DNA of 64,000 bases from positions 3,962 through 67,961 of the forward strand of contig JAFTLJ010000065.1 of the NCBI GenBank assembly GCA_017456005.1. Direction: 5' to 3'. Within the stretch, counting starts at the first letter, position 1. The number at the start of each line of letters is the position of its first letter. Made by a program: the position numbers and the translations under genes. This DNA comes from Clostridia bacterium. GTDB taxonomy: Bacteria > Bacillota > Clostridia > Oscillospirales > CAG-272. The notes beneath the pieces are model-generated. The model made no database searches. It was not told where the DNA came from and saw nothing but the letters and a program-made list of their open reading frames with translations. Positions 1 to 64,000 of the stretch are shown here, one piece after another.

Positions 1-2
1 GT

Positions 3-39
3 ATTCCCCGCACTTTGCGGGGAATATTTTTCTGTTTTT
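3..39 (+). terminator. Rho-independent terminator-like hairpin at the window edge
   Basis: 9-bp stem ATTCCCCGC (3-11) / GCGGGGAAT (17-25), 5-nt loop, then a T-rich tract ATTTTTCTGTTTTT. Confidence 0.6.
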
Positions 40-121
40 AAGCAAGATATATAACCCAGCATCTGCATATTCCGAAAAAGTAAGAACGCTCCAATACTTC
101 AAAATACCGCCGCACAATGTG

Positions 122-150
122 TTGACTTTGCGGTAAAATTGTGTTATTCT
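122..150 (+). promoter_or_regulatory. Sigma-A-type promoter for the PPTase gene
   Basis: TTGACT (122-127), 17-nt spacer, TGtTATTCT extended -10 (142-150). Confidence 0.5.
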
Positions 151-191
151 TATTTACATAAAATCCAAATAAACGATACGGAGCTAAAAAA

Positions 192-875
192 ATGAGCCAT
201 TTTGCCAAAACATTTTTTGCTGATACAGATAAATTTTACAACGCCGAAACAGACGAGCTTTCAGAATATTTTTACGAAAAACTGCCTACCGTTTCCGAAG
301 AACGCCGTGCGCGCGTGGAGCGTGTGCGCAAAAACAGTGCAAAAGCAGAGCTTCTCGCCGCCGAAATAGTGCGTGACTACGCGCTGAAAACGGTTTTCGG
401 CATAGAACACGTCGAAACGGAAACAGGCGAGTTCGGCAAGCCCTACCTCAAAGGCGAAAAAGATAAATTTTTCAATATTTCCCACAGCGGCAGGATAGTT
501 GCCTGCACCGTTTCCGACGTGGAATGCGGGCTGGATATAGAATGCTTCGACCATCCGCACGATATGATGAACGTAGCCGGCAGATTCTTTTCCACACAGG
601 AGCAGAGCGCCATTATGCTTTCTCCCAATCCGATAGAGGCTTTCTGCCGCCTTTGGACAATACGCGAAAGCTACGTTAAAATGCGCGGCACGGGCTTTTC
701 CATGGGGCTTAAAGCGCTTAAATGCGGTTTTAGTCGCGGCAAAGCGTCTATGTTTGTAAACGAAATATACCAGCAGGATGCAAAATTCCAAGAATTTCGA
801 AATATCTACCGTTACCGTGCGTGCATCTGCACCAAGGGCGAGGTAGAACACGAAGTCGAAAAAATAGAAATTTAA
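192..875 (+). CDS. 4'-phosphopantetheinyl transferase, Sfp type
   Basis: 227-aa ORF with GGAG SD upstream. Motifs GKPYL, FNISHSG, GLDIE, WTIRESYVKMRGTG are typical of Sfp-type PPTases. Confidence 0.85.
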   Translation: MSHFAKTFFADTDKFYNAETDELSEYFYEKLPTVSEERRARVERVRKNSAKAELLAAEIVRDYALKTVFGIEHVETETGEFGKPYLKGEKDKFFNISHSGRIVACTVSDVECGLDIECFDHPHDMMNVAGRFFSTQEQSAIMLSPNPIEAFCRLWTIRESYVKMRGTGFSMGLKALKCGFSRGKASMFVNEIYQQDAKFQEFRNIYRYRACICTKGEVEHEVEKIEI

Positions 876-878
876 GGT

Positions 879-905
879 AAAAACACCCTTCGGGGTGTTT
901 AATTC
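879..905 (+). terminator. Terminator hairpin after the PPTase gene
   Basis: AAACACCC-TTCG-GGGTGTTT (881-900). The T tract is weak. Confidence 0.5.
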
Positions 906-940
906 TGCATTCCGCACTCTTCATTCTGCATTCTAAAAAG

Positions 941-1666
941 GTGATTATTTTGCAAAAAGAAAACAATACTTTTAAAAAATCCGTAAAAGCGGCTTTTATT
1001 TCCTCCATTCCCATAATGGCGGGTTACATAATGCTCGGTATGGGCTTCGGAATACTGCTGAGCGAGCAAAATTACGGCCCTCTTTGGGCGCTGCTTATGA
1101 GCGTTACGATGTACGCAGGCTCTATGCAGTACGTGGCGGTAGACCTGCTGGCAAGCGGCGCAACGCTTATAAACACAGCTATTATGACGGTTATGGTAAA
1201 TGCCCGCCACCTTTTCTACGGCATTTCTATGATAGATAAATACCGCGGCGCCGGCAAAAAGAAATTTTATATGATATTCGGGCTTACCGACGAAAACTAC
1301 TCTCTGCTCTGCGACGCAAAAGTGCCCGATGGGGCAGACAAGCACACGTACGGCTTTTTCGTGACACTTTTCGACCACTTCTATTGGATAACGGGCTGTG
1401 TGCTGGGCGCGGTTATAGGCACGGTGCTCCCGTTTGAATTCAAGGGCGTGGAATTTGTGCTTACAGCGCTTTTTGTGGCTATCTTCACAGAGCAGTGGCT
1501 TTCCACCAAAGACCATGTGCCCGCCATGATCGGTGCAGGCTCTACGGCGCTCTGCCTCGTTATCTTCGGCAGCGAAAACTTCCTTATCCCATCTATGCTC
1601 GCAATAACGCTCGCATTTATGGTGCTGCGCTTTGTAAGAAAGGAGAAGAAGACCGATGGCGAATGA
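941..1666 (+). CDS. azlC: AzlC-family branched-chain amino acid exporter subunit
   Basis: 241 aa, GTG start, polytopic. N-terminal 'IPIMAGYIMLGMGFGILL' is AzlC-like. Overlaps the downstream azlD. Confidence 0.85.
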   Translation: MIILQKENNTFKKSVKAAFISSIPIMAGYIMLGMGFGILLSEQNYGPLWALLMSVTMYAGSMQYVAVDLLASGATLINTAIMTVMVNARHLFYGISMIDKYRGAGKKKFYMIFGLTDENYSLLCDAKVPDGADKHTYGFFVTLFDHFYWITGCVLGAVIGTVLPFEFKGVEFVLTALFVAIFTEQWLSTKDHVPAMIGAGSTALCLVIFGSENFLIPSMLAITLAFMVLRFVRKEKKTDGE

Positions 1667-1988
1667 ACAAATCATACATTCCCTGCTTATAATAGCCGTA
1701 TGTGCCGTGGTAACTTTTGCGCTTCGCGGCGCACCGTTCCTCATTTTCGGCGGAAAACGCGGAACTCCTGCTTTTGTTTCGTGGCTGGGCAAGGTTCTGC
1801 CCTATGCCGTTATGGGCATGCTGGTGGTATACTGCCTGAAGGACGTTTCTTTTCTTTCAGCTCCATTTGGGCTTCCCGAACTTGCCGCTTGTGCGGTAGT
1901 GGTGTTACTGCACGTTTGGAAGCGCAATTCTCTGCTAAGCATAGGTGTGGGCACGGTATTCTATATGGCAATAGTAGCGTTTATTTGA
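1656..1988 (+). CDS. azlD: AzlD-family small membrane subunit
   Basis: 110-aa hydrophobic ORF overlapping azlC by 11 nt. This is the classic azlCD pair. Confidence 0.85.
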   Translation: MANEQIIHSLLIIAVCAVVTFALRGAPFLIFGGKRGTPAFVSWLGKVLPYAVMGMLVVYCLKDVSFLSAPFGLPELAACAVVVLLHVWKRNSLLSIGVGTVFYMAIVAFI

Positions 1989-2017
1989 AGCCTTCCCCGA
2001 ACGGGGAGGCTTTTTTA
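1989..2017 (+). terminator. Rho-independent terminator
   Basis: GCCTTCCCC-GAAC-GGGGAGGC followed by TTTTTT. Confidence 0.8.
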
Positions 2018-2113
2018 ATATAAAATTTACAATAGTTTTCTCTTTTTCCATTGCATTATAAAGGAAATTGGAGTAAAATAATATTGATTAGATAAAATTA
2101 AAGGAGGCATCAG

Positions 2114-3388
2114 ATGCAGATCATCAGAAAAGAAATTTTCGACGGCATTGCTCTTACAGCGGTGAAAACAGACAAATTCAAATTCAACCGCATTTTTATA
2201 GATTTCATCGTTCCGCTTACACGCGAAAGCGCGGCGCAAAACGCGCTCTTTCCCGACGTGCTCGCGCGCGGCACGGAAAGCTTCCCCGGGCTTTTGGCTG
2301 TGCAGAAAAAGCTTTCCTCTCTCTACGGCGCAGATATAGACACTTATGTTGGCACAAGCGGCGAGGCACACATAATAACCATTTTTGCAAAGCTTTTGAA
2401 GGATAAATACACACTCGGCGGCGAAAGCATAACGGCGGAAATGAACGGGCTTTTAGCAGAGATAGTGACAAAGCCGCAAACAGAAAACGGCATTTTCCTT
2501 TCCGAATACGTAGAAAGCGAAAAAGAAAAGCTTATAAACGATATAGCGGCTCAAATAAACGATAAAGATTCCTTTGCGCTACACCGCGCAATAGAGCTTA
2601 TGTGCGAAAACGAGGCTTGGGGTGTTTCCGAGCTCGGCAAGCCCGAGGACGTGGAAAAAATAACCCCTGCTTCTCTCTATGAGCACTACAAATATCTTCT
2701 TTCCCACGCGCAGATAGAGGTTTTCACCGTTGGTGAATTCCCCGAAGGCACGGAAGAAGCGCTCGTACGAGAAATTTTCGGCGGTATAGAGCGCGGAAAA
2801 ACGCCTGATTATTCCACAAAAATCGTAAAAACCGTGGAAAAAGTAAAAACCATACGCGAACACCAGGAGCTTAAGCAAGGCAAGCTCGTGCTCGGCTTCC
2901 GCACGGGAATAGGCGGATATGAGGAGGATTACAACGTGCTGCGCGTGCTGAACTGCGTTTTCGGCAGCGGAACACAGTCTAAGCTCTTCCTTAACGTGCG
3001 CGAAAAGCTCTCGCTCTGCTACCACTGCTCCTCCCGTATATATACAAAGGGCGTTATGATGGTTACAAGCGGTATAGAGCCCAAAAACTACGAAAAAGCG
3101 AAAAACGAAATTCTCTCCCAGCTTGATGAAATAAGAAAAGGCAATATTTCCGAAGAAGAAATGTCCAGCGCGAAAAAACGCTTGCGCAACGCTATGCTTT
3201 CCGCAAGCGACAGCCCCGAAGCGCTCCACTCCTGGTATGCCAACAACCGCGTTTTCGGCGTTACGGACACACCGGAAGAAATAATAGCGAAAACGGAAGC
3301 CGTAAGCAAAGAGCAAATAGTTGCGGCGGCGCAGAAAATCGTGCTCGACACAGAATATTTCCTTTGCGGAACGGAGGGTAAGGCATGA
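2114..3388 (+). CDS. M16-family peptidase-like protein (non-catalytic partner, no HxxEH)
   Basis: 424 aa with pitrilysin-like length and C-terminal domain. It has no HxxEH motif. Coupled to the next M16 gene by a 4-nt overlap. Confidence 0.75.
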   Translation: MQIIRKEIFDGIALTAVKTDKFKFNRIFIDFIVPLTRESAAQNALFPDVLARGTESFPGLLAVQKKLSSLYGADIDTYVGTSGEAHIITIFAKLLKDKYTLGGESITAEMNGLLAEIVTKPQTENGIFLSEYVESEKEKLINDIAAQINDKDSFALHRAIELMCENEAWGVSELGKPEDVEKITPASLYEHYKYLLSHAQIEVFTVGEFPEGTEEALVREIFGGIERGKTPDYSTKIVKTVEKVKTIREHQELKQGKLVLGFRTGIGGYEEDYNVLRVLNCVFGSGTQSKLFLNVREKLSLCYHCSSRIYTKGVMMVTSGIEPKNYEKAKNEILSQLDEIRKGNISEEEMSSAKKRLRNAMLSASDSPEALHSWYANNRVFGVTDTPEEIIAKTEAVSKEQIVAAAQKIVLDTEYFLCGTEGKA

Positions 3389-4674
3389 ATATAACTATTA
3401 AGGAAAACGCTCGCGTAGGCGAAAAATATTACTACGCCAAGCACAAATCGGGCCTTGATATATACCTAATACCGAAAAAAATGAGCTCTGCCTACGCGCT
3501 CTTCTGCACGCGATACGGCGCTGTGGATAACTGCTTTAAGTTAGAAGGCGACGCAGAGCTTACGCGCGTGCCCGACGGCATCGCGCACTACCTCGAACAC
3601 AAGATGTTCGAAAACGAAGACGGCATAGATACCTTTGCACGCTTTGCAAAATATGGCGCGAGCGCGAACGCATTTACATCTATGGACGTTACGGCATACC
3701 TTTTCAAATGTACGGAAAATTTCGGGGCAAACCTCGAAATTTTGCTGGACTACGTAACAAGCCCCTACTTCACCCCCGAAACGGTGGAAAAGGAGCAAGG
3801 CATTATCGCCCAAGAAATACGCGGGCGCGAGGATTGGCCCGAAATAGCGCAGTATATGAACCTTCTGCGCGCGATGTATAAGGATTCGCAAACAAAACTG
3901 AACGTAGCGGGCACGGTGGAATCCATACGCGAAATAACGGCAGAAACGCTCTATAAATGCTACGAGGTTTTCTATAACCTTTCCAATATGTTCCTCTGCG
4001 TTTCGGGCGACGTTACGATGGAAGAAATTTTTGCCGCGGCAGACAAAATACTGCCCGTGCAGGAAGAAAAGAAAATAATTCGCCACTATAACGAGGAGGG
4101 CAAGGACATAGTTAAAAGCTATGTAGAGGAAGAATTTGAGGTTGCGAAGCCCATGTTCCTCGTGGGCATAAAGGACGTGGCAAAATGCGAAAGCAAGCGC
4201 GAGGAAACGAAGCGTGGGCTTGCTATGCAGCTGATAACGGAAACACTTTTCGGCTATTCTGCAGAATTTTCCGTTGAGGTTTACGAAAGTGGGCTTATAG
4301 ATGAGCTTGACGCAGGCTATCACCGCGGCAACACGGGCGCACACTTCACTTTCGGCGGCGAAAGCGACGATATAGATGCGGCTTACAAAAAATTCGTGGA
4401 TTATATGGAAGAGGTAAAGCGCACGGGGCTGGACGAAGAAGCCTTCGAGCGCGCGCGCCGCATGCGCTATGCATCCTACGTGCGTAGCTTTGAAACCACA
4501 GATATCGCAGAAACCTTTGCTATGTCGCTTATAAAGAATATAGATTGGTTCGATATCGGCGATATTATGGCGGAAATAACCGTAGAATACGCAAACGCGC
4601 TGGTACGTGAGATTTTCGAAAAAGAATATTACGTTCTGAGCGTTATAAATCCCATAAGCAAGGAGGAAGAATAA
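3385..4674 (+). CDS. M16-family zinc peptidase (catalytic subunit)
   Basis: 429 aa carrying the inverted zinc motif 'HYLEH' (HxxEH) in 'GIAHYLEHKMFE'. Confidence 0.85.
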   Translation: MNITIKENARVGEKYYYAKHKSGLDIYLIPKKMSSAYALFCTRYGAVDNCFKLEGDAELTRVPDGIAHYLEHKMFENEDGIDTFARFAKYGASANAFTSMDVTAYLFKCTENFGANLEILLDYVTSPYFTPETVEKEQGIIAQEIRGREDWPEIAQYMNLLRAMYKDSQTKLNVAGTVESIREITAETLYKCYEVFYNLSNMFLCVSGDVTMEEIFAAADKILPVQEEKKIIRHYNEEGKDIVKSYVEEEFEVAKPMFLVGIKDVAKCESKREETKRGLAMQLITETLFGYSAEFSVEVYESGLIDELDAGYHRGNTGAHFTFGGESDDIDAAYKKFVDYMEEVKRTGLDEEAFERARRMRYASYVRSFETTDIAETFAMSLIKNIDWFDIGDIMAEITVEYANALVREIFEKEYYVLSVINPISKEEE

Positions 4675-4675
4675 T

Positions 4676-5722
4676 ATGGGAAAATTTATTTCCAAAATCT
4701 CCTTTCCGGGGCTGGGCATACCCGAATTTTCCGTAGACCGTGTGGCTTTTGAAATAAAAATAGGCAGCCTCACTCTCGCTGTAACTTGGTACGGTATGAT
4801 AATTTGCCTTGGCATAATTCTCGCTTTCTCCTACGTGGTGTACCGCGCAGGGCAAGCGGGCATAAGCTTCGATTCCCTGCTCGATTTCGCACTGTTTACA
4901 GTTCCGCTCGCTATAATAGGCGCGCGCCTCTACTACGTTATCTTCAACCCCGGCAGCTTTCACTCTCTGTACGATATAATCGCCATATGGGAGGGCGGAC
5001 TTGCCATATACGGGGCGATAATAGTGGGTGCTATAGTAGTTTTCTGCGTGGCGAAATATAAAAAAATATCGTTTATGCTTATGGCAGATATGGCGGCACC
5101 TGCGGTCATGCTCGGCCAGCTTATCGGCAGATGGGGCAACTTTATGAACGGCGAAGCCTTCGGCGGCGAAACCACACTTCCCTGGCGCATGGGCGTTTGC
5201 AACCGCCTTACAGATTTTGAAACGCTCTACGTTCACCCCACATTCCTTTATGAATCGCTTTGGAACCTTACGGGATTTATTCTTATCAATATTTTCTATA
5301 AGAAAAAGAAGTTCCGCGGCGAGGTTATGTTCTGGTACTTTTCCTGGTACGGCCTTGGCAGGGCGTTCATAGAAACCCTGCGCACAGACTCGCTCTATCT
5401 CGGCAATACGGGTATTCGCGTTTCCTCGCTCGTGGGTGCAGTCTGCGTGCTCGTTTGCGTGCCGATAATCGTATTTTTGCGCGTGCGCTACGGCAAAATG
5501 GCAAAAGCAGGGCTTATTTCCCGTGCTGTACCCGCGGATATAACAGTACTTCTCGGTATAACGCCCCCGCCCGCGCTCGCGGAAGGTCCCGAAACAGTGG
5601 AAATAGACCTTGCGGAGGCTATGGCAGAAAAAGAAAATATAGCCCGCACAGCAAAAGAAGACATTTTTACAACAAAAGAAAATAACACAGAAAACGCCGA
5701 AAACGGCGACAAGGAGGAATAA
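4676..5722 (+). CDS. lgt: Prolipoprotein diacylglyceryl transferase
   Basis: Polytopic, with the 'GRWGNFMNGEAFG' Lgt signature. The acidic C-terminal extension is non-conserved-looking. Confidence 0.9.
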   Translation: MGKFISKISFPGLGIPEFSVDRVAFEIKIGSLTLAVTWYGMIICLGIILAFSYVVYRAGQAGISFDSLLDFALFTVPLAIIGARLYYVIFNPGSFHSLYDIIAIWEGGLAIYGAIIVGAIVVFCVAKYKKISFMLMADMAAPAVMLGQLIGRWGNFMNGEAFGGETTLPWRMGVCNRLTDFETLYVHPTFLYESLWNLTGFILINIFYKKKKFRGEVMFWYFSWYGLGRAFIETLRTDSLYLGNTGIRVSSLVGAVCVLVCVPIIVFLRVRYGKMAKAGLISRAVPADITVLLGITPPPALAEGPETVEIDLAEAMAEKENIARTAKEDIFTTKENNTENAENGDKEE

Positions 5723-5724
5723 AA

Positions 5725-6573
5725 ATGGCAAATATCATCGACGGCAAAAAAATCTCCGCCGACATTCGCGGAGAAATAGCGGCAGAAGTTGCGGAAATGA
5801 AGAAAAACGGCACCACACCCGGTCTTGCGGTTATCATCGTGGGCGAAAACCCCGCTTCCAAGGTTTACGTACGCAACAAGGGCAAGGGCTGCGCGGAGGT
5901 TGGTATGTACTCCGAGATCATCGAAATGAAAGAAGAAACTTCCGAAAAAACTCTCATCGCAAAAATAGCGGAACTCAATGCAAGAAGCGATATTCACGGC
6001 ATTCTCGTTCAGCTTCCCCTGCCCAAACACATAAACGAACGCGCTGTTATAGAGGCTATTGACCCCAAAAAGGACGTAGACGCGTTCGCCCCCGTTAACA
6101 TAGGCGAAATGATGCTGGGCACAGCAGACTTCCTTCCCTGCACGCCCGCAGGTATTATGGAGCTGCTTGCCAGAAGCGGTGTTTCCGTTGTTGGCAAAGA
6201 ATGTGTGGTTATAGGCAGAAGCAATATCGTGGGCAAACCCATAGCACAGCTTCTTTTGGCCGCTAACGGCACGGTTACCATCTGCCATTCCAGAACGCGC
6301 GACCTCGCAGAGGTCACACGCCGCGCAGACATACTCGTTGTGGCAATCGGCAAGGCAGATTTCGTAACGGGCGATATGGTCAAAGAAGGCGTTGTGGTTA
6401 TAGACGTTGGTATGAACCGCAAAGCAGACGGCAAGCTCACGGGCGACGTAGACTACGCCTCCGTAGAGCCCAAGGCAAGCTACATCACCCCCGTTCCCGG
6501 CGGTGTCGGCCCCATGACTATTACAATGCTTCTCAAAAATACGCTCACAGCGGCAAAAAAGCAGAGCAAATAA
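5725..6573 (+). CDS. folD: Bifunctional methylenetetrahydrofolate dehydrogenase/cyclohydrolase
   Basis: 282 aa: 'IIDGKKIS...LAVIIVGENPASKVYVRNK...GILVQLPLP...TPVPGGVGPMT'. Confidence 0.95.
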   Translation: MANIIDGKKISADIRGEIAAEVAEMKKNGTTPGLAVIIVGENPASKVYVRNKGKGCAEVGMYSEIIEMKEETSEKTLIAKIAELNARSDIHGILVQLPLPKHINERAVIEAIDPKKDVDAFAPVNIGEMMLGTADFLPCTPAGIMELLARSGVSVVGKECVVIGRSNIVGKPIAQLLLAANGTVTICHSRTRDLAEVTRRADILVVAIGKADFVTGDMVKEGVVVIDVGMNRKADGKLTGDVDYASVEPKASYITPVPGGVGPMTITMLLKNTLTAAKKQSK

Positions 6574-6634
6574 GGTAAGTAAGATAGAAAAACAGCACCT
6601 TTAGGCTCCTTCTCATAAGGATGTTTACAAATTT

Positions 6635-6669
6635 CGGCAGAGATGTTGTTTTCTCTGCCGATTTGTGTT
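6635..6669 (+). terminator. Terminator after folD
   Basis: CGGCAGAG (6635-6642) / CTCTGCCG (6653-6660), then ATTTGTGTT. Confidence 0.6.
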
Positions 6670-6675
6670 ATAATA

Positions 6676-6905
6676 GGTGCAACGAAAAGCCTCCCTCCGA
6701 GAGGTAGCGAAGCGGCGCGAGGGTAGTGAATGACACCACGGTGTGGTGTCAGAGCCCGAGCGTGACCGAGCCGAAGCGAGACGGGGGACCGCGCTAGCGG
6801 TGGAAGGAGCCTGCGTGACTTTGAGCTTAGATAAACTTTATAGTAACGCACTCTCCCTCAGTCAGCTTCGCTGACAGCTCCCTCCCGGAGGGAGCCTTTG
6901 GACGT
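6676..6905. repeat. GC-rich, hairpin-dense non-coding block (REP-like intergenic element)
   Basis: Hairpins at 6732-6750 (GACACCAC/GTGGTGTC), 6861-6875 (GTCAGC/GCTGAC) and 6877-6895 (GCTCCCT/AGGGAGC). An imperfect IR links 6689-6704 and 6877-6900. ORFs crossing the block translate to junk. Confidence 0.6.
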
Positions 6906-7008
6906 GCGCAACTTTAGGGGTATGGGCTTTGCCCTATGCCTTTGTAATACAAAGGCGAAACTGGCGATAAAACGGAACGATAAATTAAGAATTTGACGAG
7001 GTAGTAAT

Positions 7009-7251
7009 ATGGCAAACTATAGTATTTGTGGTATTGATTGTGATCTATGTAGATTCAAAACTGAACAAAACTGCAAGGGTTGTAAAACAATTAAAGGCAA
7101 TGTGTTTTGGGGCGAATGTGATTTATATAAATGTAATTCACAAAAAAATCAAGAACATTGCGGAAAATGCTCTCAATTTCCTTGTAACACATTGAAAGAG
7201 TGGGCTTCGTCTGAAAATCCTGAAAGAATAGACAATTTGAGAAAACTATAA
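7009..7251 (+). CDS. Small Cys-rich protein, DUF3795-like
   Basis: 80 aa with 10 Cys in CxxC/CxxxxC spacing ('CGIDCDLC', 'CKGC', 'CGKCSQFPC'). Sits in an AT-rich islet with its own terminator. Confidence 0.7.
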   Translation: MANYSICGIDCDLCRFKTEQNCKGCKTIKGNVFWGECDLYKCNSQKNQEHCGKCSQFPCNTLKEWASSENPERIDNLRKL

Positions 7252-7275
7252 ATTTCAATTTATCGAACAGAGCAA

Positions 7276-7314
7276 AATTAACGCCGGCAGATTTTCTGTC
7301 GGCGTTAATTTTGT
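7276..7314 (+). terminator. Rho-independent terminator
   Basis: AATTAACGCCGGCAG / CTGTCGGCGTTAATT stem followed by TTTGTTT. Confidence 0.8.
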
Positions 7315-7429
7315 TTATAGCATAACAAAGTTTTCTTATACGTAGCGGAGACCTGCGATCTTGCGTGGTACCGTGTGTTAGGCAAACTTCCTTATGAGAA
7401 GCACCCTTTCGGTACTGTTTTTTGCGTTT

Positions 7430-9934
7430 TTATACTTCTACGGTATATTCGCCCGCTGTAAATTCGCGCGCGCTATCGCCTATATAGAGCGTGCCAACAG
7501 TACCCGAAGGAACCGTGAGGCTCACAAGCGTTTTGCCGTCTTTCTTCTCGAATCCGCAAGCCGCCTTGCCGTACGGTGTGTTCACGCTCGCATATGCGTG
7601 CGTAAGCTCCGTATAGACTGCGGGGCGGAAATCTATTCTTTCGTATCCCGGCGCGGCGGCGGAAATGCCGCCAACGTATTTGTGGAAGAAGGCAGAAACA
7701 GAAGAAAACATATGCTGGTTGCGCGAACCGCCGCCGTTCCAACATTCAAAGAGCGTGGTGGCACCCATATCGAGCCAAACCTTCATGCTGGGATAAGTGG
7801 GGTTGGTCAGCATTTTTATAACAAGGTCTGCCCTGCCGTATCTGCCGAGCGTTTCCACCACGGCTTTGCAGCCGAGTATGCCGAAATCGGGGTGGTAGCC
7901 CTCGCGCGCTACCTGCTCTGCCAGCTTTTCCACAAGGTGGGGGATTTCTTCCTCGTTTGCAAGCCCGTGGTAAACCATCATCGCCGTAGCGCTCTGGCAA
8001 TCGCCGTAAACGGTATATGTTTCGGCATCGAAGAATTTTTCCCTGAAAGCCTCTTTTATCTTGCCTGCCAGCGCCGCGTATTTTTCCATATCTCCGTCAA
8101 AACCGAAGATATCGGCATATTTTTCTGCCATTTTTGCGGCACTGTGGAAAAATGCGGTGTCGCTTACCGCGAGCGGACATTTATAGGATTCCATATTTAC
8201 GCTTATCGCAGGGCCGTCGAAAGGTGCACACCAGTCGCCAAGCCCGTATTCTGCAATATAATCGTGCGCCATAGAGTTTATATATGAAACGTGTGCGCAA
8301 AGCGCCTTGTAGTTCTCAAACAAGACCTCTGCATCGCCGTATTCCGTGTATATATTCCACGGCACGTCCACCATGGGGTGCGACCAATCGGGGCCGTTAA
8401 GGTTGCCGCAATAGCCCCACCCCGCAGAGGGTACTATGCACGGAAGGCAACCGCCCGGGCGCATAGAATCGCGCAGGTCCTTATGCCATTTGCGCATAAG
8501 GTTTTCGGCATTGTAATTTATGAGCAGCTGCTCTGCGGAAAGGCCTGTGTCGCCCGTCCAAGAGCTTTTTTCGCGCACGGCGTCTGCCGAAAGCGTGTGC
8601 ATACAGCAAGAACGCGTGGAAGCGTGGCAAAGCGCCTCTATTTTGTTCACAGTTTCGTCGGAGCAAGTAAACTCTGCGCGCTTGGAAAAATCGTTGCAGA
8701 GCGCCCACGCCTCTATATCGCAAAGCTCGGGGCATTCGCCGCCCGAAACCTCTATATATTGAAAACCGTGGTATGTGAAAATAGCGTGGTACGTTTCCGG
8801 TTCATCGCTTCTCTTGGTGTATACCTCCGTCTGGAAGCAATAGTTGCGTATAAAGCAAGCGAGCGATTCCTGGTCCAGCTCGCCGTCGTCGCAAAGTCTG
8901 TCGCAATAGCGCACGGTGTAGCGCGCGCCGGCTTTGCCGCGGAACGTGATATTCGCCACGCCGGCAATATTCTGCGAAAGCTCATAGAGGTATCCGTTAC
9001 GTACCTTGCGGCAGAGCACGGGTCTGTATTTTGCGATTACGCGAATGGGCTCCATCTCCATAAGCGAAAGCGCGGCACCGGGGTTGCGCGTGTAGCGCGC
9101 AGGCTTGCTTTCGCCCGTATAGCCCGGCATATCCCAGCCGTCCTTTTCAAAATTTGCATCATATTCCTCGCCGTGGCGAATACCGTTGAAGCGAATGGGG
9201 CCTTCCACATAGCTCCACGTACCGTCGGAAAGCAGCTTTTCCGTGCCGCTTTCATATTCCATATGCAGCTCCAGCATAAGCTTCGGCACATCGCGCCACG
9301 GCGCTGTATTCGTTTGCCACGGGTCCTCTGTAAAGCAGTTGAAAAAACCGTTGCCCAAAATAACACCTATGGCGTTTTCGCCCTCGGCGAGCATATCCGT
9401 CACGTCAAACGCGCGGTAGAGTATACTCTTGTCGTATGCGGTGAACGGCGTGGAAAGGAAATCGTCGCCCACTTTTTCGCCGTTTATGTGCGCCTCGAAA
9501 TAGCCAAGACCCACCATGTAGAGCACGGCGCGCTTCGGCTTTTTAGCGCGGAATTCGCGGCGCAAATACACTGCGGGCAAAACGGCATCGCGCTTTTTCG
9601 CATCGCCGCCCGTGATGTATTTTGCCTGCCACTCACCGCCCATAAATCCTGTGAAAAAATGTGTTGTTCCCTCGTATGTTTTTCCGTTTTCGCGCACAGA
9701 GGTAACTTTAACATAATATTTCATATGCGGTTTTAACATTGTGTAGTGGCGTATGTTCGCCTGTTCGCGCCTTTTTTCGCTTCTGAACAGCACGATGTTT
9801 TCAAAATCTTTGTCCTCCGCAACAGTTAGCGTATAGCTTTCCTGCGCAGAAAATTCGCCATCGGGCACGCTCCACGAAAATCGCGGATCGCTATCTATAA
9901 ACGGTTCTGCAAGTGAATTTACTTTTATCTGCAT
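7430..9934 (-). CDS. Alpha-L-rhamnosidase (GH78)
   Basis: 834 aa with typical GH78 N-terminal, six-hairpin and C-terminal regions (e.g. 'PDWSHPMVDVPWNIYTEYGDAEVL'). Confidence 0.85.
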   Translation of the reverse strand: MQIKVNSLAEPFIDSDPRFSWSVPDGEFSAQESYTLTVAEDKDFENIVLFRSEKRREQANIRHYTMLKPHMKYYVKVTSVRENGKTYEGTTHFFTGFMGGEWQAKYITGGDAKKRDAVLPAVYLRREFRAKKPKRAVLYMVGLGYFEAHINGEKVGDDFLSTPFTAYDKSILYRAFDVTDMLAEGENAIGVILGNGFFNCFTEDPWQTNTAPWRDVPKLMLELHMEYESGTEKLLSDGTWSYVEGPIRFNGIRHGEEYDANFEKDGWDMPGYTGESKPARYTRNPGAALSLMEMEPIRVIAKYRPVLCRKVRNGYLYELSQNIAGVANITFRGKAGARYTVRYCDRLCDDGELDQESLACFIRNYCFQTEVYTKRSDEPETYHAIFTYHGFQYIEVSGGECPELCDIEAWALCNDFSKRAEFTCSDETVNKIEALCHASTRSCCMHTLSADAVREKSSWTGDTGLSAEQLLINYNAENLMRKWHKDLRDSMRPGGCLPCIVPSAGWGYCGNLNGPDWSHPMVDVPWNIYTEYGDAEVLFENYKALCAHVSYINSMAHDYIAEYGLGDWCAPFDGPAISVNMESYKCPLAVSDTAFFHSAAKMAEKYADIFGFDGDMEKYAALAGKIKEAFREKFFDAETYTVYGDCQSATAMMVYHGLANEEEIPHLVEKLAEQVAREGYHPDFGILGCKAVVETLGRYGRADLVIKMLTNPTYPSMKVWLDMGATTLFECWNGGGSRNQHMFSSVSAFFHKYVGGISAAAPGYERIDFRPAVYTELTHAYASVNTPYGKAACGFEKKDGKTLVSLTVPSGTVGTLYIGDSAREFTAGEYTVEV

Positions 9935-9946
9935 ACTGCCTCTCCT

Positions 9947-10159
9947 CTAACCTATATATTCAAAGCGCGGGAAGACCTTCCCATCGCGCTCTACTGTTTC
10001 GTTCCACATTTTTGCGGGGCGCACCCAAACGCCGCCATCGCCGTACAGCGCACGGTAAACCACCATTTCCTCCAGCGTTTCGCTGTGCTTTGCCACGAAC
10101 AAAACCTCGTATTCCATACCTTTAAAGTGGCGGTAACGTCCTGCTTTAATTTCTGCCAT
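9947..10159 (-). CDS. DUF1653 family protein
   Basis: 70 aa: 'GRYRHFKGMEYEVLFVAKHSETLEEMVVYRALYGDGGVWVRP'. Lies 12 nt upstream of GH78. Confidence 0.75.
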   Translation of the reverse strand: MAEIKAGRYRHFKGMEYEVLFVAKHSETLEEMVVYRALYGDGGVWVRPAKMWNETVERDGKVFPRFEYIG

Positions 10160-10216
10160 AAAAGCACCCCAGTTTTTCTTTTATTTTAACACAAGCACAC
10201 CCAAATGGCAAGCACC

Positions 10217-10245
10217 TTGACAGATTTTCAGCGCCGTGGTAGAAT
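10217..10245 (+). promoter_or_regulatory. Sigma-A-type promoter
   Basis: TTGACA (10217-10222), 17-nt spacer, TGgTAGAAT (10237-10245). Confidence 0.55.
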
Positions 10246-10283
10246 AAAGATGTAAACAGCAAAAATAACAAGGAGAGCTTTCT

Positions 10284-10799
10284 ATGAAAATAATTATAGC
10301 TTCAGATATACACGGCTCGGCATATTGGTGCGCAAAACTGCTGGAAGCATACCGCGCAGAGGGCGCAAAGATGCTCCTTTTGCTCGGTGACGTGCTCTAC
10401 CACGGACCGCGCAATAATTTGCCCGACGAATACGACCCCAAAAAAGTTATAGCTATGCTCAACGAAATGAAAAGCGAAATAATCTGCGTGCGCGGAAACT
10501 GCGACACGGAGGTGGACCAGATGGTGCTGGATTTCCCCATTCTTTCGCAAAACGCAGTTGTCTTTGCCGACGGCGTGAAGATCTACGCCACACACGGGCA
10601 TAAATTCAACAAAGATAACCTGCCCCCCCTATCTGCTGGGGATGTGCTCGCATACGGGCATACACACGTCGCTCTCGACACGTTGGTGGGCGGCGTGCGC
10701 TGCCTCAACCCCGGCTCCGTTTCCATTCCCAAGGAAAACACGGGGCACGGATACATCATTTTTGAAAACGGCGAGTTTACGAGGAAATTGCTTTATTAA
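10284..10799 (+). CDS. YfcE/MJ0936-family metallophosphoesterase
   Basis: 171 aa: 'IIIASDIHGS', 'LLLGDVLYHGPRN', 'VRGNCD', 'ATHGH', 'YGHTH'. Confidence 0.85.
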   Translation: MKIIIASDIHGSAYWCAKLLEAYRAEGAKMLLLLGDVLYHGPRNNLPDEYDPKKVIAMLNEMKSEIICVRGNCDTEVDQMVLDFPILSQNAVVFADGVKIYATHGHKFNKDNLPPLSAGDVLAYGHTHVALDTLVGGVRCLNPGSVSIPKENTGHGYIIFENGEFTRKLLY

Positions 10800-10803
10800 A
10801 CCG

Positions 10804-10832
10804 TTGACACAGCGCTAAAAAAGTGATATTAT
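10804..10832 (+). promoter_or_regulatory. Strong sigma-A-type promoter of the B12-regulated operon
   Basis: TTGACA (10804-10809), 17-nt spacer, TGaTATTAT (10824-10832). Confidence 0.6.
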
Positions 10833-10850
10833 AAATAAAAATGAATATCT

Positions 10851-11075
10851 TGCGGAGCGGTTGTACTTGGTCGGTACATTAAAAAGGAAAGTACGGTGAA
10901 AATCCGTCGCAACAGCCATTGCCGTGATAGAGCGTGTGCTCTTCAGTCGGAATGCTTGCCCCTCCGTCAGTTAGGGTAACGGAAACTATCGGAACACGAT
11001 TTGGGTCGATAAATTCACGCCTGCGGTGTGTCATAGGGCTCAAGAATACGTAAAGTATTCTTTTCTCCCTTTTCC
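10851..11075 (+). promoter_or_regulatory. Cobalamin riboswitch (aptamer about 10851-10968, plus first terminator 11042-11075)
   Basis: 'AAAGGAAAGUACGGUGAAAAUCCGU' core. A degenerate B12-box region 'ACAGCCAUUGCCGUGA'. 'GUCGGAAUGCUUGCC' resembles the consensus GUCAGGAUACCUGCC. P1 pairs GCGGAG (10852-10857) with CUCCGU (10962-10967). Hairpin AAGAATAC/GTATTCTT precedes a T/C-rich tract. Confidence 0.7.
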
Positions 11076-11248
11076 TTCCGCAAACAAGAATTTATTCAAC
11101 CGAAATTCTGCGACCTCCGAGCGATGTATTTGCGAGAAAATTCGGGTGCGGAGGACACAGTAAGGTATTACCTTACAAGGACGACAAACACGAAAGAGCC
11201 GTAAAGACACGCTCCGAGGCGTATTCAGATAGTTTTAGTCACCCTAAC
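10970..11248. repeat. 21-nt inverted-repeat pair bracketing a 237-bp segment of the leader
   Basis: GTTAGGGTAACGGAAACTATC (10970-10990) versus GATAGTTTTAGTCACCCTAAC (11228-11248). 18 of 21 positions are complementary. Confidence 0.5.
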
Positions 11249-11343
11249 GATATATCGGGCACTTTGGGCAAAATGGGAAGTGTCGCCGTTTTAAAAATCC
11301 GCTTTTCGCAAACGCGGTTTGCGCGGTTTTTCAAAAACACTCA

Positions 11344-11381
11344 GGCGATTTTCCACCTCATTGTGGAAAATCGCCTTTTCT
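11344..11381 (+). terminator. Strong intrinsic terminator immediately upstream of the RBS
   Basis: 13-bp stem GGCGATTTTCCAC / GTGGAAAATCGCC, loop CTCATT, then TTTTCT. It lies about 50 nt before ATG 11430. Confidence 0.75.
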
Positions 11382-11429
11382 GATAAAACAGGTATTTGTT
11401 TTAAAAATATTTTTAAAGGAGTGTTTAAA

Positions 11430-12110
11430 ATGAAAAACACAAAAAGAATTATTTCACTCGCGCTCGCGTGCTTGATGCTCGCTCTCTCTGCACTATGCTT
11501 TGCCTCTTGCGGCGAAGCAAAAGGCCCTTTCGTATACGTTACCGTTGCAGATGAAAACGGCGAAATCGTGGCTCGCTATGAAAAAGTGGAGTTTGCCGAT
11601 GGTATGACGGTCGATTCGGCACTTTCCGCTCTCCACGCAGAAAAATGCGAAGGCGGATACGCTTCAGCAGAAAGCGCATATGGGCTTTCTATGACAAAGC
11701 TTTGGGGGATGGAAAACGGTGGCTCCTATGGCTACTACGTAAACAATGCTTCCCCTGCCTCGCTTGCGGATACTCTTACCGAAGGCGACCACGTTTACGC
11801 TTTCGTTTACACAGACACAGAAGCGTTTTCCGATACATATTCCTTCTTTGCATCCCCCGCAGCGGAGGTTGAAGCAGGCGAAAGCCTCGTGCTCACGCTT
11901 TCCTGCGCGGGATATGATGCAAACTGGGCGCCAGTAACGCTCCCCGTTGAAGGCGCAAAAATCAGCGTAGACGGCGCGGCTACAACACATACGACAGATG
12001 CAGAAGGCAAAGCCCTGCTCACGTTCGAGAAAAAGGGAACGTATGTGGTAACAGCGGCACACGAAAGCAAAAACCTGGTTACACCCTTCGTTATCGTAAC
12101 AGTTAAATAA
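11430..12110 (+). CDS. DUF4430-domain lipoprotein (transcobalamin beta-domain-like)
   Basis: Start moved to M38 of the ORF (GGAG SD at 11417-11420). Signal peptide with lipobox 'FASC'. DUF4430-like 'GSYGYYVNN...GDHVYAFVY'. Confidence 0.8.
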   Translation: MKNTKRIISLALACLMLALSALCFASCGEAKGPFVYVTVADENGEIVARYEKVEFADGMTVDSALSALHAEKCEGGYASAESAYGLSMTKLWGMENGGSYGYYVNNASPASLADTLTEGDHVYAFVYTDTEAFSDTYSFFASPAAEVEAGESLVLTLSCAGYDANWAPVTLPVEGAKISVDGAATTHTTDAEGKALLTFEKKGTYVVTAAHESKNLVTPFVIVTVK

Positions 12111-13198
12111 TGAAAAAATTTCTTTCCCTTCTTTTATGCGCCGTGTTCGTATTTGTGTGTGCCCTGCCCTCAGCGGCAAACTATACAGGCGAAGCAGAGG
12201 CAATAATCGCATATAAAGCAGAGCAAAGCGGCGCGAAAAATACGGCGGAATGGGCAGAAAAGCTCGCCCACGGCGCAGGAAACGGCGCGGAGTGGTATGT
12301 GCTGGCACTAAGCGCACTCGGCGCGGAGGCAGATTTCGGCGCATATGCGCAAGCGCTTGCAGATTACCTCGGCAAAAGCACCTTAAACGCCACAAATGCG
12401 CAAAGGTGCGCGCTCGCTTTTCTCGTCGCCGGCATAAGGAGCGCGTATATAGACCAAACCGCGGAAAATACCATCGGCTCTATGGGCATAATGAGCTATA
12501 TCTGGGGCTTGATACTTCTTAACAACGGCGCAAAAAGCACAAAATTCACCCCGGAAGCATTGGCAGAAAAAATAGCGTCTATGCACCTTGCAGACGGCGG
12601 ATTTGCACTTTCCGGTACGGTATCAAACGTTGACGTGACGGCTATGGCGCTCGCCGCCCTCGCGCCTCACCGCCAAAACACGGCGGTAAACGAAGCTGTG
12701 GAAAGCGCACTTACCTTCCTTTCCTCGGCGCAGACAGAGCGCGGCGGTTTTGTAAACTATGGCACGGAAAACTGCGAAAGCGCGGCACAGGTCATAATCG
12801 CGCTCACCGCCCTCGGCATTAACCCCGAAACAGATGCGCGTTTTATAAAAAACGGCAACAGTGCGCTCGATTCTATGCGGAGCTTTGCTCTCGCGGGCGG
12901 CGGATACGCACATACGCAAGGCGGCGCGGAAAGCGATATGGCAAGCGCGCAAGCCCTGCAGGCGTTTGTCGCCATAGAAAGATTTAAAGAAGGCAAAACA
13001 CCGCTTTTTGAGCTTGGCATTCAGCCGGACCGCACCCCCACAGGCTTTCGCGATGTGGGCGACGTACAAAACGAGGCACAAACACCGCCAAAAACCGACA
13101 CAAACAAAATTAAAACCGTCGTTTGCATAGCGGTCATAGCCGCGTGCGCCGTGGGAATAGGCATCGCAGCTCTTTTACCAAAAAAGAAAAAAGATTAG
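12110..13198 (+). CDS. Secreted, C-terminally membrane-anchored prenyltransferase/terpene-cyclase-repeat (alpha/alpha-toroid) protein
   Basis: 362 aa with a TAATG overlap onto the previous gene. It has a signal peptide and repeated 'GGF/GGY...A..AL..AL' toroid repeats. The C-terminus is a TM helix plus 'KKKKD'. Confidence 0.75.
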   Translation: MKKFLSLLLCAVFVFVCALPSAANYTGEAEAIIAYKAEQSGAKNTAEWAEKLAHGAGNGAEWYVLALSALGAEADFGAYAQALADYLGKSTLNATNAQRCALAFLVAGIRSAYIDQTAENTIGSMGIMSYIWGLILLNNGAKSTKFTPEALAEKIASMHLADGGFALSGTVSNVDVTAMALAALAPHRQNTAVNEAVESALTFLSSAQTERGGFVNYGTENCESAAQVIIALTALGINPETDARFIKNGNSALDSMRSFALAGGGYAHTQGGAESDMASAQALQAFVAIERFKEGKTPLFELGIQPDRTPTGFRDVGDVQNEAQTPPKTDTNKIKTVVCIAVIAACAVGIGIAALLPKKKKD

Positions 13199-13200
13199 AG

Positions 13201-13233
13201 AAAAACAGACCGTGAAAACGGTCTGTTTTTTCT
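13201..13233. terminator. Bidirectional terminator, copy 1
   Basis: AAAAACAGACCG-TGAAAA-CGGTCTGTTTTTTCT. Confidence 0.85.
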
Positions 13234-13234
13234 G

Positions 13235-14395
13235 TTATTCTTGTGTTTTTGCCACCCATTCCTGCCAGCGCGGGTCAGCTTTGATTTCCCTTTCAACCTC
13301 ATGGTAAGACGGGTTGCACCAAAAAGGCCAATCGTCCGGCAGGTGTTTTGCGATTTCTTTCGGGTTTCCCGCACGGTATTTCACAAAAGACACCAGCGGA
13401 GCGGTAAGAGTATGCTCCTCTCCGTCGAGCAGGTTTTCGAGCGCTCTTGCGTGCTTCAGCGCTTCATAGAGCGATGCAAATGCATCATCGTGATATCCGC
13501 GTTCCCATTGCAGCCTGGAAAGATAAAGATAAAGTTTTATTAGTATATCGTGGCATTTGCCCATATTGCCGTCATCGCAAATCAAATAAAAGATTGATAT
13601 TGCGCCCTTAACCTTTTCAATGGGCATATCGCTATCATAATTGCGAAGGTTAGCAATCAGCCCGAAAACAAGCTGTTCGGCAAATTCATTTGCAGCTTTC
13701 AAAAGAAATTCGCCTATATATTTCGCGCCTTCTTTGCCGTCTGTACCATCGGCAAGCAAAAATTCCCTGCACTGGCACAGCCCCGGCATTCTATTCGCGT
13801 AAAAAATAGCTTTTTCATATTCACCGAAAGTCCTGTAGAGCGGAACAAGAATGGCAATCGCTCTAGTAAAGACAGTGTTGTCTTTCACATTGTCCACAAG
13901 ACGCTTGCAAATTTTTTCGGTTTCCAACCAATACTCGTTTTTCTTATGGTGGTCGAAATTATATTGGATAAATCCCTCGTCATCATAATAAAGCCATCCG
14001 TGATGTCTTCGCCAGCCAGCCTCCCAAAGTGTTTCCGCAAGGGTAATCAGCAAACGCTCGTTGTTCGGAAATTCCGCGAGGCCTTCGCGCAGTATGGAAA
14101 GACATTCGTCTACCCAACCATCGTTGCCGTCGGTTTTTATTTCAAATGCATCTATTTTCTTAATAATCTCATTGATTTTTCTTTCTCTGTCGTTGTGATA
14201 GCCGAAAAGCTCGTCAATCGTCACACCGAAATAGTTGGCAATCGAAGGCATAATCTCCATATCGGGGTAGCTTCCGCCCGATTCCCAACGTGAAACCGCC
14301 TGGGAAGTAACGCCGAGCGCTTCGGCAAGCGCTTCTTGCGTGCGCCCGTCACGGTGACGGAGTTCACGTATTTTTGTTCCTAAATTAAGTTGCAT
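13235..14395 (-). CDS. XRE-family HTH regulator with a long helical (TPR-like) C-terminal domain
   Basis: Start taken at 'MQLNLGTKIRELR' (GGAGGA SD). HTH 'RTQEALAEALGVTSQAVSRWESG'. Confidence 0.8.
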   Translation of the reverse strand: MQLNLGTKIRELRHRDGRTQEALAEALGVTSQAVSRWESGGSYPDMEIMPSIANYFGVTIDELFGYHNDRERKINEIIKKIDAFEIKTDGNDGWVDECLSILREGLAEFPNNERLLITLAETLWEAGWRRHHGWLYYDDEGFIQYNFDHHKKNEYWLETEKICKRLVDNVKDNTVFTRAIAILVPLYRTFGEYEKAIFYANRMPGLCQCREFLLADGTDGKEGAKYIGEFLLKAANEFAEQLVFGLIANLRNYDSDMPIEKVKGAISIFYLICDDGNMGKCHDILIKLYLYLSRLQWERGYHDDAFASLYEALKHARALENLLDGEEHTLTAPLVSFVKYRAGNPKEIAKHLPDDWPFWCNPSYHEVEREIKADPRWQEWVAKTQE

Positions 14396-14510
14396 ATAAG
14401 TTCCTCCTTGAAAAGATTTTATCACCGGTGTGATTTGATTTTATCATATACGCCACATAAAAACAATTATCAAATAGTTGTTTTAAATTCAACTGTTGGT
14501 TGGATAACGT

Positions 14511-14543
14511 AAAAACAGACCGTTTTCACGGTCTGTTTTTTCT
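14511..14543. terminator. Bidirectional terminator, copy 2 (same stem and tails as copy 1, loop flipped)
   Basis: AAAAACAGACCG-TTTTCA-CGGTCTGTTTTTTCT. Confidence 0.85.
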
Positions 14544-14545
14544 AA

Positions 14546-15532
14546 TCAAAGCAATTCTTTGCGCAGTTCTGCACCTGTTTTGGGCGAGAGATATGCGGGG
14601 GCTACATCGAAAACAGTCTTGCAACCGCTCATACCCTCTTTATTCATACGGTATGCGGCACGCGCATATGCAACGATAACAGATGAGGTAAACTCGGGGT
14701 TGGAATCGAGCTTGAGGCTATATTCTATAATGTGTGTATGTTCGCCTTCAAAGCCTGTTTTACCGCTGCGGATAACAAAGCCGCCGTGGGGAATACCGCC
14801 GTGCTTTTCATTCAGCTCTTCCTGTGAAATAAAGTTCACGGTCGTATCGTAATCTGCGAAATAGTTCGGCATTGTTTTGATTTCTTCTTCGATCTTCGCT
14901 TTGTCTGCACCGTCTTTTGCCACAACGAAGCATTCGCGCGTGTGCTTTTCGCGCGTGGTAAGCTCGGGGTTCGCGCCGCTTCTAACAGCTTCGAGAGCGC
15001 TTTCTACAGGTATGGTGTACTGCTTTGCATCTGCCACACCTTCTATGCGGCGGATTGCGTCGGAATGTCCCTGGCTTACGCCCTTGCCCCAGAAAGTGTA
15101 ATCCTTGCCGTCGGGCAAAATTACTCCCCCGAAAAGGCGATTGAGCGAAAACATACCGGGGTCCCAGCCCACGGAAATAATGCCGACTTTGCCGCTTTCC
15201 TTTGCCACGGCATCAACAGCGGCAAAATGCTCGGGAATTTTTGCGTGTGTATCAAAGCTGTCTATAACGTTAAAGTATTTTGCCAGCGCAGGTGTCTGCA
15301 CGGGAAGGTCTGTGGCGCTGCCACCGCACAAGATCATAACATCAATCTTATCTGCCATTTCGGGCGCTTTGTCTGCGTGGTAAACGGGCACACCCTCTGT
15401 GCGGATCTTCATTGTGGCGGGGTCACGGCGCGTGAAAACGGCAACAAGCTCCATATCGGGGTTCTGGCGGATAGCGCTTTCCACGCCTCTGCCGAGGTTA
15501 CCGTAGCCAAAAATACCTATGCGAATACTCAT
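14546..15532 (-). CDS. ddh: meso-Diaminopimelate D-dehydrogenase
   Basis: Start at 'MSIRIGIFGYGNLGRGVE'. Ddh-like along the full length. Confidence 0.85.
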   Translation of the reverse strand: MSIRIGIFGYGNLGRGVESAIRQNPDMELVAVFTRRDPATMKIRTEGVPVYHADKAPEMADKIDVMILCGGSATDLPVQTPALAKYFNVIDSFDTHAKIPEHFAAVDAVAKESGKVGIISVGWDPGMFSLNRLFGGVILPDGKDYTFWGKGVSQGHSDAIRRIEGVADAKQYTIPVESALEAVRSGANPELTTREKHTRECFVVAKDGADKAKIEEEIKTMPNYFADYDTTVNFISQEELNEKHGGIPHGGFVIRSGKTGFEGEHTHIIEYSLKLDSNPEFTSSVIVAYARAAYRMNKEGMSGCKTVFDVAPAYLSPKTGAELRKELL

Positions 15533-15611
15533 AAAAATCAACCTTCTTTTTATATAAAATAAATACTTTTTTATTCTATCACAAGAAAATGTGTTTTTCA
15601 ATCGGGTATGC

Positions 15612-15640
15612 AAAAAAAATCCGCTTTACGCGGATTTTTT
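15612..15640 (-). terminator. Rho-independent terminator
   Basis: AAAAAAAATCCGC-TTTAC-GCGGATTTTTT. Confidence 0.8.
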
Positions 15641-15643
15641 CTT

Positions 15644-16579
15644 TCAATCCCTCCTCGGCGGCGGGAGGTTTTCGTACCTTTTGCCGTCGAAGTATGCCAC
15701 AAGAGAAATGAGCATGCCGACGAGATGGAGCGAAAGGTAGAAAAATATGTAATTCGGCAGTTCGGCGGGAAAAAGCAAATAGAAGCCGTAGCGCAAAAAT
15801 TCTATTGCAGTCATGCCCACGGCTATTATAAGCACGCCGCGCCAAAAATATTTTTTGCGCCTTTCGGGTATGGGGTTTACAAAATAATCGTACATCCAGC
15901 TATACAGCGGATAGTAGTTTACAAGCGGCACAAAGCTTCTGTAAAAAAGCCATTTTTTCGCTTTTCCCTCTACTACCTGCGTGCCGCCCAGCACATCCTG
16001 CTTATAAACCTCTCTTTCGCGTATACCTGCCCTGTAAAAAGCATAGGAGCAGAATACGTACACAGCGAGGTTGAACACGAGCGAAAACGCAAGCGCATAC
16101 GGATATGCGGCGGTAAGCGGCACCGTGGGGCAAACATAGCCGTGATTTGCGCCGGCATAAAACAGCCTTTGCGCGGTAACAAGCAAACCGCGTTCGCCGC
16201 AAAGCAGCATAGTAAGAGATATAATGCCGTCGCCGGGCAGGTTGCCGCCGTAATAATTATTTGGCAACCATATAACGCTCAGGTGGTACACGGCAAACAA
16301 AACGGCATAGAGCGCCCAACAAGGCACGGATGCGCACATAAAGCTCTTAAACCCGACCCTGTTTTTTTCATATTCATTCTTCCCCCAGGTAAAGAATCGC
16401 CAGCAGATAAGCACAAGCATAAGCAACGTGGCAAGAAAAAAGTTTTTTATGGGTAAAAGATAGCTATAGCCCAAAAGCGGTATTATAACGTACATAAGCG
16501 CATTTGAAAGGAGAGCCGCCACGCCCACATTTGCCAAATGCTCACCAAAAAAGCCTCTTTTTCTTTCTGTTCTTTTCAT
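15644..16579 (-). CDS. Polytopic membrane protein, unknown function
   Basis: 311 aa with GGAGG SD and multiple hydrophobic spans. No family recognised. Confidence 0.7.
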   Translation of the reverse strand: MKRTERKRGFFGEHLANVGVAALLSNALMYVIIPLLGYSYLLPIKNFFLATLLMLVLICWRFFTWGKNEYEKNRVGFKSFMCASVPCWALYAVLFAVYHLSVIWLPNNYYGGNLPGDGIISLTMLLCGERGLLVTAQRLFYAGANHGYVCPTVPLTAAYPYALAFSLVFNLAVYVFCSYAFYRAGIREREVYKQDVLGGTQVVEGKAKKWLFYRSFVPLVNYYPLYSWMYDYFVNPIPERRKKYFWRGVLIIAVGMTAIEFLRYGFYLLFPAELPNYIFFYLSLHLVGMLISLVAYFDGKRYENLPPPRRD

Positions 16580-16657
16580 AAATTACCTCCAAAAAAACAT
16601 CTCTGCTTTCTTTAACGAAAAAAAGCGGAAAAAGGTTACACCATTTTCCGCATTTTA

Positions 16658-17854
16658 TTAAAGTTTTTCGAGCTTTTCTTTGTAAGCTTTGAAAATTTTA
16701 AGCTTTGATTTTCTGCAAAGCAAATACATAACGCCAAAATTTGCCGCCGCGTATAAAATATAGCACAGAACAAATACAAATGTGTTTATTGCTGATGCTT
16801 CCGTTCCGCAAGGGAAAATACTGTAAAGCGCATACGCCGGGTAGGCAAGCACTCTGCCAAAACGGCAGAGCGAATATTCCCACAGAACGGTAAACGTGAG
16901 CGCGGCGCGCAAAACCTCTCCGGGCAAAACGAGGAAAAACAGCTTTTTCGCCAAATTTTCCTTGCTGTCGTAGCCCACAAAAAGCCAATGGTAGCTTTTT
17001 TTCACCCGAAAATATAAGTATACAAGCGGAAGCGCGAGCGCAAAGAGCGCCAGCAAGGGCATAATGTCGTTTTCTATTCCCACGCTTCTGCAGTTATCGG
17101 CAAGAACGATAAGAACCACGCCCGAGGCAAAAACCACTGCCGCGTATTCCGCCATGTTATAAGCCGTGGCGCGCGCTTTTCTGCAAAAAGCTCTGTTATA
17201 CACAAGCTTCCACACAGCAAAGAAAATGGCAAAGCACACAAGCTCGTATATGCCGAAAATCTTCAAAAATTCCACATAATCCTCGGCTATATAATTAAAT
17301 TCATATATAACCGCGCTATACCGCCCGCCATAGCGCAGATGCCCGGACCAATACAAGCGGAAAAGCGGCCAGCAGGTATTAAGCCCAAACCTCACAGGGC
17401 TGTATGGGAATGCGCTCATAGCAAAGTAGATAAGCTCACCGGGCAGAAAATATACAAGCGCCGATTTGAAAACAGGAAATTCGTGCCCCGTGGAGCGAAA
17501 AAACGATTCCGACATATTTCTGCGCGCAAGAAGTACAAGCCCTGCGGCATAGGCGACAAACGAAAGTATGGCAAGCCGAATATTAAACGGCGTATCGAAA
17601 TAATACTGAAACATATCGTTTTGGTCCGCCAATCGGAAGGAAGTATAGCCGTACTCCACCAAGCTAAAAACGGCAATACGCCCGAAAACGGCGTACAGAA
17701 TATAGCTTAATGCGCAATATCTATGGTAAAAATCCGAAATACGCATTTTTTTCTCTATAGTGAAGGTATCCAGCACAACGCAGGAATCGTCTAGCTTTTC
17801 AAACATTTCGAGCTCATCCTGCTCTATGCCCTTTTTATTGTTTTCTGAGCTCAT
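16658..17854 (-). CDS. Polytopic membrane protein, translationally coupled to the sigma factor (candidate anti-sigma)
   Basis: 398 aa. The start overlaps the sigma gene's 3' end by 20 nt. A cytoplasmic acidic N-terminus is followed by about 10 hydrophobic spans. Confidence 0.7.
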   Translation of the reverse strand: MSSENNKKGIEQDELEMFEKLDDSCVVLDTFTIEKKMRISDFYHRYCALSYILYAVFGRIAVFSLVEYGYTSFRLADQNDMFQYYFDTPFNIRLAILSFVAYAAGLVLLARRNMSESFFRSTGHEFPVFKSALVYFLPGELIYFAMSAFPYSPVRFGLNTCWPLFRLYWSGHLRYGGRYSAVIYEFNYIAEDYVEFLKIFGIYELVCFAIFFAVWKLVYNRAFCRKARATAYNMAEYAAVVFASGVVLIVLADNCRSVGIENDIMPLLALFALALPLVYLYFRVKKSYHWLFVGYDSKENLAKKLFFLVLPGEVLRAALTFTVLWEYSLCRFGRVLAYPAYALYSIFPCGTEASAINTFVFVLCYILYAAANFGVMYLLCRKSKLKIFKAYKEKLEKL

Positions 17855-18416
17855 AAAGTTCCTCTTTCTTCGTTTTCAGCAATGTTTGCTTTGCGCGGTA
17901 CAGCCTCACCTTTACCACGCTTTCCGAAACACCCAGGAGCCGTGCTATCTCGGAATATTTCAGCGAAAGGTCGTAGCGAAAAAACAAAACGTCGCGGTAC
18001 ACAGGCGGAATTTCCGCTATTATTTCATTAAGCCTGCTGCGATTTTCTTTATTTATAAGAATATCGTCGAGGCTGTCTTCCCCGTCGGCTATCTCTTGCG
18101 CTTCGCCGTCTGTATTCGGTTCATCCAGCGAGCGCTCTTTGCCGCGCTTCCTTTTTTCTGCGCGGTATTTATCTATTGCGGTATTTCGCGTGCACTTTAC
18201 GAGCAAGCGTATAAGGTTTTCTTCCTCCAAAGAGGAAAAAAGCTGTAGATTATCTATAATAATTCGCATAACGTCCTGCAGGCAGTCTTCCGCATCCTCT
18301 TTTTTGCCGAGAACACCGAAAGCCACAAGATATATCTTTTTTCCGTATTTAAGATAGAGCTTTTCCACAAAAGCTCTGTCGTTTTCGTTTTCTATGCTTA
18401 AAAGAAAAGTAAACAT
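17835..18416 (-). CDS. Sigma-70 family (ECF-like) RNA polymerase sigma factor
   Basis: Region 2 'EDAEDCLQDVMRIIIDNL', region 4 'YSEIARLLGVSESVVKVRLYRAK'. Start taken at 'MFTFLL' (GGGGGA SD). Confidence 0.85.
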   Translation of the reverse strand: MFTFLLSIENENDRAFVEKLYLKYGKKIYLVAFGVLGKKEDAEDCLQDVMRIIIDNLQLFSSLEEENLIRLLVKCTRNTAIDKYRAEKRKRGKERSLDEPNTDGEAQEIADGEDSLDDILINKENRSRLNEIIAEIPPVYRDVLFFRYDLSLKYSEIARLLGVSESVVKVRLYRAKQTLLKTKKEELYELRKQ

Positions 18417-18513
18417 AATATCCCCCGTTTTTATAAAATCTTTTCCCATAATATCTATATAACGAAAAACCACCGCAAAAAGTTACACCTTTTGCGGTAA
18501 TTTTTCAAAAATA

Positions 18514-19014
18514 TTATCTTGAAACACCAAATATTTTGATATTTACAACCTCCGAGGGAAAATAACTTCCTATTTCATCGCAAAGGCTTTCCACATTCTC
18601 TATGCCATAGAAAGCGTGCTTTCTTCTGTCGGGTAAATCGCGGCTGCTGCTTTCTGTTTGCAAGGTGCATTTTATAACCATATGCCCCATACCGAAAAGG
18701 CGCTCTATAGGATTTTGGCAAATCGTAACGCTCGTAACACCCGAAAGGGTAAACAAAACATCCTCGTGTGAATGCCTGCCTATTTGCACCCTATCGCGGT
18801 ATTTCACGCTGTTCCAGCCGATTTCAACGCTTCCCGGTTCGGCACGAAGAATGGAAAACATAGCCAAAAGCAAAAACACACTTCTGAACACGGTGTCGCC
18901 TGCCGACGGCACTTCCGGCTTTGCAAATACAAATATAAACGCCGCAAAAAGGAGAGCTCGCCACCAGAAGCTCCACGTGCAGATAACGCCCGCACGGTTT
19001 AGGTTAAGTGTCAT
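18514..19014 (-). CDS. Membrane protein with a bacterial PH (YdbS/DUF304-like) domain
   Basis: 166 aa: two N-terminal TM spans then 'VTICQNPIERLFGMGHMVI'. The ATG directly abuts the stop of the upstream gene. Confidence 0.55.
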   Translation of the reverse strand: MTLNLNRAGVICTWSFWWRALLFAAFIFVFAKPEVPSAGDTVFRSVFLLLAMFSILRAEPGSVEIGWNSVKYRDRVQIGRHSHEDVLFTLSGVTSVTICQNPIERLFGMGHMVIKCTLQTESSSRDLPDRRKHAFYGIENVESLCDEIGSYFPSEVVNIKIFGVSR

Positions 19015-20622
19015 TTATTTCCCTGCCTTGAAATCTGCCACAACTTGGGAAATGAGGTTATAATCGTTTGTGAGAATAACGTCTATACCCATTTCGAGGA
19101 AGTTTCTCGTCTGAACGGGGTTATCAGACCAGAAAACGTTGCATATTATGCCGTGTGAATGGGCTTCGTCTATCATAGCCTGGGTGAAATGAGGTTTCAT
19201 AAGCTGAATCTTCTTGCAATCGTATTTGAGCGCGCGAGGAATCATATTGGAAGCATCTTTGGAAAAGCCCACGCAACGTGCGATATCGGGCGCCATTTCC
19301 TTTGCCATACGGAGCACGTTATCGTTCGTGCACATAATATAGCAGTATTTTCTGCAATCGTATTTATCGATAAGATCGATAATCTTCTTAAGATATTCGG
19401 GGTTATATTCGCATTCATCATCGAGAGTTTTGATGTGAATGTTCATTATTGTGTGGCAAGCGAATTTTTCAAGAATATCTTCAAATTTAAGTATCTTCAT
19501 ACCCTTGAATTTTTCGCCGGATTTGTAGCCAAAGTCGTACTGTAGAAGCTGCTCGTATGTCTTATCCACAACTCTGCCAAATCCATTGGAATGTCCTGCT
19601 ATCCAAAGGTCGTGTATGGAAACTATTTCGCCGTCTGCCGTGTACCAGAGGTCGAACTCTATTTCCTCCGCGCCCATAGCCACAGCCGCACCAAATGCAG
19701 GCATACTGTTTTCGGGGGCTATCGTGTTGAAGCCGCGATGTGCACATACGCGGGGGTAAGGCATAAGCGCGTCGTTTTTAATTATAGCACTGCCACCCGG
19801 GCGGTACTGCCAGGGGTTTCTGCCTATTTCTATGTATTCATAGTGCGCCGAAGGGGGGTTGCCATAGCCTGCGGGCTTGTAATATTTATCTTTCGGGTCA
19901 AATTCCGCCGTGCCGAGGCCTGTTTTGCTCTTCATATTAAGCAAAACTTCGCCCGTGGGTTTAACTATCATACTGCAACCGCAAATTTCGGAATCTTCGC
20001 CAAGGCTTACAGAGGCACGAACAAGGTGCGCATTGCAGTTATAGGCGAGGAATCTGCCCATAATTTCGAGCGCGTCGTGGCTGTCGCTTCTCTGGAGCGA
20101 GCAACCGATAATAACGTCCACGTTCTGGCGCGCAATTGTGGGGAACGCTTCGTAGAAGTAAAAATCGTAACAGGTGAGGAACGCGTATTTAACGCCGTCT
20201 ATGGTGATGGTATACGGCTCGGAAAATTCGCGCGTGTAATCCTGGTCGAGCCCGATATTAAGTTCTATAGGGGGCAGGTGCTTTTTGAAGTATTTACCAA
20301 CGATTTCGCCATCGCGGTTTATAGCATACGTTGTGTTGCGGTAGCCCGTTTCCGCTTCGTAAAGCGCGTTTACAAAAACAACAGCGTTGCAACGCTTTGC
20401 CGTCGCCTTGCAGGCTTCGAGCAATGTGGGGCAATATTTGTGGTGTGCGGCGAGGTTTTCCTCGCGCGTCATACCGCAGCAGGGCACGTCGCTATCTTCG
20501 GGGAGAACGATAATATCCATACTCTCGTCGCACTGGGCGAGATAATCGAGTTTATACTGAAAATATTCTTCGCATTTGGAATAGTCCATTGAATAGGGTG
20601 GCTGAATTACACAAGCTTTCAT
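19015..20622 (-). CDS. Fusion protein: carbon-nitrogen hydrolase (nitrilase superfamily) plus glycerophosphodiester phosphodiesterase domain
   Basis: N-terminal half has E-K-C triad contexts 'IIVLPEDS', 'YFKKHLPP', 'FLTCYDFYF'. C-terminal half reads 'CAHRGFNTIAPENSMPAFGAAVAMGAEEIEFDLWYTADGEIVSIHD'. Confidence 0.8.
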   Translation of the reverse strand: MKACVIQPPYSMDYSKCEEYFQYKLDYLAQCDESMDIIVLPEDSDVPCCGMTREENLAAHHKYCPTLLEACKATAKRCNAVVFVNALYEAETGYRNTTYAINRDGEIVGKYFKKHLPPIELNIGLDQDYTREFSEPYTITIDGVKYAFLTCYDFYFYEAFPTIARQNVDVIIGCSLQRSDSHDALEIMGRFLAYNCNAHLVRASVSLGEDSEICGCSMIVKPTGEVLLNMKSKTGLGTAEFDPKDKYYKPAGYGNPPSAHYEYIEIGRNPWQYRPGGSAIIKNDALMPYPRVCAHRGFNTIAPENSMPAFGAAVAMGAEEIEFDLWYTADGEIVSIHDLWIAGHSNGFGRVVDKTYEQLLQYDFGYKSGEKFKGMKILKFEDILEKFACHTIMNIHIKTLDDECEYNPEYLKKIIDLIDKYDCRKYCYIMCTNDNVLRMAKEMAPDIARCVGFSKDASNMIPRALKYDCKKIQLMKPHFTQAMIDEAHSHGIICNVFWSDNPVQTRNFLEMGIDVILTNDYNLISQVVADFKAGK

Positions 20623-20707
20623 AGAATTAAATCCTCCAAAATATTTTTATTACATAATTAGTATATCATAAATAAACAGAACTTGCAAGGGGAAGAAATA
20701 AACACAA

Positions 20708-20738
20708 CAAAAAAACCTCGGTCACCCGAGGTTTTTCT
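20708..20738 (-). terminator. Rho-independent terminator
   Basis: ACCTCGG-TCAC-CCGAGGT, with a T7 run on the minus strand. Confidence 0.8.
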
Positions 20739-20912
20739 TTAATCAATTATCGTATATTCAAAAAATTCACAGTGGAGCTTTGTGCCGATGTCCGTGCCCA
20801 TAGGCAGGAGTGCGAGCGCGATGAAAACCTCATCGCCTTCGCCTGCACCGATTTCGCGAAGGTAAGCATATTCACCCTCTATTTTTACAACAAAGTAATC
20901 TTTAGGTTTCAT
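20739..20912 (-). CDS. Small DUF3006-like protein (below the 60-aa ORF-track cutoff)
   Basis: 57 aa: MKPKDYFVVKIEGEYAYLREIGAGEGDEVFIALALLPMGTDIGTKLHCEFFEYTIID. AGGGAG SD. Starts 2 nt after the upstream stop. Confidence 0.55.
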   Translation of the reverse strand: MKPKDYFVVKIEGEYAYLREIGAGEGDEVFIALALLPMGTDIGTKLHCEFFEYTIID

Positions 20913-20914
20913 AG

Positions 20915-21982
20915 TTACTCCCTTTCCGCAGGCGCAAAGGGTTTGAACTCGCCTGTGTAGCGGTAAAGGCGGATAACAGAGCTGTATTCCCCATTTTCGC
21001 TCTTCGCCTCGGAAATATAGAAATATCCTTCGCCCAAGGAAAGCAAGCCCGTGCTGCCGTGTTTAAATTCGTGCGTGTAAATGCCCGTTTTTTCATCGAA
21101 AAGCCCTGTTTTTGCAAGTGCGAGCGTTTTCCCCTCTATGCCGACTCCGCGCAGAACCTCTGTTTTCGGGGTTTGACCGCCTGCAACGCGGAAAAGATTA
21201 TAGTTTAAGAATTTTTCCTTGCGTCCGCGGTAAACCGCCATAAAAATGTCGCCAGTGTGGCTGTCGTATTCCATATTCTGCACGCCGAAGGTTGTGTTGC
21301 CCGTATATACGAAATATTTTGCCTCTGCGCATGCAGGTCCGCTTGTGTGGATATTGTCTGCGGCGAGCACCGCTTCATATTTGCAAAGCTCTGTGGGGTT
21401 ATAGGAAAGAAGCACCTGATAGTCGTTGTCTTCCCTGTCGTTTTCGCCGTAAACCCCGTACGCTACAAGCAAGCGCATGCCCTCGCCCTCGAAAGCAGGT
21501 GCAAACGTGATGCCGTCTATGCCCGAGCAGCCGTGGCGGTGTTTTTGGGTTTTGCCGTCCTCTTCCCATTCCGCCAGGTAATCTTCCGTGGGCTCGCGCA
21601 GCCATACGGTGTGCATAACGCCACCTTTTTCGGCGTTCATATCGCGCTCGGTAATCTTTTCGCCGTCGAAAATCGCCACGTAAAACGCATTTTTCACCTC
21701 GTTTTCCACACCGAGCAGATCGAGTATACCTTTGCCTATGCTATCGTTTTTGTATTCAAGCGAACCGTATACGCGCCCGTCCGCGCCCATAGCGAGGCAG
21801 CCGAGGTGCCCTGTAAAGCCTTTCACGCTGCCCAGCACGTTGCCTGCAAGGTCAAATTTCACAAGCTCTGTGGTAAACGAGCAATAAAGATACCCACGCT
21901 CCTTATCCAGCGCGATTCCCTGGATATGTCCGCCGCGCCATACGCCGGTTTCGATTGTTAAAGGTAAGTTTTTGATTTCCAT
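20915..21982 (-). CDS. Hypothetical protein (possibly beta-propeller-like)
   Basis: 355 aa with good SD and codon usage like the neighbours. No family recognised. Confidence 0.6.
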   Translation of the reverse strand: MEIKNLPLTIETGVWRGGHIQGIALDKERGYLYCSFTTELVKFDLAGNVLGSVKGFTGHLGCLAMGADGRVYGSLEYKNDSIGKGILDLLGVENEVKNAFYVAIFDGEKITERDMNAEKGGVMHTVWLREPTEDYLAEWEEDGKTQKHRHGCSGIDGITFAPAFEGEGMRLLVAYGVYGENDREDNDYQVLLSYNPTELCKYEAVLAADNIHTSGPACAEAKYFVYTGNTTFGVQNMEYDSHTGDIFMAVYRGRKEKFLNYNLFRVAGGQTPKTEVLRGVGIEGKTLALAKTGLFDEKTGIYTHEFKHGSTGLLSLGEGYFYISEAKSENGEYSSVIRLYRYTGEFKPFAPAERE

Positions 21983-22012
21983 AATACACCTCTTATAAAA
22001 ATTGCTTTATAT

Positions 22013-22807
22013 TTAAAAATTTACTGTTCTGTTTTCTTCCAGCGTACGCCATTTGAGGTTTATAGCACGTATAGCGCACCCGCCATGGTCCATATTTTCT
22101 TCTTCCATAAAATCATCTGCCCAAAATACACGCTCGTCATTTGCAAGTAACGTTGCATCGTATATTTCACCGGAATAATTTTCTCCCGCAGGGCGTAGGC
22201 GAAGCTCACTCACCGCCTCAAAGCACAGCTCTACCGTGCCGTACCAACAGCTTTCAAAAATCGCATATGCCGTGGCAATATTCACAGGGTAAGCTATTTC
22301 CTCATAAGTTATTTTTTTGATATATGCATCGTGAAATCCCGCAAAAAGAGCCATAAAATCATCTGCGTCTTTTTGCGTTTTTACATAATTCCAAGTTTCT
22401 GCATCTTCATTTTTGCGCAAATTTATGCCCGATTCCAAAAGCGAGATTTTTTCGCCGCGCAAAAGCGACGCCACAAATTCCACGTTTTCTAGAACGTCTG
22501 CATAACCGTGAAAATATAAATAATCTGTATTTTCATCTATTTTTCTAACAGAAGCTTTTCCTCTAAGACATTTTTTTATTTTAAGCATATACGCCTTTTC
22601 ATAGGTTACAAAATTTTCTGTGTTGGCGTTTATAGTAGCACAAATAGGTTTATAATTATCTGTTTTATCGTAAATGTCCGACATAACAAAGGACTCGCAA
22701 AGAGGATCGAAAACAATCATTCCGTGCCACGCCCCTATACCTATTCTTGCGTATACCATAGATTTATAATATCTGTTATTCTCTTTGTCATATACACGCA
22801 CAAACAT
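22013..22807 (-). CDS. Hypothetical protein
   Basis: 264 aa, AT-richer than the flanks. No family recognised. Confidence 0.6.
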   Translation of the reverse strand: MFVRVYDKENNRYYKSMVYARIGIGAWHGMIVFDPLCESFVMSDIYDKTDNYKPICATINANTENFVTYEKAYMLKIKKCLRGKASVRKIDENTDYLYFHGYADVLENVEFVASLLRGEKISLLESGINLRKNEDAETWNYVKTQKDADDFMALFAGFHDAYIKKITYEEIAYPVNIATAYAIFESCWYGTVELCFEAVSELRLRPAGENYSGEIYDATLLANDERVFWADDFMEEENMDHGGCAIRAINLKWRTLEENRTVNF

Positions 22808-22869
22808 ATTTTCACCCCCCGGCTGCCGGTACTTTTATTTTACCATATACACAGGTAAAATGCAAGAAA

Positions 22870-22905
22870 AAATAAAAAGCACCCGTACGGGTGCTTTTTA
22901 TTTTG
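22870..22905 (-). terminator. Rho-independent terminator
   Basis: GCACCC-GTAC-GGGTGC flanked by A and T runs. Confidence 0.8.
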
Positions 22906-22911
22906 TTTTAA

Positions 22912-23268
22912 TTAAAGGTCTTTGGATTCAGCTACGCGAGCAAAGGGTTCGCCTTCATTGAGGTCGAAATCTTCTTCGGCTTCAACTTCTTCAGCTTCCG
23001 CTTCTGCAAGTGCTTCTTCGAGAGCTTCGCATTCTTCAAGCTCTGCGCAGTTTTCGCAGTCGCCGTCGCAGTATTCTGCGAAATCTTTTTCTTCTTCGAT
23101 GCACTGACCCATAAGGTATGCACCTGCAGCGCCGGAAACACCGCCAACTGCGAGGAAAGCAACTGCCATAGCTTTTTTCTTCACTGCGAGCACGATGAAC
23201 GCAACGAGAGATGCAACTGCCTGAACGAGAAGAGCAACTGCTACATAGAATTTTGTGTTTTTAAGCAT
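22912..23268 (-). CDS. Small membrane protein with a Cys-rich, highly acidic tail
   Basis: 118 aa: two TM spans, then 'CIEEEKDFAEYCDGDCENCAELEECEALEEALAEAEAEEVEAEEDF'. Confidence 0.6.
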   Translation of the reverse strand: MLKNTKFYVAVALLVQAVASLVAFIVLAVKKKAMAVAFLAVGGVSGAAGAYLMGQCIEEEKDFAEYCDGDCENCAELEECEALEEALAEAEAEEVEAEEDFDLNEGEPFARVAESKDL

Positions 23269-23294
23269 AGATATATCCTCCTTAATAAAATTAT

Positions 23295-24395
23295 TTACGC
23301 TTTCATTTTAAGATATGCATTGATGAAACCGTCTATTTCACCATCCATAACTGCGGTAATATTACCGTCTTCATAGCCCGTGCGCGTGTCTTTCGCCAGC
23401 GTGTAGGGCATAAATACATAGGAACGGATCTGAGAACCCCATTCGATCTTTGTTTTTTCGCCGCGTATATCCTCTATTCTTTCAAGGTTTTCGCGCGCTT
23501 TTATTTCCGCAAGCTTGCTCTTGAGCATCTTCATAGCGGTTTCCTTGTTCTGGAGCTGGCTGCGCTCTGTCTGGCAACCAACCACAATACCCGTGGGCTT
23601 GTGAACGATACGTATAGCAGAGTCGGTCTTGTTGATGTGCTGACCGCCGGCGCCGCTGGAACGGTGCGCGGTTATTTCAAGGTCTTCCATCTTCAGCTCT
23701 ATATCCGTGCTGTCATCGAGCTCGGGGGTTACTTCGCAGGAAGCAAAAGAAGTCTGCCTTCTGCCGGAGCTGTCGAAGGGGGAGCAACGAACAAGTCTGT
23801 GTACACCGTGCTCGCTCTTGAGATAGCCGTATACGTTTGTGCCTTCTATAAGTATTGTAGCGCTCTTTATGCCGGCCTCGTCGCCGTCGAGCCAGTCGAG
23901 GAGCTTTACCGTATAGCCGTGGCGTTCAGCCCATCTTGTGTACATACGGTAGAGCATCTGCGCCCAGTCCTGCGCTTCCGTGCCTCCTGCACCGGGGTGG
24001 AGAGAAACTATGGCGTTGCAGCCGTCGTATTCGCCGGAAAGAAGAGTTTCAAGGCGCATTCTTTCTTCACCTTCCACAATAGCATCAAGCTCTGCGAGAA
24101 CTTCCTCTACCACGCTTTCGTCGTTTTCCTCTATGCCCATTTCCGCGAGCATAAGCGCATCTTCCGTTTGACCCTTAAGGTCGTTATATTCTTCGAGCTT
24201 ATCCTTCGCTCTTTTAAGGTCCTGCAAAATTTTGCCCGAACCTTCCATTTCCCAGAAGCCTGCGGAAGCTGTCTGCTCCTCCAGCTCTGCGATTTTTTCT
24301 GTGAGTTTATCTATTTTTATTGCAGACGCAAGCTCTTCTACCGCGTCTGTCATTTCCAAAAGCTTTGCTTTTGCTTCTTCAAGTTGTATAATCAA
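23295..24395 (-). CDS. prfB: Peptide chain release factor 2
   Basis: 'SPF' in 'CSPFDSSGRRQTSFA' and 'SGAGGQHINKTDSA'. A single uninterrupted 366-aa frame. Confidence 0.95.
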   Translation of the reverse strand: MIIQLEEAKAKLLEMTDAVEELASAIKIDKLTEKIAELEEQTASAGFWEMEGSGKILQDLKRAKDKLEEYNDLKGQTEDALMLAEMGIEENDESVVEEVLAELDAIVEGEERMRLETLLSGEYDGCNAIVSLHPGAGGTEAQDWAQMLYRMYTRWAERHGYTVKLLDWLDGDEAGIKSATILIEGTNVYGYLKSEHGVHRLVRCSPFDSSGRRQTSFASCEVTPELDDSTDIELKMEDLEITAHRSSGAGGQHINKTDSAIRIVHKPTGIVVGCQTERSQLQNKETAMKMLKSKLAEIKARENLERIEDIRGEKTKIEWGSQIRSYVFMPYTLAKDTRTGYEDGNITAVMDGEIDGFINAYLKMKA

Positions 24396-24514
24396 GTTTG
24401 CCTCCTGCGCAAAATATTTTTGCGTTATAATGATATTGCAATATTATTTTATCACAAATCTTTTCGGTTGTAAACCGCAAATTAACATTTTTTTCAAGAT
24501 TTAAGTGGTAAACG

Positions 24515-24895
24515 CTACTGCTTGCAGGGGTCGGATGTAAAAAATCCGCGTAAATTCATATAAAGCGTGCCGTCCTCCTGCTTTTTGAAGCCGACAGCCC
24601 TTGTAAGCCTGCTTTCTTCGCCCTCGAAATATGCATCGTGAACACCGCAAAGGTCTATGAAGTTGAGCGCGGCTCTGCCGAGCACGAAAAGCGATGTAAA
24701 ATCATCTACACCGGGGGCGGGTGCTATATCGTATATTCTGCCGAACCCATCCCTCATGCTGAACTGGCAAACGCCGAGAAACGTGCCTTCCTCGTACGCC
24801 GCGTATGCAAAATAATCCGCGTTGAAGGCTGCGCCGCACTGCTCGCAAAGCGTTTTCTGGTCTTCCTTCTTTTCTATGGGTCTAACCGTTAGCAT
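24515..24895 (-). CDS. Hypothetical small protein (possibly acetyltransferase-like fold)
   Basis: 126 aa, coupled to rluB by a 1-nt gap. Family not confidently recognised. Confidence 0.5.
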   Translation of the reverse strand: MLTVRPIEKKEDQKTLCEQCGAAFNADYFAYAAYEEGTFLGVCQFSMRDGFGRIYDIAPAPGVDDFTSLFVLGRAALNFIDLCGVHDAYFEGEESRLTRAVGFKKQEDGTLYMNLRGFFTSDPCKQ

Positions 24896-24896
24896 T

Positions 24897-25619
24897 TCAG
24901 TTCCCCTCCTGCGCGTAGAGCGAATCTACCTCTGTTTTCGTAAGGTGGCGCCATCTGCCGGGGCGAAGGTCGCCGAGCTTAACGCTGCCTATAGATATGC
25001 GGCGGAGCGTCATAATGCGCAGCTCCACCTGCTCGCACATTTTGCGTATCTGGCGGTTTCTGCCCTCGAAAAGCTCTATGGCGAGCACGGTGAAATCCTC
25101 TTTCATGGTAACCACAGTAACACCTGCCGGTTTCGTGGTATAGTCGTCTATTTTCATGGGGCGGGAAAGCGCCGAAAGCTTTTCGGGCTCTACCTTGCCG
25201 CGCACCTTAACGTGATAAATTTTCGGTTTATGATAGCGCGGATGCATGAGCCTGTTGGCGAGCTCGCCGTCGTTGGTGAAAAGCAAAAGTCCTTCGCTTT
25301 CCATATCGAGCCTGCCTATGGGGTAAACGCGCGTAGGCACGTCTGCCACAAGCTCTGCCACGCAGGGTCTGCCCTGCTCATCGCTCATAGTGGTAACGAA
25401 GCCTACCGGTTTATTGAGCATAATATAAACGTTCTTTTTGCGCACGCTGTTTATTCTCTTGCCGAGGTATTCCACAACGTCCGCTTCGTCATCTATCTTC
25501 TGCCCCAAAACAGCTGTAATACCGTTTACCTTTATTCTGCCCTTTTTTATTTCCTCCTCGGCGGCGCGGCGCGACATTACGCCTGCCTCCGAGATAAATT
25601 TTTGAAGTCTTTTCTCCAT
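24897..25619 (-). CDS. rluB: RluB/RsuA-family 23S/16S rRNA pseudouridine synthase
   Basis: S4 domain 'RLQKFISEAGVMSRRAAEEEIKKGRIKVNG', catalytic 'GRLDMESEGLLLFTNDGE'. Confidence 0.9.
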   Translation of the reverse strand: MEKRLQKFISEAGVMSRRAAEEEIKKGRIKVNGITAVLGQKIDDEADVVEYLGKRINSVRKKNVYIMLNKPVGFVTTMSDEQGRPCVAELVADVPTRVYPIGRLDMESEGLLLFTNDGELANRLMHPRYHKPKIYHVKVRGKVEPEKLSALSRPMKIDDYTTKPAGVTVVTMKEDFTVLAIELFEGRNRQIRKMCEQVELRIMTLRRISIGSVKLGDLRPGRWRHLTKTEVDSLYAQEGN

Positions 25620-25638
25620 AAAGTGTATCCTTAAAATA

Positions 25639-26733
25639 TTATTTTACGAAAAAGCTTTTTTTTGCCGCTTTTTTCGGCGTTTCCTCCGTAAGATAAAGCG
25701 GAAGCGAGCCTATTTCCCTGCCTCCTTCGAAAAAGCGCAGTTTTCCCACGGGCTTTTCGGGTTTCTGCCCCGCGTATATAAAACGCGGCAGCTCTGTTTT
25801 AACGCTTATTTCGCCGTGGTTTTTCGCAAGTGTTACGGTAAGCGCTTCTTTCGTTTCCGCCTTCACGCTTGAGCTCGTACCACCCACCACGGGCAAAGTA
25901 TAGCTGAACTCGCCCTCGCGCGCAAGGCTCACGCTTTCATAAAGCCCAAAGCCGTGCTCGAGCATGGCGCGGTGGTCCTGCCAATCGTTGCCGTCGTCAA
26001 GAGTAACGCAAATAAGCCGCACACCCTCGCGCTCTGCCGCAGAAACGAGCGTTCTGCCGCATTTTTTTGTAAACCCTGTTTTAACACCGATAATATCTTT
26101 GTTTTCGCGCAGCAAGCGGTTGTGGTTTACAAGCGCTCGCGCAGGCGAAAGCTCCGTTGGGGGAATTGTGTACTTCACGGTAGAAACTATGCGTGCAAAC
26201 GCCTCGTTTTCCAGCGCGTGCGCCGCTATTTTCGCAAGCTCGTATGCGGTGGTATAGTGCTTCTCGCCATCCAGCCCGTGTGGGTTTTCAAAGTGCGTGT
26301 CGCAAAGCCCAAGCTCTGCCGCTTTCGCGTTCATAAGCTCTGCAAAAGCATCTATACTTCCCGCTGTTATAATAGCAATAGCCGCCGCGGCATCGTTGGC
26401 GCTCTGCAGCATAACGGCATAGAGCAGGTTTTCGAGCGTTAGCTTTTCCCCTTCTTTAAGGTAGACAGAAGAACCTTCCACGCCCGCCGCCTCCCGGGGT
26501 ACCGTCACAACGGTGTCCAGCGGCAAGCGCTCTATCGCGCAAAGTGCGGTAACTATTTTTGTGGTGCTCGCCATACCGCGCCGCGTGTGCGCGTCTTTTT
26601 CATATATTATCTTGCCGCTTTCCGCCTCTATAAGCACGGCGCTTTGCGCGCTTACGGAAAGCGCATGCGCCCTCTGCCCATGCAGAGGAAAAAGCAAGCA
26701 GGCGCAGATGAGCGCCGAAATAAGCTTTTTCAT
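25639..26733 (-). CDS. D-alanyl-D-alanine carboxypeptidase (S11 PBP5 type)
   Basis: Signal peptide, SxxK 'ASTTK', SxN 'SAND', KTG 'VKTGFT'. Confidence 0.9.
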   Translation of the reverse strand: MKKLISALICACLLFPLHGQRAHALSVSAQSAVLIEAESGKIIYEKDAHTRRGMASTTKIVTALCAIERLPLDTVVTVPREAAGVEGSSVYLKEGEKLTLENLLYAVMLQSANDAAAAIAIITAGSIDAFAELMNAKAAELGLCDTHFENPHGLDGEKHYTTAYELAKIAAHALENEAFARIVSTVKYTIPPTELSPARALVNHNRLLRENKDIIGVKTGFTKKCGRTLVSAAEREGVRLICVTLDDGNDWQDHRAMLEHGFGLYESVSLAREGEFSYTLPVVGGTSSSVKAETKEALTVTLAKNHGEISVKTELPRFIYAGQKPEKPVGKLRFFEGGREIGSLPLYLTEETPKKAAKKSFFVK

Positions 26734-26811
26734 ATTTGTTTCTCCGAAATATAATTTTTATATATTATACTTCGGAGAAAAACGTGTTTTTATGCTGTTT
26801 TTGAGTAAGAA

Positions 26812-27360
26812 TTATTCGGCTGTTTTTGCAGTTTCAGACAAAATCTGGCCTAGAACTTCTTCTGCCTTTGCATCGGGATCTTCTGCGGCTTTTTCCTCTT
26901 TAGCTTCCTCTTTCTTTTCTTCAGCTGCAGGCTCTTTCTTGGAAGCAAGCGCGCCCTGGAGCTTGTCGAGAATAGAGGGGAGTTTTTCCATAATGCTTTC
27001 GATGGAAGAGCCGAGATCGTTTGTGGGGTTGTTGATGTTGATCATATCAACGTGGCCCTCTGCATCTACAACGAGGAAGCCGATAGGTGTTACGGAAACG
27101 CCCGTGCCGCCGCCACCGCCGAAATTGTTCTTATCGGGTGCGGAATCTTTGTTGGCATAATCGTTGCCGCCCGCCGCAAAGCCCATAGCTACCTTGGAGA
27201 TAGGAATGATCACGGTGCCTGCGTTTGTTTGGATAGGTGTGCCCGTAACGGTGTTAGCGTCCATAAATTCGCGTATACCGCCGAGAGATTCTTTAATGAG
27301 GTCTGTGATCTTGTTCTGCTTTTCGTTTTCCTGAATAGGAGTGTTATTCTTCTGTGCCAT
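26812..27360 (-). CDS. ytfJ: Sporulation protein YtfJ/GerW family
   Basis: 'GTVIIPISKVAMGFAAGG...FGGGGGTGVSVTPIGFLVV'. Confidence 0.85.
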   Translation of the reverse strand: MAQKNNTPIQENEKQNKITDLIKESLGGIREFMDANTVTGTPIQTNAGTVIIPISKVAMGFAAGGNDYANKDSAPDKNNFGGGGGTGVSVTPIGFLVVDAEGHVDMININNPTNDLGSSIESIMEKLPSILDKLQGALASKKEPAAEEKKEEAKEEKAAEDPDAKAEEVLGQILSETAKTAE

Positions 27361-28306
27361 TGTTTATTTCCCTTTCCGGCGTTTCCGCCACTAAAACTTC
27401 GTTTTTTGTTTCGTTTTCATTATTTTCTTCGGCATCCTGCGCCGGTTTGATTTCTTCGTTCTGTGCCTCGGCATTTTCGCCGCTTTCTGCAGCCTTTGCC
27501 GCCTTTTTAGCCTCTTTTTCGGCTTTTTTAGCCTCTTTAGCGGCTTCTTTTTCCGCTTTTTTTGCATCTTCTATGGCCTTTTTCTCGCGGTATTCCTTTA
27601 TATCGCGCTTATACTGCGATTTCTGCGAGAAAAACTTTTTGTTAAGCCCTATTTTCAGCCCGCGCAAAGCACCTGCCACAGCCGCGCCTATTATACCGAA
27701 GAGGTAGCGGAACACACCGCCTATGCTTATGGAAATATCTATTTCCGCATCGATCTTCATCTCTTCGGAAAGATAATCTATGTCTGCGCCCACGCGCGCG
27801 CCCTTTTCTATTTTGAAATCGAGCGCTTTTTCGAGTATTTTCATTATGGCGTCGCCATATCCGCAGATAACACCGTACATCATGGCAGTCTGCGCCGCAT
27901 CTGCCGAGGCAACCGTTATGTGGAAATTTTTAATTCTCACACGGAAGTATCGCCACAGCTTAAGGAACAGCGCACCAAGCACGTCACGCACCATAACGAG
28001 CATTTTGGGAATATCCACACCTATGTGGAGAAGCCCCGGTTTTTTCGGTTCTTTTTTATCTTTCTTTACCTTGGGCTTTTTGGTTTTTTTAGGTTTGGGC
28101 TTCTTTGGCTTTTTCTGTTTCTTCGGCAGGTCCAGCTCCTCGTCGGGTGGGTCAAATTTCTGGCTGGTGGACACACGCACTTTTATGAAAAATACCTTTA
28201 CGTATATATTCATATACTTATGCATCGAAATTATCACGTGAGGTCGTATACATCCGATAAGGTAGAAGCCGAGAAAGATACACGCTATAACTATAATCGC
28301 ACTCAT
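27344..28306 (-). CDS. DUF2953/YtfI-like sporulation membrane protein with Lys-rich low-complexity tracts
   Basis: 320 aa with an N-terminal TM span and 'KKQKKPKKPKPKKTKKPKVKKDKKEPKK'. Overlaps ytfJ and scpB. Confidence 0.65.
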   Translation of the reverse strand: MSAIIVIACIFLGFYLIGCIRPHVIISMHKYMNIYVKVFFIKVRVSTSQKFDPPDEELDLPKKQKKPKKPKPKKTKKPKVKKDKKEPKKPGLLHIGVDIPKMLVMVRDVLGALFLKLWRYFRVRIKNFHITVASADAAQTAMMYGVICGYGDAIMKILEKALDFKIEKGARVGADIDYLSEEMKIDAEIDISISIGGVFRYLFGIIGAAVAGALRGLKIGLNKKFFSQKSQYKRDIKEYREKKAIEDAKKAEKEAAKEAKKAEKEAKKAAKAAESGENAEAQNEEIKPAQDAEENNENETKNEVLVAETPEREINNGTEE

Positions 28307-28860
28307 AAGCTCTCGCCTTCGGAAAGCTCAAGCGGCGGCAGCTCCTCTATGCTCGAAAGTCCGAAGGAGCGCAGGAAGTTTGCCGTTGTGCCGTAAAGCC
28401 TCGGCTTTCCGGGCACGTCCAACCTTCCTTGGCATTCGATAAGTCCGCGTTCGAGCAAGCTGCTTACTGCATAGGCGCTGTCTGCGCCGCGCACCTGGTC
28501 CACGTACGTTTTCGTAACGGGCTGGTTATAAGCCACGATAGCGAGGGTTTCCAGGCTCGATTTTGAAAGGTTGCCGCCTTCTTTCACACCTAGAGCTGTG
28601 CGTATATACGGCGCAAACTCCTCTTTCGTGGTAAGCTGGCAGGCGTTGCCGAGTATGAGCAACTGTACACCGCGCGGAAAAGCGCTTTCATATTCCTTTG
28701 TGTATTCGCGTGCAAGCTCGCGCACGTCGTCTGCATCCATACCGAGTATTTCGGCAAGCTTTTTGAACGTGACAGCGTGGCCGCTGGCAAAAAGCACTGC
28801 TTCCAGCACTTTTTTAGCATCCTCGCGCGAAAGCTCCTTTGCTTCTGTTTCGTCAGGCAT
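28303..28860 (-). CDS. scpB: Segregation and condensation protein B
   Basis: 185 aa: 'LEAVLFASGHAVTFKKLAEIL...LETLAIVAYNQPVTKTYVDQVRG'. Confidence 0.9.
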   Translation of the reverse strand: MPDETEAKELSREDAKKVLEAVLFASGHAVTFKKLAEILGMDADDVRELAREYTKEYESAFPRGVQLLILGNACQLTTKEEFAPYIRTALGVKEGGNLSKSSLETLAIVAYNQPVTKTYVDQVRGADSAYAVSSLLERGLIECQGRLDVPGKPRLYGTTANFLRSFGLSSIEELPPLELSEGESL

Positions 28861-29626
28861 TTGTGTTCACCTCCTCTTCTGTGTGGTTATATCTTTTATG
28901 TTCTCTGTTAAGGAACAGCTTGATATTGTCTTCTCCGTCTATGGAAAACTCGCGCTCTATGGTGAGTCTTCCCGCCTTCAGAAGCTCTAGTATGGCATAA
29001 AACGTAGCCACAAGCTCTGAACGGCTGCGCACGTTCTCGAAAAATTCATCGAAGTATACCGCGCGCCTTTTAAGCATTTTTCTCATAACACCCAGCACTC
29101 TGCCGGGAATGGAAACGATTTTTTTCTTTATAAGCGGGTTTATAAGCTCTATGGGCGCGTTTTCCTCGCCTTTTTCCTTTTCCGCTATCTTAAAAAGCAA
29201 GCGGGAAAGAGCGTTTGTAAGCAGCTCCGCATCCAAATCGAGCTTTGCGTTTTTATCCGGCTTTATTTCGTCGGTATCTTTTTCAAAACGTCCGCCAAAC
29301 TCGCGCCCGCGCTCCAAAAGCCAGCCTGCCGCCTCTTTGGCGAGCTTGTATTCCATAAGCTTCCGCACGAGCTCTTCTCGCGGGTCCTCCTCTTGCTTTG
29401 GCAGGAGCATACGGCTTTTTATAAGCATAAGCTCTGCCGCCATGGTTATAAATTCGCCCGCTACGTCCATATCCATACGCTTCATTTCGTCTACGTAAGC
29501 CATATACTGCTCGAAAAGCACGGATATTTGTATATCGAAAATATTCATTTTGTTTTTGGCGATAAGCGCAAGCAAAAGCTCCAGCGGGCCTTCGTATGCG
29601 CCCGTTTTGAAAACGAGTTCTTCCAT
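28853..29626 (-). CDS. scpA: Segregation and condensation protein A
   Basis: 257 aa: 'FEGPLELLLALIAKNKMNIFDIQISVLFEQY'. Confidence 0.9.
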   Translation of the reverse strand: MEELVFKTGAYEGPLELLLALIAKNKMNIFDIQISVLFEQYMAYVDEMKRMDMDVAGEFITMAAELMLIKSRMLLPKQEEDPREELVRKLMEYKLAKEAAGWLLERGREFGGRFEKDTDEIKPDKNAKLDLDAELLTNALSRLLFKIAEKEKGEENAPIELINPLIKKKIVSIPGRVLGVMRKMLKRRAVYFDEFFENVRSRSELVATFYAILELLKAGRLTIEREFSIDGEDNIKLFLNREHKRYNHTEEEVNTNA

Positions 29627-29642
29627 TTAAAGCTCCGAATGT

Positions 29643-30308
29643 TTAATATCTGAAAATAGGGATAAGCTTCACAAGCCACGTTATGCCATTATATACAGCG
29701 TCTGTGAGGAAGGCAAGCGGGGCATCGAAAAAGTCGAATACGAAAAGCGCCAGCACCACTATCATTATTATCTGCTCGTATTTCATAATACCGAAGTAAT
29801 ATTTCGGCGGTAAAAACACGTAAAGTATGCGCGAACCGTCGAACGGCGGTATGGGCATAAGGTTGAATATGGCAAGGCTTATATTACACCACGCAAGCAG
29901 GTGGAAGAAAAGCCAAACAATATAGCCTGCATCGTATGCAGCCCCCGTAAGCTGCAATTTTAACGCAACAAGGTTTGTTATCTCGCTGCACAGCACGCCT
30001 ATAACGGCGAGCAAAAGGTTCGAAAGCGGGCCTGCCGCCGCTGTGAGCGCCATGCCTTTGCGTGGGTTTTTGTAGTAGCGCGCGTTAACTGGCACGGGCT
30101 TTGCCCAGCCCACACGGAAAAACAGCATGCATATAAAACCGATAAGGTCGAAGTGCTTTAGAGGGTTGAGCGTTATGCGCCCCAGGTTGCGCGCCGTGGG
30201 GTCGCCCATTTTGTATGAAACGTAGCCATGCGCGCTTTCGTGGACCGAAAGCGAAAGCATAACCACAGGTATCATCAGCAAAAGCTGAATTAAGTATTGT
30301 TTATCCAT
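29643..30308 (-). CDS. Site-2 protease family (M50) zinc metalloprotease
   Basis: Polytopic, HExxH 'VHESAHGY', 'NLMPIPPFDGSR'. Confidence 0.85.
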   Translation of the reverse strand: MDKQYLIQLLLMIPVVMLSLSVHESAHGYVSYKMGDPTARNLGRITLNPLKHFDLIGFICMLFFRVGWAKPVPVNARYYKNPRKGMALTAAAGPLSNLLLAVIGVLCSEITNLVALKLQLTGAAYDAGYIVWLFFHLLAWCNISLAIFNLMPIPPFDGSRILYVFLPPKYYFGIMKYEQIIMIVVLALFVFDFFDAPLAFLTDAVYNGITWLVKLIPIFRY

Positions 30309-30329
30309 TTTAATTTTCCATCTTTTAGT

Positions 30330-30932
30330 TTATTTCTCGGCAATCGAGGAAATGAGAGCCGTGAGCTCTGCCTTTCCCTCGCCCGTGAGCGATGAAAATG
30401 GTATAATGTCTATTTTTTGTGCGGCTTCGGGCGGGTTGAGCAGCGGATCCTCGGCGAGGAAAGCAAGGCTCGCCGCCTTATCCGTTTTATTGAGCTTATC
30501 GCACTTTGTAGCCGCTATAATATACGGTATGCCCGAACGGTTCATGAAATCGAACATCATTCGGTCGTCTGCCGTAGCGCCCGCCTTAAGGTCCACAAGC
30601 TGGACTATAAGCGTGGGCGTGCTTTTTTTCAGGTAAGTATCCGTAAGCCCCGAAAACTTCTTCTGCTCCTCGGCGTTTCTTTTGGCGTAGCCATAGCCGG
30701 GAAGGTCCACCAGATACATTTTCCTGTCTATTTTGAAAAAGTTTATCGTTATCGTCTTGCCCGGCGCAGAGCTTACTCTGGCGAAGTTCTTTCTGCCAAG
30801 CACGGTATTTATAAGCGAGCTTTTGCCCACATTGGAGCGCCCCGAAAGCGCCACCTGCGGCAAGCCGTCGCCGGGGAACTGCTTGGGTAGCCCTGCTGTC
30901 ATGGCAAGAACGGTATTTTGTACATTAAGCAT
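30330..30932 (-). CDS. engB: Ribosome biogenesis GTPase YsxC/EngB
   Basis: 'GRSNVGKSSLIN', 'DLPGYGYA', 'TKCDKL'. Confidence 0.9.
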   Translation of the reverse strand: MLNVQNTVLAMTAGLPKQFPGDGLPQVALSGRSNVGKSSLINTVLGRKNFARVSSAPGKTITINFFKIDRKMYLVDLPGYGYAKRNAEEQKKFSGLTDTYLKKSTPTLIVQLVDLKAGATADDRMMFDFMNRSGIPYIIAATKCDKLNKTDKAASLAFLAEDPLLNPPEAAQKIDIIPFSSLTGEGKAELTALISSIAEK

Positions 30933-30944
30933 AGCTGTTTTCCT

Positions 30945-33299
30945 TTACATTTTTTCAAAAGGATCGCGGGAAAGGGCTACCTTAAGCGCTTCGCCCACGT
31001 TTGTAACGGGGATTATCTGCACGTTTTCTTTAACCTCGTCCGCTATCTCTTCCAAATCGGATTCGTTTTCTTTCGGTATAAGTATAGTCTTTATACCGGC
31101 AAGGTACGCCGCCATGGTCTTTTCGCGCAAACCGCCTATTGCTGTAACTCTGCCGTGAAGAGTTATTTCGCCCGTCATGGAAACATCGCGGCGGCAGGGT
31201 ATGCCCGTAAGCTCGCTCACAAGCGAGGTGGTTATAGCAGTACCTGCAGAGGGGCCGTCCTTCGGCACAGCGCCCTCGGGCACGTGAATGTGGATATCTT
31301 TAGTTTTGTAGAAATCGGGGGCAATACCGAGTTCGCCGGAATGTGCGCGAATATAGCTTATAGCTGCCTTTGCGCTTTCCTTCATAACGTCGCCGAGCGA
31401 GCCCGTGAGCTCTATTTTTCCCGTGCCCTCCATGGCAACGGACTCTATGCGAAGGAGCGAACCGCCCACTTCCGTCCATGCCATGCCCTGCGAGGTGCCA
31501 ACTTCATCAAGCTCGTAAACCTTTTCGGGCACGATTTTGGAAACGCCAAGAAAATCTACAAGCTTTTCCTTTGTAACTTTCACGCTCTTTTCGCCGTCGA
31601 AGGAGATAAGCTTCGCGGCCTTGCGGCAGCATTTTGCAATAAGGCGTTCCAGGTTGCGCACGCCGCTTTCGCGCGTGTATGTATCTATAATGCCGAGTAT
31701 CGCTTCATCGTCTATTGTAAACATTCTGCCCTTCAAGCCGTGGCGTTTTTTCTGCTTGGGCACGAGGTGGTTTTTAGCAATAGAGAATTTTTCGCTTCTG
31801 GTGTACGTTTTAAGCTCTATTATCTCCATACGGTCGATAAGGGGGCGCGAAACCGTTTCCAGGCTGTTTGCCGTGGCAACGAACATACACTGCGAAAGGT
31901 CTACGGGCAGCTCTACGAAATGGTCGCGGAAAGCCACGTTCTGCTCGCCGTCCAGCACTTCGAGCATAGCGCTCGCAGGGTCGCCGCGCATATCGCTCGC
32001 CATTTTGTCGATTTCATCGAGCAAAATAAGAGGGTTGCGGGAATCTGCCTGTATGAGTGCCTGCACTATTCTGCCGGGCATAGAGCCGACATAAGTCTTT
32101 CTATGGCCGCGAATATCAGCCTCGTCCTTTACACCACCCAGCGAAACACGCACAAATTTTCTCTTTGTAGCGCGCGCTATGGAGGAAGCGATGGATGTTT
32201 TACCCGTTCCGGGAGGGCCCACAAGGCAAATTATCTGGTTTTTAAGCTCGGGGTTAAGCTTGAGCGCGGACATATACTCCACAATACGCTCTTTAACCTT
32301 TTCGAGCCCGTCGTGGTCCTCGTCCAGAATTTTCTGAACCGCCGCCACGTCCGTGCGCTCCTTCGTGGTCTTGCTCCACGGAATTTCGAGGCAAGTTTCT
32401 ATATAATTGCGTATGACCACGTTATCGGCAGAGCCTACGGGCGTACGCTGAAGCTTTTTAACCTCTTTTATAAGCTTTTCGGAAACCTCCTTCGGGAAGT
32501 TCCCCTTTTCTATTTTCTGTTTATATTCCACAACGTCGTCGTCGAGGTCTGCATCCTCGCCGAGCTCGCTCTGAATAACCTTGAGCTGTTCGCGCAGGTA
32601 GTAGTCGCGCTGGTTCCTGTCCATACTTTCGCGCACTTCTTCCTGAATTTTCGCTTCAGCCATCAAAATTTCCTTTTCGTGCTCCAATATCACCAGAAGC
32701 TTTTGCGCACGCATAAGCGGCTCGAATTCTTCCAGCAAATACTGCTTGTCGGTTATATCCGCCACCACATTGTCCGCCACAAAATCCGCGAGCAAGCCGG
32801 GGTTGTTCACCGTGTTCACGATAAACCAAAGGTCCTTTGAAAATTTGGGCATAAGCTTCATAAAATCGCCCACGAGCCTGCGTATATCGCGCACGAGCGC
32901 TTCTCCGCGAGCATCGCCGTACCCCTCTACCTCCACCGTCTTTTCTATAACGGAAGCTGTAAGGTATTTTTCATTTTCGGAATCGATATGCTCCACATAA
33001 GCGCGAGCAAGCGGCTCTACCACAATGTGTAGGTTTGTGCCTTGCGTTTTAACAAGCTGTGCTATTTTTACTATCGTGCCCACCGTGTAAACGTCTTCCT
33101 GCGCAGGTGTTTGTACGGTTGCGTCTTTCTGGCAAACGACGAAAAGCAGGTTGTCGCCGTGCATAGCCGCTTCGCAGGCTCTTTTAGATGCGGCGCGTGC
33201 CACATTAAGGTTTACCGCTGTGCCCGGGAAAACCACCATCTGCCTTGTGGCAATGCAGGGGAGCACGAGTTTTCTTATTTTTTCTGTTGTTTCTGCCAT
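30945..33299 (-). CDS. lon: ATP-dependent Lon protease
   Basis: 784 aa, Walker A 'GPPGTGKTS', protease 'PKDGPSAG'. Confidence 0.95.
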   Translation of the reverse strand: MAETTEKIRKLVLPCIATRQMVVFPGTAVNLNVARAASKRACEAAMHGDNLLFVVCQKDATVQTPAQEDVYTVGTIVKIAQLVKTQGTNLHIVVEPLARAYVEHIDSENEKYLTASVIEKTVEVEGYGDARGEALVRDIRRLVGDFMKLMPKFSKDLWFIVNTVNNPGLLADFVADNVVADITDKQYLLEEFEPLMRAQKLLVILEHEKEILMAEAKIQEEVRESMDRNQRDYYLREQLKVIQSELGEDADLDDDVVEYKQKIEKGNFPKEVSEKLIKEVKKLQRTPVGSADNVVIRNYIETCLEIPWSKTTKERTDVAAVQKILDEDHDGLEKVKERIVEYMSALKLNPELKNQIICLVGPPGTGKTSIASSIARATKRKFVRVSLGGVKDEADIRGHRKTYVGSMPGRIVQALIQADSRNPLILLDEIDKMASDMRGDPASAMLEVLDGEQNVAFRDHFVELPVDLSQCMFVATANSLETVSRPLIDRMEIIELKTYTRSEKFSIAKNHLVPKQKKRHGLKGRMFTIDDEAILGIIDTYTRESGVRNLERLIAKCCRKAAKLISFDGEKSVKVTKEKLVDFLGVSKIVPEKVYELDEVGTSQGMAWTEVGGSLLRIESVAMEGTGKIELTGSLGDVMKESAKAAISYIRAHSGELGIAPDFYKTKDIHIHVPEGAVPKDGPSAGTAITTSLVSELTGIPCRRDVSMTGEITLHGRVTAIGGLREKTMAAYLAGIKTILIPKENESDLEEIADEVKENVQIIPVTNVGEALKVALSRDPFEKM

Positions 33300-33471
33300 T
33301 TGGGTAATTGCCTTTCTATAACTGTAAATGCCTTTTTCGGCACATCGAAATTTCTAAATATTATATTTTTGCTTTATGGTACAAAAATTCAATATAAGTA
33401 TACCACAATAAAATAAATATTTCCATACTTTTGTTATAAAATTCATAATATATTTTCATTTTTCACACATA

Positions 33472-33509
33472 AAAGAAAAGAGGCAGAGAGAAACCTCTGC
33501 CTTTTTTTC
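33472..33509 (-). terminator. Rho-independent terminator
   Basis: AGGCAGAG-AGAAAC-CTCTGCCT flanked by A and T runs. Confidence 0.75.
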
Positions 33510-33514
33510 ATATA

Positions 33515-34306
33515 TTATTTCTTTCTTCTGTTTTTTATAAAGCACGGCAGATACGGTACAGCGTGTATGATGATATAAAGCGCATATACTATAATAACAC
33601 AAACCGCCGTAGGTAAAGCCGCGCCTATGGGCGCGAAAAAGAAGGAGTTCAAGCGGAAAAACATATAATCCGAGCCGATTCTAGAAAAGTTTACCGCATT
33701 CGCAACAAGCGAAACGCAAAGCGCGGGCACGGCAGGCAAAAGCAGATCCACCCATTTTTCCGCTTTTGCATATGAATGATAGCCCGAAACTATCATCGCC
33801 AAAGCGCAGAAAAGCATCGTTCCGTGGTAGAAAAACGTATGGAAGCCCGCAAACGATATACAGGAATAGTTCTGCAAAATATTGGCGGGGTAAACAAAGT
33901 TTATAGAAGCCCCCAAAAGACCGAGCGTGCAAACATAACCGCAAGCGGCGTAGCGCACCTTGCCTCTTCCCCATATTGCAAACGGCATAGCATACATAAA
34001 AATGCTGCACGGGTAAAGCGGCAGCACACCGCCCCATTCAAGCTGAACCGTTTTGCCCGTATATGTTTCCCAAAGTATTTTTACAACCTCGAGAACCACG
34101 GCACATCCCCACAGCACAGCAAACACCGTACGCATAGTTTTTTCGCTCTTTTTTGCCACAAACACAGCAAAAAAGATCACTGCCGCCAAGCACACCGTCG
34201 CAAATACGAGGTGCAGGGGCGTGAAAAGCGTGCCGGGTATCTTATCTGCCGATGGCAGAAAATCTTTATGTGTAAAAAAGTTTTTTAAAAGCTCCGAAAA
34301 AGTCAT
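33515..34306 (-). CDS. YwaF/TIGR02206-like integral membrane protein
   Basis: 263 aa, polytopic. The family call is by resemblance only. Confidence 0.6.
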   Translation of the reverse strand: MTFSELLKNFFTHKDFLPSADKIPGTLFTPLHLVFATVCLAAVIFFAVFVAKKSEKTMRTVFAVLWGCAVVLEVVKILWETYTGKTVQLEWGGVLPLYPCSIFMYAMPFAIWGRGKVRYAACGYVCTLGLLGASINFVYPANILQNYSCISFAGFHTFFYHGTMLFCALAMIVSGYHSYAKAEKWVDLLLPAVPALCVSLVANAVNFSRIGSDYMFFRLNSFFFAPIGAALPTAVCVIIVYALYIIIHAVPYLPCFIKNRRKK

Positions 34307-34503
34307 AATTTACCGCCTTAAAAGTTTTATATAAACAGTATATCTTTGCTTTCGGCACAAATCAATATTTATATATAAAACTTAAGAATAACTTAAGAAT
34401 TAAAAAAGTTGCCTTCGGCAACTATAAAATGCCCGAAGATCGAGCATTTTTACATAAAGAAAACTTTTTTGAACAAGAATTTGCGCACGATTTCCTATGT
34501 TAT

Positions 34504-34569
34504 AAAAAAGAGCGTTACAAACGCTCTTTTGGAATTTTTGGGAACAAAAATCGTTTAAAAACGATTTTT
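34504..34569. terminator. Two tandem bidirectional terminator-like hairpins
   Basis: GAGCGT-TACAA-ACGCTC (34510-34526) with A/T tails. AAAAATCGT-TTAAAA-ACGATTTTT (34546-34569). Confidence 0.6.
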
Positions 34570-34599
34570 GAAATAATTATATTCGCGCTTTTCTTTGTT

Positions 34600-34949
34600 T
34601 GAAAGAAAAGGCGCGGCAAAAGAAGCAAAAAAACTTGCAGTTTTATCGCTTTGTTTGCGCAAGCAGGTAACACGGCGATGCGACTGCCGTCACGAATTTC
34701 CGCTCTGTTCCATCGCAAAAATTGTGCCGAACCCCGTCGCAAGGTCACGGTGTACAGATTCGCTATGGTTTTTAAACGCGCTAAGGCGCGCATCAGCTTT
34801 GTTTTTTTGCTTGGAAACCAACCGCGTGGTTCCACGCAATTTTCCGCAGGAAAATCGAGCGTGGGAAGCGGTTCTCTCCACAGTTTTTTTGTAAACTTCA
34901 GCGATAAAACTGCAAGTTTTTTGCTTCTTTTTGTAACTTTTTCTTTCAA
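34600..34949. repeat. 350-bp element bounded by ~50-bp imperfect inverted repeats (MITE-like or a large structured RNA)
   Basis: IR-L 34617-34650 CAAAAGAAGCAAAAAAACTTGCAGTTTTATCGCT. IR-R 34900-34933 is its reverse complement apart from two A-run length shifts. Outer arms TGAAAGAAAAG (34600-34610) / CTTTTTCTTTCA (34938-34949). The core has at least 5 local hairpins. All ORFs across it translate to junk. Confidence 0.7.
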
Positions 34950-35001
34950 AAAGAAAAAGTTCGTATAATCGTTTGGAAAGCCGCAGGCTTTCCTTCCATA
35001 A

Positions 35002-35035
35002 TAAAAAAGCAGAGAAAAAATTCTCTGCTTTTTTA
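35002..35035 (-). terminator. Terminator of the microcompartment operon
   Basis: GCAGAGAA-AAAA-TTCTCTGC flanked by A6/T6. Lies 4 nt after the last stop codon. Confidence 0.85.
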
Positions 35036-35038
35036 TTA

Positions 35039-35239
35039 TCAAAGCAAAAATGCGGGCATCTTATCGCCAACCTGCACCTTGCCGAATTTTTCGCTTGTTT
35101 TCGCTTTGGGAGCCGCCGCTTCTGCCGCAGGCTTTTCGGGCACTTCTGCCGCAGGCTCGATAATTTCCGTTTTTACCTCTTCCACGGGTTTTGCCGTGGC
35201 TTTCGCCGCGCGTGCCACGCTGTTTTTACCTATTGACAT
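35039..35239 (-). CDS. 66-aa low-complexity (A/P/E/K-rich) protein, candidate ParA partner/adaptor
   Basis: The ATG at 35239 overlaps the parA-like 3' end by 14 nt, with AAGGAG upstream. 38 of 66 residues are A/P/E/K. Basic N-terminus 'SIGKNSVARAAKATAK', hydrophobic C-terminus 'KMPAFLL'. Confidence 0.6.
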   Translation of the reverse strand: MSIGKNSVARAAKATAKPVEEVKTEIIEPAAEVPEKPAAEAAAPKAKTSEKFGKVQVGDKMPAFLL

Positions 35240-36020
35240 ATTCAAGCATCTCCTTTGTCATTTCCAAATATTCTTTTGAGCTTCGGCTGGATTTTTTATA
35301 AGCCAAAACAGGCTGGCTGTTATCCTGCGCCCATTCCACCGCGCTGTCTATTCTTATATAATTCTTAAAAACGTTCACGTTTTCAAGCTCTGCGAGGAAC
35401 TCCATCGTCTGGCGGAAATATCCCTTGCGCTCGTCTGCCTTCGTAACAGCTATGCCGAGAAGCGAAAGATTTTTGTTCGTTTCTTTAGCTTTTCCGAAAA
35501 AGTCGAGCATATTCGCAAGGCCGAAAAGCCCCCAAGGGCTCGCCTCTATGGGTATAAGCAGGTAATCGGAAGCGCACATTATGTTCATAACGAGCATGCC
35601 GAGCGTAGGCGGGCTGTCGAGCAAAATAAAATCATATTCCCCGCTTGCTCTCACGCCTTCCAGCACTCTTGCAAGCGTTTTTTCCATATTCTTTTTGCCG
35701 TAAAGCTCAAATTCCGCGCCGCTCATAAGTATTCCCGAGGGCAAAAGAGAAAGGTTTTCATACGCCGTTTTTCTTATAAACGGGCGCACGTCGCATTCTT
35801 CCTTTATGGCTGTGAAAAGGTTTTCGCCGCTTTCGGAAAAAGCGAGCACTTCCTCCTCGCCGAAGAAAGAAAGCGAAAGGTTCTGCTGCATATCCGCGTC
35901 TACGAGCAGCACGCGGTAGCCGCCGAGCGCGAGAGCGTAGCCTACGTTGGAGCAAGTGGTGGATTTGCCGCTGCCGCCCTTGTTATTTGCAAAAGCAATA
36001 ACTTTTGTTGCCATATTCAA
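35226..36020 (-). CDS. ParA/MinD-family P-loop ATPase (small type, no N-terminal HTH)
   Basis: Deviant Walker A 'NKGGSGKST', 'LLVDADMQ', Walker B 'ILLDSPP'. Starts 3 nt after the pduV/eutP stop. Confidence 0.85.
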   Translation of the reverse strand: MNMATKVIAFANNKGGSGKSTTCSNVGYALALGGYRVLLVDADMQQNLSLSFFGEEEVLAFSESGENLFTAIKEECDVRPFIRKTAYENLSLLPSGILMSGAEFELYGKKNMEKTLARVLEGVRASGEYDFILLDSPPTLGMLVMNIMCASDYLLIPIEASPWGLFGLANMLDFFGKAKETNKNLSLLGIAVTKADERKGYFRQTMEFLAELENVNVFKNYIRIDSAVEWAQDNSQPVLAYKKSSRSSKEYLEMTKEMLEYVNR

Positions 36021-36023
36021 AAC

Positions 36024-36455
36024 CTATTCCTCCTCTGAAAGATATGAAAGAAGCGCATCTACGCCCTTTCCCGTTTTGGAATCGAGCGGAAAAATCGTTT
36101 TACACCCTGCCAAGCGAAGCCATTTTTCGCAGCGCTCCACGTTTGCGCCGGGTTTATCTATCGCAGTGATAATACCCACGACGTCGCGGTTTACCATACA
36201 GGTTATGTTAGGCCCGTATATGGAATAGACATCGTCTGCTTTTATAAGAAAGCCGACAACATCGGCTTCATATGCATAAAGCGCCAAAGCACCGGCAAGG
36301 TTGGCACGCTCCGTATATTCGCCGGGGGTGTCTATTATCAGCTCGCCGTAGTGAACGTACTGCGTTTTATAGTAGTGTATCTCTTCCCCACGCAGTCTTT
36401 GCGTGAGCGTGGTTTTGCCAGCGCCCACTCTGCCTACAAACATTATCTTTTTCAT
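36024..36455 (-). CDS. pduV: EutP/PduV-family BMC-associated GTPase
   Basis: 'MKKIMFVGRVGAGKTTLTQRL'. The start overlaps the pduU stop (TAATG). Confidence 0.85.
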   Translation of the reverse strand: MKKIMFVGRVGAGKTTLTQRLRGEEIHYYKTQYVHYGELIIDTPGEYTERANLAGALALYAYEADVVGFLIKADDVYSIYGPNITCMVNRDVVGIITAIDKPGANVERCEKWLRLAGCKTIFPLDSKTGKGVDALLSYLSEEE

Positions 36456-36823
36456 TATGTTCTCGTAATTTCGCAAACGGTGCAGTGAAGCTTATCGCGG
36501 CAATAATCCGTAACAGCCACAATAGCCGCCTCTACCTCCGAAACGGAGCCTGTTATAATGAGCGTACCTGTAAAGCGGTCTACAAACTCAACCGTCGCGC
36601 CCGAAGATTTCATAGAAATATCCGCGCATATTACCGCTGTTTCCGCAGGGCTGATGGTAAGCACGCCTATGGCGGAACGCTTATAATCCCCCTTCGGGTC
36701 AAGACCGAGCTTCTGGTAGAGTATGGCGTCGGGGTTTGCTATAACATGGGCAAGCGTTATCTGCTTGCCGGGCACAAGCTCTTGTATAATGCGCATTTTA
36801 TCGCGCATAGAAAGTTCATCCAT
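36455..36823 (-). CDS. pduU: Circularly permuted BMC shell protein, PduU/EutS type
   Basis: Start at 'MDELSMRDKMRIIQELVPGKQITLAHVIANPD' (GGAGGAGG SD). PduU/EutS-like throughout. Confidence 0.85.
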   Translation of the reverse strand: MDELSMRDKMRIIQELVPGKQITLAHVIANPDAILYQKLGLDPKGDYKRSAIGVLTISPAETAVICADISMKSSGATVEFVDRFTGTLIITGSVSEVEAAIVAVTDYCRDKLHCTVCEITRT

Positions 36824-36830
36824 AAAAAAT

Positions 36831-36920
36831 CCTCCTCCGCTTTCCCAAAAGAAAGCACGCAAAGAACTTTACTAAAAAAAGACGTTTATTTTTTGTGAGG
36901 AGCAAGCCCCTCCACTACCC
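36831..36920 (-). repeat. Intergenic repeat copy 1 (between the activase and pduU)
   Basis: On the minus strand: GGAGGGGCTTGCTCCTC hairpin, A-rich tract, AACGTCTTTTTTT, AAAGTTCTTTGCGTGCTTTCTT, then the SD. Confidence 0.7.
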
Positions 36921-37024
36921 AAAAGACGTTTTTTAGGTTTAATAAATTCCGTTCGGCATCGCCGAACATCGTAACATTCCGCGAAAGCGAAATATTTCAC
37001 CGCAAAATCATAAAATGATTTTGC

Positions 37025-37810
37025 TCATCCGCCTATCTGCACGATAAGACCGCTCTCGCAGGCCGCTTCGTAAAGCGTATTTATCTTCTCCTGCGGCATA
37101 GGCTCTATGCTGTCGAGCGTGTACTCGCGTTCGAGCCCTGTGTATTTATCCCTGCCTAGGCGATGGTACGGCAAAAGGTGCAGTTTCATCACTCCCGGCA
37201 AAGTTGCGGCAAATTTCGCAATAGCGCGTATTTCCGCAGGGGTATCGTTAAACGTGGGTATAACGGGCACACGCACTGTCATATCCTGCGCAATGCTCGC
37301 AATATATTTTGCGTTTTCCAAAATAATTTCGTTTGGTTTGCCCGTAAAAGCCTCGTGCTTTTTGCTGTCTACGTGCTTTATATCCATAAGGACGTAATCC
37401 ACGTTGGGTATCACCTTATCCAGCACCTCGCGCTTGGCATATCCCGTGGTTTCGATAGCCGTGTTTATGCCGTGCTCGTGGCAGGCAAGCAAAATGTCTC
37501 GCGCGAAATCGGGCTGGCAAAGAGCCTCGCCGCCCGAAAGCGTAACACCGCCGCCACTTCTGTCGTAATACGGCATATCCTTCTCTACCTCTTCCATGAC
37601 CTCGCGCACGCAAACGTCGCGCCCTATGGTTTCGGGCTTGCCCGCGCGCATCATCGTTTGGATCTTGTATTCCTGCGATTCGGGGTTACAGCACCAGCGG
37701 CAACGGAGCACACAGCCTTTAAGAAAGACTATCGTGCGTATTCCCGGCCCATCGTGGATGGAAAAACGCTGTATATCAAATATTCTGCCCTGTGTATCAT
37801 ATATTCCCAT
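37025..37810 (-). CDS. Glycyl-radical enzyme activating protein (radical SAM)
   Basis: 'DGPGIRTIVFLKGCVLRCRWCCNPES' CxxxCxxC cluster, 261 aa. Confidence 0.9.
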   Translation of the reverse strand: MGIYDTQGRIFDIQRFSIHDGPGIRTIVFLKGCVLRCRWCCNPESQEYKIQTMMRAGKPETIGRDVCVREVMEEVEKDMPYYDRSGGGVTLSGGEALCQPDFARDILLACHEHGINTAIETTGYAKREVLDKVIPNVDYVLMDIKHVDSKKHEAFTGKPNEIILENAKYIASIAQDMTVRVPVIPTFNDTPAEIRAIAKFAATLPGVMKLHLLPYHRLGRDKYTGLEREYTLDSIEPMPQEKINTLYEAACESGLIVQIGG

Positions 37811-37820
37811 AAGCGCTTTT

Positions 37821-37915
37821 CCCTCCTACTTTTCCGGAAGAAAGCAGGCAAAGAACTTTCCCCAAAAAAAGACGTTGATTTTTATTTTTCGGGAGGAGCA
37901 AGCCCCTCCCATACC
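37821..37915 (-). repeat. Intergenic repeat copy 2 (between the GRE and the activase)
   Basis: On the minus strand: GGGAGGGGCTTGCTCCTCCC hairpin, A-rich tract, AACGTCTTTTTTT, AAAGTTCTTTGCCTGCTTTCTT, then the SD. Confidence 0.7.
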
Positions 37916-37944
37916 AATATTTACTTAATTTTGCGATTTAAAAC

Positions 37945-40473
37945 TTAAAATCCCTGTTCTGTTCTGTTGATAATATCATCCTGAAGCGAGCGGGAAAGTG
38001 TGGTAAACAGCGCGCTGTAGCCCGCTACGCGAACCACGAGGTTTTTGTAGTTTTCAGGGTGCTTCTGCGCATCTAAAAGCGTTTCGCGGTTTACTACGTT
38101 GAACTGAACGTGCATACCCTTTTGGTCGAAATAGCCGCGAATGAGCGAAACGAACTTTTCAAGGCCGAGCATACCCGCAAGTGCGCTGGGGTGGAACTTC
38201 TGGTTAAGCAGCGTACCGTTGCTCGCCACACCGTGGTCTAGCTTTGCAACAGAGTTTGCCGTGGCCGTGGGGCCGCATTTATCGCTGCCGGAAACGGGGC
38301 CTACGCCGTCTGCAATAGGCGTATATGCAAGCCTGCCGTCGGGTGTCGCGCCCGTCTGCGTGCCGAGAGGCACGTTTGCGGAAACGGGGTAAAGGCCTGC
38401 CTGGTAAAGACCGCCGCGATAGTTTTTGTATTTTTCAACCTCTTTTGTGTATGTGTACGCAACGTCGCGCGCGAAAAGGTCTGCTTCGCGTATATCGTTG
38501 CCGTATTTCGGAACTGTGGCAATAAGCGCGAGTATTTCTTCATATCTCGCTTTTGTGCCTGCCGTAAGGTATTCGCCTGTAGTGACCTCGCGGTAGATCT
38601 CTTTAATATCCGCTTCCGTAAGAGCAGAGCCGTTTGCAACGACCTTTTCGGCTATTTCCATCGTAAGCTTTTCCGCGTCATAGCCGCGCAAGCCCTTGCC
38701 GTAGTTGTGCGCGAGCGCTTCCTTGAACTCTGCCATTGTAACAAGCTTCTTCTCGAACACAAGCTCGCGGATGGCAAGCAGCGCGTCTGTCATATTGGCA
38801 ATGCCGAAGCCCTGCGGACCTGTGAAATTGTATACAGCGCCGCCCTCCTGCAAGGATTTGCCGCGTTTTATGCAGTCGTCTACCATACAGGATTGGAAAG
38901 GCAAGGGGCAACGCATAGCGTGCGCCGCGTCTACGGCGTTGTCTGCGTTTACCATAAGCTCTATCATGTACGCTTCCTGCTTTTTGTAAGCGTCGTAGAA
39001 CTCCTCGAAGGTCTTCATTTCCGTAACGTCGCCCGTTTTGGGGCCTATTTGCTCGCCCTTGTCCACACCGTTAGAGAAAACGAGCTCTACGGGGCGGCAC
39101 ATATTGAAGAACGCCGCATCGTGCCAGCCGTCTGTTTTGCCGGCCTTCTGCGGTTCAACGCATCCGATTATGCAATAGTCGCGCGCATCCTCGAGCGTAA
39201 GCCCGCGAGCCATAATGGATGGGATAATGACCTCGTCGTTGTAATATGCGGGCAGACCCGTGCCGAGTCTGGTGAGAGCCGCCGCCTTAACGAGCAAGGA
39301 TTTTGGCGAACCGTTCCAAACGCGGATAGAAAGCGAGGGCTGAGGAAGCGGAACGTGCATCGCCGCCTCTATGCACATATAGGAAAGGTCGTTTGTTGCG
39401 TCCATTCCGTATATGTCCTGGCCGCCCACGATAAGGTTCTGGAAAAGACCGTAGCCTGCAAAGCCTTCTGCGCTTGCCGCATCGCGGACCTTATTGAGGT
39501 CATTGAGCTTTACCCATATGCAGTCGATAAGCTCCTGTGCTTCTTCTATAGACATAACGCCGTCGTCCATATCCTTCTTATAGAAAGGATACATATACTG
39601 GTCGAAACGTCCCGGGGAAATGGAGTGACCGCTGGATTCCACCTGCAAAAGCATCTGCACGAACCAAAAGCTCTGGCAAGCCTCGAAGAACGTGCGCGCG
39701 CCCTTTTCGGGTACGTGGGCGCAAGCGTCCGCTATGCAGCGAAGCTCCATTTTTCTGCCCATATCGTGTTCTTTTTCCGCCATCTGAGAAGCGAGCACAG
39801 AGTAGCGGTGGGCATATTCTATAACAGCCTCGCAGCTTTCGATAACTGCTTCCAGGAAGTTGCGGTGAGTAACGTAATCGCCGTCGCCAAAGCGAAGATT
39901 TGCAAGCTCTGCCTTGGCTTCGTTTATAATGGCTTCATAGCCGTAATTTATAACTTTATCATACTGCACGCAAACGTGACCGATGCCGTTGTAGAAATAG
40001 TTGCCTACGGTGAAGATACCGTGGTTCATAAACACATCGTACGCTTCGGGCGCCATATTTGCTTTGGCAAGGTCGGAAACCGTTTTGCCCTTCCAATACG
40101 GGTAAGCCTCGCGCAGCTTCTGTTTCGTTTCCTCGGAAATGTAGAAGGGGTCTGCTTCACGGGTGGCAACCGTATCAAATTCAGCTTCCAGCCATTCATA
40201 GGAATATTCGGGGAAAACCTGGCAGCCATGGGGTGTCACCGTAGCGCTGCCGGCGATAAGCTCGTTTTCGCGAATAACTATGGGTATATTGCGGAGAATG
40301 TGAGCGAAAGCCGCACTTCTGCGTTTAACGAGGGGTAAATTTTCCGTTGCTTTATAGCTTTCGGTAACAAGCACGCCGCGGTCTGCTTCGATTTCGGGCA
40401 TCTTTTCGTAAAGAGCCGCCATAAGCTTATCTATGCGCGCGCTTTTTTCTATAACAAATTTCAAATTTTCCAT
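37945..40473 (-). CDS. Glycyl radical enzyme, diol-dehydratase-like (probable 1,2-propanediol dehydratase)
   Basis: 'VRVAGYSALF' glycyl radical motif, 'IIGCVEPQ' catalytic Cys/Glu loop. ATG start at 40473, with an in-frame GTG at 40482. Substrate is inferred from locus context only. Confidence 0.85.
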   Translation of the reverse strand: MENLKFVIEKSARIDKLMAALYEKMPEIEADRGVLVTESYKATENLPLVKRRSAAFAHILRNIPIVIRENELIAGSATVTPHGCQVFPEYSYEWLEAEFDTVATREADPFYISEETKQKLREAYPYWKGKTVSDLAKANMAPEAYDVFMNHGIFTVGNYFYNGIGHVCVQYDKVINYGYEAIINEAKAELANLRFGDGDYVTHRNFLEAVIESCEAVIEYAHRYSVLASQMAEKEHDMGRKMELRCIADACAHVPEKGARTFFEACQSFWFVQMLLQVESSGHSISPGRFDQYMYPFYKKDMDDGVMSIEEAQELIDCIWVKLNDLNKVRDAASAEGFAGYGLFQNLIVGGQDIYGMDATNDLSYMCIEAAMHVPLPQPSLSIRVWNGSPKSLLVKAAALTRLGTGLPAYYNDEVIIPSIMARGLTLEDARDYCIIGCVEPQKAGKTDGWHDAAFFNMCRPVELVFSNGVDKGEQIGPKTGDVTEMKTFEEFYDAYKKQEAYMIELMVNADNAVDAAHAMRCPLPFQSCMVDDCIKRGKSLQEGGAVYNFTGPQGFGIANMTDALLAIRELVFEKKLVTMAEFKEALAHNYGKGLRGYDAEKLTMEIAEKVVANGSALTEADIKEIYREVTTGEYLTAGTKARYEEILALIATVPKYGNDIREADLFARDVAYTYTKEVEKYKNYRGGLYQAGLYPVSANVPLGTQTGATPDGRLAYTPIADGVGPVSGSDKCGPTATANSVAKLDHGVASNGTLLNQKFHPSALAGMLGLEKFVSLIRGYFDQKGMHVQFNVVNRETLLDAQKHPENYKNLVVRVAGYSALFTTLSRSLQDDIINRTEQGF

Positions 40474-40493
40474 ATTTTTCACCCTATTTCAAA

Positions 40494-41039
40494 TCAAATT
40501 TGTTCCCAAAGCTCTTTGTGCGGTGCGGGAATGACGGATTTGTTCATAAGCAAGCCGAGCCCTGCCGCGTATTCCGCGCCTGCATCGACCGCCGCCGTTA
40601 CGTCGCCCACGTCGCCTGTGACCATAACGAGGCCCTTACCGCCCATACCGCGTGAAACGCGGAGGTCGAAAATAGCCACGTTGGCTGTTTTAACAGCGAT
40701 ATCCGCCGCCTTTATAGCGCTCGCGGCAGAAAAAGTTTCTATAACGCCGAGCGAGCCGCTTTTTTTCGTGGCTTCCGTGCCGAAAAGCGCCGTTACCACC
40801 TGTGGGTCGATCCTGCCCATAACAGAGGTATCCACTATGGTCGCTTCGAATCTTCCCTTCACGTAGGAAACCGCCGCGTCAACATCGGCGATCGCCCCCG
40901 TGAGTATTATTTCATATTTACCGGGACACGCAGGATGAGCGCTTACAAGGCTTATGCCTGCGCTTTTGAGCGCGGAGTCGCACGCTTCAACACCCTTTGC
41001 TATGCTTTTAAGTTCTATTATACCTACGGCATTTTGCAT
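40494..41039 (-). CDS. pduT: Tandem-domain BMC-T shell protein (PduT-like)
   Basis: 181 aa with two BMC domains and 'HPACPGKY'. Confidence 0.85.
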   Translation of the reverse strand: MQNAVGIIELKSIAKGVEACDSALKSAGISLVSAHPACPGKYEIILTGAIADVDAAVSYVKGRFEATIVDTSVMGRIDPQVVTALFGTEATKKSGSLGVIETFSAASAIKAADIAVKTANVAIFDLRVSRGMGGKGLVMVTGDVGDVTAAVDAGAEYAAGLGLLMNKSVIPAPHKELWEQI

Positions 41040-41040
41040 A

Positions 41041-42468
41041 TTACTGTTTGTCCCTTTCTATTATAATTTTTTTGTTGTCTACGTATGTGCACACACCGGA
41101 AACCGAGGCGTACTGCGGGAGCGAAAGCCCCTCTGCCGCGTCTGCTATCTTTTCGCCGAGTGCAACGTACTGCCCTGCAACCACGCAAGGCACGGAGGGC
41201 ACGCCTATATGACCTGCCATAGAGATCTCCACTCTATCGGGCATAAAGCCGTCGCCTGCGAATTTTGCTTCCTTATCGTATTCGGAAACGCCTATTATTT
41301 CCTTCCAGCGCTCGCTGGAGATCATACGGTAGGGGCGCGTATCGCGCGGGGAAACCGTATCGTCGGAAACGTAGCGTGTTTTTGTTTTTGCAAGGTCTGC
41401 TTTGAGCTTGAATATCATCGCTCTGGGGGAAAGCCCCTGGCAACAAGCGGCGTGCTCGCAGATACCGCAGCCACAGCACAGTGTGGCAGAGGCAAATATT
41501 TTGTTATCGAGCATACCGTTGCCCTGCGCCACGCGCACGAGCTTGTGCGGCTCCAATGGGTAGCCGAGCTGGTTTCTGGGGCAAAGGTCCGTGCAGCGCG
41601 TGCACTGGCAGCAAGCGGAAGAACCGCGGCGGAGCTGCACGTCTATGCTCGTCTGCTTAGACTGGATTATAGGCAGCTTCTCTGGCAAAATGAGAAGCGA
41701 TTTTGTTGTTTTTGTAATAACGGCTTTTTCCGGGTCTATTACTCTGCCCATAGCGGGACCGCCGTCCAGCACCACGTTGTCTGCAGGCACCGTGATATTG
41801 TAATGAGCGAAAAGGTCTTTTACGTATGTACCCACAGGCACGCGTACGACAAGACGCTTTTCCGTATTTCCCGCAATGGTGAGCCATTTGTGCGTTACGG
41901 CAATTCTGTGGCGCAATGCTTCGCGTATATCGTATACCGTTTCCACGTTGTAAACGATAACGCCCACGGAAATGGGCAAGCCGCCCGCCTTTACGCTTCT
42001 GCCCGTAGCCTCGTATATAAGGCTTATTTCGTCGCCCATCGGGTAGACGTCGGGCAAGTATTTAACTGCGGTCTTTTCGGAAAGCTTCTGACCATCGAAA
42101 AAGCCGAGTTTTTTTGCCGTATGCTCCTTTACACAGAGCAGACCGCGGTTTGCTGTGGTATTCTCCACAATATAGTCTATCCCCTCGACAACCTTGCGCA
42201 GTTCATCGCGCAAAATGGTATAGTCGGTATAAAGCAAGGTTTCACATTCCGCGCCGTTAACGAGAATGGTGTCTACGCCGTCTGCTATTTTTGCATAAGC
42301 GGGAAATCCCGCGCCACCGGCACCGACGATGCCTGCGATCTTAACGCCCTCTTTGAACTCTACGTTCGTGGTCGTCATACGCAAAATGCCATCGTGAAGC
42401 GCCTCTGCGGGAGCAGGTTTTCTATACAGCGCATATTTTGCTTCTCGGGTGTTCATTTCTTCCGACAT
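41041..42468 (-). CDS. pduS: PduS/RnfC-like flavo-iron-sulfur oxidoreductase
   Basis: 'GAGGAGFPAYAK', two Cys clusters 'CCQCTRCTDLCP' and 'CCGCGICEHAC'. Start at MSEE (AAGGAG SD), with an alternative at 42486. Confidence 0.8.
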   Translation of the reverse strand: MSEEMNTREAKYALYRKPAPAEALHDGILRMTTTNVEFKEGVKIAGIVGAGGAGFPAYAKIADGVDTILVNGAECETLLYTDYTILRDELRKVVEGIDYIVENTTANRGLLCVKEHTAKKLGFFDGQKLSEKTAVKYLPDVYPMGDEISLIYEATGRSVKAGGLPISVGVIVYNVETVYDIREALRHRIAVTHKWLTIAGNTEKRLVVRVPVGTYVKDLFAHYNITVPADNVVLDGGPAMGRVIDPEKAVITKTTKSLLILPEKLPIIQSKQTSIDVQLRRGSSACCQCTRCTDLCPRNQLGYPLEPHKLVRVAQGNGMLDNKIFASATLCCGCGICEHAACCQGLSPRAMIFKLKADLAKTKTRYVSDDTVSPRDTRPYRMISSERWKEIIGVSEYDKEAKFAGDGFMPDRVEISMAGHIGVPSVPCVVAGQYVALGEKIADAAEGLSLPQYASVSGVCTYVDNKKIIIERDKQ

Positions 42469-42553
42469 AGTTTGCTCCTTTTTCATATTTCTTCCTGAAA
42501 ATATTGCGCTTTTGTGCAATATTCAATGCAAAAAACGCTTCCGCGTTTTTTGC

Positions 42554-42805
42554 TTACGGGTCTACTATACCGACGATAACTGCGTCTACAGGCTCGAACT
42601 GGTTGCGCAGCGCAAGGCGCGCGCTCGAACCCGTCGTTATAAGCACAACTTCGCCTATGCCGGCGCCAACGCTGTCTACAGCCACGATATATTTATCCGT
42701 TTCAACATTATTTTCTATTATTTTTACTTCGAGAAATTTGCTTCCCGTGAGCGATTCCTGCTTTTTTGTGGAAACCACGTTTCCAATAACAAGTCCTTTT
42801 AACAT
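42554..42805 (-). CDS. pduN: BMC-P pentameric vertex protein (EutN/PduN/CcmL family)
   Basis: 83 aa: 'MLKGLVIGNVVSTKK...VDSVGAGIGEVVLITTGSSAR'. Confidence 0.9.
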   Translation of the reverse strand: MLKGLVIGNVVSTKKQESLTGSKFLEVKIIENNVETDKYIVAVDSVGAGIGEVVLITTGSSARLALRNQFEPVDAVIVGIVDP

Positions 42806-42825
42806 AACTTTACCTCACGGAAGAA

Positions 42826-43485
42826 TTATTCTTTCACGATTTTAACAAGGCTGCCGTTGCCTATACCGGCCGCGTTTGCATCGTCTGTATCAACGTGCAT
42901 TTCGAGCGCGAAAGCTTTGTTTACGCGCACTTGAACGCCGTACCAACGTGTTTTTTTGCCTTTTCCTTCAACGTCTACCGTTACGTAGTCGCCGTCGGCA
43001 ACGCCGTACTTTGCGCCGTCTTCAAGGCTCATATGTATGTGGCGGTTTGCAATAATGCAGCCCTCTGTAAGCGTTACAACGCCCTTGGGTCCTATCATTG
43101 TGATAGGTGCGGAACCTTCTATTTTACCGGATTCGCGCACGGGGGGCTTAACTTTGAGAACGTAAGAGTCTGTCATAGAAACCTCTACCTGGGAAGCGGA
43201 ACGGATAGGACCGAGCACTCTTACTTTTTCTATGGGGCGGAGCGAGGGACCGACGATGGTGACAACCTCGTTTGCCGCGTACTGGCCGGGCTGGGAAAGA
43301 TCTTTCGCCTTTGTAAGCTCATAACCCTTGCCGAAAAGCACGTCGAGATGCTCGCGGGAAAGGTGAACGTGGCGGTTGGAAACGCCTATCGGCACGTCGG
43401 CGCCGCTTTCTGCCGCACCTGCGCCTCCCATATCAGACATAACTTTTTTTACGATTGCGGCAATTTCCGCAGATGAATATTCCAT
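42826..43485 (-). CDS. pduL: Phosphate propanoyltransferase PduL with an N-terminal encapsulation peptide
   Basis: 'PIGVSNRHVHLS' and 'IIANRHIHMS' repeats. N-terminal amphipathic 'AEIAAIVKKVMSDM' followed by a Gly/Ala linker. Confidence 0.9.
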   Translation of the reverse strand: MEYSSAEIAAIVKKVMSDMGGAGAAESGADVPIGVSNRHVHLSREHLDVLFGKGYELTKAKDLSQPGQYAANEVVTIVGPSLRPIEKVRVLGPIRSASQVEVSMTDSYVLKVKPPVRESGKIEGSAPITMIGPKGVVTLTEGCIIANRHIHMSLEDGAKYGVADGDYVTVDVEGKGKKTRWYGVQVRVNKAFALEMHVDTDDANAAGIGNGSLVKIVKE

Positions 43486-43560
43486 AATTTTCGGCTCCTC
43501 TGCAATTTATTTTTGTATGTAAATCCGCAAGAACGCGGAATTTTTTTCGATTTTTCACGC

Positions 43561-43591
43561 TTCCACGAAAGAAAGCTTGGCAAAGAACTTC
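43561..43591 (-). repeat. Partial third copy of the intergenic repeat core
   Basis: On the minus strand: GAAGTTCTTTGCCAAGCTTTCTTTCGTGGAA. Confidence 0.5.
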
Positions 43592-43675
43592 ATTTAGTAC
43601 CCGCCCTTTGCTTCGGCGAGAATTTAATTATTTATAGGAATTATTTTTTTGTTTTTCTGCAATATTGGAATTTGT

Positions 43676-43707
43676 CCCCATAAGGAGTGCCGAAGCACTC
43701 CTTATGG
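43676..43707 (-). promoter_or_regulatory. Very stable intra-operon stem-loop (14-bp stem, UUCG loop on the transcribed strand)
   Basis: CCCATAAGGAGTGC-TTCG-GCACTCCTTATGGG on the minus strand, with no U tract after it. Sits in the 246-nt gap between the last BMC-H gene and pduL. Confidence 0.6.
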
Positions 43708-43731
43708 GATCTTCCCTAAATCAATTTTTAA

Positions 43732-44004
43732 TTAACCGAGTTTGGGGAGAAGCTTTTCAACGTCTGTGTGAGGACGAGGAATTACGTGAAGAGCTACAAC
43801 TTCACCGAGTTTCTGTGCTGCGTCGCCGCCTGCTTCTACAGCTGCTTTAACTGCGCCAACGTCGCCGCGAACCATTACGCTTACGAGTCCGGAGCCGATC
43901 TTTTCGCTGCCCACGAGAACTACGTTAGCTGCTTTTACCATTGCGTCTGCTGCTTCGATAGCTGCAACAAGACCTCTTGTTTCTACCATACCGAGTGCTT
44001 CCAT
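43732..44004 (-). CDS. BMC-H hexameric shell protein (PduA/PduJ-like), paralog 1
   Basis: ATG at 44004 (GGAGGA SD): '[28 protein letters not shown]'. Confidence 0.9.
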
Positions 44005-44055
44005 TTTTATTTCCTCCAAAATTAAATATTTTTTGTTTTTTTATTTTTCAGGCTG

Positions 44056-44331
44056 TCAGCCTGTTGTAAGAAAGCTCATAACGTCGGGGTGCGGACGTGC
44101 GATAACCTCCGCAAGCTTTACGTTGCCAACCTCTGCGGCCGCAACCTTGCCCGCTTCGAGCGCCGCCTTAACGTCCGATACACTGCCTTCGACAACGACT
44201 GTTACCAATCGTCCGCCCAAGCGTTTCTCGACGTGAATGAGCTTAACGTTTGCCGCCTTCACCATTGCGTCAAGTCCCGCAATAGCCGCAACAAGCGCTT
44301 GAACTTCGAGTAACGCTATTGCATTTTCCAT
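44056..44331 (-). CDS. BMC-H shell protein, divergent
   Basis: 91 aa: '[27 protein letters not shown]'. Confidence 0.85.
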   Translation of the reverse strand: MENAIALLEVQALVAAIAGLDAMVKAANVKLIHVEKRLGGRLVTVVVEGSVSDVKAALEAGKVAAAEVGNVKLAEVIARPHPDVMSFLTTG

Positions 44332-44353
44332 AACTTTGTACCGATCTTAAAAA

Positions 44354-44629
44354 TTAGTCGAGCTTGGGAAGAAGTTTTTCAACGTCGCCGTGGGGACGAG
44401 GAATTACGTGAAGAGCAACAACTTCGCCGAGCTTCTGTGCTGCGTCGCCGCCTGCTTCTACAGCTGCTTTAACTGCGCCAACGTCGCCGCGAACCATTAC
44501 GCTTACGAGTCCGGAGCCGATCTTTTCGCTGCCGAGAAGTGTAACGTTAGCTGCTTTTACCATTGCGTCTGCTGCTTCGATAGCCGCAACAAGACCTCTT
44601 GTTTCTACCATACCGAGTGCTTCCTGCAT
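44354..44629 (-). CDS. BMC-H hexameric shell protein (PduA/PduJ-like), paralog 2
   Basis: 91 aa. Differs from paralog 1 at 4 of 89 aligned residues. Confidence 0.9.
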
Positions 44630-44664
44630 AATTATGTTCTCCTTTAAATTTATTTAGAGTTTGT

Positions 44665-44982
44665 TTATCTTAATTTATCTTTGCCGAGTGCGTTCAGATG
44701 TGCGAACCACTCCATTTCCTCCGATTGCCTTGTAATAATACGGGAGGCAATATAGAGGTTTCTTTTTTGCGCTTCCTCTACGCCGGCTTCGAGAGCCGCC
44801 TTTACCTCGGAAGCGCCGCCTTCGAACTTCACCACCATTACGAGGGGAACTTCTACCTTGTCGGCATTTGCCGGCTTGTTTTTATCAATAGCCACAATTT
44901 TGACATCGGCGCTTTTCGCTACCTTATCTGCTACGACTATCGACGTGGCAAATCCGTATACTTCTATCATACCGAGTGCCAT
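44665..44982 (-). CDS. BMC-H shell protein with a C-terminal extension
   Basis: 105 aa: 'MALGMIEVYGFATSIVVADKVAKSADVKIV'. Confidence 0.85.
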   Translation of the reverse strand: MALGMIEVYGFATSIVVADKVAKSADVKIVAIDKNKPANADKVEVPLVMVVKFEGGASEVKAALEAGVEEAQKRNLYIASRIITRQSEEMEWFAHLNALGKDKLR

Positions 44983-44993
44983 AGGTTTTCTCC

Positions 44994-46235
44994 TTATTCA
45001 GCAACGTAACAAATCTTTATGCCCGCCTGAGCCACGTTTGTTTCCATTGCTTCGTTCATTTTGTCGAGGGGGAATGTGTGCGTGATGAGGTCCTTTATCG
45101 GAATGTTCATCTCGCGAGCCTGGCGAAGGAACGCCATTGTTGTGGGGTAATCGTCTGCGCTGTAGTCCCAAGAGCCAACGAGGTTGATCTCTTTATTGCA
45201 CATTGTGAAGTGGGGGTTGATCTGGTATTCGCCGTTGTTAACGAAGAAGCCCATTTCGCACATACCGCCGCCGCGGCGAATGTAAGAATAGATATCTGCC
45301 GCTGCAGAGGGAGCGCCTGTGCACTGGAACGCGAAGTCGGCAAGGTTGCCGCCGCAAGCTTCTTTAACGAGAGCAACTCTTTCATCGAGAGTTTTTGCTT
45401 CTTTGAAGTTGATAACCGTCTTAACGCCTATCTTCTTCGCCATTTCAAGGCGCATGGGTGTGCCGTCGATAGCGATGATGTGGTTGATGCCTGCCGCACG
45501 GAGTACGCACGCCATAACAAGACCAACGGGGCCAAGACCCTGGATAACAACCTTTGTATTGAAGTTCATAAGGCCTGTGCCGTTTGCACGTTTGAGAGCG
45601 TGTACGCAAACGCAAGCAAGCTCGAGGATCATTCTTTCATAGAGGTCGAGGTCGTTTACAACGAAGTATGTAGCGCCCTTATCTCTGATGAGAAGGTGTG
45701 TTGCGAACCAACCGTTGAGGGGGTTATCGTCGTTATGACCGATAAGGCCGAACACGCCCTGCTTATCGCAAAGGTTCGTGTTTGCGGGGTGGTTGCGGCA
45801 GATATTGCATTCGCCGCAAGAAATAACGGATGTAACGATCTTGTCGCCAACCTTAATAGGCTTGCCGGCTGTATCGTATTTTACGTTTTTACCGAGAGCG
45901 ATTATCTCGCCTGTGCCCTCGTGACCGAGAACTACGGGTGTGAGGCCGAACGGGTCTGCGCGCCATTCGTGAACGTCTGTACCGCAAACGCCCGCGCCTT
46001 CAACTTTAACGAGAATATCGTCGTCCTGAAGCTCGGGAACTGCAAATTCCTTGAGCTCGATTTTCTTTTCTGCCGTGAGCATTGCTACTTTTGCTGTTTT
46101 GGGGAGCGCGCCGCCGTGCTTGCCGCACTTGCAGTCAGCACCGTGGCCGCCGCAGCATTCGTGCTTTTCGCCTGCGTTCATTTCGCTGACGATCTTGCGA
46201 ACAATGCTTTCGATATCGGAAGGATTGAGTGCCAT
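44994..46235 (-). CDS. Zinc-type (MDR) alcohol dehydrogenase with an N-terminal encapsulation peptide and a Cys/His-rich linker
   Basis: 'VEGAGVCGTDVHEW', 'GHEGTG', 'GLGPVG'. N-terminal 'SDIESIVRKIVSEM' then 'HECCGGHGADCKCGKHGG'. Confidence 0.85.
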   Translation of the reverse strand: MALNPSDIESIVRKIVSEMNAGEKHECCGGHGADCKCGKHGGALPKTAKVAMLTAEKKIELKEFAVPELQDDDILVKVEGAGVCGTDVHEWRADPFGLTPVVLGHEGTGEIIALGKNVKYDTAGKPIKVGDKIVTSVISCGECNICRNHPANTNLCDKQGVFGLIGHNDDNPLNGWFATHLLIRDKGATYFVVNDLDLYERMILELACVCVHALKRANGTGLMNFNTKVVIQGLGPVGLVMACVLRAAGINHIIAIDGTPMRLEMAKKIGVKTVINFKEAKTLDERVALVKEACGGNLADFAFQCTGAPSAAADIYSYIRRGGGMCEMGFFVNNGEYQINPHFTMCNKEINLVGSWDYSADDYPTTMAFLRQAREMNIPIKDLITHTFPLDKMNEAMETNVAQAGIKICYVAE

Positions 46236-46257
46236 TTTCGTTTTCTTCCTTTCTGAA

Positions 46258-47718
46258 TTAGATTATGCGGAAGTTATCCGCCATTACGCAGCGACGCAAG
46301 CGTGTGAAGCTCTTTGCAGAGGTAATACCCTCGCCTGTAGGTCCTGCGATAGTGAATGTGGTGTGCCCTTCGCCGCCAAAGCCAATGCCCGCGTAGGAAG
46401 GAGCATTTTTAACAAATATTGTTGTTTCAACCGCTCTTGCAAATCTTGTAAGGTGGTCTATATTTTTGGAGTGCATATGAGCCGTGTGTCTGTTTCCGTG
46501 TTCTGCGGCAACAGCCTTTTCTATAGCTTCGTCTATGTTCTTAACACGAACTATGGGAAGGATAGGCATCATAAGCTCTTCCTGAACGAAGAGGTGCTCA
46601 AAATTCGTTTCGCATATAATGCAACGAACCTCGTCGCCTACGTTCACGCCGATCTTCGCGAGCAGGACCTTTGCATCTCTGCCTACGCAATCGCGGCTTA
46701 CTGTTTTCTTAACGATACCCGTTTTGGGGTTCTTCACGTCCACAAGAACTATTTTCGCAAGCTCTTCTGCCTGTGCGGCGTTTATCATATACGCGCCGTT
46801 TTTCTGCATACCTGCGATGAGCTCGTCCGCGATGTTATCAAACGCGAAAACTTCCTTTTCTGCGATGCAGGGGAGGTTGTTGTCGAACGTGCAGCCATCG
46901 ATAATATCCTTTGCGGCTTTCTGAATGTCTGCCGTATCGTCTACGATAACAGGGGGGTTGCCCGCGCCCGCACCGATAGCCTTCTTACCGGAAGCAAGCA
47001 CAGCTTTTACAACACCGGGGCCGCCCGTGCAAACGAGAAGTCTTATAAGCGGGCTCTTATACATAATGTTCGCCGTATCGAGTGTGGGCTTCTTAACGGA
47101 AGCCACGAGTATCTTCGGGCCGCCTGCCGCAAAGCACGCACGGTTTATAAGGTCAACGGCGTAGTTGGATGTTGCTATTGCATTGGGGTGGGGGTTAAAC
47201 ACGATACCGTTGCCTGCCGCAATCATACCCATACTGTTGCAGATAACGGTTTCAGAGGGGTTGGTGCTGGGGGTTATACTGCCCACAACGCCGAAAGGCG
47301 CCATTTCCGTGAGAGTAAGACCGCAGTCGCCCGTTTTAACCTGAGAAACGAGGTCTTCCGTGCCGGGAGTTTTGTCGGCAACGAGCTTGTGCTTTGCAAT
47401 CTTGTGCGCTACCCTGCCCATTTTTGTTTCCGCAACGCCGATCGTCGCCATTATCTCGGCTTCGGCGCGCGTATATTCGCGAATTTTCGCGATGAGTTTT
47501 TCTCTTTCTTCAACACGCATGGAACGAATAGCCTTGTAGCCCGCGTTTGCGGCTTCGATAGCGTCGTTCATATCCTCGAAGATACCGATAAACTTTCTGC
47601 CGTTGTAGCTTTCGGAGCTGTATGCGGGAACATCTTTTTTAGCTTCCGCGCCGCCTATTTCGGCAACGACTTTCTTTATTATCTCTTCTATCTGCGCGTC
47701 TGTCCAGTTAATTGCCAT
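46258..47718 (-). CDS. pduP: CoA-acylating aldehyde dehydrogenase (PduP/EutE type) with an N-terminal encapsulation peptide
   Basis: 486 aa: 'NLPCIAEKE' catalytic Cys context, N-terminal 'AQIEEIIKKVVAEI'. Confidence 0.9.
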   Translation of the reverse strand: MAINWTDAQIEEIIKKVVAEIGGAEAKKDVPAYSSESYNGRKFIGIFEDMNDAIEAANAGYKAIRSMRVEEREKLIAKIREYTRAEAEIMATIGVAETKMGRVAHKIAKHKLVADKTPGTEDLVSQVKTGDCGLTLTEMAPFGVVGSITPSTNPSETVICNSMGMIAAGNGIVFNPHPNAIATSNYAVDLINRACFAAGGPKILVASVKKPTLDTANIMYKSPLIRLLVCTGGPGVVKAVLASGKKAIGAGAGNPPVIVDDTADIQKAAKDIIDGCTFDNNLPCIAEKEVFAFDNIADELIAGMQKNGAYMINAAQAEELAKIVLVDVKNPKTGIVKKTVSRDCVGRDAKVLLAKIGVNVGDEVRCIICETNFEHLFVQEELMMPILPIVRVKNIDEAIEKAVAAEHGNRHTAHMHSKNIDHLTRFARAVETTIFVKNAPSYAGIGFGGEGHTTFTIAGPTGEGITSAKSFTRLRRCVMADNFRII

Positions 47719-47757
47719 TTCAATTCTCTCCTTTCAAAAATATTTCCGTATAAGGAA

Positions 47758-48561
47758 TTATTTTCCGAGAGCTGCGAGAACTTTCTTTGTGATTTCTGCA
47801 ACGAGAGCATCGTCTGCGCCTGTGCTTGTTACTATGCCGCTGGGAGTAACTGCGTTCTGTTTGCATTTGCAGTTAGGTGTACCGAGGTTAGCGCAAGTTT
47901 TGCAGCCGGGGTGTTTGCCAGGGATACGCATTTTCTTGCGGAGTTCCATAAGCTTTTCGAGCTGGTCGCAAGGAATTTCTTCAACTTTGCCGAGCTCCAT
48001 AGCGTATTTGCAGATCTTAGCGTTGAATTCAACTTCTTCCATTGTGAAGAAAGCTTTTTTAAGTGTGTTACCTACTGTAAGAGCGCCGTGGTTCTTAAGA
48101 AGGAATGCATCGTGGTTCTGGATGTAAGGCATAAGGGAATCGGGAATTTCCATTGTGGAAGGTGTGCCGTATTCGCAAGTGGGCACGAAACCGATCGTGA
48201 GAACCGCTTCGGGAAGGATGTATTTGTCGAGCGGTACGCCTGCAACCGTGAAAGCTGTAGCAACGGGAGGGTGAGCATGAACAACTGCGTTTACGTCGGG
48301 ACGTTCCTGGTATACGCGGAGGTGCATTTTGATTTCGGAGGAGGGGTTGAGTCTGCCTTCGATCTTGTTACCCTTGCCGTCGATACGGATGATCATATCG
48401 GGTGTGAGGTCGCCTTTGGATACGCCTGTAGGTGTGCAGTAGTATTCGTTGTCGCTTACTTTAACGGAGATGTTACCGTCGTTTGCAGCTACGAAGCCTT
48501 CGGCATAAATTTTGTGGCCTACTTCGCATATCTCTTTTTTAATTTCGAAAGATGAAGTCAT
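47758..48561 (-). CDS. Class II aldolase (fuculose/rhamnulose-phosphate aldolase-like) with a C-terminal Cys-rich linker and encapsulation peptide
   Basis: 'NDGNISV', 'SSEIKMHLRVY', 'VVHAHPP'. C-terminal 'GCKTCANLGTPNCKCK' then amphipathic 'DDALVAEITKKVLAALGK'. Confidence 0.85.
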   Translation of the reverse strand: MTSSFEIKKEICEVGHKIYAEGFVAANDGNISVKVSDNEYYCTPTGVSKGDLTPDMIIRIDGKGNKIEGRLNPSSEIKMHLRVYQERPDVNAVVHAHPPVATAFTVAGVPLDKYILPEAVLTIGFVPTCEYGTPSTMEIPDSLMPYIQNHDAFLLKNHGALTVGNTLKKAFFTMEEVEFNAKICKYAMELGKVEEIPCDQLEKLMELRKKMRIPGKHPGCKTCANLGTPNCKCKQNAVTPSGIVTSTGADDALVAEITKKVLAALGK

Positions 48562-48678
48562 TGTTTTTATTTCCTTTCATTTAATTATTTACAATTTTTT
48601 GGGGCTTTTGCTTTGTATATTTCTCGCCCGCTTCCGCTTTTGCGGAAAACCGGCGGCAATACCGAATTTTTCGGCAAA

Positions 48679-49530
48679 CTATTCGTTTGCCTCGTTTACA
48701 CGCTTGGATTTAAGGCTGTTTTGGTTTTCGTCCTCAAAATTCCCTCTGTTTGCTTCGTTTCTGTAAACCAGATAGTAGCAAAGAGAGTCTATAACAACAA
48801 GGCGAGAAAGATGTGAGCTCAGTGCCAAGGAGCTGTGCTTGGTTTCTTCCGTATCCGTAAGCAGCACGATGTCGCTCTGCTTCATAACGGGCGAACGGTC
48901 CGTACCCGTTATGCATATGGTGGAAATACCGCGGCTTTTGGCAAGCCTCATAGCCTCTACGATGTCCTTGGATGCGCCCGATTGGGAAATGCCAACCAAA
49001 ACATCGCCTGCGCGCATTCTGGAAACAGCTATCATCTGCATATGCGTGTCGCCATAGGAAAAAGCCTCGTACCCTGCGCGAAGAAACTTGTTCGCCGCGT
49101 CTTGTGCAACAGAAGCGGAGGAACCAAGGCCTATTAGCACCGTTTTTCGCGCGCCCGCAATAAGGTTTGCGGCGGCTGCGATATTTTCGGGGGCTATGGT
49201 ACGTTTCGTGCGCTCGAAGGAAAGGTAGGCATCGTTGCAGATCTTGCCGAGTATTTCAAAGCAGGAGTCGTTTTCGTCTATGGTGGGAAGCACCACCTTT
49301 TTTTCCTGCTCGCCCGCGACGGAAATTTTCAGTTCACCGTAACCGGAAAAGCCGAGCCTGCGCGCAAAGCGCACTATTGTGGATTCGGAGCTTTCGCAAA
49401 GCTCCGCAAGCTCGGAAATAGACATAGGCAAATTGTCGCCGGGGTGGGAAATCAGCCAATCGGCAACCTTCTTTTCGGATTTACCCATATCGCCGTACAA
49501 AAGCTGGGCTTTCAGAATGATTTTGTTCAT
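48679..49530 (-). CDS. RpiR/MurR-family transcriptional regulator (HTH_6 + SIS)
   Basis: Start at 'MNKIILKAQLLYGDMGKSEKKVADWL'. SIS region 'VLIGLGSSASVAQDAANKFLRAG'. Confidence 0.85.
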   Translation of the reverse strand: MNKIILKAQLLYGDMGKSEKKVADWLISHPGDNLPMSISELAELCESSESTIVRFARRLGFSGYGELKISVAGEQEKKVVLPTIDENDSCFEILGKICNDAYLSFERTKRTIAPENIAAAANLIAGARKTVLIGLGSSASVAQDAANKFLRAGYEAFSYGDTHMQMIAVSRMRAGDVLVGISQSGASKDIVEAMRLAKSRGISTICITGTDRSPVMKQSDIVLLTDTEETKHSSLALSSHLSRLVVIDSLCYYLVYRNEANRGNFEDENQNSLKSKRVNEANE

Positions 49531-49594
49531 TTTGTCCTCGCTTTCGCAGTTTTTGAAAATTTGCTTCACAATGCAAAAGTGCACTGTGTGTTTT

Positions 49595-49613
49595 AATGAA
49601 AAATATTTTCATT
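49595..49613. promoter_or_regulatory. Candidate operator palindrome upstream of rpiR
   Basis: AATGAAAA-ATA-TTTTCATT, 8-bp arms, 65-83 nt upstream of the rpiR start. Confidence 0.3.
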
Positions 49614-49822
49614 TTTCTTCATTTTACTATATAAATAAACGTTTGTCAATAAAAATTTTTGTTTTTTTCGTTTTGGGGGCAAAACAAGTTAAATTTCCGT
49701 ATTTTCATTGGGCGAAATAGCAAAATTATGCATATTGTTTTTGTTTATTTTAACACTTGCATAAAACAAAACCATAAATTAAAATTTTTATGGTTATTTT
49801 TATAAAATATTTTCCTATTCTA

Positions 49823-49850
49823 TTGACAAATCGAAATAAAAATGTATAAT
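49823..49850 (+). promoter_or_regulatory. Sigma-A-type promoter of the citrate synthase operon
   Basis: TTGACA (49823-49828), 16-nt spacer, TATAAT (49845-49850). Confidence 0.6.
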
Positions 49851-49887
49851 TGTATACAATTACACATTTATCCCCGGAGGTTTCCCT

Positions 49888-51273
49888 ATGCTATCAAGAA
49901 GCGACGCAAGCAATTTGCTTGAATTTTCTCAATATAAATATTCATTGCAGGATGTGGCAGAGCCCAACCTGTACCGTGATATATACCCCTATACCGATAT
50001 ACCGAAGATACCCTTTAACCACCGCCGCGTGCCGATATCCATGCCCAAAGAAATCTGGATAACGGACACGACCTTCCGCGATGGCCAGCAATCCCGCGCA
50101 CCCTACACCACAGAGCAGATAGTTCACCTTTACAAGCTGCTTTCCAAGCTCGGCGGCGAAAAAGGCATCATTCGCCAGAGCGAATTTTTCGTTTACAGCA
50201 AAAAAGACCGCGAGGCTGTGGAAAAATGCATGGACCTCGGCTATAAATTCCCCGAGATCACAACGTGGATACGCGCCACAAAGGAAGATTTCAACCTCGT
50301 GCGCGACATCGGCATAAAAGAAACGGGCATTCTCGTTTCCTGCTCCGACTACCACATTTTCAAAAAGCTCGGCATGACACGCTCGCAGGCGCTGGAGCAC
50401 TACCTTTCCGTGGTGCGCGATGCGTTTGAGGCAGGCTTGCGCCCCCGCTGCCACCTGGAGGATATAACACGCGCCGATTTCTACGGTTTCGTAGTTCCCT
50501 TCGTAAATGCCCTCACAGAGCTTTCCGAGGAGGCAGGCATTCCCGTTAAGATCCGTATGTGCGACACAATGGGCTACGGTATCCCCTACAGCGAGGTAGC
50601 CCTGCCCCGAAGCGTACCCGGCATAGTATACGGCTTGCACCACTACGCAAACGTGCCCAGCGAAATGCTTGAATGGCACGGCCACAACGATTTCTATAAG
50701 GCTGTTACAAATGCCACCACGGCTTGGCTCTTCGGAGCTTCCGCGGTTAACTGCTCGCTTCTCGGCATAGGCGAGCGCACGGGCAACGTTCCGCTTGAGG
50801 CGATGGTTATAGAATATGCATCCATCCGCGGCACGCTCGACGGCATGCACCCCGAGGTCATCACGGAAATAGCAGAATATTACAAAAACGAGCTCGGCTA
50901 CAATATCCCCCCCATGACACCGTTTGTGGGCGAAAACTTCAACGTAACGCGCGCAGGCATTCACGCAGACGGTATGCTTAAGGATGCGGAAATATACAAT
51001 ATTTTCGATACGGAGAGCATTCTCGGCGTTCCCGCCTCCGTTTCCGTTTCCAAAACCTCCGGTCTTGCGGGAATCGCATACTGGGTGAACAAGCACTATA
51101 AGCTCACGGGCGACGAAATGGTAACAAAGCGCGACGAAGTTATCGTTAAAATGAAAGAAGCCATCGACGAGCTTTACGCAGAGGGCAGAATTACGCTTAT
51201 GACAGACCCCGAGCTCGAGGAGCTGTTTGTTTCCATTTCTGCGGAAATTAAAAAAGCATCCGAAAACAAATAA
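49888..51273 (+). CDS. Homocitrate/isopropylmalate-synthase-family enzyme, probable Re-citrate synthase
   Basis: 461 aa, DRE-TIM 'ITDTTFRDGQQ', 'HGHNDF'. Function is inferred from the adjacent aconitase and IDH. Confidence 0.75.
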   Translation: MLSRSDASNLLEFSQYKYSLQDVAEPNLYRDIYPYTDIPKIPFNHRRVPISMPKEIWITDTTFRDGQQSRAPYTTEQIVHLYKLLSKLGGEKGIIRQSEFFVYSKKDREAVEKCMDLGYKFPEITTWIRATKEDFNLVRDIGIKETGILVSCSDYHIFKKLGMTRSQALEHYLSVVRDAFEAGLRPRCHLEDITRADFYGFVVPFVNALTELSEEAGIPVKIRMCDTMGYGIPYSEVALPRSVPGIVYGLHHYANVPSEMLEWHGHNDFYKAVTNATTAWLFGASAVNCSLLGIGERTGNVPLEAMVIEYASIRGTLDGMHPEVITEIAEYYKNELGYNIPPMTPFVGENFNVTRAGIHADGMLKDAEIYNIFDTESILGVPASVSVSKTSGLAGIAYWVNKHYKLTGDEMVTKRDEVIVKMKEAIDELYAEGRITLMTDPELEELFVSISAEIKKASENK

Positions 51274-51292
51274 TTTGCAGGAGTAAATAATT

Positions 51293-51961
51293 ATGTTTCA
51301 GCCTGATGGGGCTTCCAGCCTCGAAGAAAAAGTTTACCTTGCTCTGGAGGAGCAAATACTTTCCCGCAAGCTTTGCGCCGGTGAATCCATAACGGAAATG
51401 AAGCTTTCAAAGGCGCTCGGAGTCAGCCGCACGCCCGTGCGCGAAGCGCTCCAGCGCCTCGACAGAGAGGGTCTTATAAAGCTCGTGCCAAACAAAGGCG
51501 CCGTGGTGCTCGGTATTTCCGAGCAGGACCTTATAGATATTTATAATATACGCATGCGTTTAGAGGGGCTTGCCTCCCGTATAGCCGCAGAAAACACAGA
51601 CGAAGACCTTTGCAAAAAGCTGGGCGATAACGTAGACCTCACCGCCTTTTATATGGAAAAGGGCGATATAGAGAAGGTAAAAGACCTCGATTCCTCTTTT
51701 CACGATATAATCTACTGTTCCTGCAAAAGCAGAATGCTCGGAAAAATACTTTCGGAGCTGCACAGGTATATAGCTAGCTACCGCAAGCTTTCGCTTGCCG
51801 TAGACGGCAGAATAGAAAAATCGCTCGCAGAGCACCGCGAAATTTACGAAGCAATAAAAGAAGGCAACGCCGACGGCGCAGACGCGCTTATGTCCGCCCA
51901 CGTAGAGCGTGCCCTTACAAATTTGCTTACGATAGTTAACCAAGAAAGAAAGGATACATAA
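51293..51961 (+). CDS. GntR-family (FadR/FCD-type) transcriptional regulator
   Basis: 'ITEMKLSKALGVSRTPVREALQRLDREGLIKLVPNKGAVV'. Confidence 0.85.
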   Translation: MFQPDGASSLEEKVYLALEEQILSRKLCAGESITEMKLSKALGVSRTPVREALQRLDREGLIKLVPNKGAVVLGISEQDLIDIYNIRMRLEGLASRIAAENTDEDLCKKLGDNVDLTAFYMEKGDIEKVKDLDSSFHDIIYCSCKSRMLGKILSELHRYIASYRKLSLAVDGRIEKSLAEHREIYEAIKEGNADGADALMSAHVERALTNLLTIVNQERKDT

Positions 51962-51964
51962 GAA

Positions 51965-53899
51965 ATGGGACTCACCATAGCGCAGAAAATCATAAAAAAC
52001 CACCTTGTTTCCGGCGAAATGACACCCGGCGCGGAAATAGGACTTCGCATAGACCAGACACTCACACAGGACGCCACGGGCACGATGGCTTACCTTCAGT
52101 TTGAGGCGATGGGCACGGAAAGGGTAAAAACAGAGCTTTCCGTAGCATACATAGACCACAACACGCTTCAGGCAGGCTTTGAAAACGCAGACGACCACAG
52201 ATATATACAGACGGTAACGAAAAAGCACGGCATCCGCTTCTCCCGCCCCGGCAACGGTATTTGCCACCAGGTACACCTCGAACGCTTCGGTATACCCGGC
52301 AAAACACTCATCGGCTCCGACAGCCACACCCCCACGGCGGGCGGCCTAGGTATGCTCGCGATGGGTGCGGGCGGCCTTGACGTAGCCGTAGCAATGGGCG
52401 GCGGTGCATATTATATCAATATGCCCAAGATCATCGGCGTAGAGCTCACAGGCAAGCTCCCCGACTTCGTAGGCGCGAAGGACGTTATACTCTACGTTCT
52501 TTCCAAGCTCGGCGTAAAAGGCGGCGTTGGCAAGGTTGTGGAATACTACGGCGAAGGCGTAAAGACACTTTCCGTTCCCGAAAGAGCCACCATTACAAAC
52601 ATGGGTGCAGAGCTCGGTGCTACAAGCTCCGTATTCCCCTCTGATGAAGTAACGCTCGCTTTTCTTAAATCTCAGCAGAGAGAGTGCGATTACGTGCCCC
52701 TCGGCCCCGACGAAGACGTGGTTTACGACGAGCACCTGAGCGTAAACCTTTCGGAGCTCGTTCCGCTCGCGGCTTGCCCACACAGCCCCGATAACGTTCG
52801 CCCCGTATCCGAGCTCGCAGGAATGAAGCTCGACCAGGTTTGCGTAGGCTCCTGCACAAACTCCTCCATGCTCGATATGCTCACTGTTTCCTCCATTCTT
52901 AAAGATAAAACTGTTCACGCCGACGTGGAAATGTCCGTTTCCCCCGGCTCTAAGGAAGTTCTCTCCATGCTCGCCGACTGCGGCGCGCTCACAGACATGG
53001 TAAGCGCCGGTGCGAGAATACTCGAATGTGCATGCGGCCCTTGCATCGGTATGGGCTTCTCCCCGAAATCCGCAGGTGTCAGCCTGCGCACATTCAACCG
53101 CAACTTTGAAGCGAGAAGCGGCACGGCAGACGCAAAGGTTTACCTCGTTTCCCCGCAGACTGCAGCGGCTTCCGCTATAACAGGTGTGTTCACAGACCCG
53201 CGCACGCTCGGCAAAGCACCCGAAATCAACCTCCCCGAGGTTATGAAGATAAACGATAACCTTATCGAAATGCCCGCAAGCCCCGAAGAGGCGGCAAGCA
53301 TAGACGTAGAACGCGGCCCCAATATAAAACCCATTCCGAAGGGTGTGCGCCCCGCAGAAGACCTCGCCTGCAAAACGGCGCTCAAGGTTGGCGATAATAT
53401 CACCACAGACCACATCATGCCCGCAGGCACAAAGATACTCCCCTACCGTTCCAACGTACCGAAGCTTTCTGAGTTCTGCTTCACCGTTTGCGATAAAGAG
53501 TTCCCCGAAAGAGCAAAAGCGCTCGGCGGCGGTATCATCGTAGGCGGCGCAAACTACGGCCAGGGCTCTTCCCGTGAGCACGCGGCGCTCGTGCCCCTCT
53601 ACCTCGGCATAAAAGCCGTTGTGGCAAAGAGCTTTGCGCGCATACATATGGCAAACCTCATCAACTTCGGTATTATCCCGCTCACGTTCAAAAACCCCGA
53701 TGATTTTGAAAAAATCGCGCAGGGCGACGATATAGAAATCAAAGGCTTTGCTTCCGGCATTGCCGCAAAAGACGAAATCGTCCTCGAAAACAAGACAAAC
53801 GGCGAAAAAATAACGCTCGTTCTCGCCGCAACGGCACGCCAGCGCGAAATTTTGCTCGCGGGCGGCTTGCTCAACTACACAAAGGATAAGGAGAACTAA
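51965..53899 (+). CDS. acn: Aconitate hydratase
   Basis: 644 aa: 'IGSDSHT', 'CTNSS', 'CGPCIGMG', 'GQGSSREHAA'. Confidence 0.9.
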   Translation: MGLTIAQKIIKNHLVSGEMTPGAEIGLRIDQTLTQDATGTMAYLQFEAMGTERVKTELSVAYIDHNTLQAGFENADDHRYIQTVTKKHGIRFSRPGNGICHQVHLERFGIPGKTLIGSDSHTPTAGGLGMLAMGAGGLDVAVAMGGGAYYINMPKIIGVELTGKLPDFVGAKDVILYVLSKLGVKGGVGKVVEYYGEGVKTLSVPERATITNMGAELGATSSVFPSDEVTLAFLKSQQRECDYVPLGPDEDVVYDEHLSVNLSELVPLAACPHSPDNVRPVSELAGMKLDQVCVGSCTNSSMLDMLTVSSILKDKTVHADVEMSVSPGSKEVLSMLADCGALTDMVSAGARILECACGPCIGMGFSPKSAGVSLRTFNRNFEARSGTADAKVYLVSPQTAAASAITGVFTDPRTLGKAPEINLPEVMKINDNLIEMPASPEEAASIDVERGPNIKPIPKGVRPAEDLACKTALKVGDNITTDHIMPAGTKILPYRSNVPKLSEFCFTVCDKEFPERAKALGGGIIVGGANYGQGSSREHAALVPLYLGIKAVVAKSFARIHMANLINFGIIPLTFKNPDDFEKIAQGDDIEIKGFASGIAAKDEIVLENKTNGEKITLVLAATARQREILLAGGLLNYTKDKEN

Positions 53900-53903
53900 T
53901 AAA

Positions 53904-55079
53904 ATGGCAGATATGACAGTTAACGCACAGCTCGACGCGGCGTGCGAAAAATTCAGAAAAATCCTCGAAAAACAGCTTGTAAGAATCGAAGATATGAAAT
54001 CTCAGGGCGATTTTGTAGATTACAACGCCCTCAATAAAATTCGCATCGGCGTATGCGGCGGCGACGGCATCGGCCCCACTATCACGGCAGAGGCAAGACG
54101 CGTGCTCGAATTTATGCTCGCCGATATGGTAGAGGCCGGTAAGGTTGAATTTGTAAACATCGACGGTCTTACCATCGAAAACCGCATCGCTTGCGGCAAA
54201 GCCATTCCCGACGACGTTATGGCAGAGCTCAAGTCCTGCGAGATAATCCTCAAGGGCCCCACGACAACCCCCCAGAAGGGCGACGGTATGCCCAATATCG
54301 AAAGCGCAAACGTTGCTATGAGAAAGGCGCTCGACCTTTTTGCGAATATCCGCCCCGTTAAGGTTCCCGCAGAGGGCATCGACTGGACAATCTTCCGTGA
54401 AAACACAGAAGGCGGCTACGCTGTGGGCAAAGAGGGCTTCAACGTAACGGACGACCTCGCGGTAGACTTCGTTATCACAACAAAACAGGGCTCCGACAGA
54501 ATTGCACGCCTTGCATACGACTATGCGCGCAAGAACGGCTACGGCAGAGTTTCCCTTATTTCCAAAGCAAACGTTATCAAAACAACAGACGGCAACTTCC
54601 TCGAAGATTGCCACAAGGTTGCGGCAGAATACCCCGAAATAGTAACCGACGAATGGTATGCAGACATCATCACGGCGAAGCTCGTAGACCCGAAGCGCCG
54701 CCGCGACTTCAAAGTGCTCGTTGCCCCCAACCTCTACGGCGACATCATCTCCGATGAAGCGGCAGAGTTCCAGGGCGGTGTTGGTACGGCAGGCTGTGCA
54801 AACATCGGCAAAAAATACGCTATGTTTGAGGCTATCCACGGCTCCGCGCCCAGAATGGTCAAGGAAGGCCGCGCACAGTATGCAGACCCCTGCTCTATGC
54901 TCCGCGGCTGTGTAATGCTCCTTTCCCACATCGGCTTGCAGGAAAAGGCAGACAAGCTTGCAAAAGCGCTCGACATTTGCTGCTTCGAAGAAAAGAAGCT
55001 CACTATAACGGGCAGAGATACGGGTGCAACCTGCGAAGAATTCGGCAACTACGTAATGGAAACGCTCAAAGCGCTTTGA
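53904..55079 (+). CDS. icd: Isocitrate/isopropylmalate dehydrogenase family enzyme, probable isocitrate dehydrogenase
   Basis: 391 aa: 'GDGIGPTI', 'RENTEG', 'NLYGDIISDEAA', 'EAIHGSAP'. Confidence 0.85.
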   Translation: MADMTVNAQLDAACEKFRKILEKQLVRIEDMKSQGDFVDYNALNKIRIGVCGGDGIGPTITAEARRVLEFMLADMVEAGKVEFVNIDGLTIENRIACGKAIPDDVMAELKSCEIILKGPTTTPQKGDGMPNIESANVAMRKALDLFANIRPVKVPAEGIDWTIFRENTEGGYAVGKEGFNVTDDLAVDFVITTKQGSDRIARLAYDYARKNGYGRVSLISKANVIKTTDGNFLEDCHKVAAEYPEIVTDEWYADIITAKLVDPKRRRDFKVLVAPNLYGDIISDEAAEFQGGVGTAGCANIGKKYAMFEAIHGSAPRMVKEGRAQYADPCSMLRGCVMLLSHIGLQEKADKLAKALDICCFEEKKLTITGRDTGATCEEFGNYVMETLKAL

Positions 55080-55086
55080 TTAAAAT

Positions 55087-55124
55087 AATAATAACCACCA
55101 GCAAACTGGTGGTTATTATTTTAT
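55087..55124 (+). terminator. Rho-independent terminator
   Basis: 15-bp stem AATAATAACCACCAG / CTGGTGGTTATTATT, loop CAAA. Confidence 0.85.
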
Positions 55125-55131
55125 AGAGATA

Positions 55132-55383
55132 TCATTTTATGTGCAACGCAAGCCAATATGTAATAGGCAATTTTGTGCCTTCTGCTATTTTATCGAGCGT
55201 ATCCAGCGTTATGGAAACTTTGCATTTTTCCATATTCGTAACGTGGCGCTGGCTCAAATCGCAGAGTTCTGCAAACTTCTCGCGAGAAATATGTGCTTCC
55301 TTTCTGTAGTTTATGAGGTTGATCGATAAAATCACCCTTGAATTTTGTTGTGTGTAATTTACAACTTTTGATGTTCCGAACAT
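55132..55383 (-). CDS. XRE-family HTH protein
   Basis: 83 aa: 'ISREKFAELCDLSQRHVTNMEKCK'. Confidence 0.75.
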   Translation of the reverse strand: MFGTSKVVNYTQQNSRVILSINLINYRKEAHISREKFAELCDLSQRHVTNMEKCKVSITLDTLDKIAEGTKLPITYWLALHIK

Positions 55384-55565
55384 TGTCTGTTCCTCCTAAA
55401 ATAAGTATTTTGGGCAGAACCCGACAATATACGGGTTTTTAAGGCGAAGTGTGACAAAAAAACGAAAAAAGTTAAAAAATTTTTTACCGTAAATTCGCCT
55501 TGTATAGTAGTAGTAATTATATCAAACCATTAAAAATTTTTTTAACAGCAACCTACCCCCATAAA

Positions 55566-55610
55566 ACAAAAATGCTTCCCCTACTGCTGATGCAGGGGAA
55601 GCATTTTTTG
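55566..55610 (-). terminator. Rho-independent terminator of the GH43 gene
   Basis: AATGCTTCCCCT / AGGGGAAGCATT stem flanked by A and T runs. Confidence 0.8.
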
Positions 55611-55636
55611 CAAATATTGCTTCAAATAGTCAATAG
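55611..55636. repeat. Direct repeat, left copy, flanking GH43
   Basis: CAAATATTGCTTCAAATAGTCAATAG. Compare with 57210-57232. Confidence 0.6.
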
Positions 55637-55646
55637 CTTGGCTCTT

Positions 55647-57158
55647 TTACGGCAGTTTTTTTGCCGAAGCGAAGGTAACGCCTATTTCGCCGTTTTCGCA
55701 GAATATGCCGAAATACGTTCCCGTAAAAGTCATCGTATGCGTAATTTCGGTGCAAAGCAAGGTTGCTCTTCCGCGCCCCAATTCAACGAATCCGTCCTCG
55801 GCTTCATACGAAAACGTGTACCATTCCTCGTCGCTTTCTATTTTCAGACGTATCGAGCCGCTGTAGTTTATTTTATGGCGCGCGGCAACCACATCGATAT
55901 CGGCCACGCGCTTGCGAAGGCAAACATAAAATCCGTCTTTTTCTTTCGTAATTAAAATATCATAATGATAATCGCTGTTGTAAAACGCCGTAATTCCTGC
56001 GTATTGACCGTTCTGCACCTCCCCTGCAAGCAGAGCTTGCATTTCCGCACGAAAAGCCTGTTGGCGCACGGCTATCATAGTGGGAGCCCCACGCGATGTG
56101 GAAAGCCCGTCGCCATCGCCGATAAGAATAACACGACCTTTCTCTGCGCGGTAACACTCGCGCTTTGGGTTGCGCACGAAGTTCCATCTCAAATTCAGTT
56201 CATCCGTTTCAAATCGATCCTCAAAATCGAAACTCACTGGTTGCGGAGCAGGCCCGGGAAGCTCGCCTTCCATTTCCAAAGCTATAACGCCGCCGTTTCC
56301 TATCGTCGGCCAGCCCTCGTCATCCCACGATAAAGGCGAGAGAAAAGTTTCGCGCCCGAGATTATGAAGCATCACCTTCGGAAGCGGACGAATACCCAGG
56401 CACAAAAGCCACCAATTTCCGTTTTGATCCTCTACAATATCGGCATGCCCCGTTGACTGGATAGGGGAATCGGGGCTGTTTCTGTGTGTAAGTATTGGGG
56501 TGCGTGGGCATTTTTCATATGGACCGTAGATGTCACGCGCTCGTTGTATGGTCACCATATGGCCGTATTCCGTGCCTCCCTCTGCGAGCATAAGATAATA
56601 CCAACCGTTACGCTTATATATATGCGGTGCTTCCGCACATCTTCCTCCGCAACCTTTGGAAATACGGCGAGAAGCCGTATGCATTTCGCCCGTAAACGGG
56701 TCTATTTCGCACAGGAAAATGCCGCCCCCGTCTTCGCGATTTGCCGAACCGTTGGAAACAAAGTAGCATGTTCCGTCATCATCCCAGAAAAGAGATGGGT
56801 CTATGCCTCCCTGACCAACCCAAGCGGGCTCGCTCCACTTGCCGTAAATATCATCTGTGTTAACGATAAAATTACCACCGCGAGTCACGTTTGTGGTTGT
56901 CATAAAAAACGTGCCGTCGTGGTAGCGCAGCGTAGGCGCATATATTCCGCTCGATGGCTTGCCGTTGTGCAGCGAAAGCTGTGTATCGTCAGTAAGACAA
57001 TAATTTATCAATTCCCAGTTGATAAGATTTTTGCTGTGGTAAATCGGCACACCGGGAAAAAACTCAAACGTGGATGTAATAAGGTAAAAATCCTCACCCA
57101 CGCGGCAAATGCTGGGGTCGGGATGAAATCCGGGAAGAATAGGGTTCTCATATTTCAT
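55647..57158 (-). CDS. GH43 beta-xylosidase/alpha-L-arabinofuranosidase
   Basis: 503 aa: 'NPILPGFHPDPSICRVGEDFYLITSTFEFFPGVPIYHSKNLINWE'. Confidence 0.9.
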   Translation of the reverse strand: MKYENPILPGFHPDPSICRVGEDFYLITSTFEFFPGVPIYHSKNLINWELINYCLTDDTQLSLHNGKPSSGIYAPTLRYHDGTFFMTTTNVTRGGNFIVNTDDIYGKWSEPAWVGQGGIDPSLFWDDDGTCYFVSNGSANREDGGGIFLCEIDPFTGEMHTASRRISKGCGGRCAEAPHIYKRNGWYYLMLAEGGTEYGHMVTIQRARDIYGPYEKCPRTPILTHRNSPDSPIQSTGHADIVEDQNGNWWLLCLGIRPLPKVMLHNLGRETFLSPLSWDDEGWPTIGNGGVIALEMEGELPGPAPQPVSFDFEDRFETDELNLRWNFVRNPKRECYRAEKGRVILIGDGDGLSTSRGAPTMIAVRQQAFRAEMQALLAGEVQNGQYAGITAFYNSDYHYDILITKEKDGFYVCLRKRVADIDVVAARHKINYSGSIRLKIESDEEWYTFSYEAEDGFVELGRGRATLLCTEITHTMTFTGTYFGIFCENGEIGVTFASAKKLP

Positions 57159-57209
57159 ATATCATACCATCCTGAATAGAATTTCGGTTTTATTGTCCAT
57201 ATTTTACCA

Positions 57210-57232
57210 CAAATGCCTTCAATAGTCAATAG
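57210..57232. repeat. Direct repeat, right copy, flanking GH43
   Basis: CAAATGCCTTCAATAGTCAATAG. Confidence 0.6.
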
Positions 57233-57237
57233 AAACT

Positions 57238-57265
57238 AAAAATGCCCGCAAACGGGCATTTTTTA
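57238..57265 (-). terminator. Rho-independent terminator
   Basis: ATGCCCG-CAAA-CGGGCAT flanked by A5/T5. Confidence 0.8.
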
Positions 57266-57269
57266 GTTA

Positions 57270-57764
57270 TCAAAAATTATATATGCTGTTTTTACGCCAA
57301 TATTTATGTACTAAATACCAAACTGCAAAATCCCAAATAACAAACCCTGTCCAATCATAGCAAAAAGCAAATATTCCCAAAAACAGATTCATATACCATG
57401 CAGTGAAAAAGTCCGATGAAACCGAAATCGCGATAAAAGCAACTATCGGCATAGATGCTATCATTTCCGCCCTGAATTCTTGCGATTTAAAAATATATAC
57501 AACTTTACTTTTAAATGTTACTTTCGTATCTTTGACATCAACTATATATTTTCGCTTCTTTTCGATATTATCTGCTCTGCGCCAATGTACGATAGCCGCG
57601 ATAATAGACGCGGGAACAAACGCAACTATAAGATAAGTTGTGTTCATATCTCCGAAAAAATTTGCAAAAGTCGTCAATATATTGAATCCGATCAAATATA
57701 TAACGAAAAATAACGCACCGTAAGCAAGCATCCATAAAAATTTTTTCAGACATAATCTAATCAT
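57270..57764 (-). CDS. Small polytopic membrane protein, unknown function
   Basis: 164 aa, AT-rich, 4 or more hydrophobic spans. Divergent from the XRE gene. Confidence 0.65.
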   Translation of the reverse strand: MIRLCLKKFLWMLAYGALFFVIYLIGFNILTTFANFFGDMNTTYLIVAFVPASIIAAIVHWRRADNIEKKRKYIVDVKDTKVTFKSKVVYIFKSQEFRAEMIASMPIVAFIAISVSSDFFTAWYMNLFLGIFAFCYDWTGFVIWDFAVWYLVHKYWRKNSIYNF

Positions 57765-57812
57765 AAATCTCCTCCTCTTTAAATATTATTTTTTCATTTA
57801 TCCATAATAATT

Positions 57813-57864
57813 ATACTGCATTTTGCGGTTAAAGTCAATACTGCAAAATGCGGTTTGATATAAT
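57813..57864 (+). promoter_or_regulatory. Promoter with two 18-nt direct-repeat operator-like sites
   Basis: ATACTGCATTTTGCGGTT (57813-57830) and ATACTGCAAAATGCGGTT (57838-57855). TGATATAAT extended -10 at 57856-57864. Confidence 0.5.
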
Positions 57865-57894
57865 TTTCATATAAAATAAAAGGTGAGGATATTT

Positions 57895-58110
57895 ATGATA
57901 TATAAGAGAATACGTGATTTACGAGAGGATAAAGATATAACACAAAAAGAAATTTCTAAAATTCTCAACTGTTCACAGCAAGTTTACAGCAATTATGAAT
58001 TAGGTCAAAGAGATATCCCCACCTATATTCTGATAAAGCTTTCAAATTTTTACAATGTTTCCGTAGATTATATACTCGGCATCACAGACAACCCTAAAAT
58101 ACAAAGATAA
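57895..58110 (+). CDS. XRE-family HTH regulator
   Basis: 71 aa from the ATG (GGTGAGGA SD): 'ITQKEISKILNCSQQVYSNYELGQRDIP'. Confidence 0.8.
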   Translation: MIYKRIRDLREDKDITQKEISKILNCSQQVYSNYELGQRDIPTYILIKLSNFYNVSVDYILGITDNPKIQR

Positions 58111-58136
58111 AAACGAGAGCTTAGCTCTCGTTTTTA
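58108..58136. terminator. Bidirectional terminator shared by convergent genes
   Basis: AAACGAGAGC-TTA-GCTCTCGTTT. Confidence 0.8.
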
Positions 58137-58441
58137 TCTTTGAGTTTTGCAATAAAATATTCACTTATAATCATAGTAGGAACAGAAACCCAAAAAAGAG
58201 TTTCCAGCACACAGCTTACCTCCCAAACCGATTTCGATACCTCCGTAAAATCACCGTGATTTCCTACAAAATATTTTCCGTTTTCTTCATACCCAAGTCC
58301 GGCATTACCGCCCACTATCATAGAAAAGAGGAAAAATATCAGCATTATGGATATACAGATAATCTTTACTGCAACCGCCATATTCTTTTTCGCGCTTTTC
58401 TGCATTTTTCTCCGCCTTTCTTTAATATCAGCCATAACCAT
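58121..58441 (-). CDS. Small membrane protein, unknown
   Basis: 106 aa with a basic N-terminus and 2 TM spans. Confidence 0.55.
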   Translation of the reverse strand: MVMADIKERRRKMQKSAKKNMAVAVKIICISIMLIFFLFSMIVGGNAGLGYEENGKYFVGNHGDFTEVSKSVWEVSCVLETLFWVSVPTMIISEYFIAKLKDKNES

Positions 58442-58489
58442 CTACTATGTCATTACAGAGCGAATCAAACAATATCGAAGCAGTAAAAA

Positions 58490-58903
58490 TTATAAAATAA
58501 CAAAAAGCAAAATCAAATGAATCAAAAATATAATTAAACTAATTACAAATTTAAAACAGTTACCTTCCCAATTATCATTTTTCCGTTCTTCTTCAGGTTT
58601 ATCATAATTAAAAGACACTCTTCCTGTTGAACATTGATCGAATAACAAATACCATTTATTTTTTATAGCATACGCAAATAAAACATCAAATAAAAGCCAA
58701 GCACACCCCGAAATAATGGTAGCCGGAAGCGTAGGTGCACCATTAGCGGCATAAATACACAGCATTATAAAAGAAATCAACATTGTGACAATAAAAGAAA
58801 AAGAGAATATCGCTTTTTGTCTTTTTATTTTTTTATCACGTTCTTTCTGTAATTTTTGTTTTAATCTCCGTCGTTTGGACATCGTATTTGCCCTCTTTTT
58901 CAC
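58490..58903 (-). CDS. Small membrane protein, unknown
   Basis: 137 aa with a Lys/Arg-rich N-terminus and 3 TM spans. Confidence 0.55.
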   Translation of the reverse strand: MKKRANTMSKRRRLKQKLQKERDKKIKRQKAIFSFSFIVTMLISFIMLCIYAANGAPTLPATIISGCAWLLFDVLFAYAIKNKWYLLFDQCSTGRVSFNYDKPEEERKNDNWEGNCFKFVISLIIFLIHLILLFVIL

Positions 58904-59061
58904 TTTTTTATTCTATTATTTTATTTTAACACAGTGTAAAATAATTTTCAATATAAAACTGTGGTGTTTGTATGGGTTGGCGAAGCCGACGGATGAGTAT
59001 GCCCTGCACAAAAACTAACATTTTTCCGGTGCAGACTGCCTTCTGGAAATCTAAAAAGCAC

Positions 59062-59820
59062 TCATTTTGGCTCTGCAAATTGCTTCAACTTTAAAGTTTT
59101 TTCGCTGTTCTTTCGAATTTTATTTGCATATAAAATCCCTTTTACGGATAACAATTCCAAAAGAATCTCATTTGGAGTAAAATAATTGGTTGCTATCTCA
59201 GCCAAAACAATGCCAACTGTTTGATACTCTTTATAAATAGATTGAATCTCTGTGCTGTTTGTAATCCCCTTAATCTTATCTGCTACCCGATACCATTGTA
59301 ATTTTTCCTTATCTTTGAATTTTTCATTATTTGAGCATAAGAAAATCAATAATCCGCGTTTATCTGCTTTTCCGTAAATGTCAAGTAAATGTAAAGCAAC
59401 ATCATCTCTATTACGCAAATATTGATTGTAGAATTCAAAAAAATCTACCGGAGAATATTTGTCCGATAAATAATATCGCTTAGCCAATGTATATACAGGA
59501 GCCTCATCATATGCCATTAATTTCATCAACCATTTGTCGGGCAATTCCATATGGCAAAGTGTAAGCAAAGAAATATGGTTTTGTATGAGATAATGGAGTA
59601 AATCTTCCGAGAATTCGTTGGGATTCATAATGGGTAACAGGCAATCCCAGACAGCTTCCTCCCAAGGGCTCGTTTCCAGTCGTTTTCTCAATTCATTCTG
59701 TAATCTTAAATTTAATGAAAGCATTTCATCTATATTGAAATCTTCGCACATCTGCAACACTTCAGTGGCAACATCACAATCTCTTGACAATATCTCATTA
59801 AGTCTATGTGTCGCATTCAT
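59062..59820 (-). CDS. Hypothetical helical protein
   Basis: 252 aa from ATG 59820 (GAAAGGG SD). The ORF-track start at 59880 is a TTG. No family recognised. Confidence 0.55.
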   Translation of the reverse strand: MNATHRLNEILSRDCDVATEVLQMCEDFNIDEMLSLNLRLQNELRKRLETSPWEEAVWDCLLPIMNPNEFSEDLLHYLIQNHISLLTLCHMELPDKWLMKLMAYDEAPVYTLAKRYYLSDKYSPVDFFEFYNQYLRNRDDVALHLLDIYGKADKRGLLIFLCSNNEKFKDKEKLQWYRVADKIKGITNSTEIQSIYKEYQTVGIVLAEIATNYFTPNEILLELLSVKGILYANKIRKNSEKTLKLKQFAEPK

Positions 59821-59954
59821 AATTAGCCCTTTCTCGGTGTATGTAAATATTTTATGCCTCTTTATATTGATTGTTGGCAAGCTGTCATTAATATGTTTAT
59901 TATATCACACCCCAAAATATTTATCAATATAAATTGCACACTAGCTCATGGCAA

Positions 59955-60183
59955 CATTATAAGGACGGTCGGGCTTCCCCTCGAGGAGAAGTTCCCGCGA
60001 AAGCGGGTGATGAGGTGTCTAAAGTGCAGACTCCTCTCCCTTGTGCGAACACATCGAGAGCGACACGCTTTCGGGCGCGGATTTGTTTTGGCGCGTCAAT
60101 GTTGGACTCGCTTTTCTGCGGAAAAGCCACGGCGGTTGCAAAGCCCATTCAGGGCTTTGCCAAGAGCCGCCTTTCGAGTCCAA
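59955..60183. other. GC-rich structured non-coding block, including a three-way-junction-like fold
   Basis: P1 TTGGACTCG (60102-60110) / CGAGTCCAA (60175-60183). P2 CTTTTC-TGCG-GAAAAG (60111-60126). P3 TTGCAAAGCCC-ATTCA-GGGCTTTGCCAA (60136-60163), extended by GGCGG / CCGCC. Upstream hairpin CCCGC-GAAA-GCGGG. Confidence 0.5.
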
Positions 60184-60201
60184 ATTCTTTGCAAGATATA
60201 G

Positions 60202-60236
60202 AAAAAAAGACTATCGCGTATGCGATAGTCTTTTTT
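60202..60236 (-). terminator. Terminator of the ptuAB-like operon (bidirectional)
   Basis: A7-GACTATCGC-GTAT-GCGATAGTC-T6. Confidence 0.85.
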
Positions 60237-60316
60237 CTATGGCTTCACACAACAGTTTTGAACCCTCCTATAAAACACCAAATATATGGGAAAAGCATTA
60301 GTTTTCCAATGTCAAC

Positions 60317-61069
60317 TTACCTACTGGCAATTATTTTCTTCGCTTCTTGGTATTCCGGAAAAGTAGTAACAAGCCATTTACAATACGCAGAAAATGGTTG
60401 ATCTGTTCTCAACATAGAATCTATGATCTCAATTGAGTTGCTTAATTTTGTTATTCTAACTCGTCGCTTTTGCTGCGTATCTGCTTCCTCAATCCACTCA
60501 AATTTATTTTTCAGTTCATCCATATACTCTGTAACACTTATTAGCAATTCAGCTCGAGCATTGTATAATCTATTACAGTTCAAATTACATACTGTAATCG
60601 TGTTATCTGCTTTTTTCTCCTGTCCAGAACCTTGAAGCGGAACTATACGCAAAGAATCGTATGTAAGAAGCATTTCTGGGTCTTCTTTTGCTGGGTTAAT
60701 AATCGGTGACGTCCGCGTATCATGATCCGACTTAGCTTCGTTACATTTTCGACATGATGGTAGCAAATTATCCCACTCAAAAGCTAAATCCGGATAAATT
60801 GATTTAGGTTCAAAATGCTCAACTTCAATATTGCTAGTTTCTCCAGGCTTACATTCACAAAAAGCACATTTGTGATGATTACAGGCAAACAACAATTCTT
60901 GAATATCCTTGTGTTTATAGTGAGATAAAAGACTTTTCTTTTCTGCTTCTGGAATTTTTTTATAGCTGCCATACAAAGCTACAGCATCTAACAAAGCTTT
61001 TGTCCATATAGCTTGATTATCACTTAAAACTTGAGGAGCATCGGGCTTTTCAAATTTAGTCATTTTCAT
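60317..61069 (-). CDS. ptuB: HNH endonuclease, PtuB-like (Septu)
   Basis: 250 aa: 'HKCAFCECKP...IEVEHFEPKS...WDNLLPSCRKCNEAKSDH'. Overlaps the ATPase gene by 14 nt. Confidence 0.8.
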   Translation of the reverse strand: MKMTKFEKPDAPQVLSDNQAIWTKALLDAVALYGSYKKIPEAEKKSLLSHYKHKDIQELLFACNHHKCAFCECKPGETSNIEVEHFEPKSIYPDLAFEWDNLLPSCRKCNEAKSDHDTRTSPIINPAKEDPEMLLTYDSLRIVPLQGSGQEKKADNTITVCNLNCNRLYNARAELLISVTEYMDELKNKFEWIEEADTQQKRRVRITKLSNSIEIIDSMLRTDQPFSAYCKWLVTTFPEYQEAKKIIASR

Positions 61070-62306
61070 CCCCCAGTTCCAATTGTGCTAATTTGATCTT
61101 AAGAATATGGATTATTGTATTGGATGGATGAGCAATTTTCTCTAATTGACTGATAGCTTCTTTTAACGCATCAACATTACGTTGCTCCACATAATCCATA
61201 GCATGGTTTAATAAAACAGAATATTCTTTATTTGCAAGGTTTGTAACACCCATTATTTCTTCTAAAATCTCATCTGTTTTCCAACCTGCAAAGCACTGTT
61301 CTGTTGGCTGTACACAAATTTTTCTGCTTAATTTTGGAAGAACAATAAGTTCACCAGCTTCAGCACTTGCAATCAAATGCGGGGAATGTGTTGTGATAAT
61401 AAATTGAATATTGGGGAAAATCGTCGCCAAAGATTTGCGAATTGTCAATTGCCACTCTGGATGTAAATGAACATCAAGTTCATCAATTATCACCGTACCT
61501 GTAGCATTTGGGATATATGTATTCTCTTCTTCGTTTGTTCCCTCTATCCATTCTACAATAGCAAATACCAGTGACAATATAGCTTGGAACCCTGCAGATG
61601 TTTCTTCCAAATAGCAATCAATTCCTTGTAAAGTAAACATTGGCTCTAAATCTCGCTTGATATTCTTAAATTCAAGTTTGCAGTTTTCTGGACCAAGATT
61701 ATTTAGATTTTCAATAATCCATTCCCAGTTTCTTTTATAAACAGCTGCCCAATCTTTTTCTATCTCAAAATATCTATTGATCATCCATTGCTTAACATTA
61801 GGGAGAGTACCTCCTTCAATATTGCCAACACCGGAAGAATGGTATTTTTTACGTTGCTCACCCACGCTTGGCTCTCTATGCATACCCTCCATTTTCTGAT
61901 ATTCGATTCTACGATATGCGCCCAATATCAAAGGAGTAATATTAATATTATCTGCTTCGAGTTTATTTACAGTGTATGATATTATTCCATCTTGTTGCGG
62001 TGGTTTTTTCCAAGATTGATGAACAGCTTGTCTATATTCCTCCGCATTAGAAACCCATCCTTCTCCTAACCCTATTCTATATTTTTGTTCGTCATAAACT
62101 GCATCAAACCAAACAGCAGAATTTTCTTTATATCTAAATCCTTTGGAGTTGCTCGGAGCTAACGCCAAAGCAATGCACTTTAATATAGAGGTTTTTCCAC
62201 AGCCGTTTGGACCAACAATAAAATTAAATCGTTTGTTAAAGCTAATATCTAACTGTTCAAAAACACCAGTATTTTGCGCATGTAAATGAGTAATGTAATT
62301 GTTCAT
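61056..62306 (-). CDS. ptuA: AAA_15/ABC-type ATPase, PtuA-like (Septu)
   Basis: 416 aa: Walker A 'GPNGCGKTS', Walker B 'VIIDELDVHLHPEWQ', 'ITTHSPHL'. Confidence 0.8.
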   Translation of the reverse strand: MNNYITHLHAQNTGVFEQLDISFNKRFNFIVGPNGCGKTSILKCIALALAPSNSKGFRYKENSAVWFDAVYDEQKYRIGLGEGWVSNAEEYRQAVHQSWKKPPQQDGIISYTVNKLEADNINITPLILGAYRRIEYQKMEGMHREPSVGEQRKKYHSSGVGNIEGGTLPNVKQWMINRYFEIEKDWAAVYKRNWEWIIENLNNLGPENCKLEFKNIKRDLEPMFTLQGIDCYLEETSAGFQAILSLVFAIVEWIEGTNEEENTYIPNATGTVIIDELDVHLHPEWQLTIRKSLATIFPNIQFIITTHSPHLIASAEAGELIVLPKLSRKICVQPTEQCFAGWKTDEILEEIMGVTNLANKEYSVLLNHAMDYVEQRNVDALKEAISQLEKIAHPSNTIIHILKIKLAQLELGDEND

Positions 62307-62469
62307 TATTGTTCCACCTCTCTTGATAATTCTTTTGTTTATTTTATTATACCATAAAATTCCCTATGGTTCTACTACAATATTGTAAATATATTTCTAA
62401 ATAAAACGATTTATAAAAGATCTTGTGTTATACTATTGCTTCACTATTTTAATTACAAGGAGAAGCAAT

Positions 62470-63603
62470 ATGAAAAAACAAGAGAAATTAAAAGCTACTG
62501 TTTTGAAGCTTTATCATTCTGGCACAAAAGTTAAAGATATCGTTACACAAACCGGTGTACCGCGAAGTACCGTTTACTATTGGATAAAAAACGGAATAAA
62601 AAAAGAAGCTCCAGCTTTAAATTTGAGAGATTATCACTTTTTAAAACAAAAGTGCGAACGGCAAGAAAAGATAATAATGATATTAAGAAGAGCTCCCTGC
62701 ACTGTCTCGGCCCCACTTCAAGAAAAATTATTGGCGATTGAGCGCATGGTAAGCGAAGAATATAACGTTAATATATTGTGCGAAGCTTTCGAAGTAGCTA
62801 AAGGTACATATTACAATCACACCTTAAGAAACAGGCGCGGCGAAACCCAAAACGCCAAGCGACTACGCGAGTTATTCCCTATTATTGAAGAAATATATCA
62901 CGAAAGCAATCAAATTTATGGTGCAGGAAAAATTGCAGCTATTATGCGTTCACGAGGTATCCCCACATCCTCAGGAACTGTTGCGAAAATCATGCACGAA
63001 CATAATCTGTTCAGCATCCGTGGCGGCGCAAAAGCCTTGTATTACAGAAATAAAGAACGAAAAGAAAATATCATTAAACAAAATTTCACAGTGACAGCGC
63101 CAAATGAAGTTTGGGTATGCGATATCACATATTTCCGTGTAAACGATAGAACGTATTATCTCTGCGCTATTCTTGATTTATATGCAAGAAAAATTGTTGC
63201 ATGGAAAATATCTCAACGAAATAGCACACACCTTACAAAAAGAACACTAAAATCCGCAGTTATAGACAGAAGCCCTTTACCGGGACTTATTTTTCATTCA
63301 GATAACGGCACAAATTTTACTTCCAATGCTTTTACGGCATATACCAAAAAATGCGGTATCATTCAATCATTTTCCCGCACATATAATCCCTATGATAATT
63401 CGGTTTGCGAATCATTCTTCAAAAATTTTAAGCAAGAAGAGATATACCGCAAAGATTATCATTCCGAAAAAGAAATGATACGATCAATAGCAAGGTATAT
63501 GGACTTCTACAACAATGAACGCCCCCACACAGTAATCGGATACCAAACGCCTAACAAATATGAATCAGATTACTGTAAAAGAAAAGCTGTCCAAAAATCT
63601 TGA
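62470..63603 (+). mobile_element. IS3-family transposase (single fused ORF). Element ends not determined
   Basis: N-terminal HTH 'VKDIVTQTGVPRSTVYYWIKNG'. rve/DDE 'VWVCDITY', 'IFHSDNGTNF', 'YNNERPH'. GGAG SD before ATG 62470. Confidence 0.85.
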
Positions 63604-63735
63604 ACAGCTTGGTTTATAAAAATGAGATTGTTTTTAATTAATATCCTGATTTGAGCAAATAACGAAAATGTTTATTGGACAAATCTCAAAGCATAAGTCA
63701 TCAAAAACACTTAATATATAAGGATTTTTCAATAC

Positions 63736-63785
63736 AAAAAGACCTTGTAATTAAACCGCAATGGTTCAGATTACAAGGTCTTTTC
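63736..63785 (+). terminator. Hairpin terminator-like element
   Basis: GACCTTGTAAT (63741-63751) / ATTACAAGGTC (63770-63780), then TTTT. Confidence 0.55.
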
Positions 63786-64000
63786 ACAATTTCGAACCTT
63801 GAACTAAAAGATGTTAGTACTCATTTTAATTTCATTGTCTTCAATCCGAGGTGTTTTATTGAATACTCATACTTATATTTTTTGCCAAAGGAGAAGTTCT
63901 ATCTACATTCGCTCCCGCTAATAATCGTTGATTAATAATATACTAAATCAAATAAATATTCAAGTACTATCTTTAAAATTTTGCAAAAATAATCACATTA

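Follow-up and report, generated by a model that had tools for sequence, protein, structure and literature searches.

A cobalamin riboswitch locus in a CAG-272 genome as the probable 5' half of a split vitamin B12 capture-and-uptake operon

Described capture systems and the CAG-272 locus

In the animal proteins transcobalamin, intrinsic factor, and haptocorrin (e.g., 2bb6 and 4zrp), vitamin B12 is held between an alpha6/alpha6 toroid and a DUF4430/SLBB beta domain. The locus described here follows the same toroid plus DUF4430/SLBB beta logic, while the animal proteins differ in being soluble single chains. BtuG and BtuH of Bacteroides, whose folds are unrelated to those of the proteins described here, serve BtuB, a TonB-dependent transporter in the outer membrane of a diderm. 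The resemblance to our proteins is one of functional analogy: these surface-exposed accessory lipoproteins belong to the B12 regulon and supply a membrane transporter with the corrinoids they capture (BtuH, PMC8941943). In 2007, Burroughs, Balaji, Iyer, and Aravind predicted that Gram-positive proteins with a toroid and an SLBB domain bind extracellular B12 (Biol Direct 2:4, PMC1796856), and B12 binding by systems of this kind is still a prediction. That paper describes secreted or surface-anchored proteins that, like those here, combine a toroid with a beta-grasp domain of the transcobalamin C-terminal type (now DUF4430), some of them with Ig-fold domains and Gram-positive anchors.

Two transport systems are also relevant. 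ECF-CbrT of Lactobacillus delbrueckii (6FNP; Santos et al. 2018, PMC5997447) transports cobalamin and cobinamide, and it relies on a shared ECF module with no known extracellular accessory proteins. The lsa1836-1840 operon of Lactobacillus sakei encodes ECF S, AA', and T components together with Lsa1839 ("beta") and Lsa1840 ("alpha"), and its authors propose that these alpha/beta-like proteins pick up the substrate and deliver it to the S component (bioRxiv 10.1101/864751). All five genes lie in one operon, which was assigned to heme uptake, with no riboswitch reported and no ORF1-type protein. This operon is the one relative of the layout that has been studied experimentally, and its link to heme counts against a B12 reading.

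The window, the whole 64,000-nt stretch of DNA that we analyzed, carries a variant of this known and recurrent theme. We consider that it probably contains the riboswitch-bearing 5' half of a vitamin B12 (corrinoid) capture-and-uptake operon that is split in two in this genus. Its features discussed below all lie on the forward strand. Two genes, ORF1 (11430-12110) and ORF2 (12110-13198), share one base in a TAATG overlap, as first described from the sequence, and the pair is closed by a terminator at 13200-13231 with a 14-bp stem and then a T-run. The original prediction read these genes as a surface-tethered pair under a B12 riboswitch that formed a two-piece, transcobalamin-like B12-capture device. 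Membership in such a capture system is supported by our analysis, but the second piece is not ORF1; that place is taken by P0241, a protein encoded on another contig, C91. ORF2 and P0241 together correspond to a protein of the type described by Burroughs et al. cut in two, with the domains here on separate polypeptides at separate loci and with ORF1 always present as a third partner; a TM-TM hairpin linker and linkage to ECF genes were not found described in the accessible sections of their paper (PMC1796856). Compared with L. sakei, the alpha gene here lies apart from the beta and ECF genes and stands behind a cobalamin riboswitch.

The riboswitch leader and its insertion

The leader begins with a sigma-70-type promoter at 10804-10832 (TTGACA-17-TATTAT with an extended -10 TG), which at 11/12 matches is near consensus. 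No other promoter-like site was found in 10600-13400, and both the -35 and the -10 hexamers are kept in the leaders of loci L008 and L009. The cobalamin riboswitch suggested for this leader was borne out by the covariance model: the aptamer at 10841-10977 matches RF00174 (clan CL00101) over the full model (1-189) with 42.4 bits (E = 2.7e-9), above the gathering score of 31.5. It is a short form, in which 9 nt replace the consensus 62-nt peripheral extension. A scan of the whole window with the Rfam fast filters missed it, and it was recovered in a whole-genome search, which found no other RF00174 match across the 2.12 Mb. The orthologous aptamers of L008 and L011 reach 42.7 and 39 bits, respectively. 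The ORF1-type loci L014, L017, and L009 gave no Rfam match, which counts against the B12-capture reading. The genome encodes MetH and a B12-binding radical-SAM protein, and CobS was not found in it, a pattern that fits an organism in need of B12. Since the assembly is 94.65% complete and in 101 contigs, both the uniqueness of the riboswitch and the absence of CobS are provisional.

The aptamer lies about 450 nt from the start codon because a 271-nt, MITE-like insertion (10974-11244) sits between it and the expression platform. This element has imperfect inverted repeats at its ends, with a TA flank on each side, and its arms (10970-10998 and 11220-11248) are 29 nt long and 83% complementary. 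It is predicted to fold into one long hairpin (-95.9 kcal/mol, z -6.4). The leaders of L008 and L009 can be aligned with this one except for the insertion, which they lack. The element is single-copy in the genome and among 60 relatives has a copy only in one congener (G002), at 96% identity, where it again lies directly 3' of the aptamer, at the same site as in the window.

Downstream of the insertion, the conserved part of the expression platform (11247-11342) contains alternative-pairing segments 5' of the terminator (fold z -5.2) and is shared with L008 and L009, where it follows the aptamers directly. It leads into the intrinsic terminator of the riboswitch at 11343-11381, whose perfect 14-bp stem encloses a 6-nt loop and precedes a T-run and which is conserved in L008. 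In the predicted fold, AACACTC just 5' of the terminator pairs with GGAGTGTT of the ribosome-binding site. If the riboswitch remains functional despite the insertion, scarcity of B12 would leave the aptamer empty and the terminator unformed, and ORF1 and ORF2 would be made by coupled translation.

The terminator and the predicted pairing at the ribosome-binding site are present but parted from the aptamer by the 271-nt insertion, which may have uncoupled or weakened regulation. In the extreme case the riboswitch would no longer regulate here, and the gene pair would be either constitutive or barely expressed owing to premature termination within the insert. The position of the element, exactly between the 3' end of the aptamer and the conserved platform, is consistent with such uncoupling, as are the AT-rich hairpin that it contains and the T-rich tract just behind that hairpin (approximately 11042-11075). 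We regard full loss of regulation as somewhat unlikely, however, since the predicted long hairpin of the insert would bring its two flanks together, since the element is preserved in a second species at the identity and site given above, and since the aptamer, platform, ORF1, and ORF2 are all still intact.

The toroid protein and its separated half

ORF2 encodes a 362-aa protein with a signal peptide, an alpha/alpha toroid (approximately aa 25-300), a linker, a TM helix (aa 332-355), and a KKKKD tail, and it ends just past this first TM. The AF2 model is all-helical (pLDDT 88), and Foldseek finds toroids with it. Pfam scores fall short of the cut-offs, narrowly so for Prenyltrans (Prenyltrans, 23.2 bits versus 26.5; SQHop_cyclase_C, 19.8 versus 26.1), with no further Pfam match, and many ORF2 homologs carry a precomputed PF00432 match. 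Both the toroid and the C-terminal anchor of the original prediction are confirmed. The resemblance to transcobalamin holds at the level of fold, where transcobalamin chains rank 24, 29, and 32 in Foldseek (E ~1e-2, TM-score 0.40-0.48), but farnesyltransferases, terpene cyclases, and glycoside hydrolases score equally well or better, so that transcobalamin is not singled out among generic toroids. Nor does it extend to sequence: the transcobalamin chains in the PDB were matched neither by ORF2 in phmmer, nor by profiles of the family and of the fusion proteins (E <= 10 for phmmer and profiles), nor by P0241.

Sequence profiles instead place drimenyl diphosphate synthase and squalene-hopene cyclase as the closest solved relatives of the toroid (E = 1e-7 for A2 and 1e-12 for A5), with the toroid family profile matching drimenyl diphosphate synthase 7xq4 at E = 1e-7; like the Foldseek ranking, this counts against the B12-capture reading. 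This affinity, and the invariance across the family of Asp175, which corresponds to the central Asp of the catalytic SDVDDT of 7xq4, would fit an extracellular enzyme of the terpene-cyclase/prenyltransferase superfamily that acts on an envelope lipid and has only a regulatory link to B12. We find this highly improbable. The aligned motif is degenerate, reading SNVDVT in ORF2 and SDVDVT in the fusion proteins and family consensus, so that ORF2 lacks an intact DxDD motif, the final Asp being replaced by Val; the protein sits on the outer side of the membrane, at a distance from prenyl diphosphates; and the toroid gene stands behind B12 riboswitches, next to or fused with genes for DUF4430 and ECF-CbrT.

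Homologs of ORF2 with 40-47% identity are fusions of approximately 530 aa that carry PF14478, and they belong to a widespread clostridial family with the order signal peptide, toroid, TM, K-rich loop, TM, DUF4430. Residues 30-360 of ORF2 align to residues 43-378 of one such 538-aa fusion, P0158 (46% identity, E = 3e-87), and residues 2-163 of P0241 align to its residues 380-532 (38% identity, E = 9e-34). P0241 is a 178-aa TM plus DUF4430 protein (PF14478 at residues 86-163, 63 bits against a gathering score of 23.8, E = 3.6e-17) and heads an ECF operon on C91. ORF2 and P0241 are thus collinear with the two halves of the fusion family, which on these alignments identifies them as the toroid half and the DUF4430 half of a split protein, with the operon break in the loop between TM1 and TM2 of the fused gene. 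The "split" protein of the original prediction stands as far as ORF2 is concerned, with P0241 rather than ORF1 as the other piece.

Relatives show what the unbroken operon looks like. In L014 and L015 the order is ORF1, fused protein, CbiQ-type T, AA', and S, with RF00174 upstream in L015 (84.5 bits), while L001 has RF00174 (79.6 bits) followed by T, AA', S, ORF1, and the fused protein. Because relatives hold the riboswitch, ORF1, the fused protein, and all three ECF components in one operon, the operon of this genus is broken inside the fused gene. The ancestral operon, which relatives retain intact, comprises a cobalamin riboswitch, an ORF1-like surface protein, a membrane protein with the order signal peptide, toroid, TM1, cytoplasmic loop, TM2, and DUF4430, an ECF T component, a fused AA' ATPase, and a CbrT-like S component. 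Of these parts, the window has kept the riboswitch, ORF1, and the TM1-bearing toroid, with TM2-DUF4430, T, AA', and S now on C91. Each of the 11 genomes from this genus carries ORF1 next to a short ORF2 on the same contig and has its stand-alone DUF4430 on a different one.

The operon on C91 has the order P0241, T, AA', S. Its T component is CbiQ-type (46.1 bits), its AA' component is an ATPase with 2 fused ABC_tran domains, and its S component matches ECF-ribofla_trS and has a sole significant PDB match, 6FNP_A from the ECF-CbrT structure (E = 1.6e-8). The transporter that had been expected elsewhere in the genome is thus found in an ECF-CbrT-type operon, which is likely the importer served by the window proteins. 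In contrast to the shared module of L. delbrueckii CbrT, the ECF module on C91 is a dedicated one (group I layout) and comes with three surface modules. No riboswitch was detected for this ECF half, which counts against our reading and bears on the co-regulation of the two halves.

The most likely function of the system is corrinoid capture at the cell surface, feeding ECF-CbrT. Capture of heme or another tetrapyrrole instead of B12 was proposed for L. sakei, where deletion and complementation of lsa1836-1840 led to a reported role for the operon in heme uptake in vitro, and where docking placed heme between homology-modeled Lsa1839 and Lsa1840 (bioRxiv 10.1101/864751). For the present locus a heme ligand seems very unlikely, since a cobalamin riboswitch heads the operon both here and in relatives, and since the S component on C91 matches CbrT, whose cobalamin uptake is not competed by hemin (PMC5997447). 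With a corrinoid as the ligand, ORF1, tethered by its lipid, would assemble on the outer face of the membrane with the toroid and the DUF4430 domain, each tethered by a TM helix, and this trio would hold the corrinoid in a manner similar to the alpha and beta domains of transcobalamin. The corrinoid would then be passed to the CbrT-like S component, imported by the ECF module, and used by MetH and the B12-dependent radical-SAM enzyme.

The ORF1 lipoprotein as a third module

The 226-aa ORF1 is a lipoprotein by sequence pattern, with predicted acylation at Cys27: after a signal peptide, its N-terminal hydrophobic stretch ends in LCFASC|GE, and all homologs of 226-232 aa carry an [FL]-x-[SAG]-C lipobox, so the FASC lipobox described earlier is conserved. 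Longer homologs have LPXTG-like or TM anchors in its place. Two domains follow, a beta-grasp-like N-terminal domain (aa 30-136, nt 11517-11837), which no Pfam model covers, and an Ig/transthyretin-like domain (aa 137-226), which forms a beta-sandwich in the AF2 model (pLDDT 90.7) and accompanies a weak CarboxypepD_reg match of ORF1 in Pfam.

The original prediction took ORF1 to be made of a DUF4430 domain, and this was not confirmed. PF14478 was matched neither by ORF1 (E <= 0.1) nor by any of 43 family members (E <= 10), and it was found neither in nine multidomain ORF1 relatives nor in the precomputed Pfam annotation of 120 homologs. Foldseek with the whole ORF1 model returned Ig domains only, and the profile of the N-terminal domain had no PDB match. 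A profile comparison of ORF1 with DUF4430 (hhalign) aligned 82 columns in register with a score of 25.4 (E = 9.6e-4), at a probability of 22%; 100 column-shuffled controls gave a mean of 12.3 (sd 2.6) and a maximum of 21.8, and 0/100 reached 25.4. ORF1 is therefore at most distantly DUF4430-like.

Could ORF1 nonetheless supply the beta (DUF4430/SLBB) domain and ORF2 the alpha domain, with this pair alone clamping the corrinoid and P0241 employed otherwise, e.g., in docking to the S component? The two window genes are translationally coupled, and the hhalign score exceeds every shuffled control. The order of elements in the AF2 model of ORF1 (strand, strand, helix, beta-hairpin, and more strands before the beta-sandwich) also agrees with the topology of the transcobalamin-like SLBB clade as described by Burroughs et al. 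(PMC1796856). Furthermore, P0284 joins ORF1 (51% identity, E = 7e-59) to a toroid (37%, E = 2e-41) and SLH repeats in one chain, and its gene is followed by those of a stand-alone DUF4430 protein and an ECF T component; this fusion is evidence, under our main reading as well, that ORF1 may work with the toroid. A beta role for ORF1 is nevertheless unlikely, given the failure of all 43 family members to match PF14478, the low hhalign probability, and the empty PDB and Ig-only Foldseek searches. In a co-occurrence survey of 61 genomes, DUF4430 was present in 34, the toroid in 31, and ORF1 in 20, and all 20 of the genomes with ORF1 contained both the toroid and a genuine DUF4430, which is covalently joined to the toroid in most forms. 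The toroid thus already has a beta partner, and ORF1 is a separate, conserved third module, not the beta half of the split protein.

ORF1 has 668 homologs, and its N-terminal domain alone finds 744 clusters at 50% identity. We tentatively suggest that this domain may define a large, unmodeled family of corrinoid-binding or corrinoid-relay domains, a possibility about which we have considerable doubt. If this is true, the accepted account of transcobalamin-like capture, with two domains (alpha plus beta), would leave out part of what bacteria use, and gut and rumen Clostridia would possess multivalent surface "antennae" that capture B12. The N-terminal domain and its Ig-like companion also occur in 2-5 tandem copies in surface proteins of 500-3700 aa, which are anchored by a dockerin, SLH or choline-binding repeats, or a pilin-like (N-terminal methylation) leader.

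The toroid protein and its missing half

The two genes behind the cobalamin riboswitch of the window, ORF1 (226 aa, 11430-12110, + strand) and ORF2 (362 aa, 12110-13198, + strand), overlap by one base within TAATG. They are preceded by a promoter close to the consensus (TTGACA-17-TATTAT, extended by TG; 10804-10832), the only promoter-like site within 10600-13400, and followed by an operon-end terminator at 13200-13231. A Metallophos_2 phosphoesterase gene lies upstream, and a gene for an HTH_3-TPR regulator lies downstream on the opposite strand. The original prediction had placed the promoter, the riboswitch leader, and the TAATG-joined gene pair correctly, and its assignment of the leader was borne out by an Rfam scan of 10780-11450, in which the aptamer (10841-10977) matched the full RF00174 model at 42.4 bits (E = 2.7e-9; gathering score 31.5). 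A scan of the whole window at gathering thresholds with default filters came back empty owing to those filters: RF00174 is recovered both in the local scan and in a genome search. This aptamer is the only RF00174 match in a search of the whole genome (a 2.12-Mb, 94.65%-complete assembly), and it is of a short form in which the 62-nt peripheral extension of the consensus is replaced by 9 nt.

ORF2 had been described as an alpha/alpha toroid, and structure prediction agrees. The AF2 model (pLDDT 88.2) consists of an all-helical toroid, a disordered linker, and a helix at residues 332-355, and Foldseek matches it to squalene-hopene cyclase, drimenyl diphosphate synthase, farnesyltransferase beta, and GH105/GH88-type hydrolases. 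Pfam matches are sub-threshold, with Prenyltrans at 23.2 versus 26.5 bits and SQHop_cyclase_C also below its cutoff, and NCBIfam gave nothing useful for ORF1 or ORF2. The proposed resemblance to transcobalamin held in part. Transcobalamin does appear in the Foldseek list (ranks 24, 29, and 32; E about 1e-2; TM-score 0.40-0.48), but generic toroids rank higher, and the likeness seen in the model appears to be one of fold that does not single transcobalamin out. By sequence profile, the nearest solved relatives of ORF2 are terpene cyclases (E = 1e-7), and no transcobalamin chain was found in the PDB at E <= 10 with ORF2 or with the family profiles A2 and A5. Since A2 and A5 retrieve terpene cyclases and not transcobalamin, we rejected membership of ORF2 in the eukaryotic transcobalamin family at the sequence level. 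Kinship with cyclases could mean that the toroid is itself an enzyme; the cyclase catalytic SDVDDT aligns to SNVDVT in ORF2 and to SDVDVT in the wider family, and the motif is therefore degenerate. We regard an enzymatic toroid as highly improbable.

The nearest homologs of ORF2, at 44% identity or more, have an ORF2-like length of about 360 aa; the sources of close homologs are named only "Clostridia bacterium" and "Ruminococcaceae bacterium". From about 47% identity downward, hundreds of homologs are 500-620 aa long and carry PF14478 (DUF4430), in the order signal peptide, toroid, linker, TM helix, short K/R-rich loop, second TM helix, and DUF4430. This order places both the toroid and DUF4430 outside the cell with a TM hairpin between them. 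In P0158, a fusion protein of this kind, residues 43-378 align with ORF2 30-360 (46% identity, E = 3e-87), and ORF2 ends in the K-rich loop. From these alignments, ORF2 corresponds to the toroid portion of a membrane protein that has been split.

The other half was found on a second contig of the same genome, C91, on which searches with a relative's S component and with a CbiQ model converged. Here an operon at C91:39154-42863 (4155-7864 of the C91 region L007) encodes P0241, a CbiQ-type T component, a fused double ABC ATPase (AA'), and an S component, in that order. P0241 (178 aa) consists of an N-terminal TM helix and PF14478 at 63 bits, and its residues 2-163 align with P0158 380-532 (38% identity, E = 9e-34), so that it matches exactly the part of P0158 absent from ORF2, from the second TM helix on. 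A phmmer search of the PDB with P0241 gave no meaningful match. For the S component, the PDB gave a single significant match, 6FNP chain A (E = 1.6e-8), from the ECF-CbrT of Lactobacillus delbrueckii, which transports cobalamin and cobinamide and for which hemin does not compete (PMC5997447). This ECF operon with its CbrT-like S component agrees with the expectation that a partner transporter would be encoded elsewhere.

In the related loci L014 and L015, the gene order is an ORF1-like gene, a fused toroid::DUF4430 gene, T, AA', and S, and RF00174 lies upstream of the L015 operon at 84.5 bits. A cut through this layout in the loop between the TM helices gives exactly the arrangement of the present genome, with the riboswitch, ORF1, and toroid-TM1 on C54 (the contig of the window) and TM2-DUF4430, T, AA', and S on C91. 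Fission of the protein and the break in the operon are directly visible: the two loci are the halves of what was a single operon. A further relative, L001, has the order RF00174 (79.6 bits), T, AA', S, an ORF1-like gene, and the fused protein. The split is old: in 11 of 11 genomes of the genus ORF1 adjoins an ORF2 of 358-376 aa and a stand-alone DUF4430 frame (180-219 aa) lies on another contig, and fused frames of 506-665 aa occur in several other genera. No riboswitch was detected in 15 kb around the C91 operon at E <= 0.1, and no consensus promoter between P0241 and the preceding tRNA-Gly gene.

The C91 operon begins about 165 nt past the tRNA-Gly gene and its terminator. Overlapping that terminator, on the minus strand at L007 3957-4065, is a sub-threshold match to the Bacteroides sRNA BTnc231 (41.3 versus 80.4 bits, E = 1.3e-5), probably a chance hairpin match.

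ORF1 and its relatives

The signal peptide of ORF1 ends in the lipobox FASC, as originally noted, and the lipobox is kept in homologs of 226-232 aa. In longer homologs its place is taken by LPXTG-like motifs or a TM helix at the C-terminus, so every form of the family is tethered to the surface. In the AF2 model (pLDDT 90.7), an N-domain (aa 30-136) with the order strand, strand, helix, beta-hairpin, and further strands is followed by a C-domain (aa 137-226) that forms a beta-sandwich. Weak Pfam matches to CarboxypepD_reg, DUF4198, and Big_1 all fall in the second domain, with none in the first. Dominated by the C-terminal domain, a Foldseek search of the PDB with the whole model yields nothing but Ig-like domains, and a profile of the N-domain found nothing among PDB sequences at E <= 10.

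The original prediction that ORF1 is made of a DUF4430 domain did not hold, as PF14478 was found neither in ORF1 nor in the 43 family members scanned. By the family's own test, the N-domain thus lies outside DUF4430. An alignment of the N-domain family with DUF4430 domains by hhalign keeps 82 columns in register with a score of 25.4 (E = 1e-3, at an HH-suite probability of just 22%), compared with a mean of 12.3, standard deviation of 2.6, and maximum of 21.8 for 100 column-shuffled controls. It pairs TVDSAL with TVFDIL, YGYYVNN with GWSFLVNG, and EGDHVYAFVYT with DGDVIEWVYT (N-domain first). HMM-versus-sequence comparison of the N-domain and DUF4430 gave only weak in-register matches, the best at E = 9e-5 in a set of 120. 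Burroughs et al. describe the transcobalamin-like SLBB clade as having a hairpin inserted into the beta-grasp behind the helix (PMC1796856), and the order of secondary structure in the modeled N-domain fits that description. We take the N-domain to be possibly an SLBB domain that has diverged very far.

Across 61 genomes, we found DUF4430 in 34, the toroid in 31, and ORF1 in 20; wherever ORF1 occurs (20 of 20), the other two do as well. Since these genomes already have DUF4430 and the toroid, ORF1 cannot be "the" beta half, as had been proposed for a split pair with ORF2; the DUF4430 complement of ORF2 is P0241. A clamp formed by ORF1 and ORF2, which are translated from overlapping frames, is not exclusive with a complex of all three proteins, and we consider it rather unlikely given this co-occurrence. 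The same pattern points to ORF1 as an obligate third module, one whose N-domain has no Pfam model.

The modules are also found in alternative fusions. In P0284, residues 33-236 correspond to ORF1 (51% identity, E = 7e-59) and residues 265-523 to the toroid (37%, E = 2e-41), followed by three SLH repeats, and 3' of its gene lie genes for a stand-alone DUF4430 protein and an ECF T component. ORF1 thus occurs beside a toroid::DUF4430 fusion, as an ORF1::toroid fusion beside DUF4430, and here as one of three separate proteins, the pattern expected for parts of one complex. A search with just the N-domain returns 744 clusters at 50% identity, 410 of them at E <= 1e-10. Together with an Ig-like unit the N-domain recurs in 2-5 tandem copies in surface proteins of 500-3700 aa (P0242-P0388; L017 641-2773), and in nine such proteins, P0284 among them, the domains that Pfam finds are all Ig-like or anchors (dockerin, SLH, choline-binding repeats, and a pilin-type leader).

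Proposed corrinoid capture and import

MetH (S-methyl_trans, Pterin_bind, B12-binding_2, and B12-binding domains) is encoded in the genome, as is a B12-binding radical-SAM protein, and CobS was not found in the 94.65%-complete assembly. This gene content is consistent with a B12 user unable to assemble cobamides. At low B12 the aptamer would be empty and transcription would read through, and coupled translation would yield ORF1 and ORF2 in a fixed proportion. We infer that these two and the TM-anchored DUF4430 protein form a complex that binds corrinoids near the membrane and hands them to the CbrT-like S component. As a whole, we consider this riboswitch-controlled, three-module corrinoid trap probable.

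The general idea has been published. B12 binding by Gram-positive surface proteins combining a toroid with SLBB was predicted in 2007 (PMC1796856), and a 2019 study of L. sakei reported an ECF operon whose beta-like and alpha-like proteins are separate, and connected it with heme (bioRxiv 10.1101/864751). Heme as the ligand here would follow the L. sakei claim; the S component resembles a CbrT for which hemin does not compete, and we think heme improbable. What the present locus adds to this earlier work is the splitting of the fused protein into halves encoded at two loci, a riboswitch that remains with the accessory pair and not with the transporter, the recognition of ORF1 as an obligate, unmodeled third module, and an insertion inside the riboswitch. 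As the idea was published before, the value comes from three details, the third module, the fission, and the insertion; the kind of system is not itself new.

In Bacteroides, capture of B12 by the surface proteins BtuG and BtuH is decisive in competition for it. We know of no equivalent shown in Clostridia, and to our knowledge competition for B12 by Gram-positive gut anaerobes that cannot make it is poorly understood. The locus and its relatives define a testable three-module surface apparatus (ORF1, toroid, and DUF4430), tied to an ECF-CbrT importer and under B12 riboswitch control, and the modules are already separate genes here, which makes expression and reconstitution easier.

The riboswitch leader and its insertion

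About 450 nt separate the end of the aptamer from the start codon. We aligned this leader with those of two related loci of the same gene order, L008 (ORF2 77% identical) and L009 (about 52%). All three share the promoter, the aptamer, and the final 185 nt, and 271 nt of the window (10974-11244) are missing from the other two. The arms of this insert (10970-10998 and 11220-11248) are imperfect inverted repeats, 83% complementary, and TA flanks it on either side, where the uninterrupted L009 leader reads ...GCTTACCGATAC.... It is predicted to fold into a single long hairpin (-95.9 kcal/mol, z = -6.4). The insert is present once in the genome, and among 60 relatives it occurs in one congener only (G002), at 96% identity and directly after the aptamer; it has no match in Rfam or in a plasmid collection. 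On these grounds we rejected a multi-copy mobile element, and it is the inverted repeats and TA flanks alone that make the insert "MITE-like." It could be such an element or a lineage-specific structured RNA.

Downstream of the insert, the conserved expression platform contains a perfect 14-bp terminator (11343-11376) followed by a T-run, and AACACTC is predicted to pair with GGAGTGTT of the ribosome-binding site. The insertion between aptamer and platform might have cost the riboswitch its regulation, which we take to be somewhat unlikely. Because the insert pairs with itself, aptamer and platform are possibly adjacent in space, and the predicted fold may keep the one beside the other. Among relatives, the L008 leader carries RF00174 at 42.7 bits, L016 has a sub-threshold AdoCbl match (RF01482, 36.1 versus 50), and L009, L014, and L017 gave no riboswitch match at E <= 0.01.

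Two small features accompany these operons. The Metallophos_2 (YfcE-like) gene, encoding 171-174 aa, directly precedes the riboswitch operon in all split-form loci examined (window 10284-10799, L008 3085-3600, L009 7428-7943, and L016 6003-6527) and is missing from fused-form loci; its position is probably plain synteny. In two relatives, a small gene with an HNH_repeat hit (60-73 aa) is found just upstream of the B12 operon; in L015 (6727-6909) it separates the riboswitch from the ORF1-like gene, in L002 (233-454) it comes right before the CbiQ-type T gene, and it may be a miscalled leader region.
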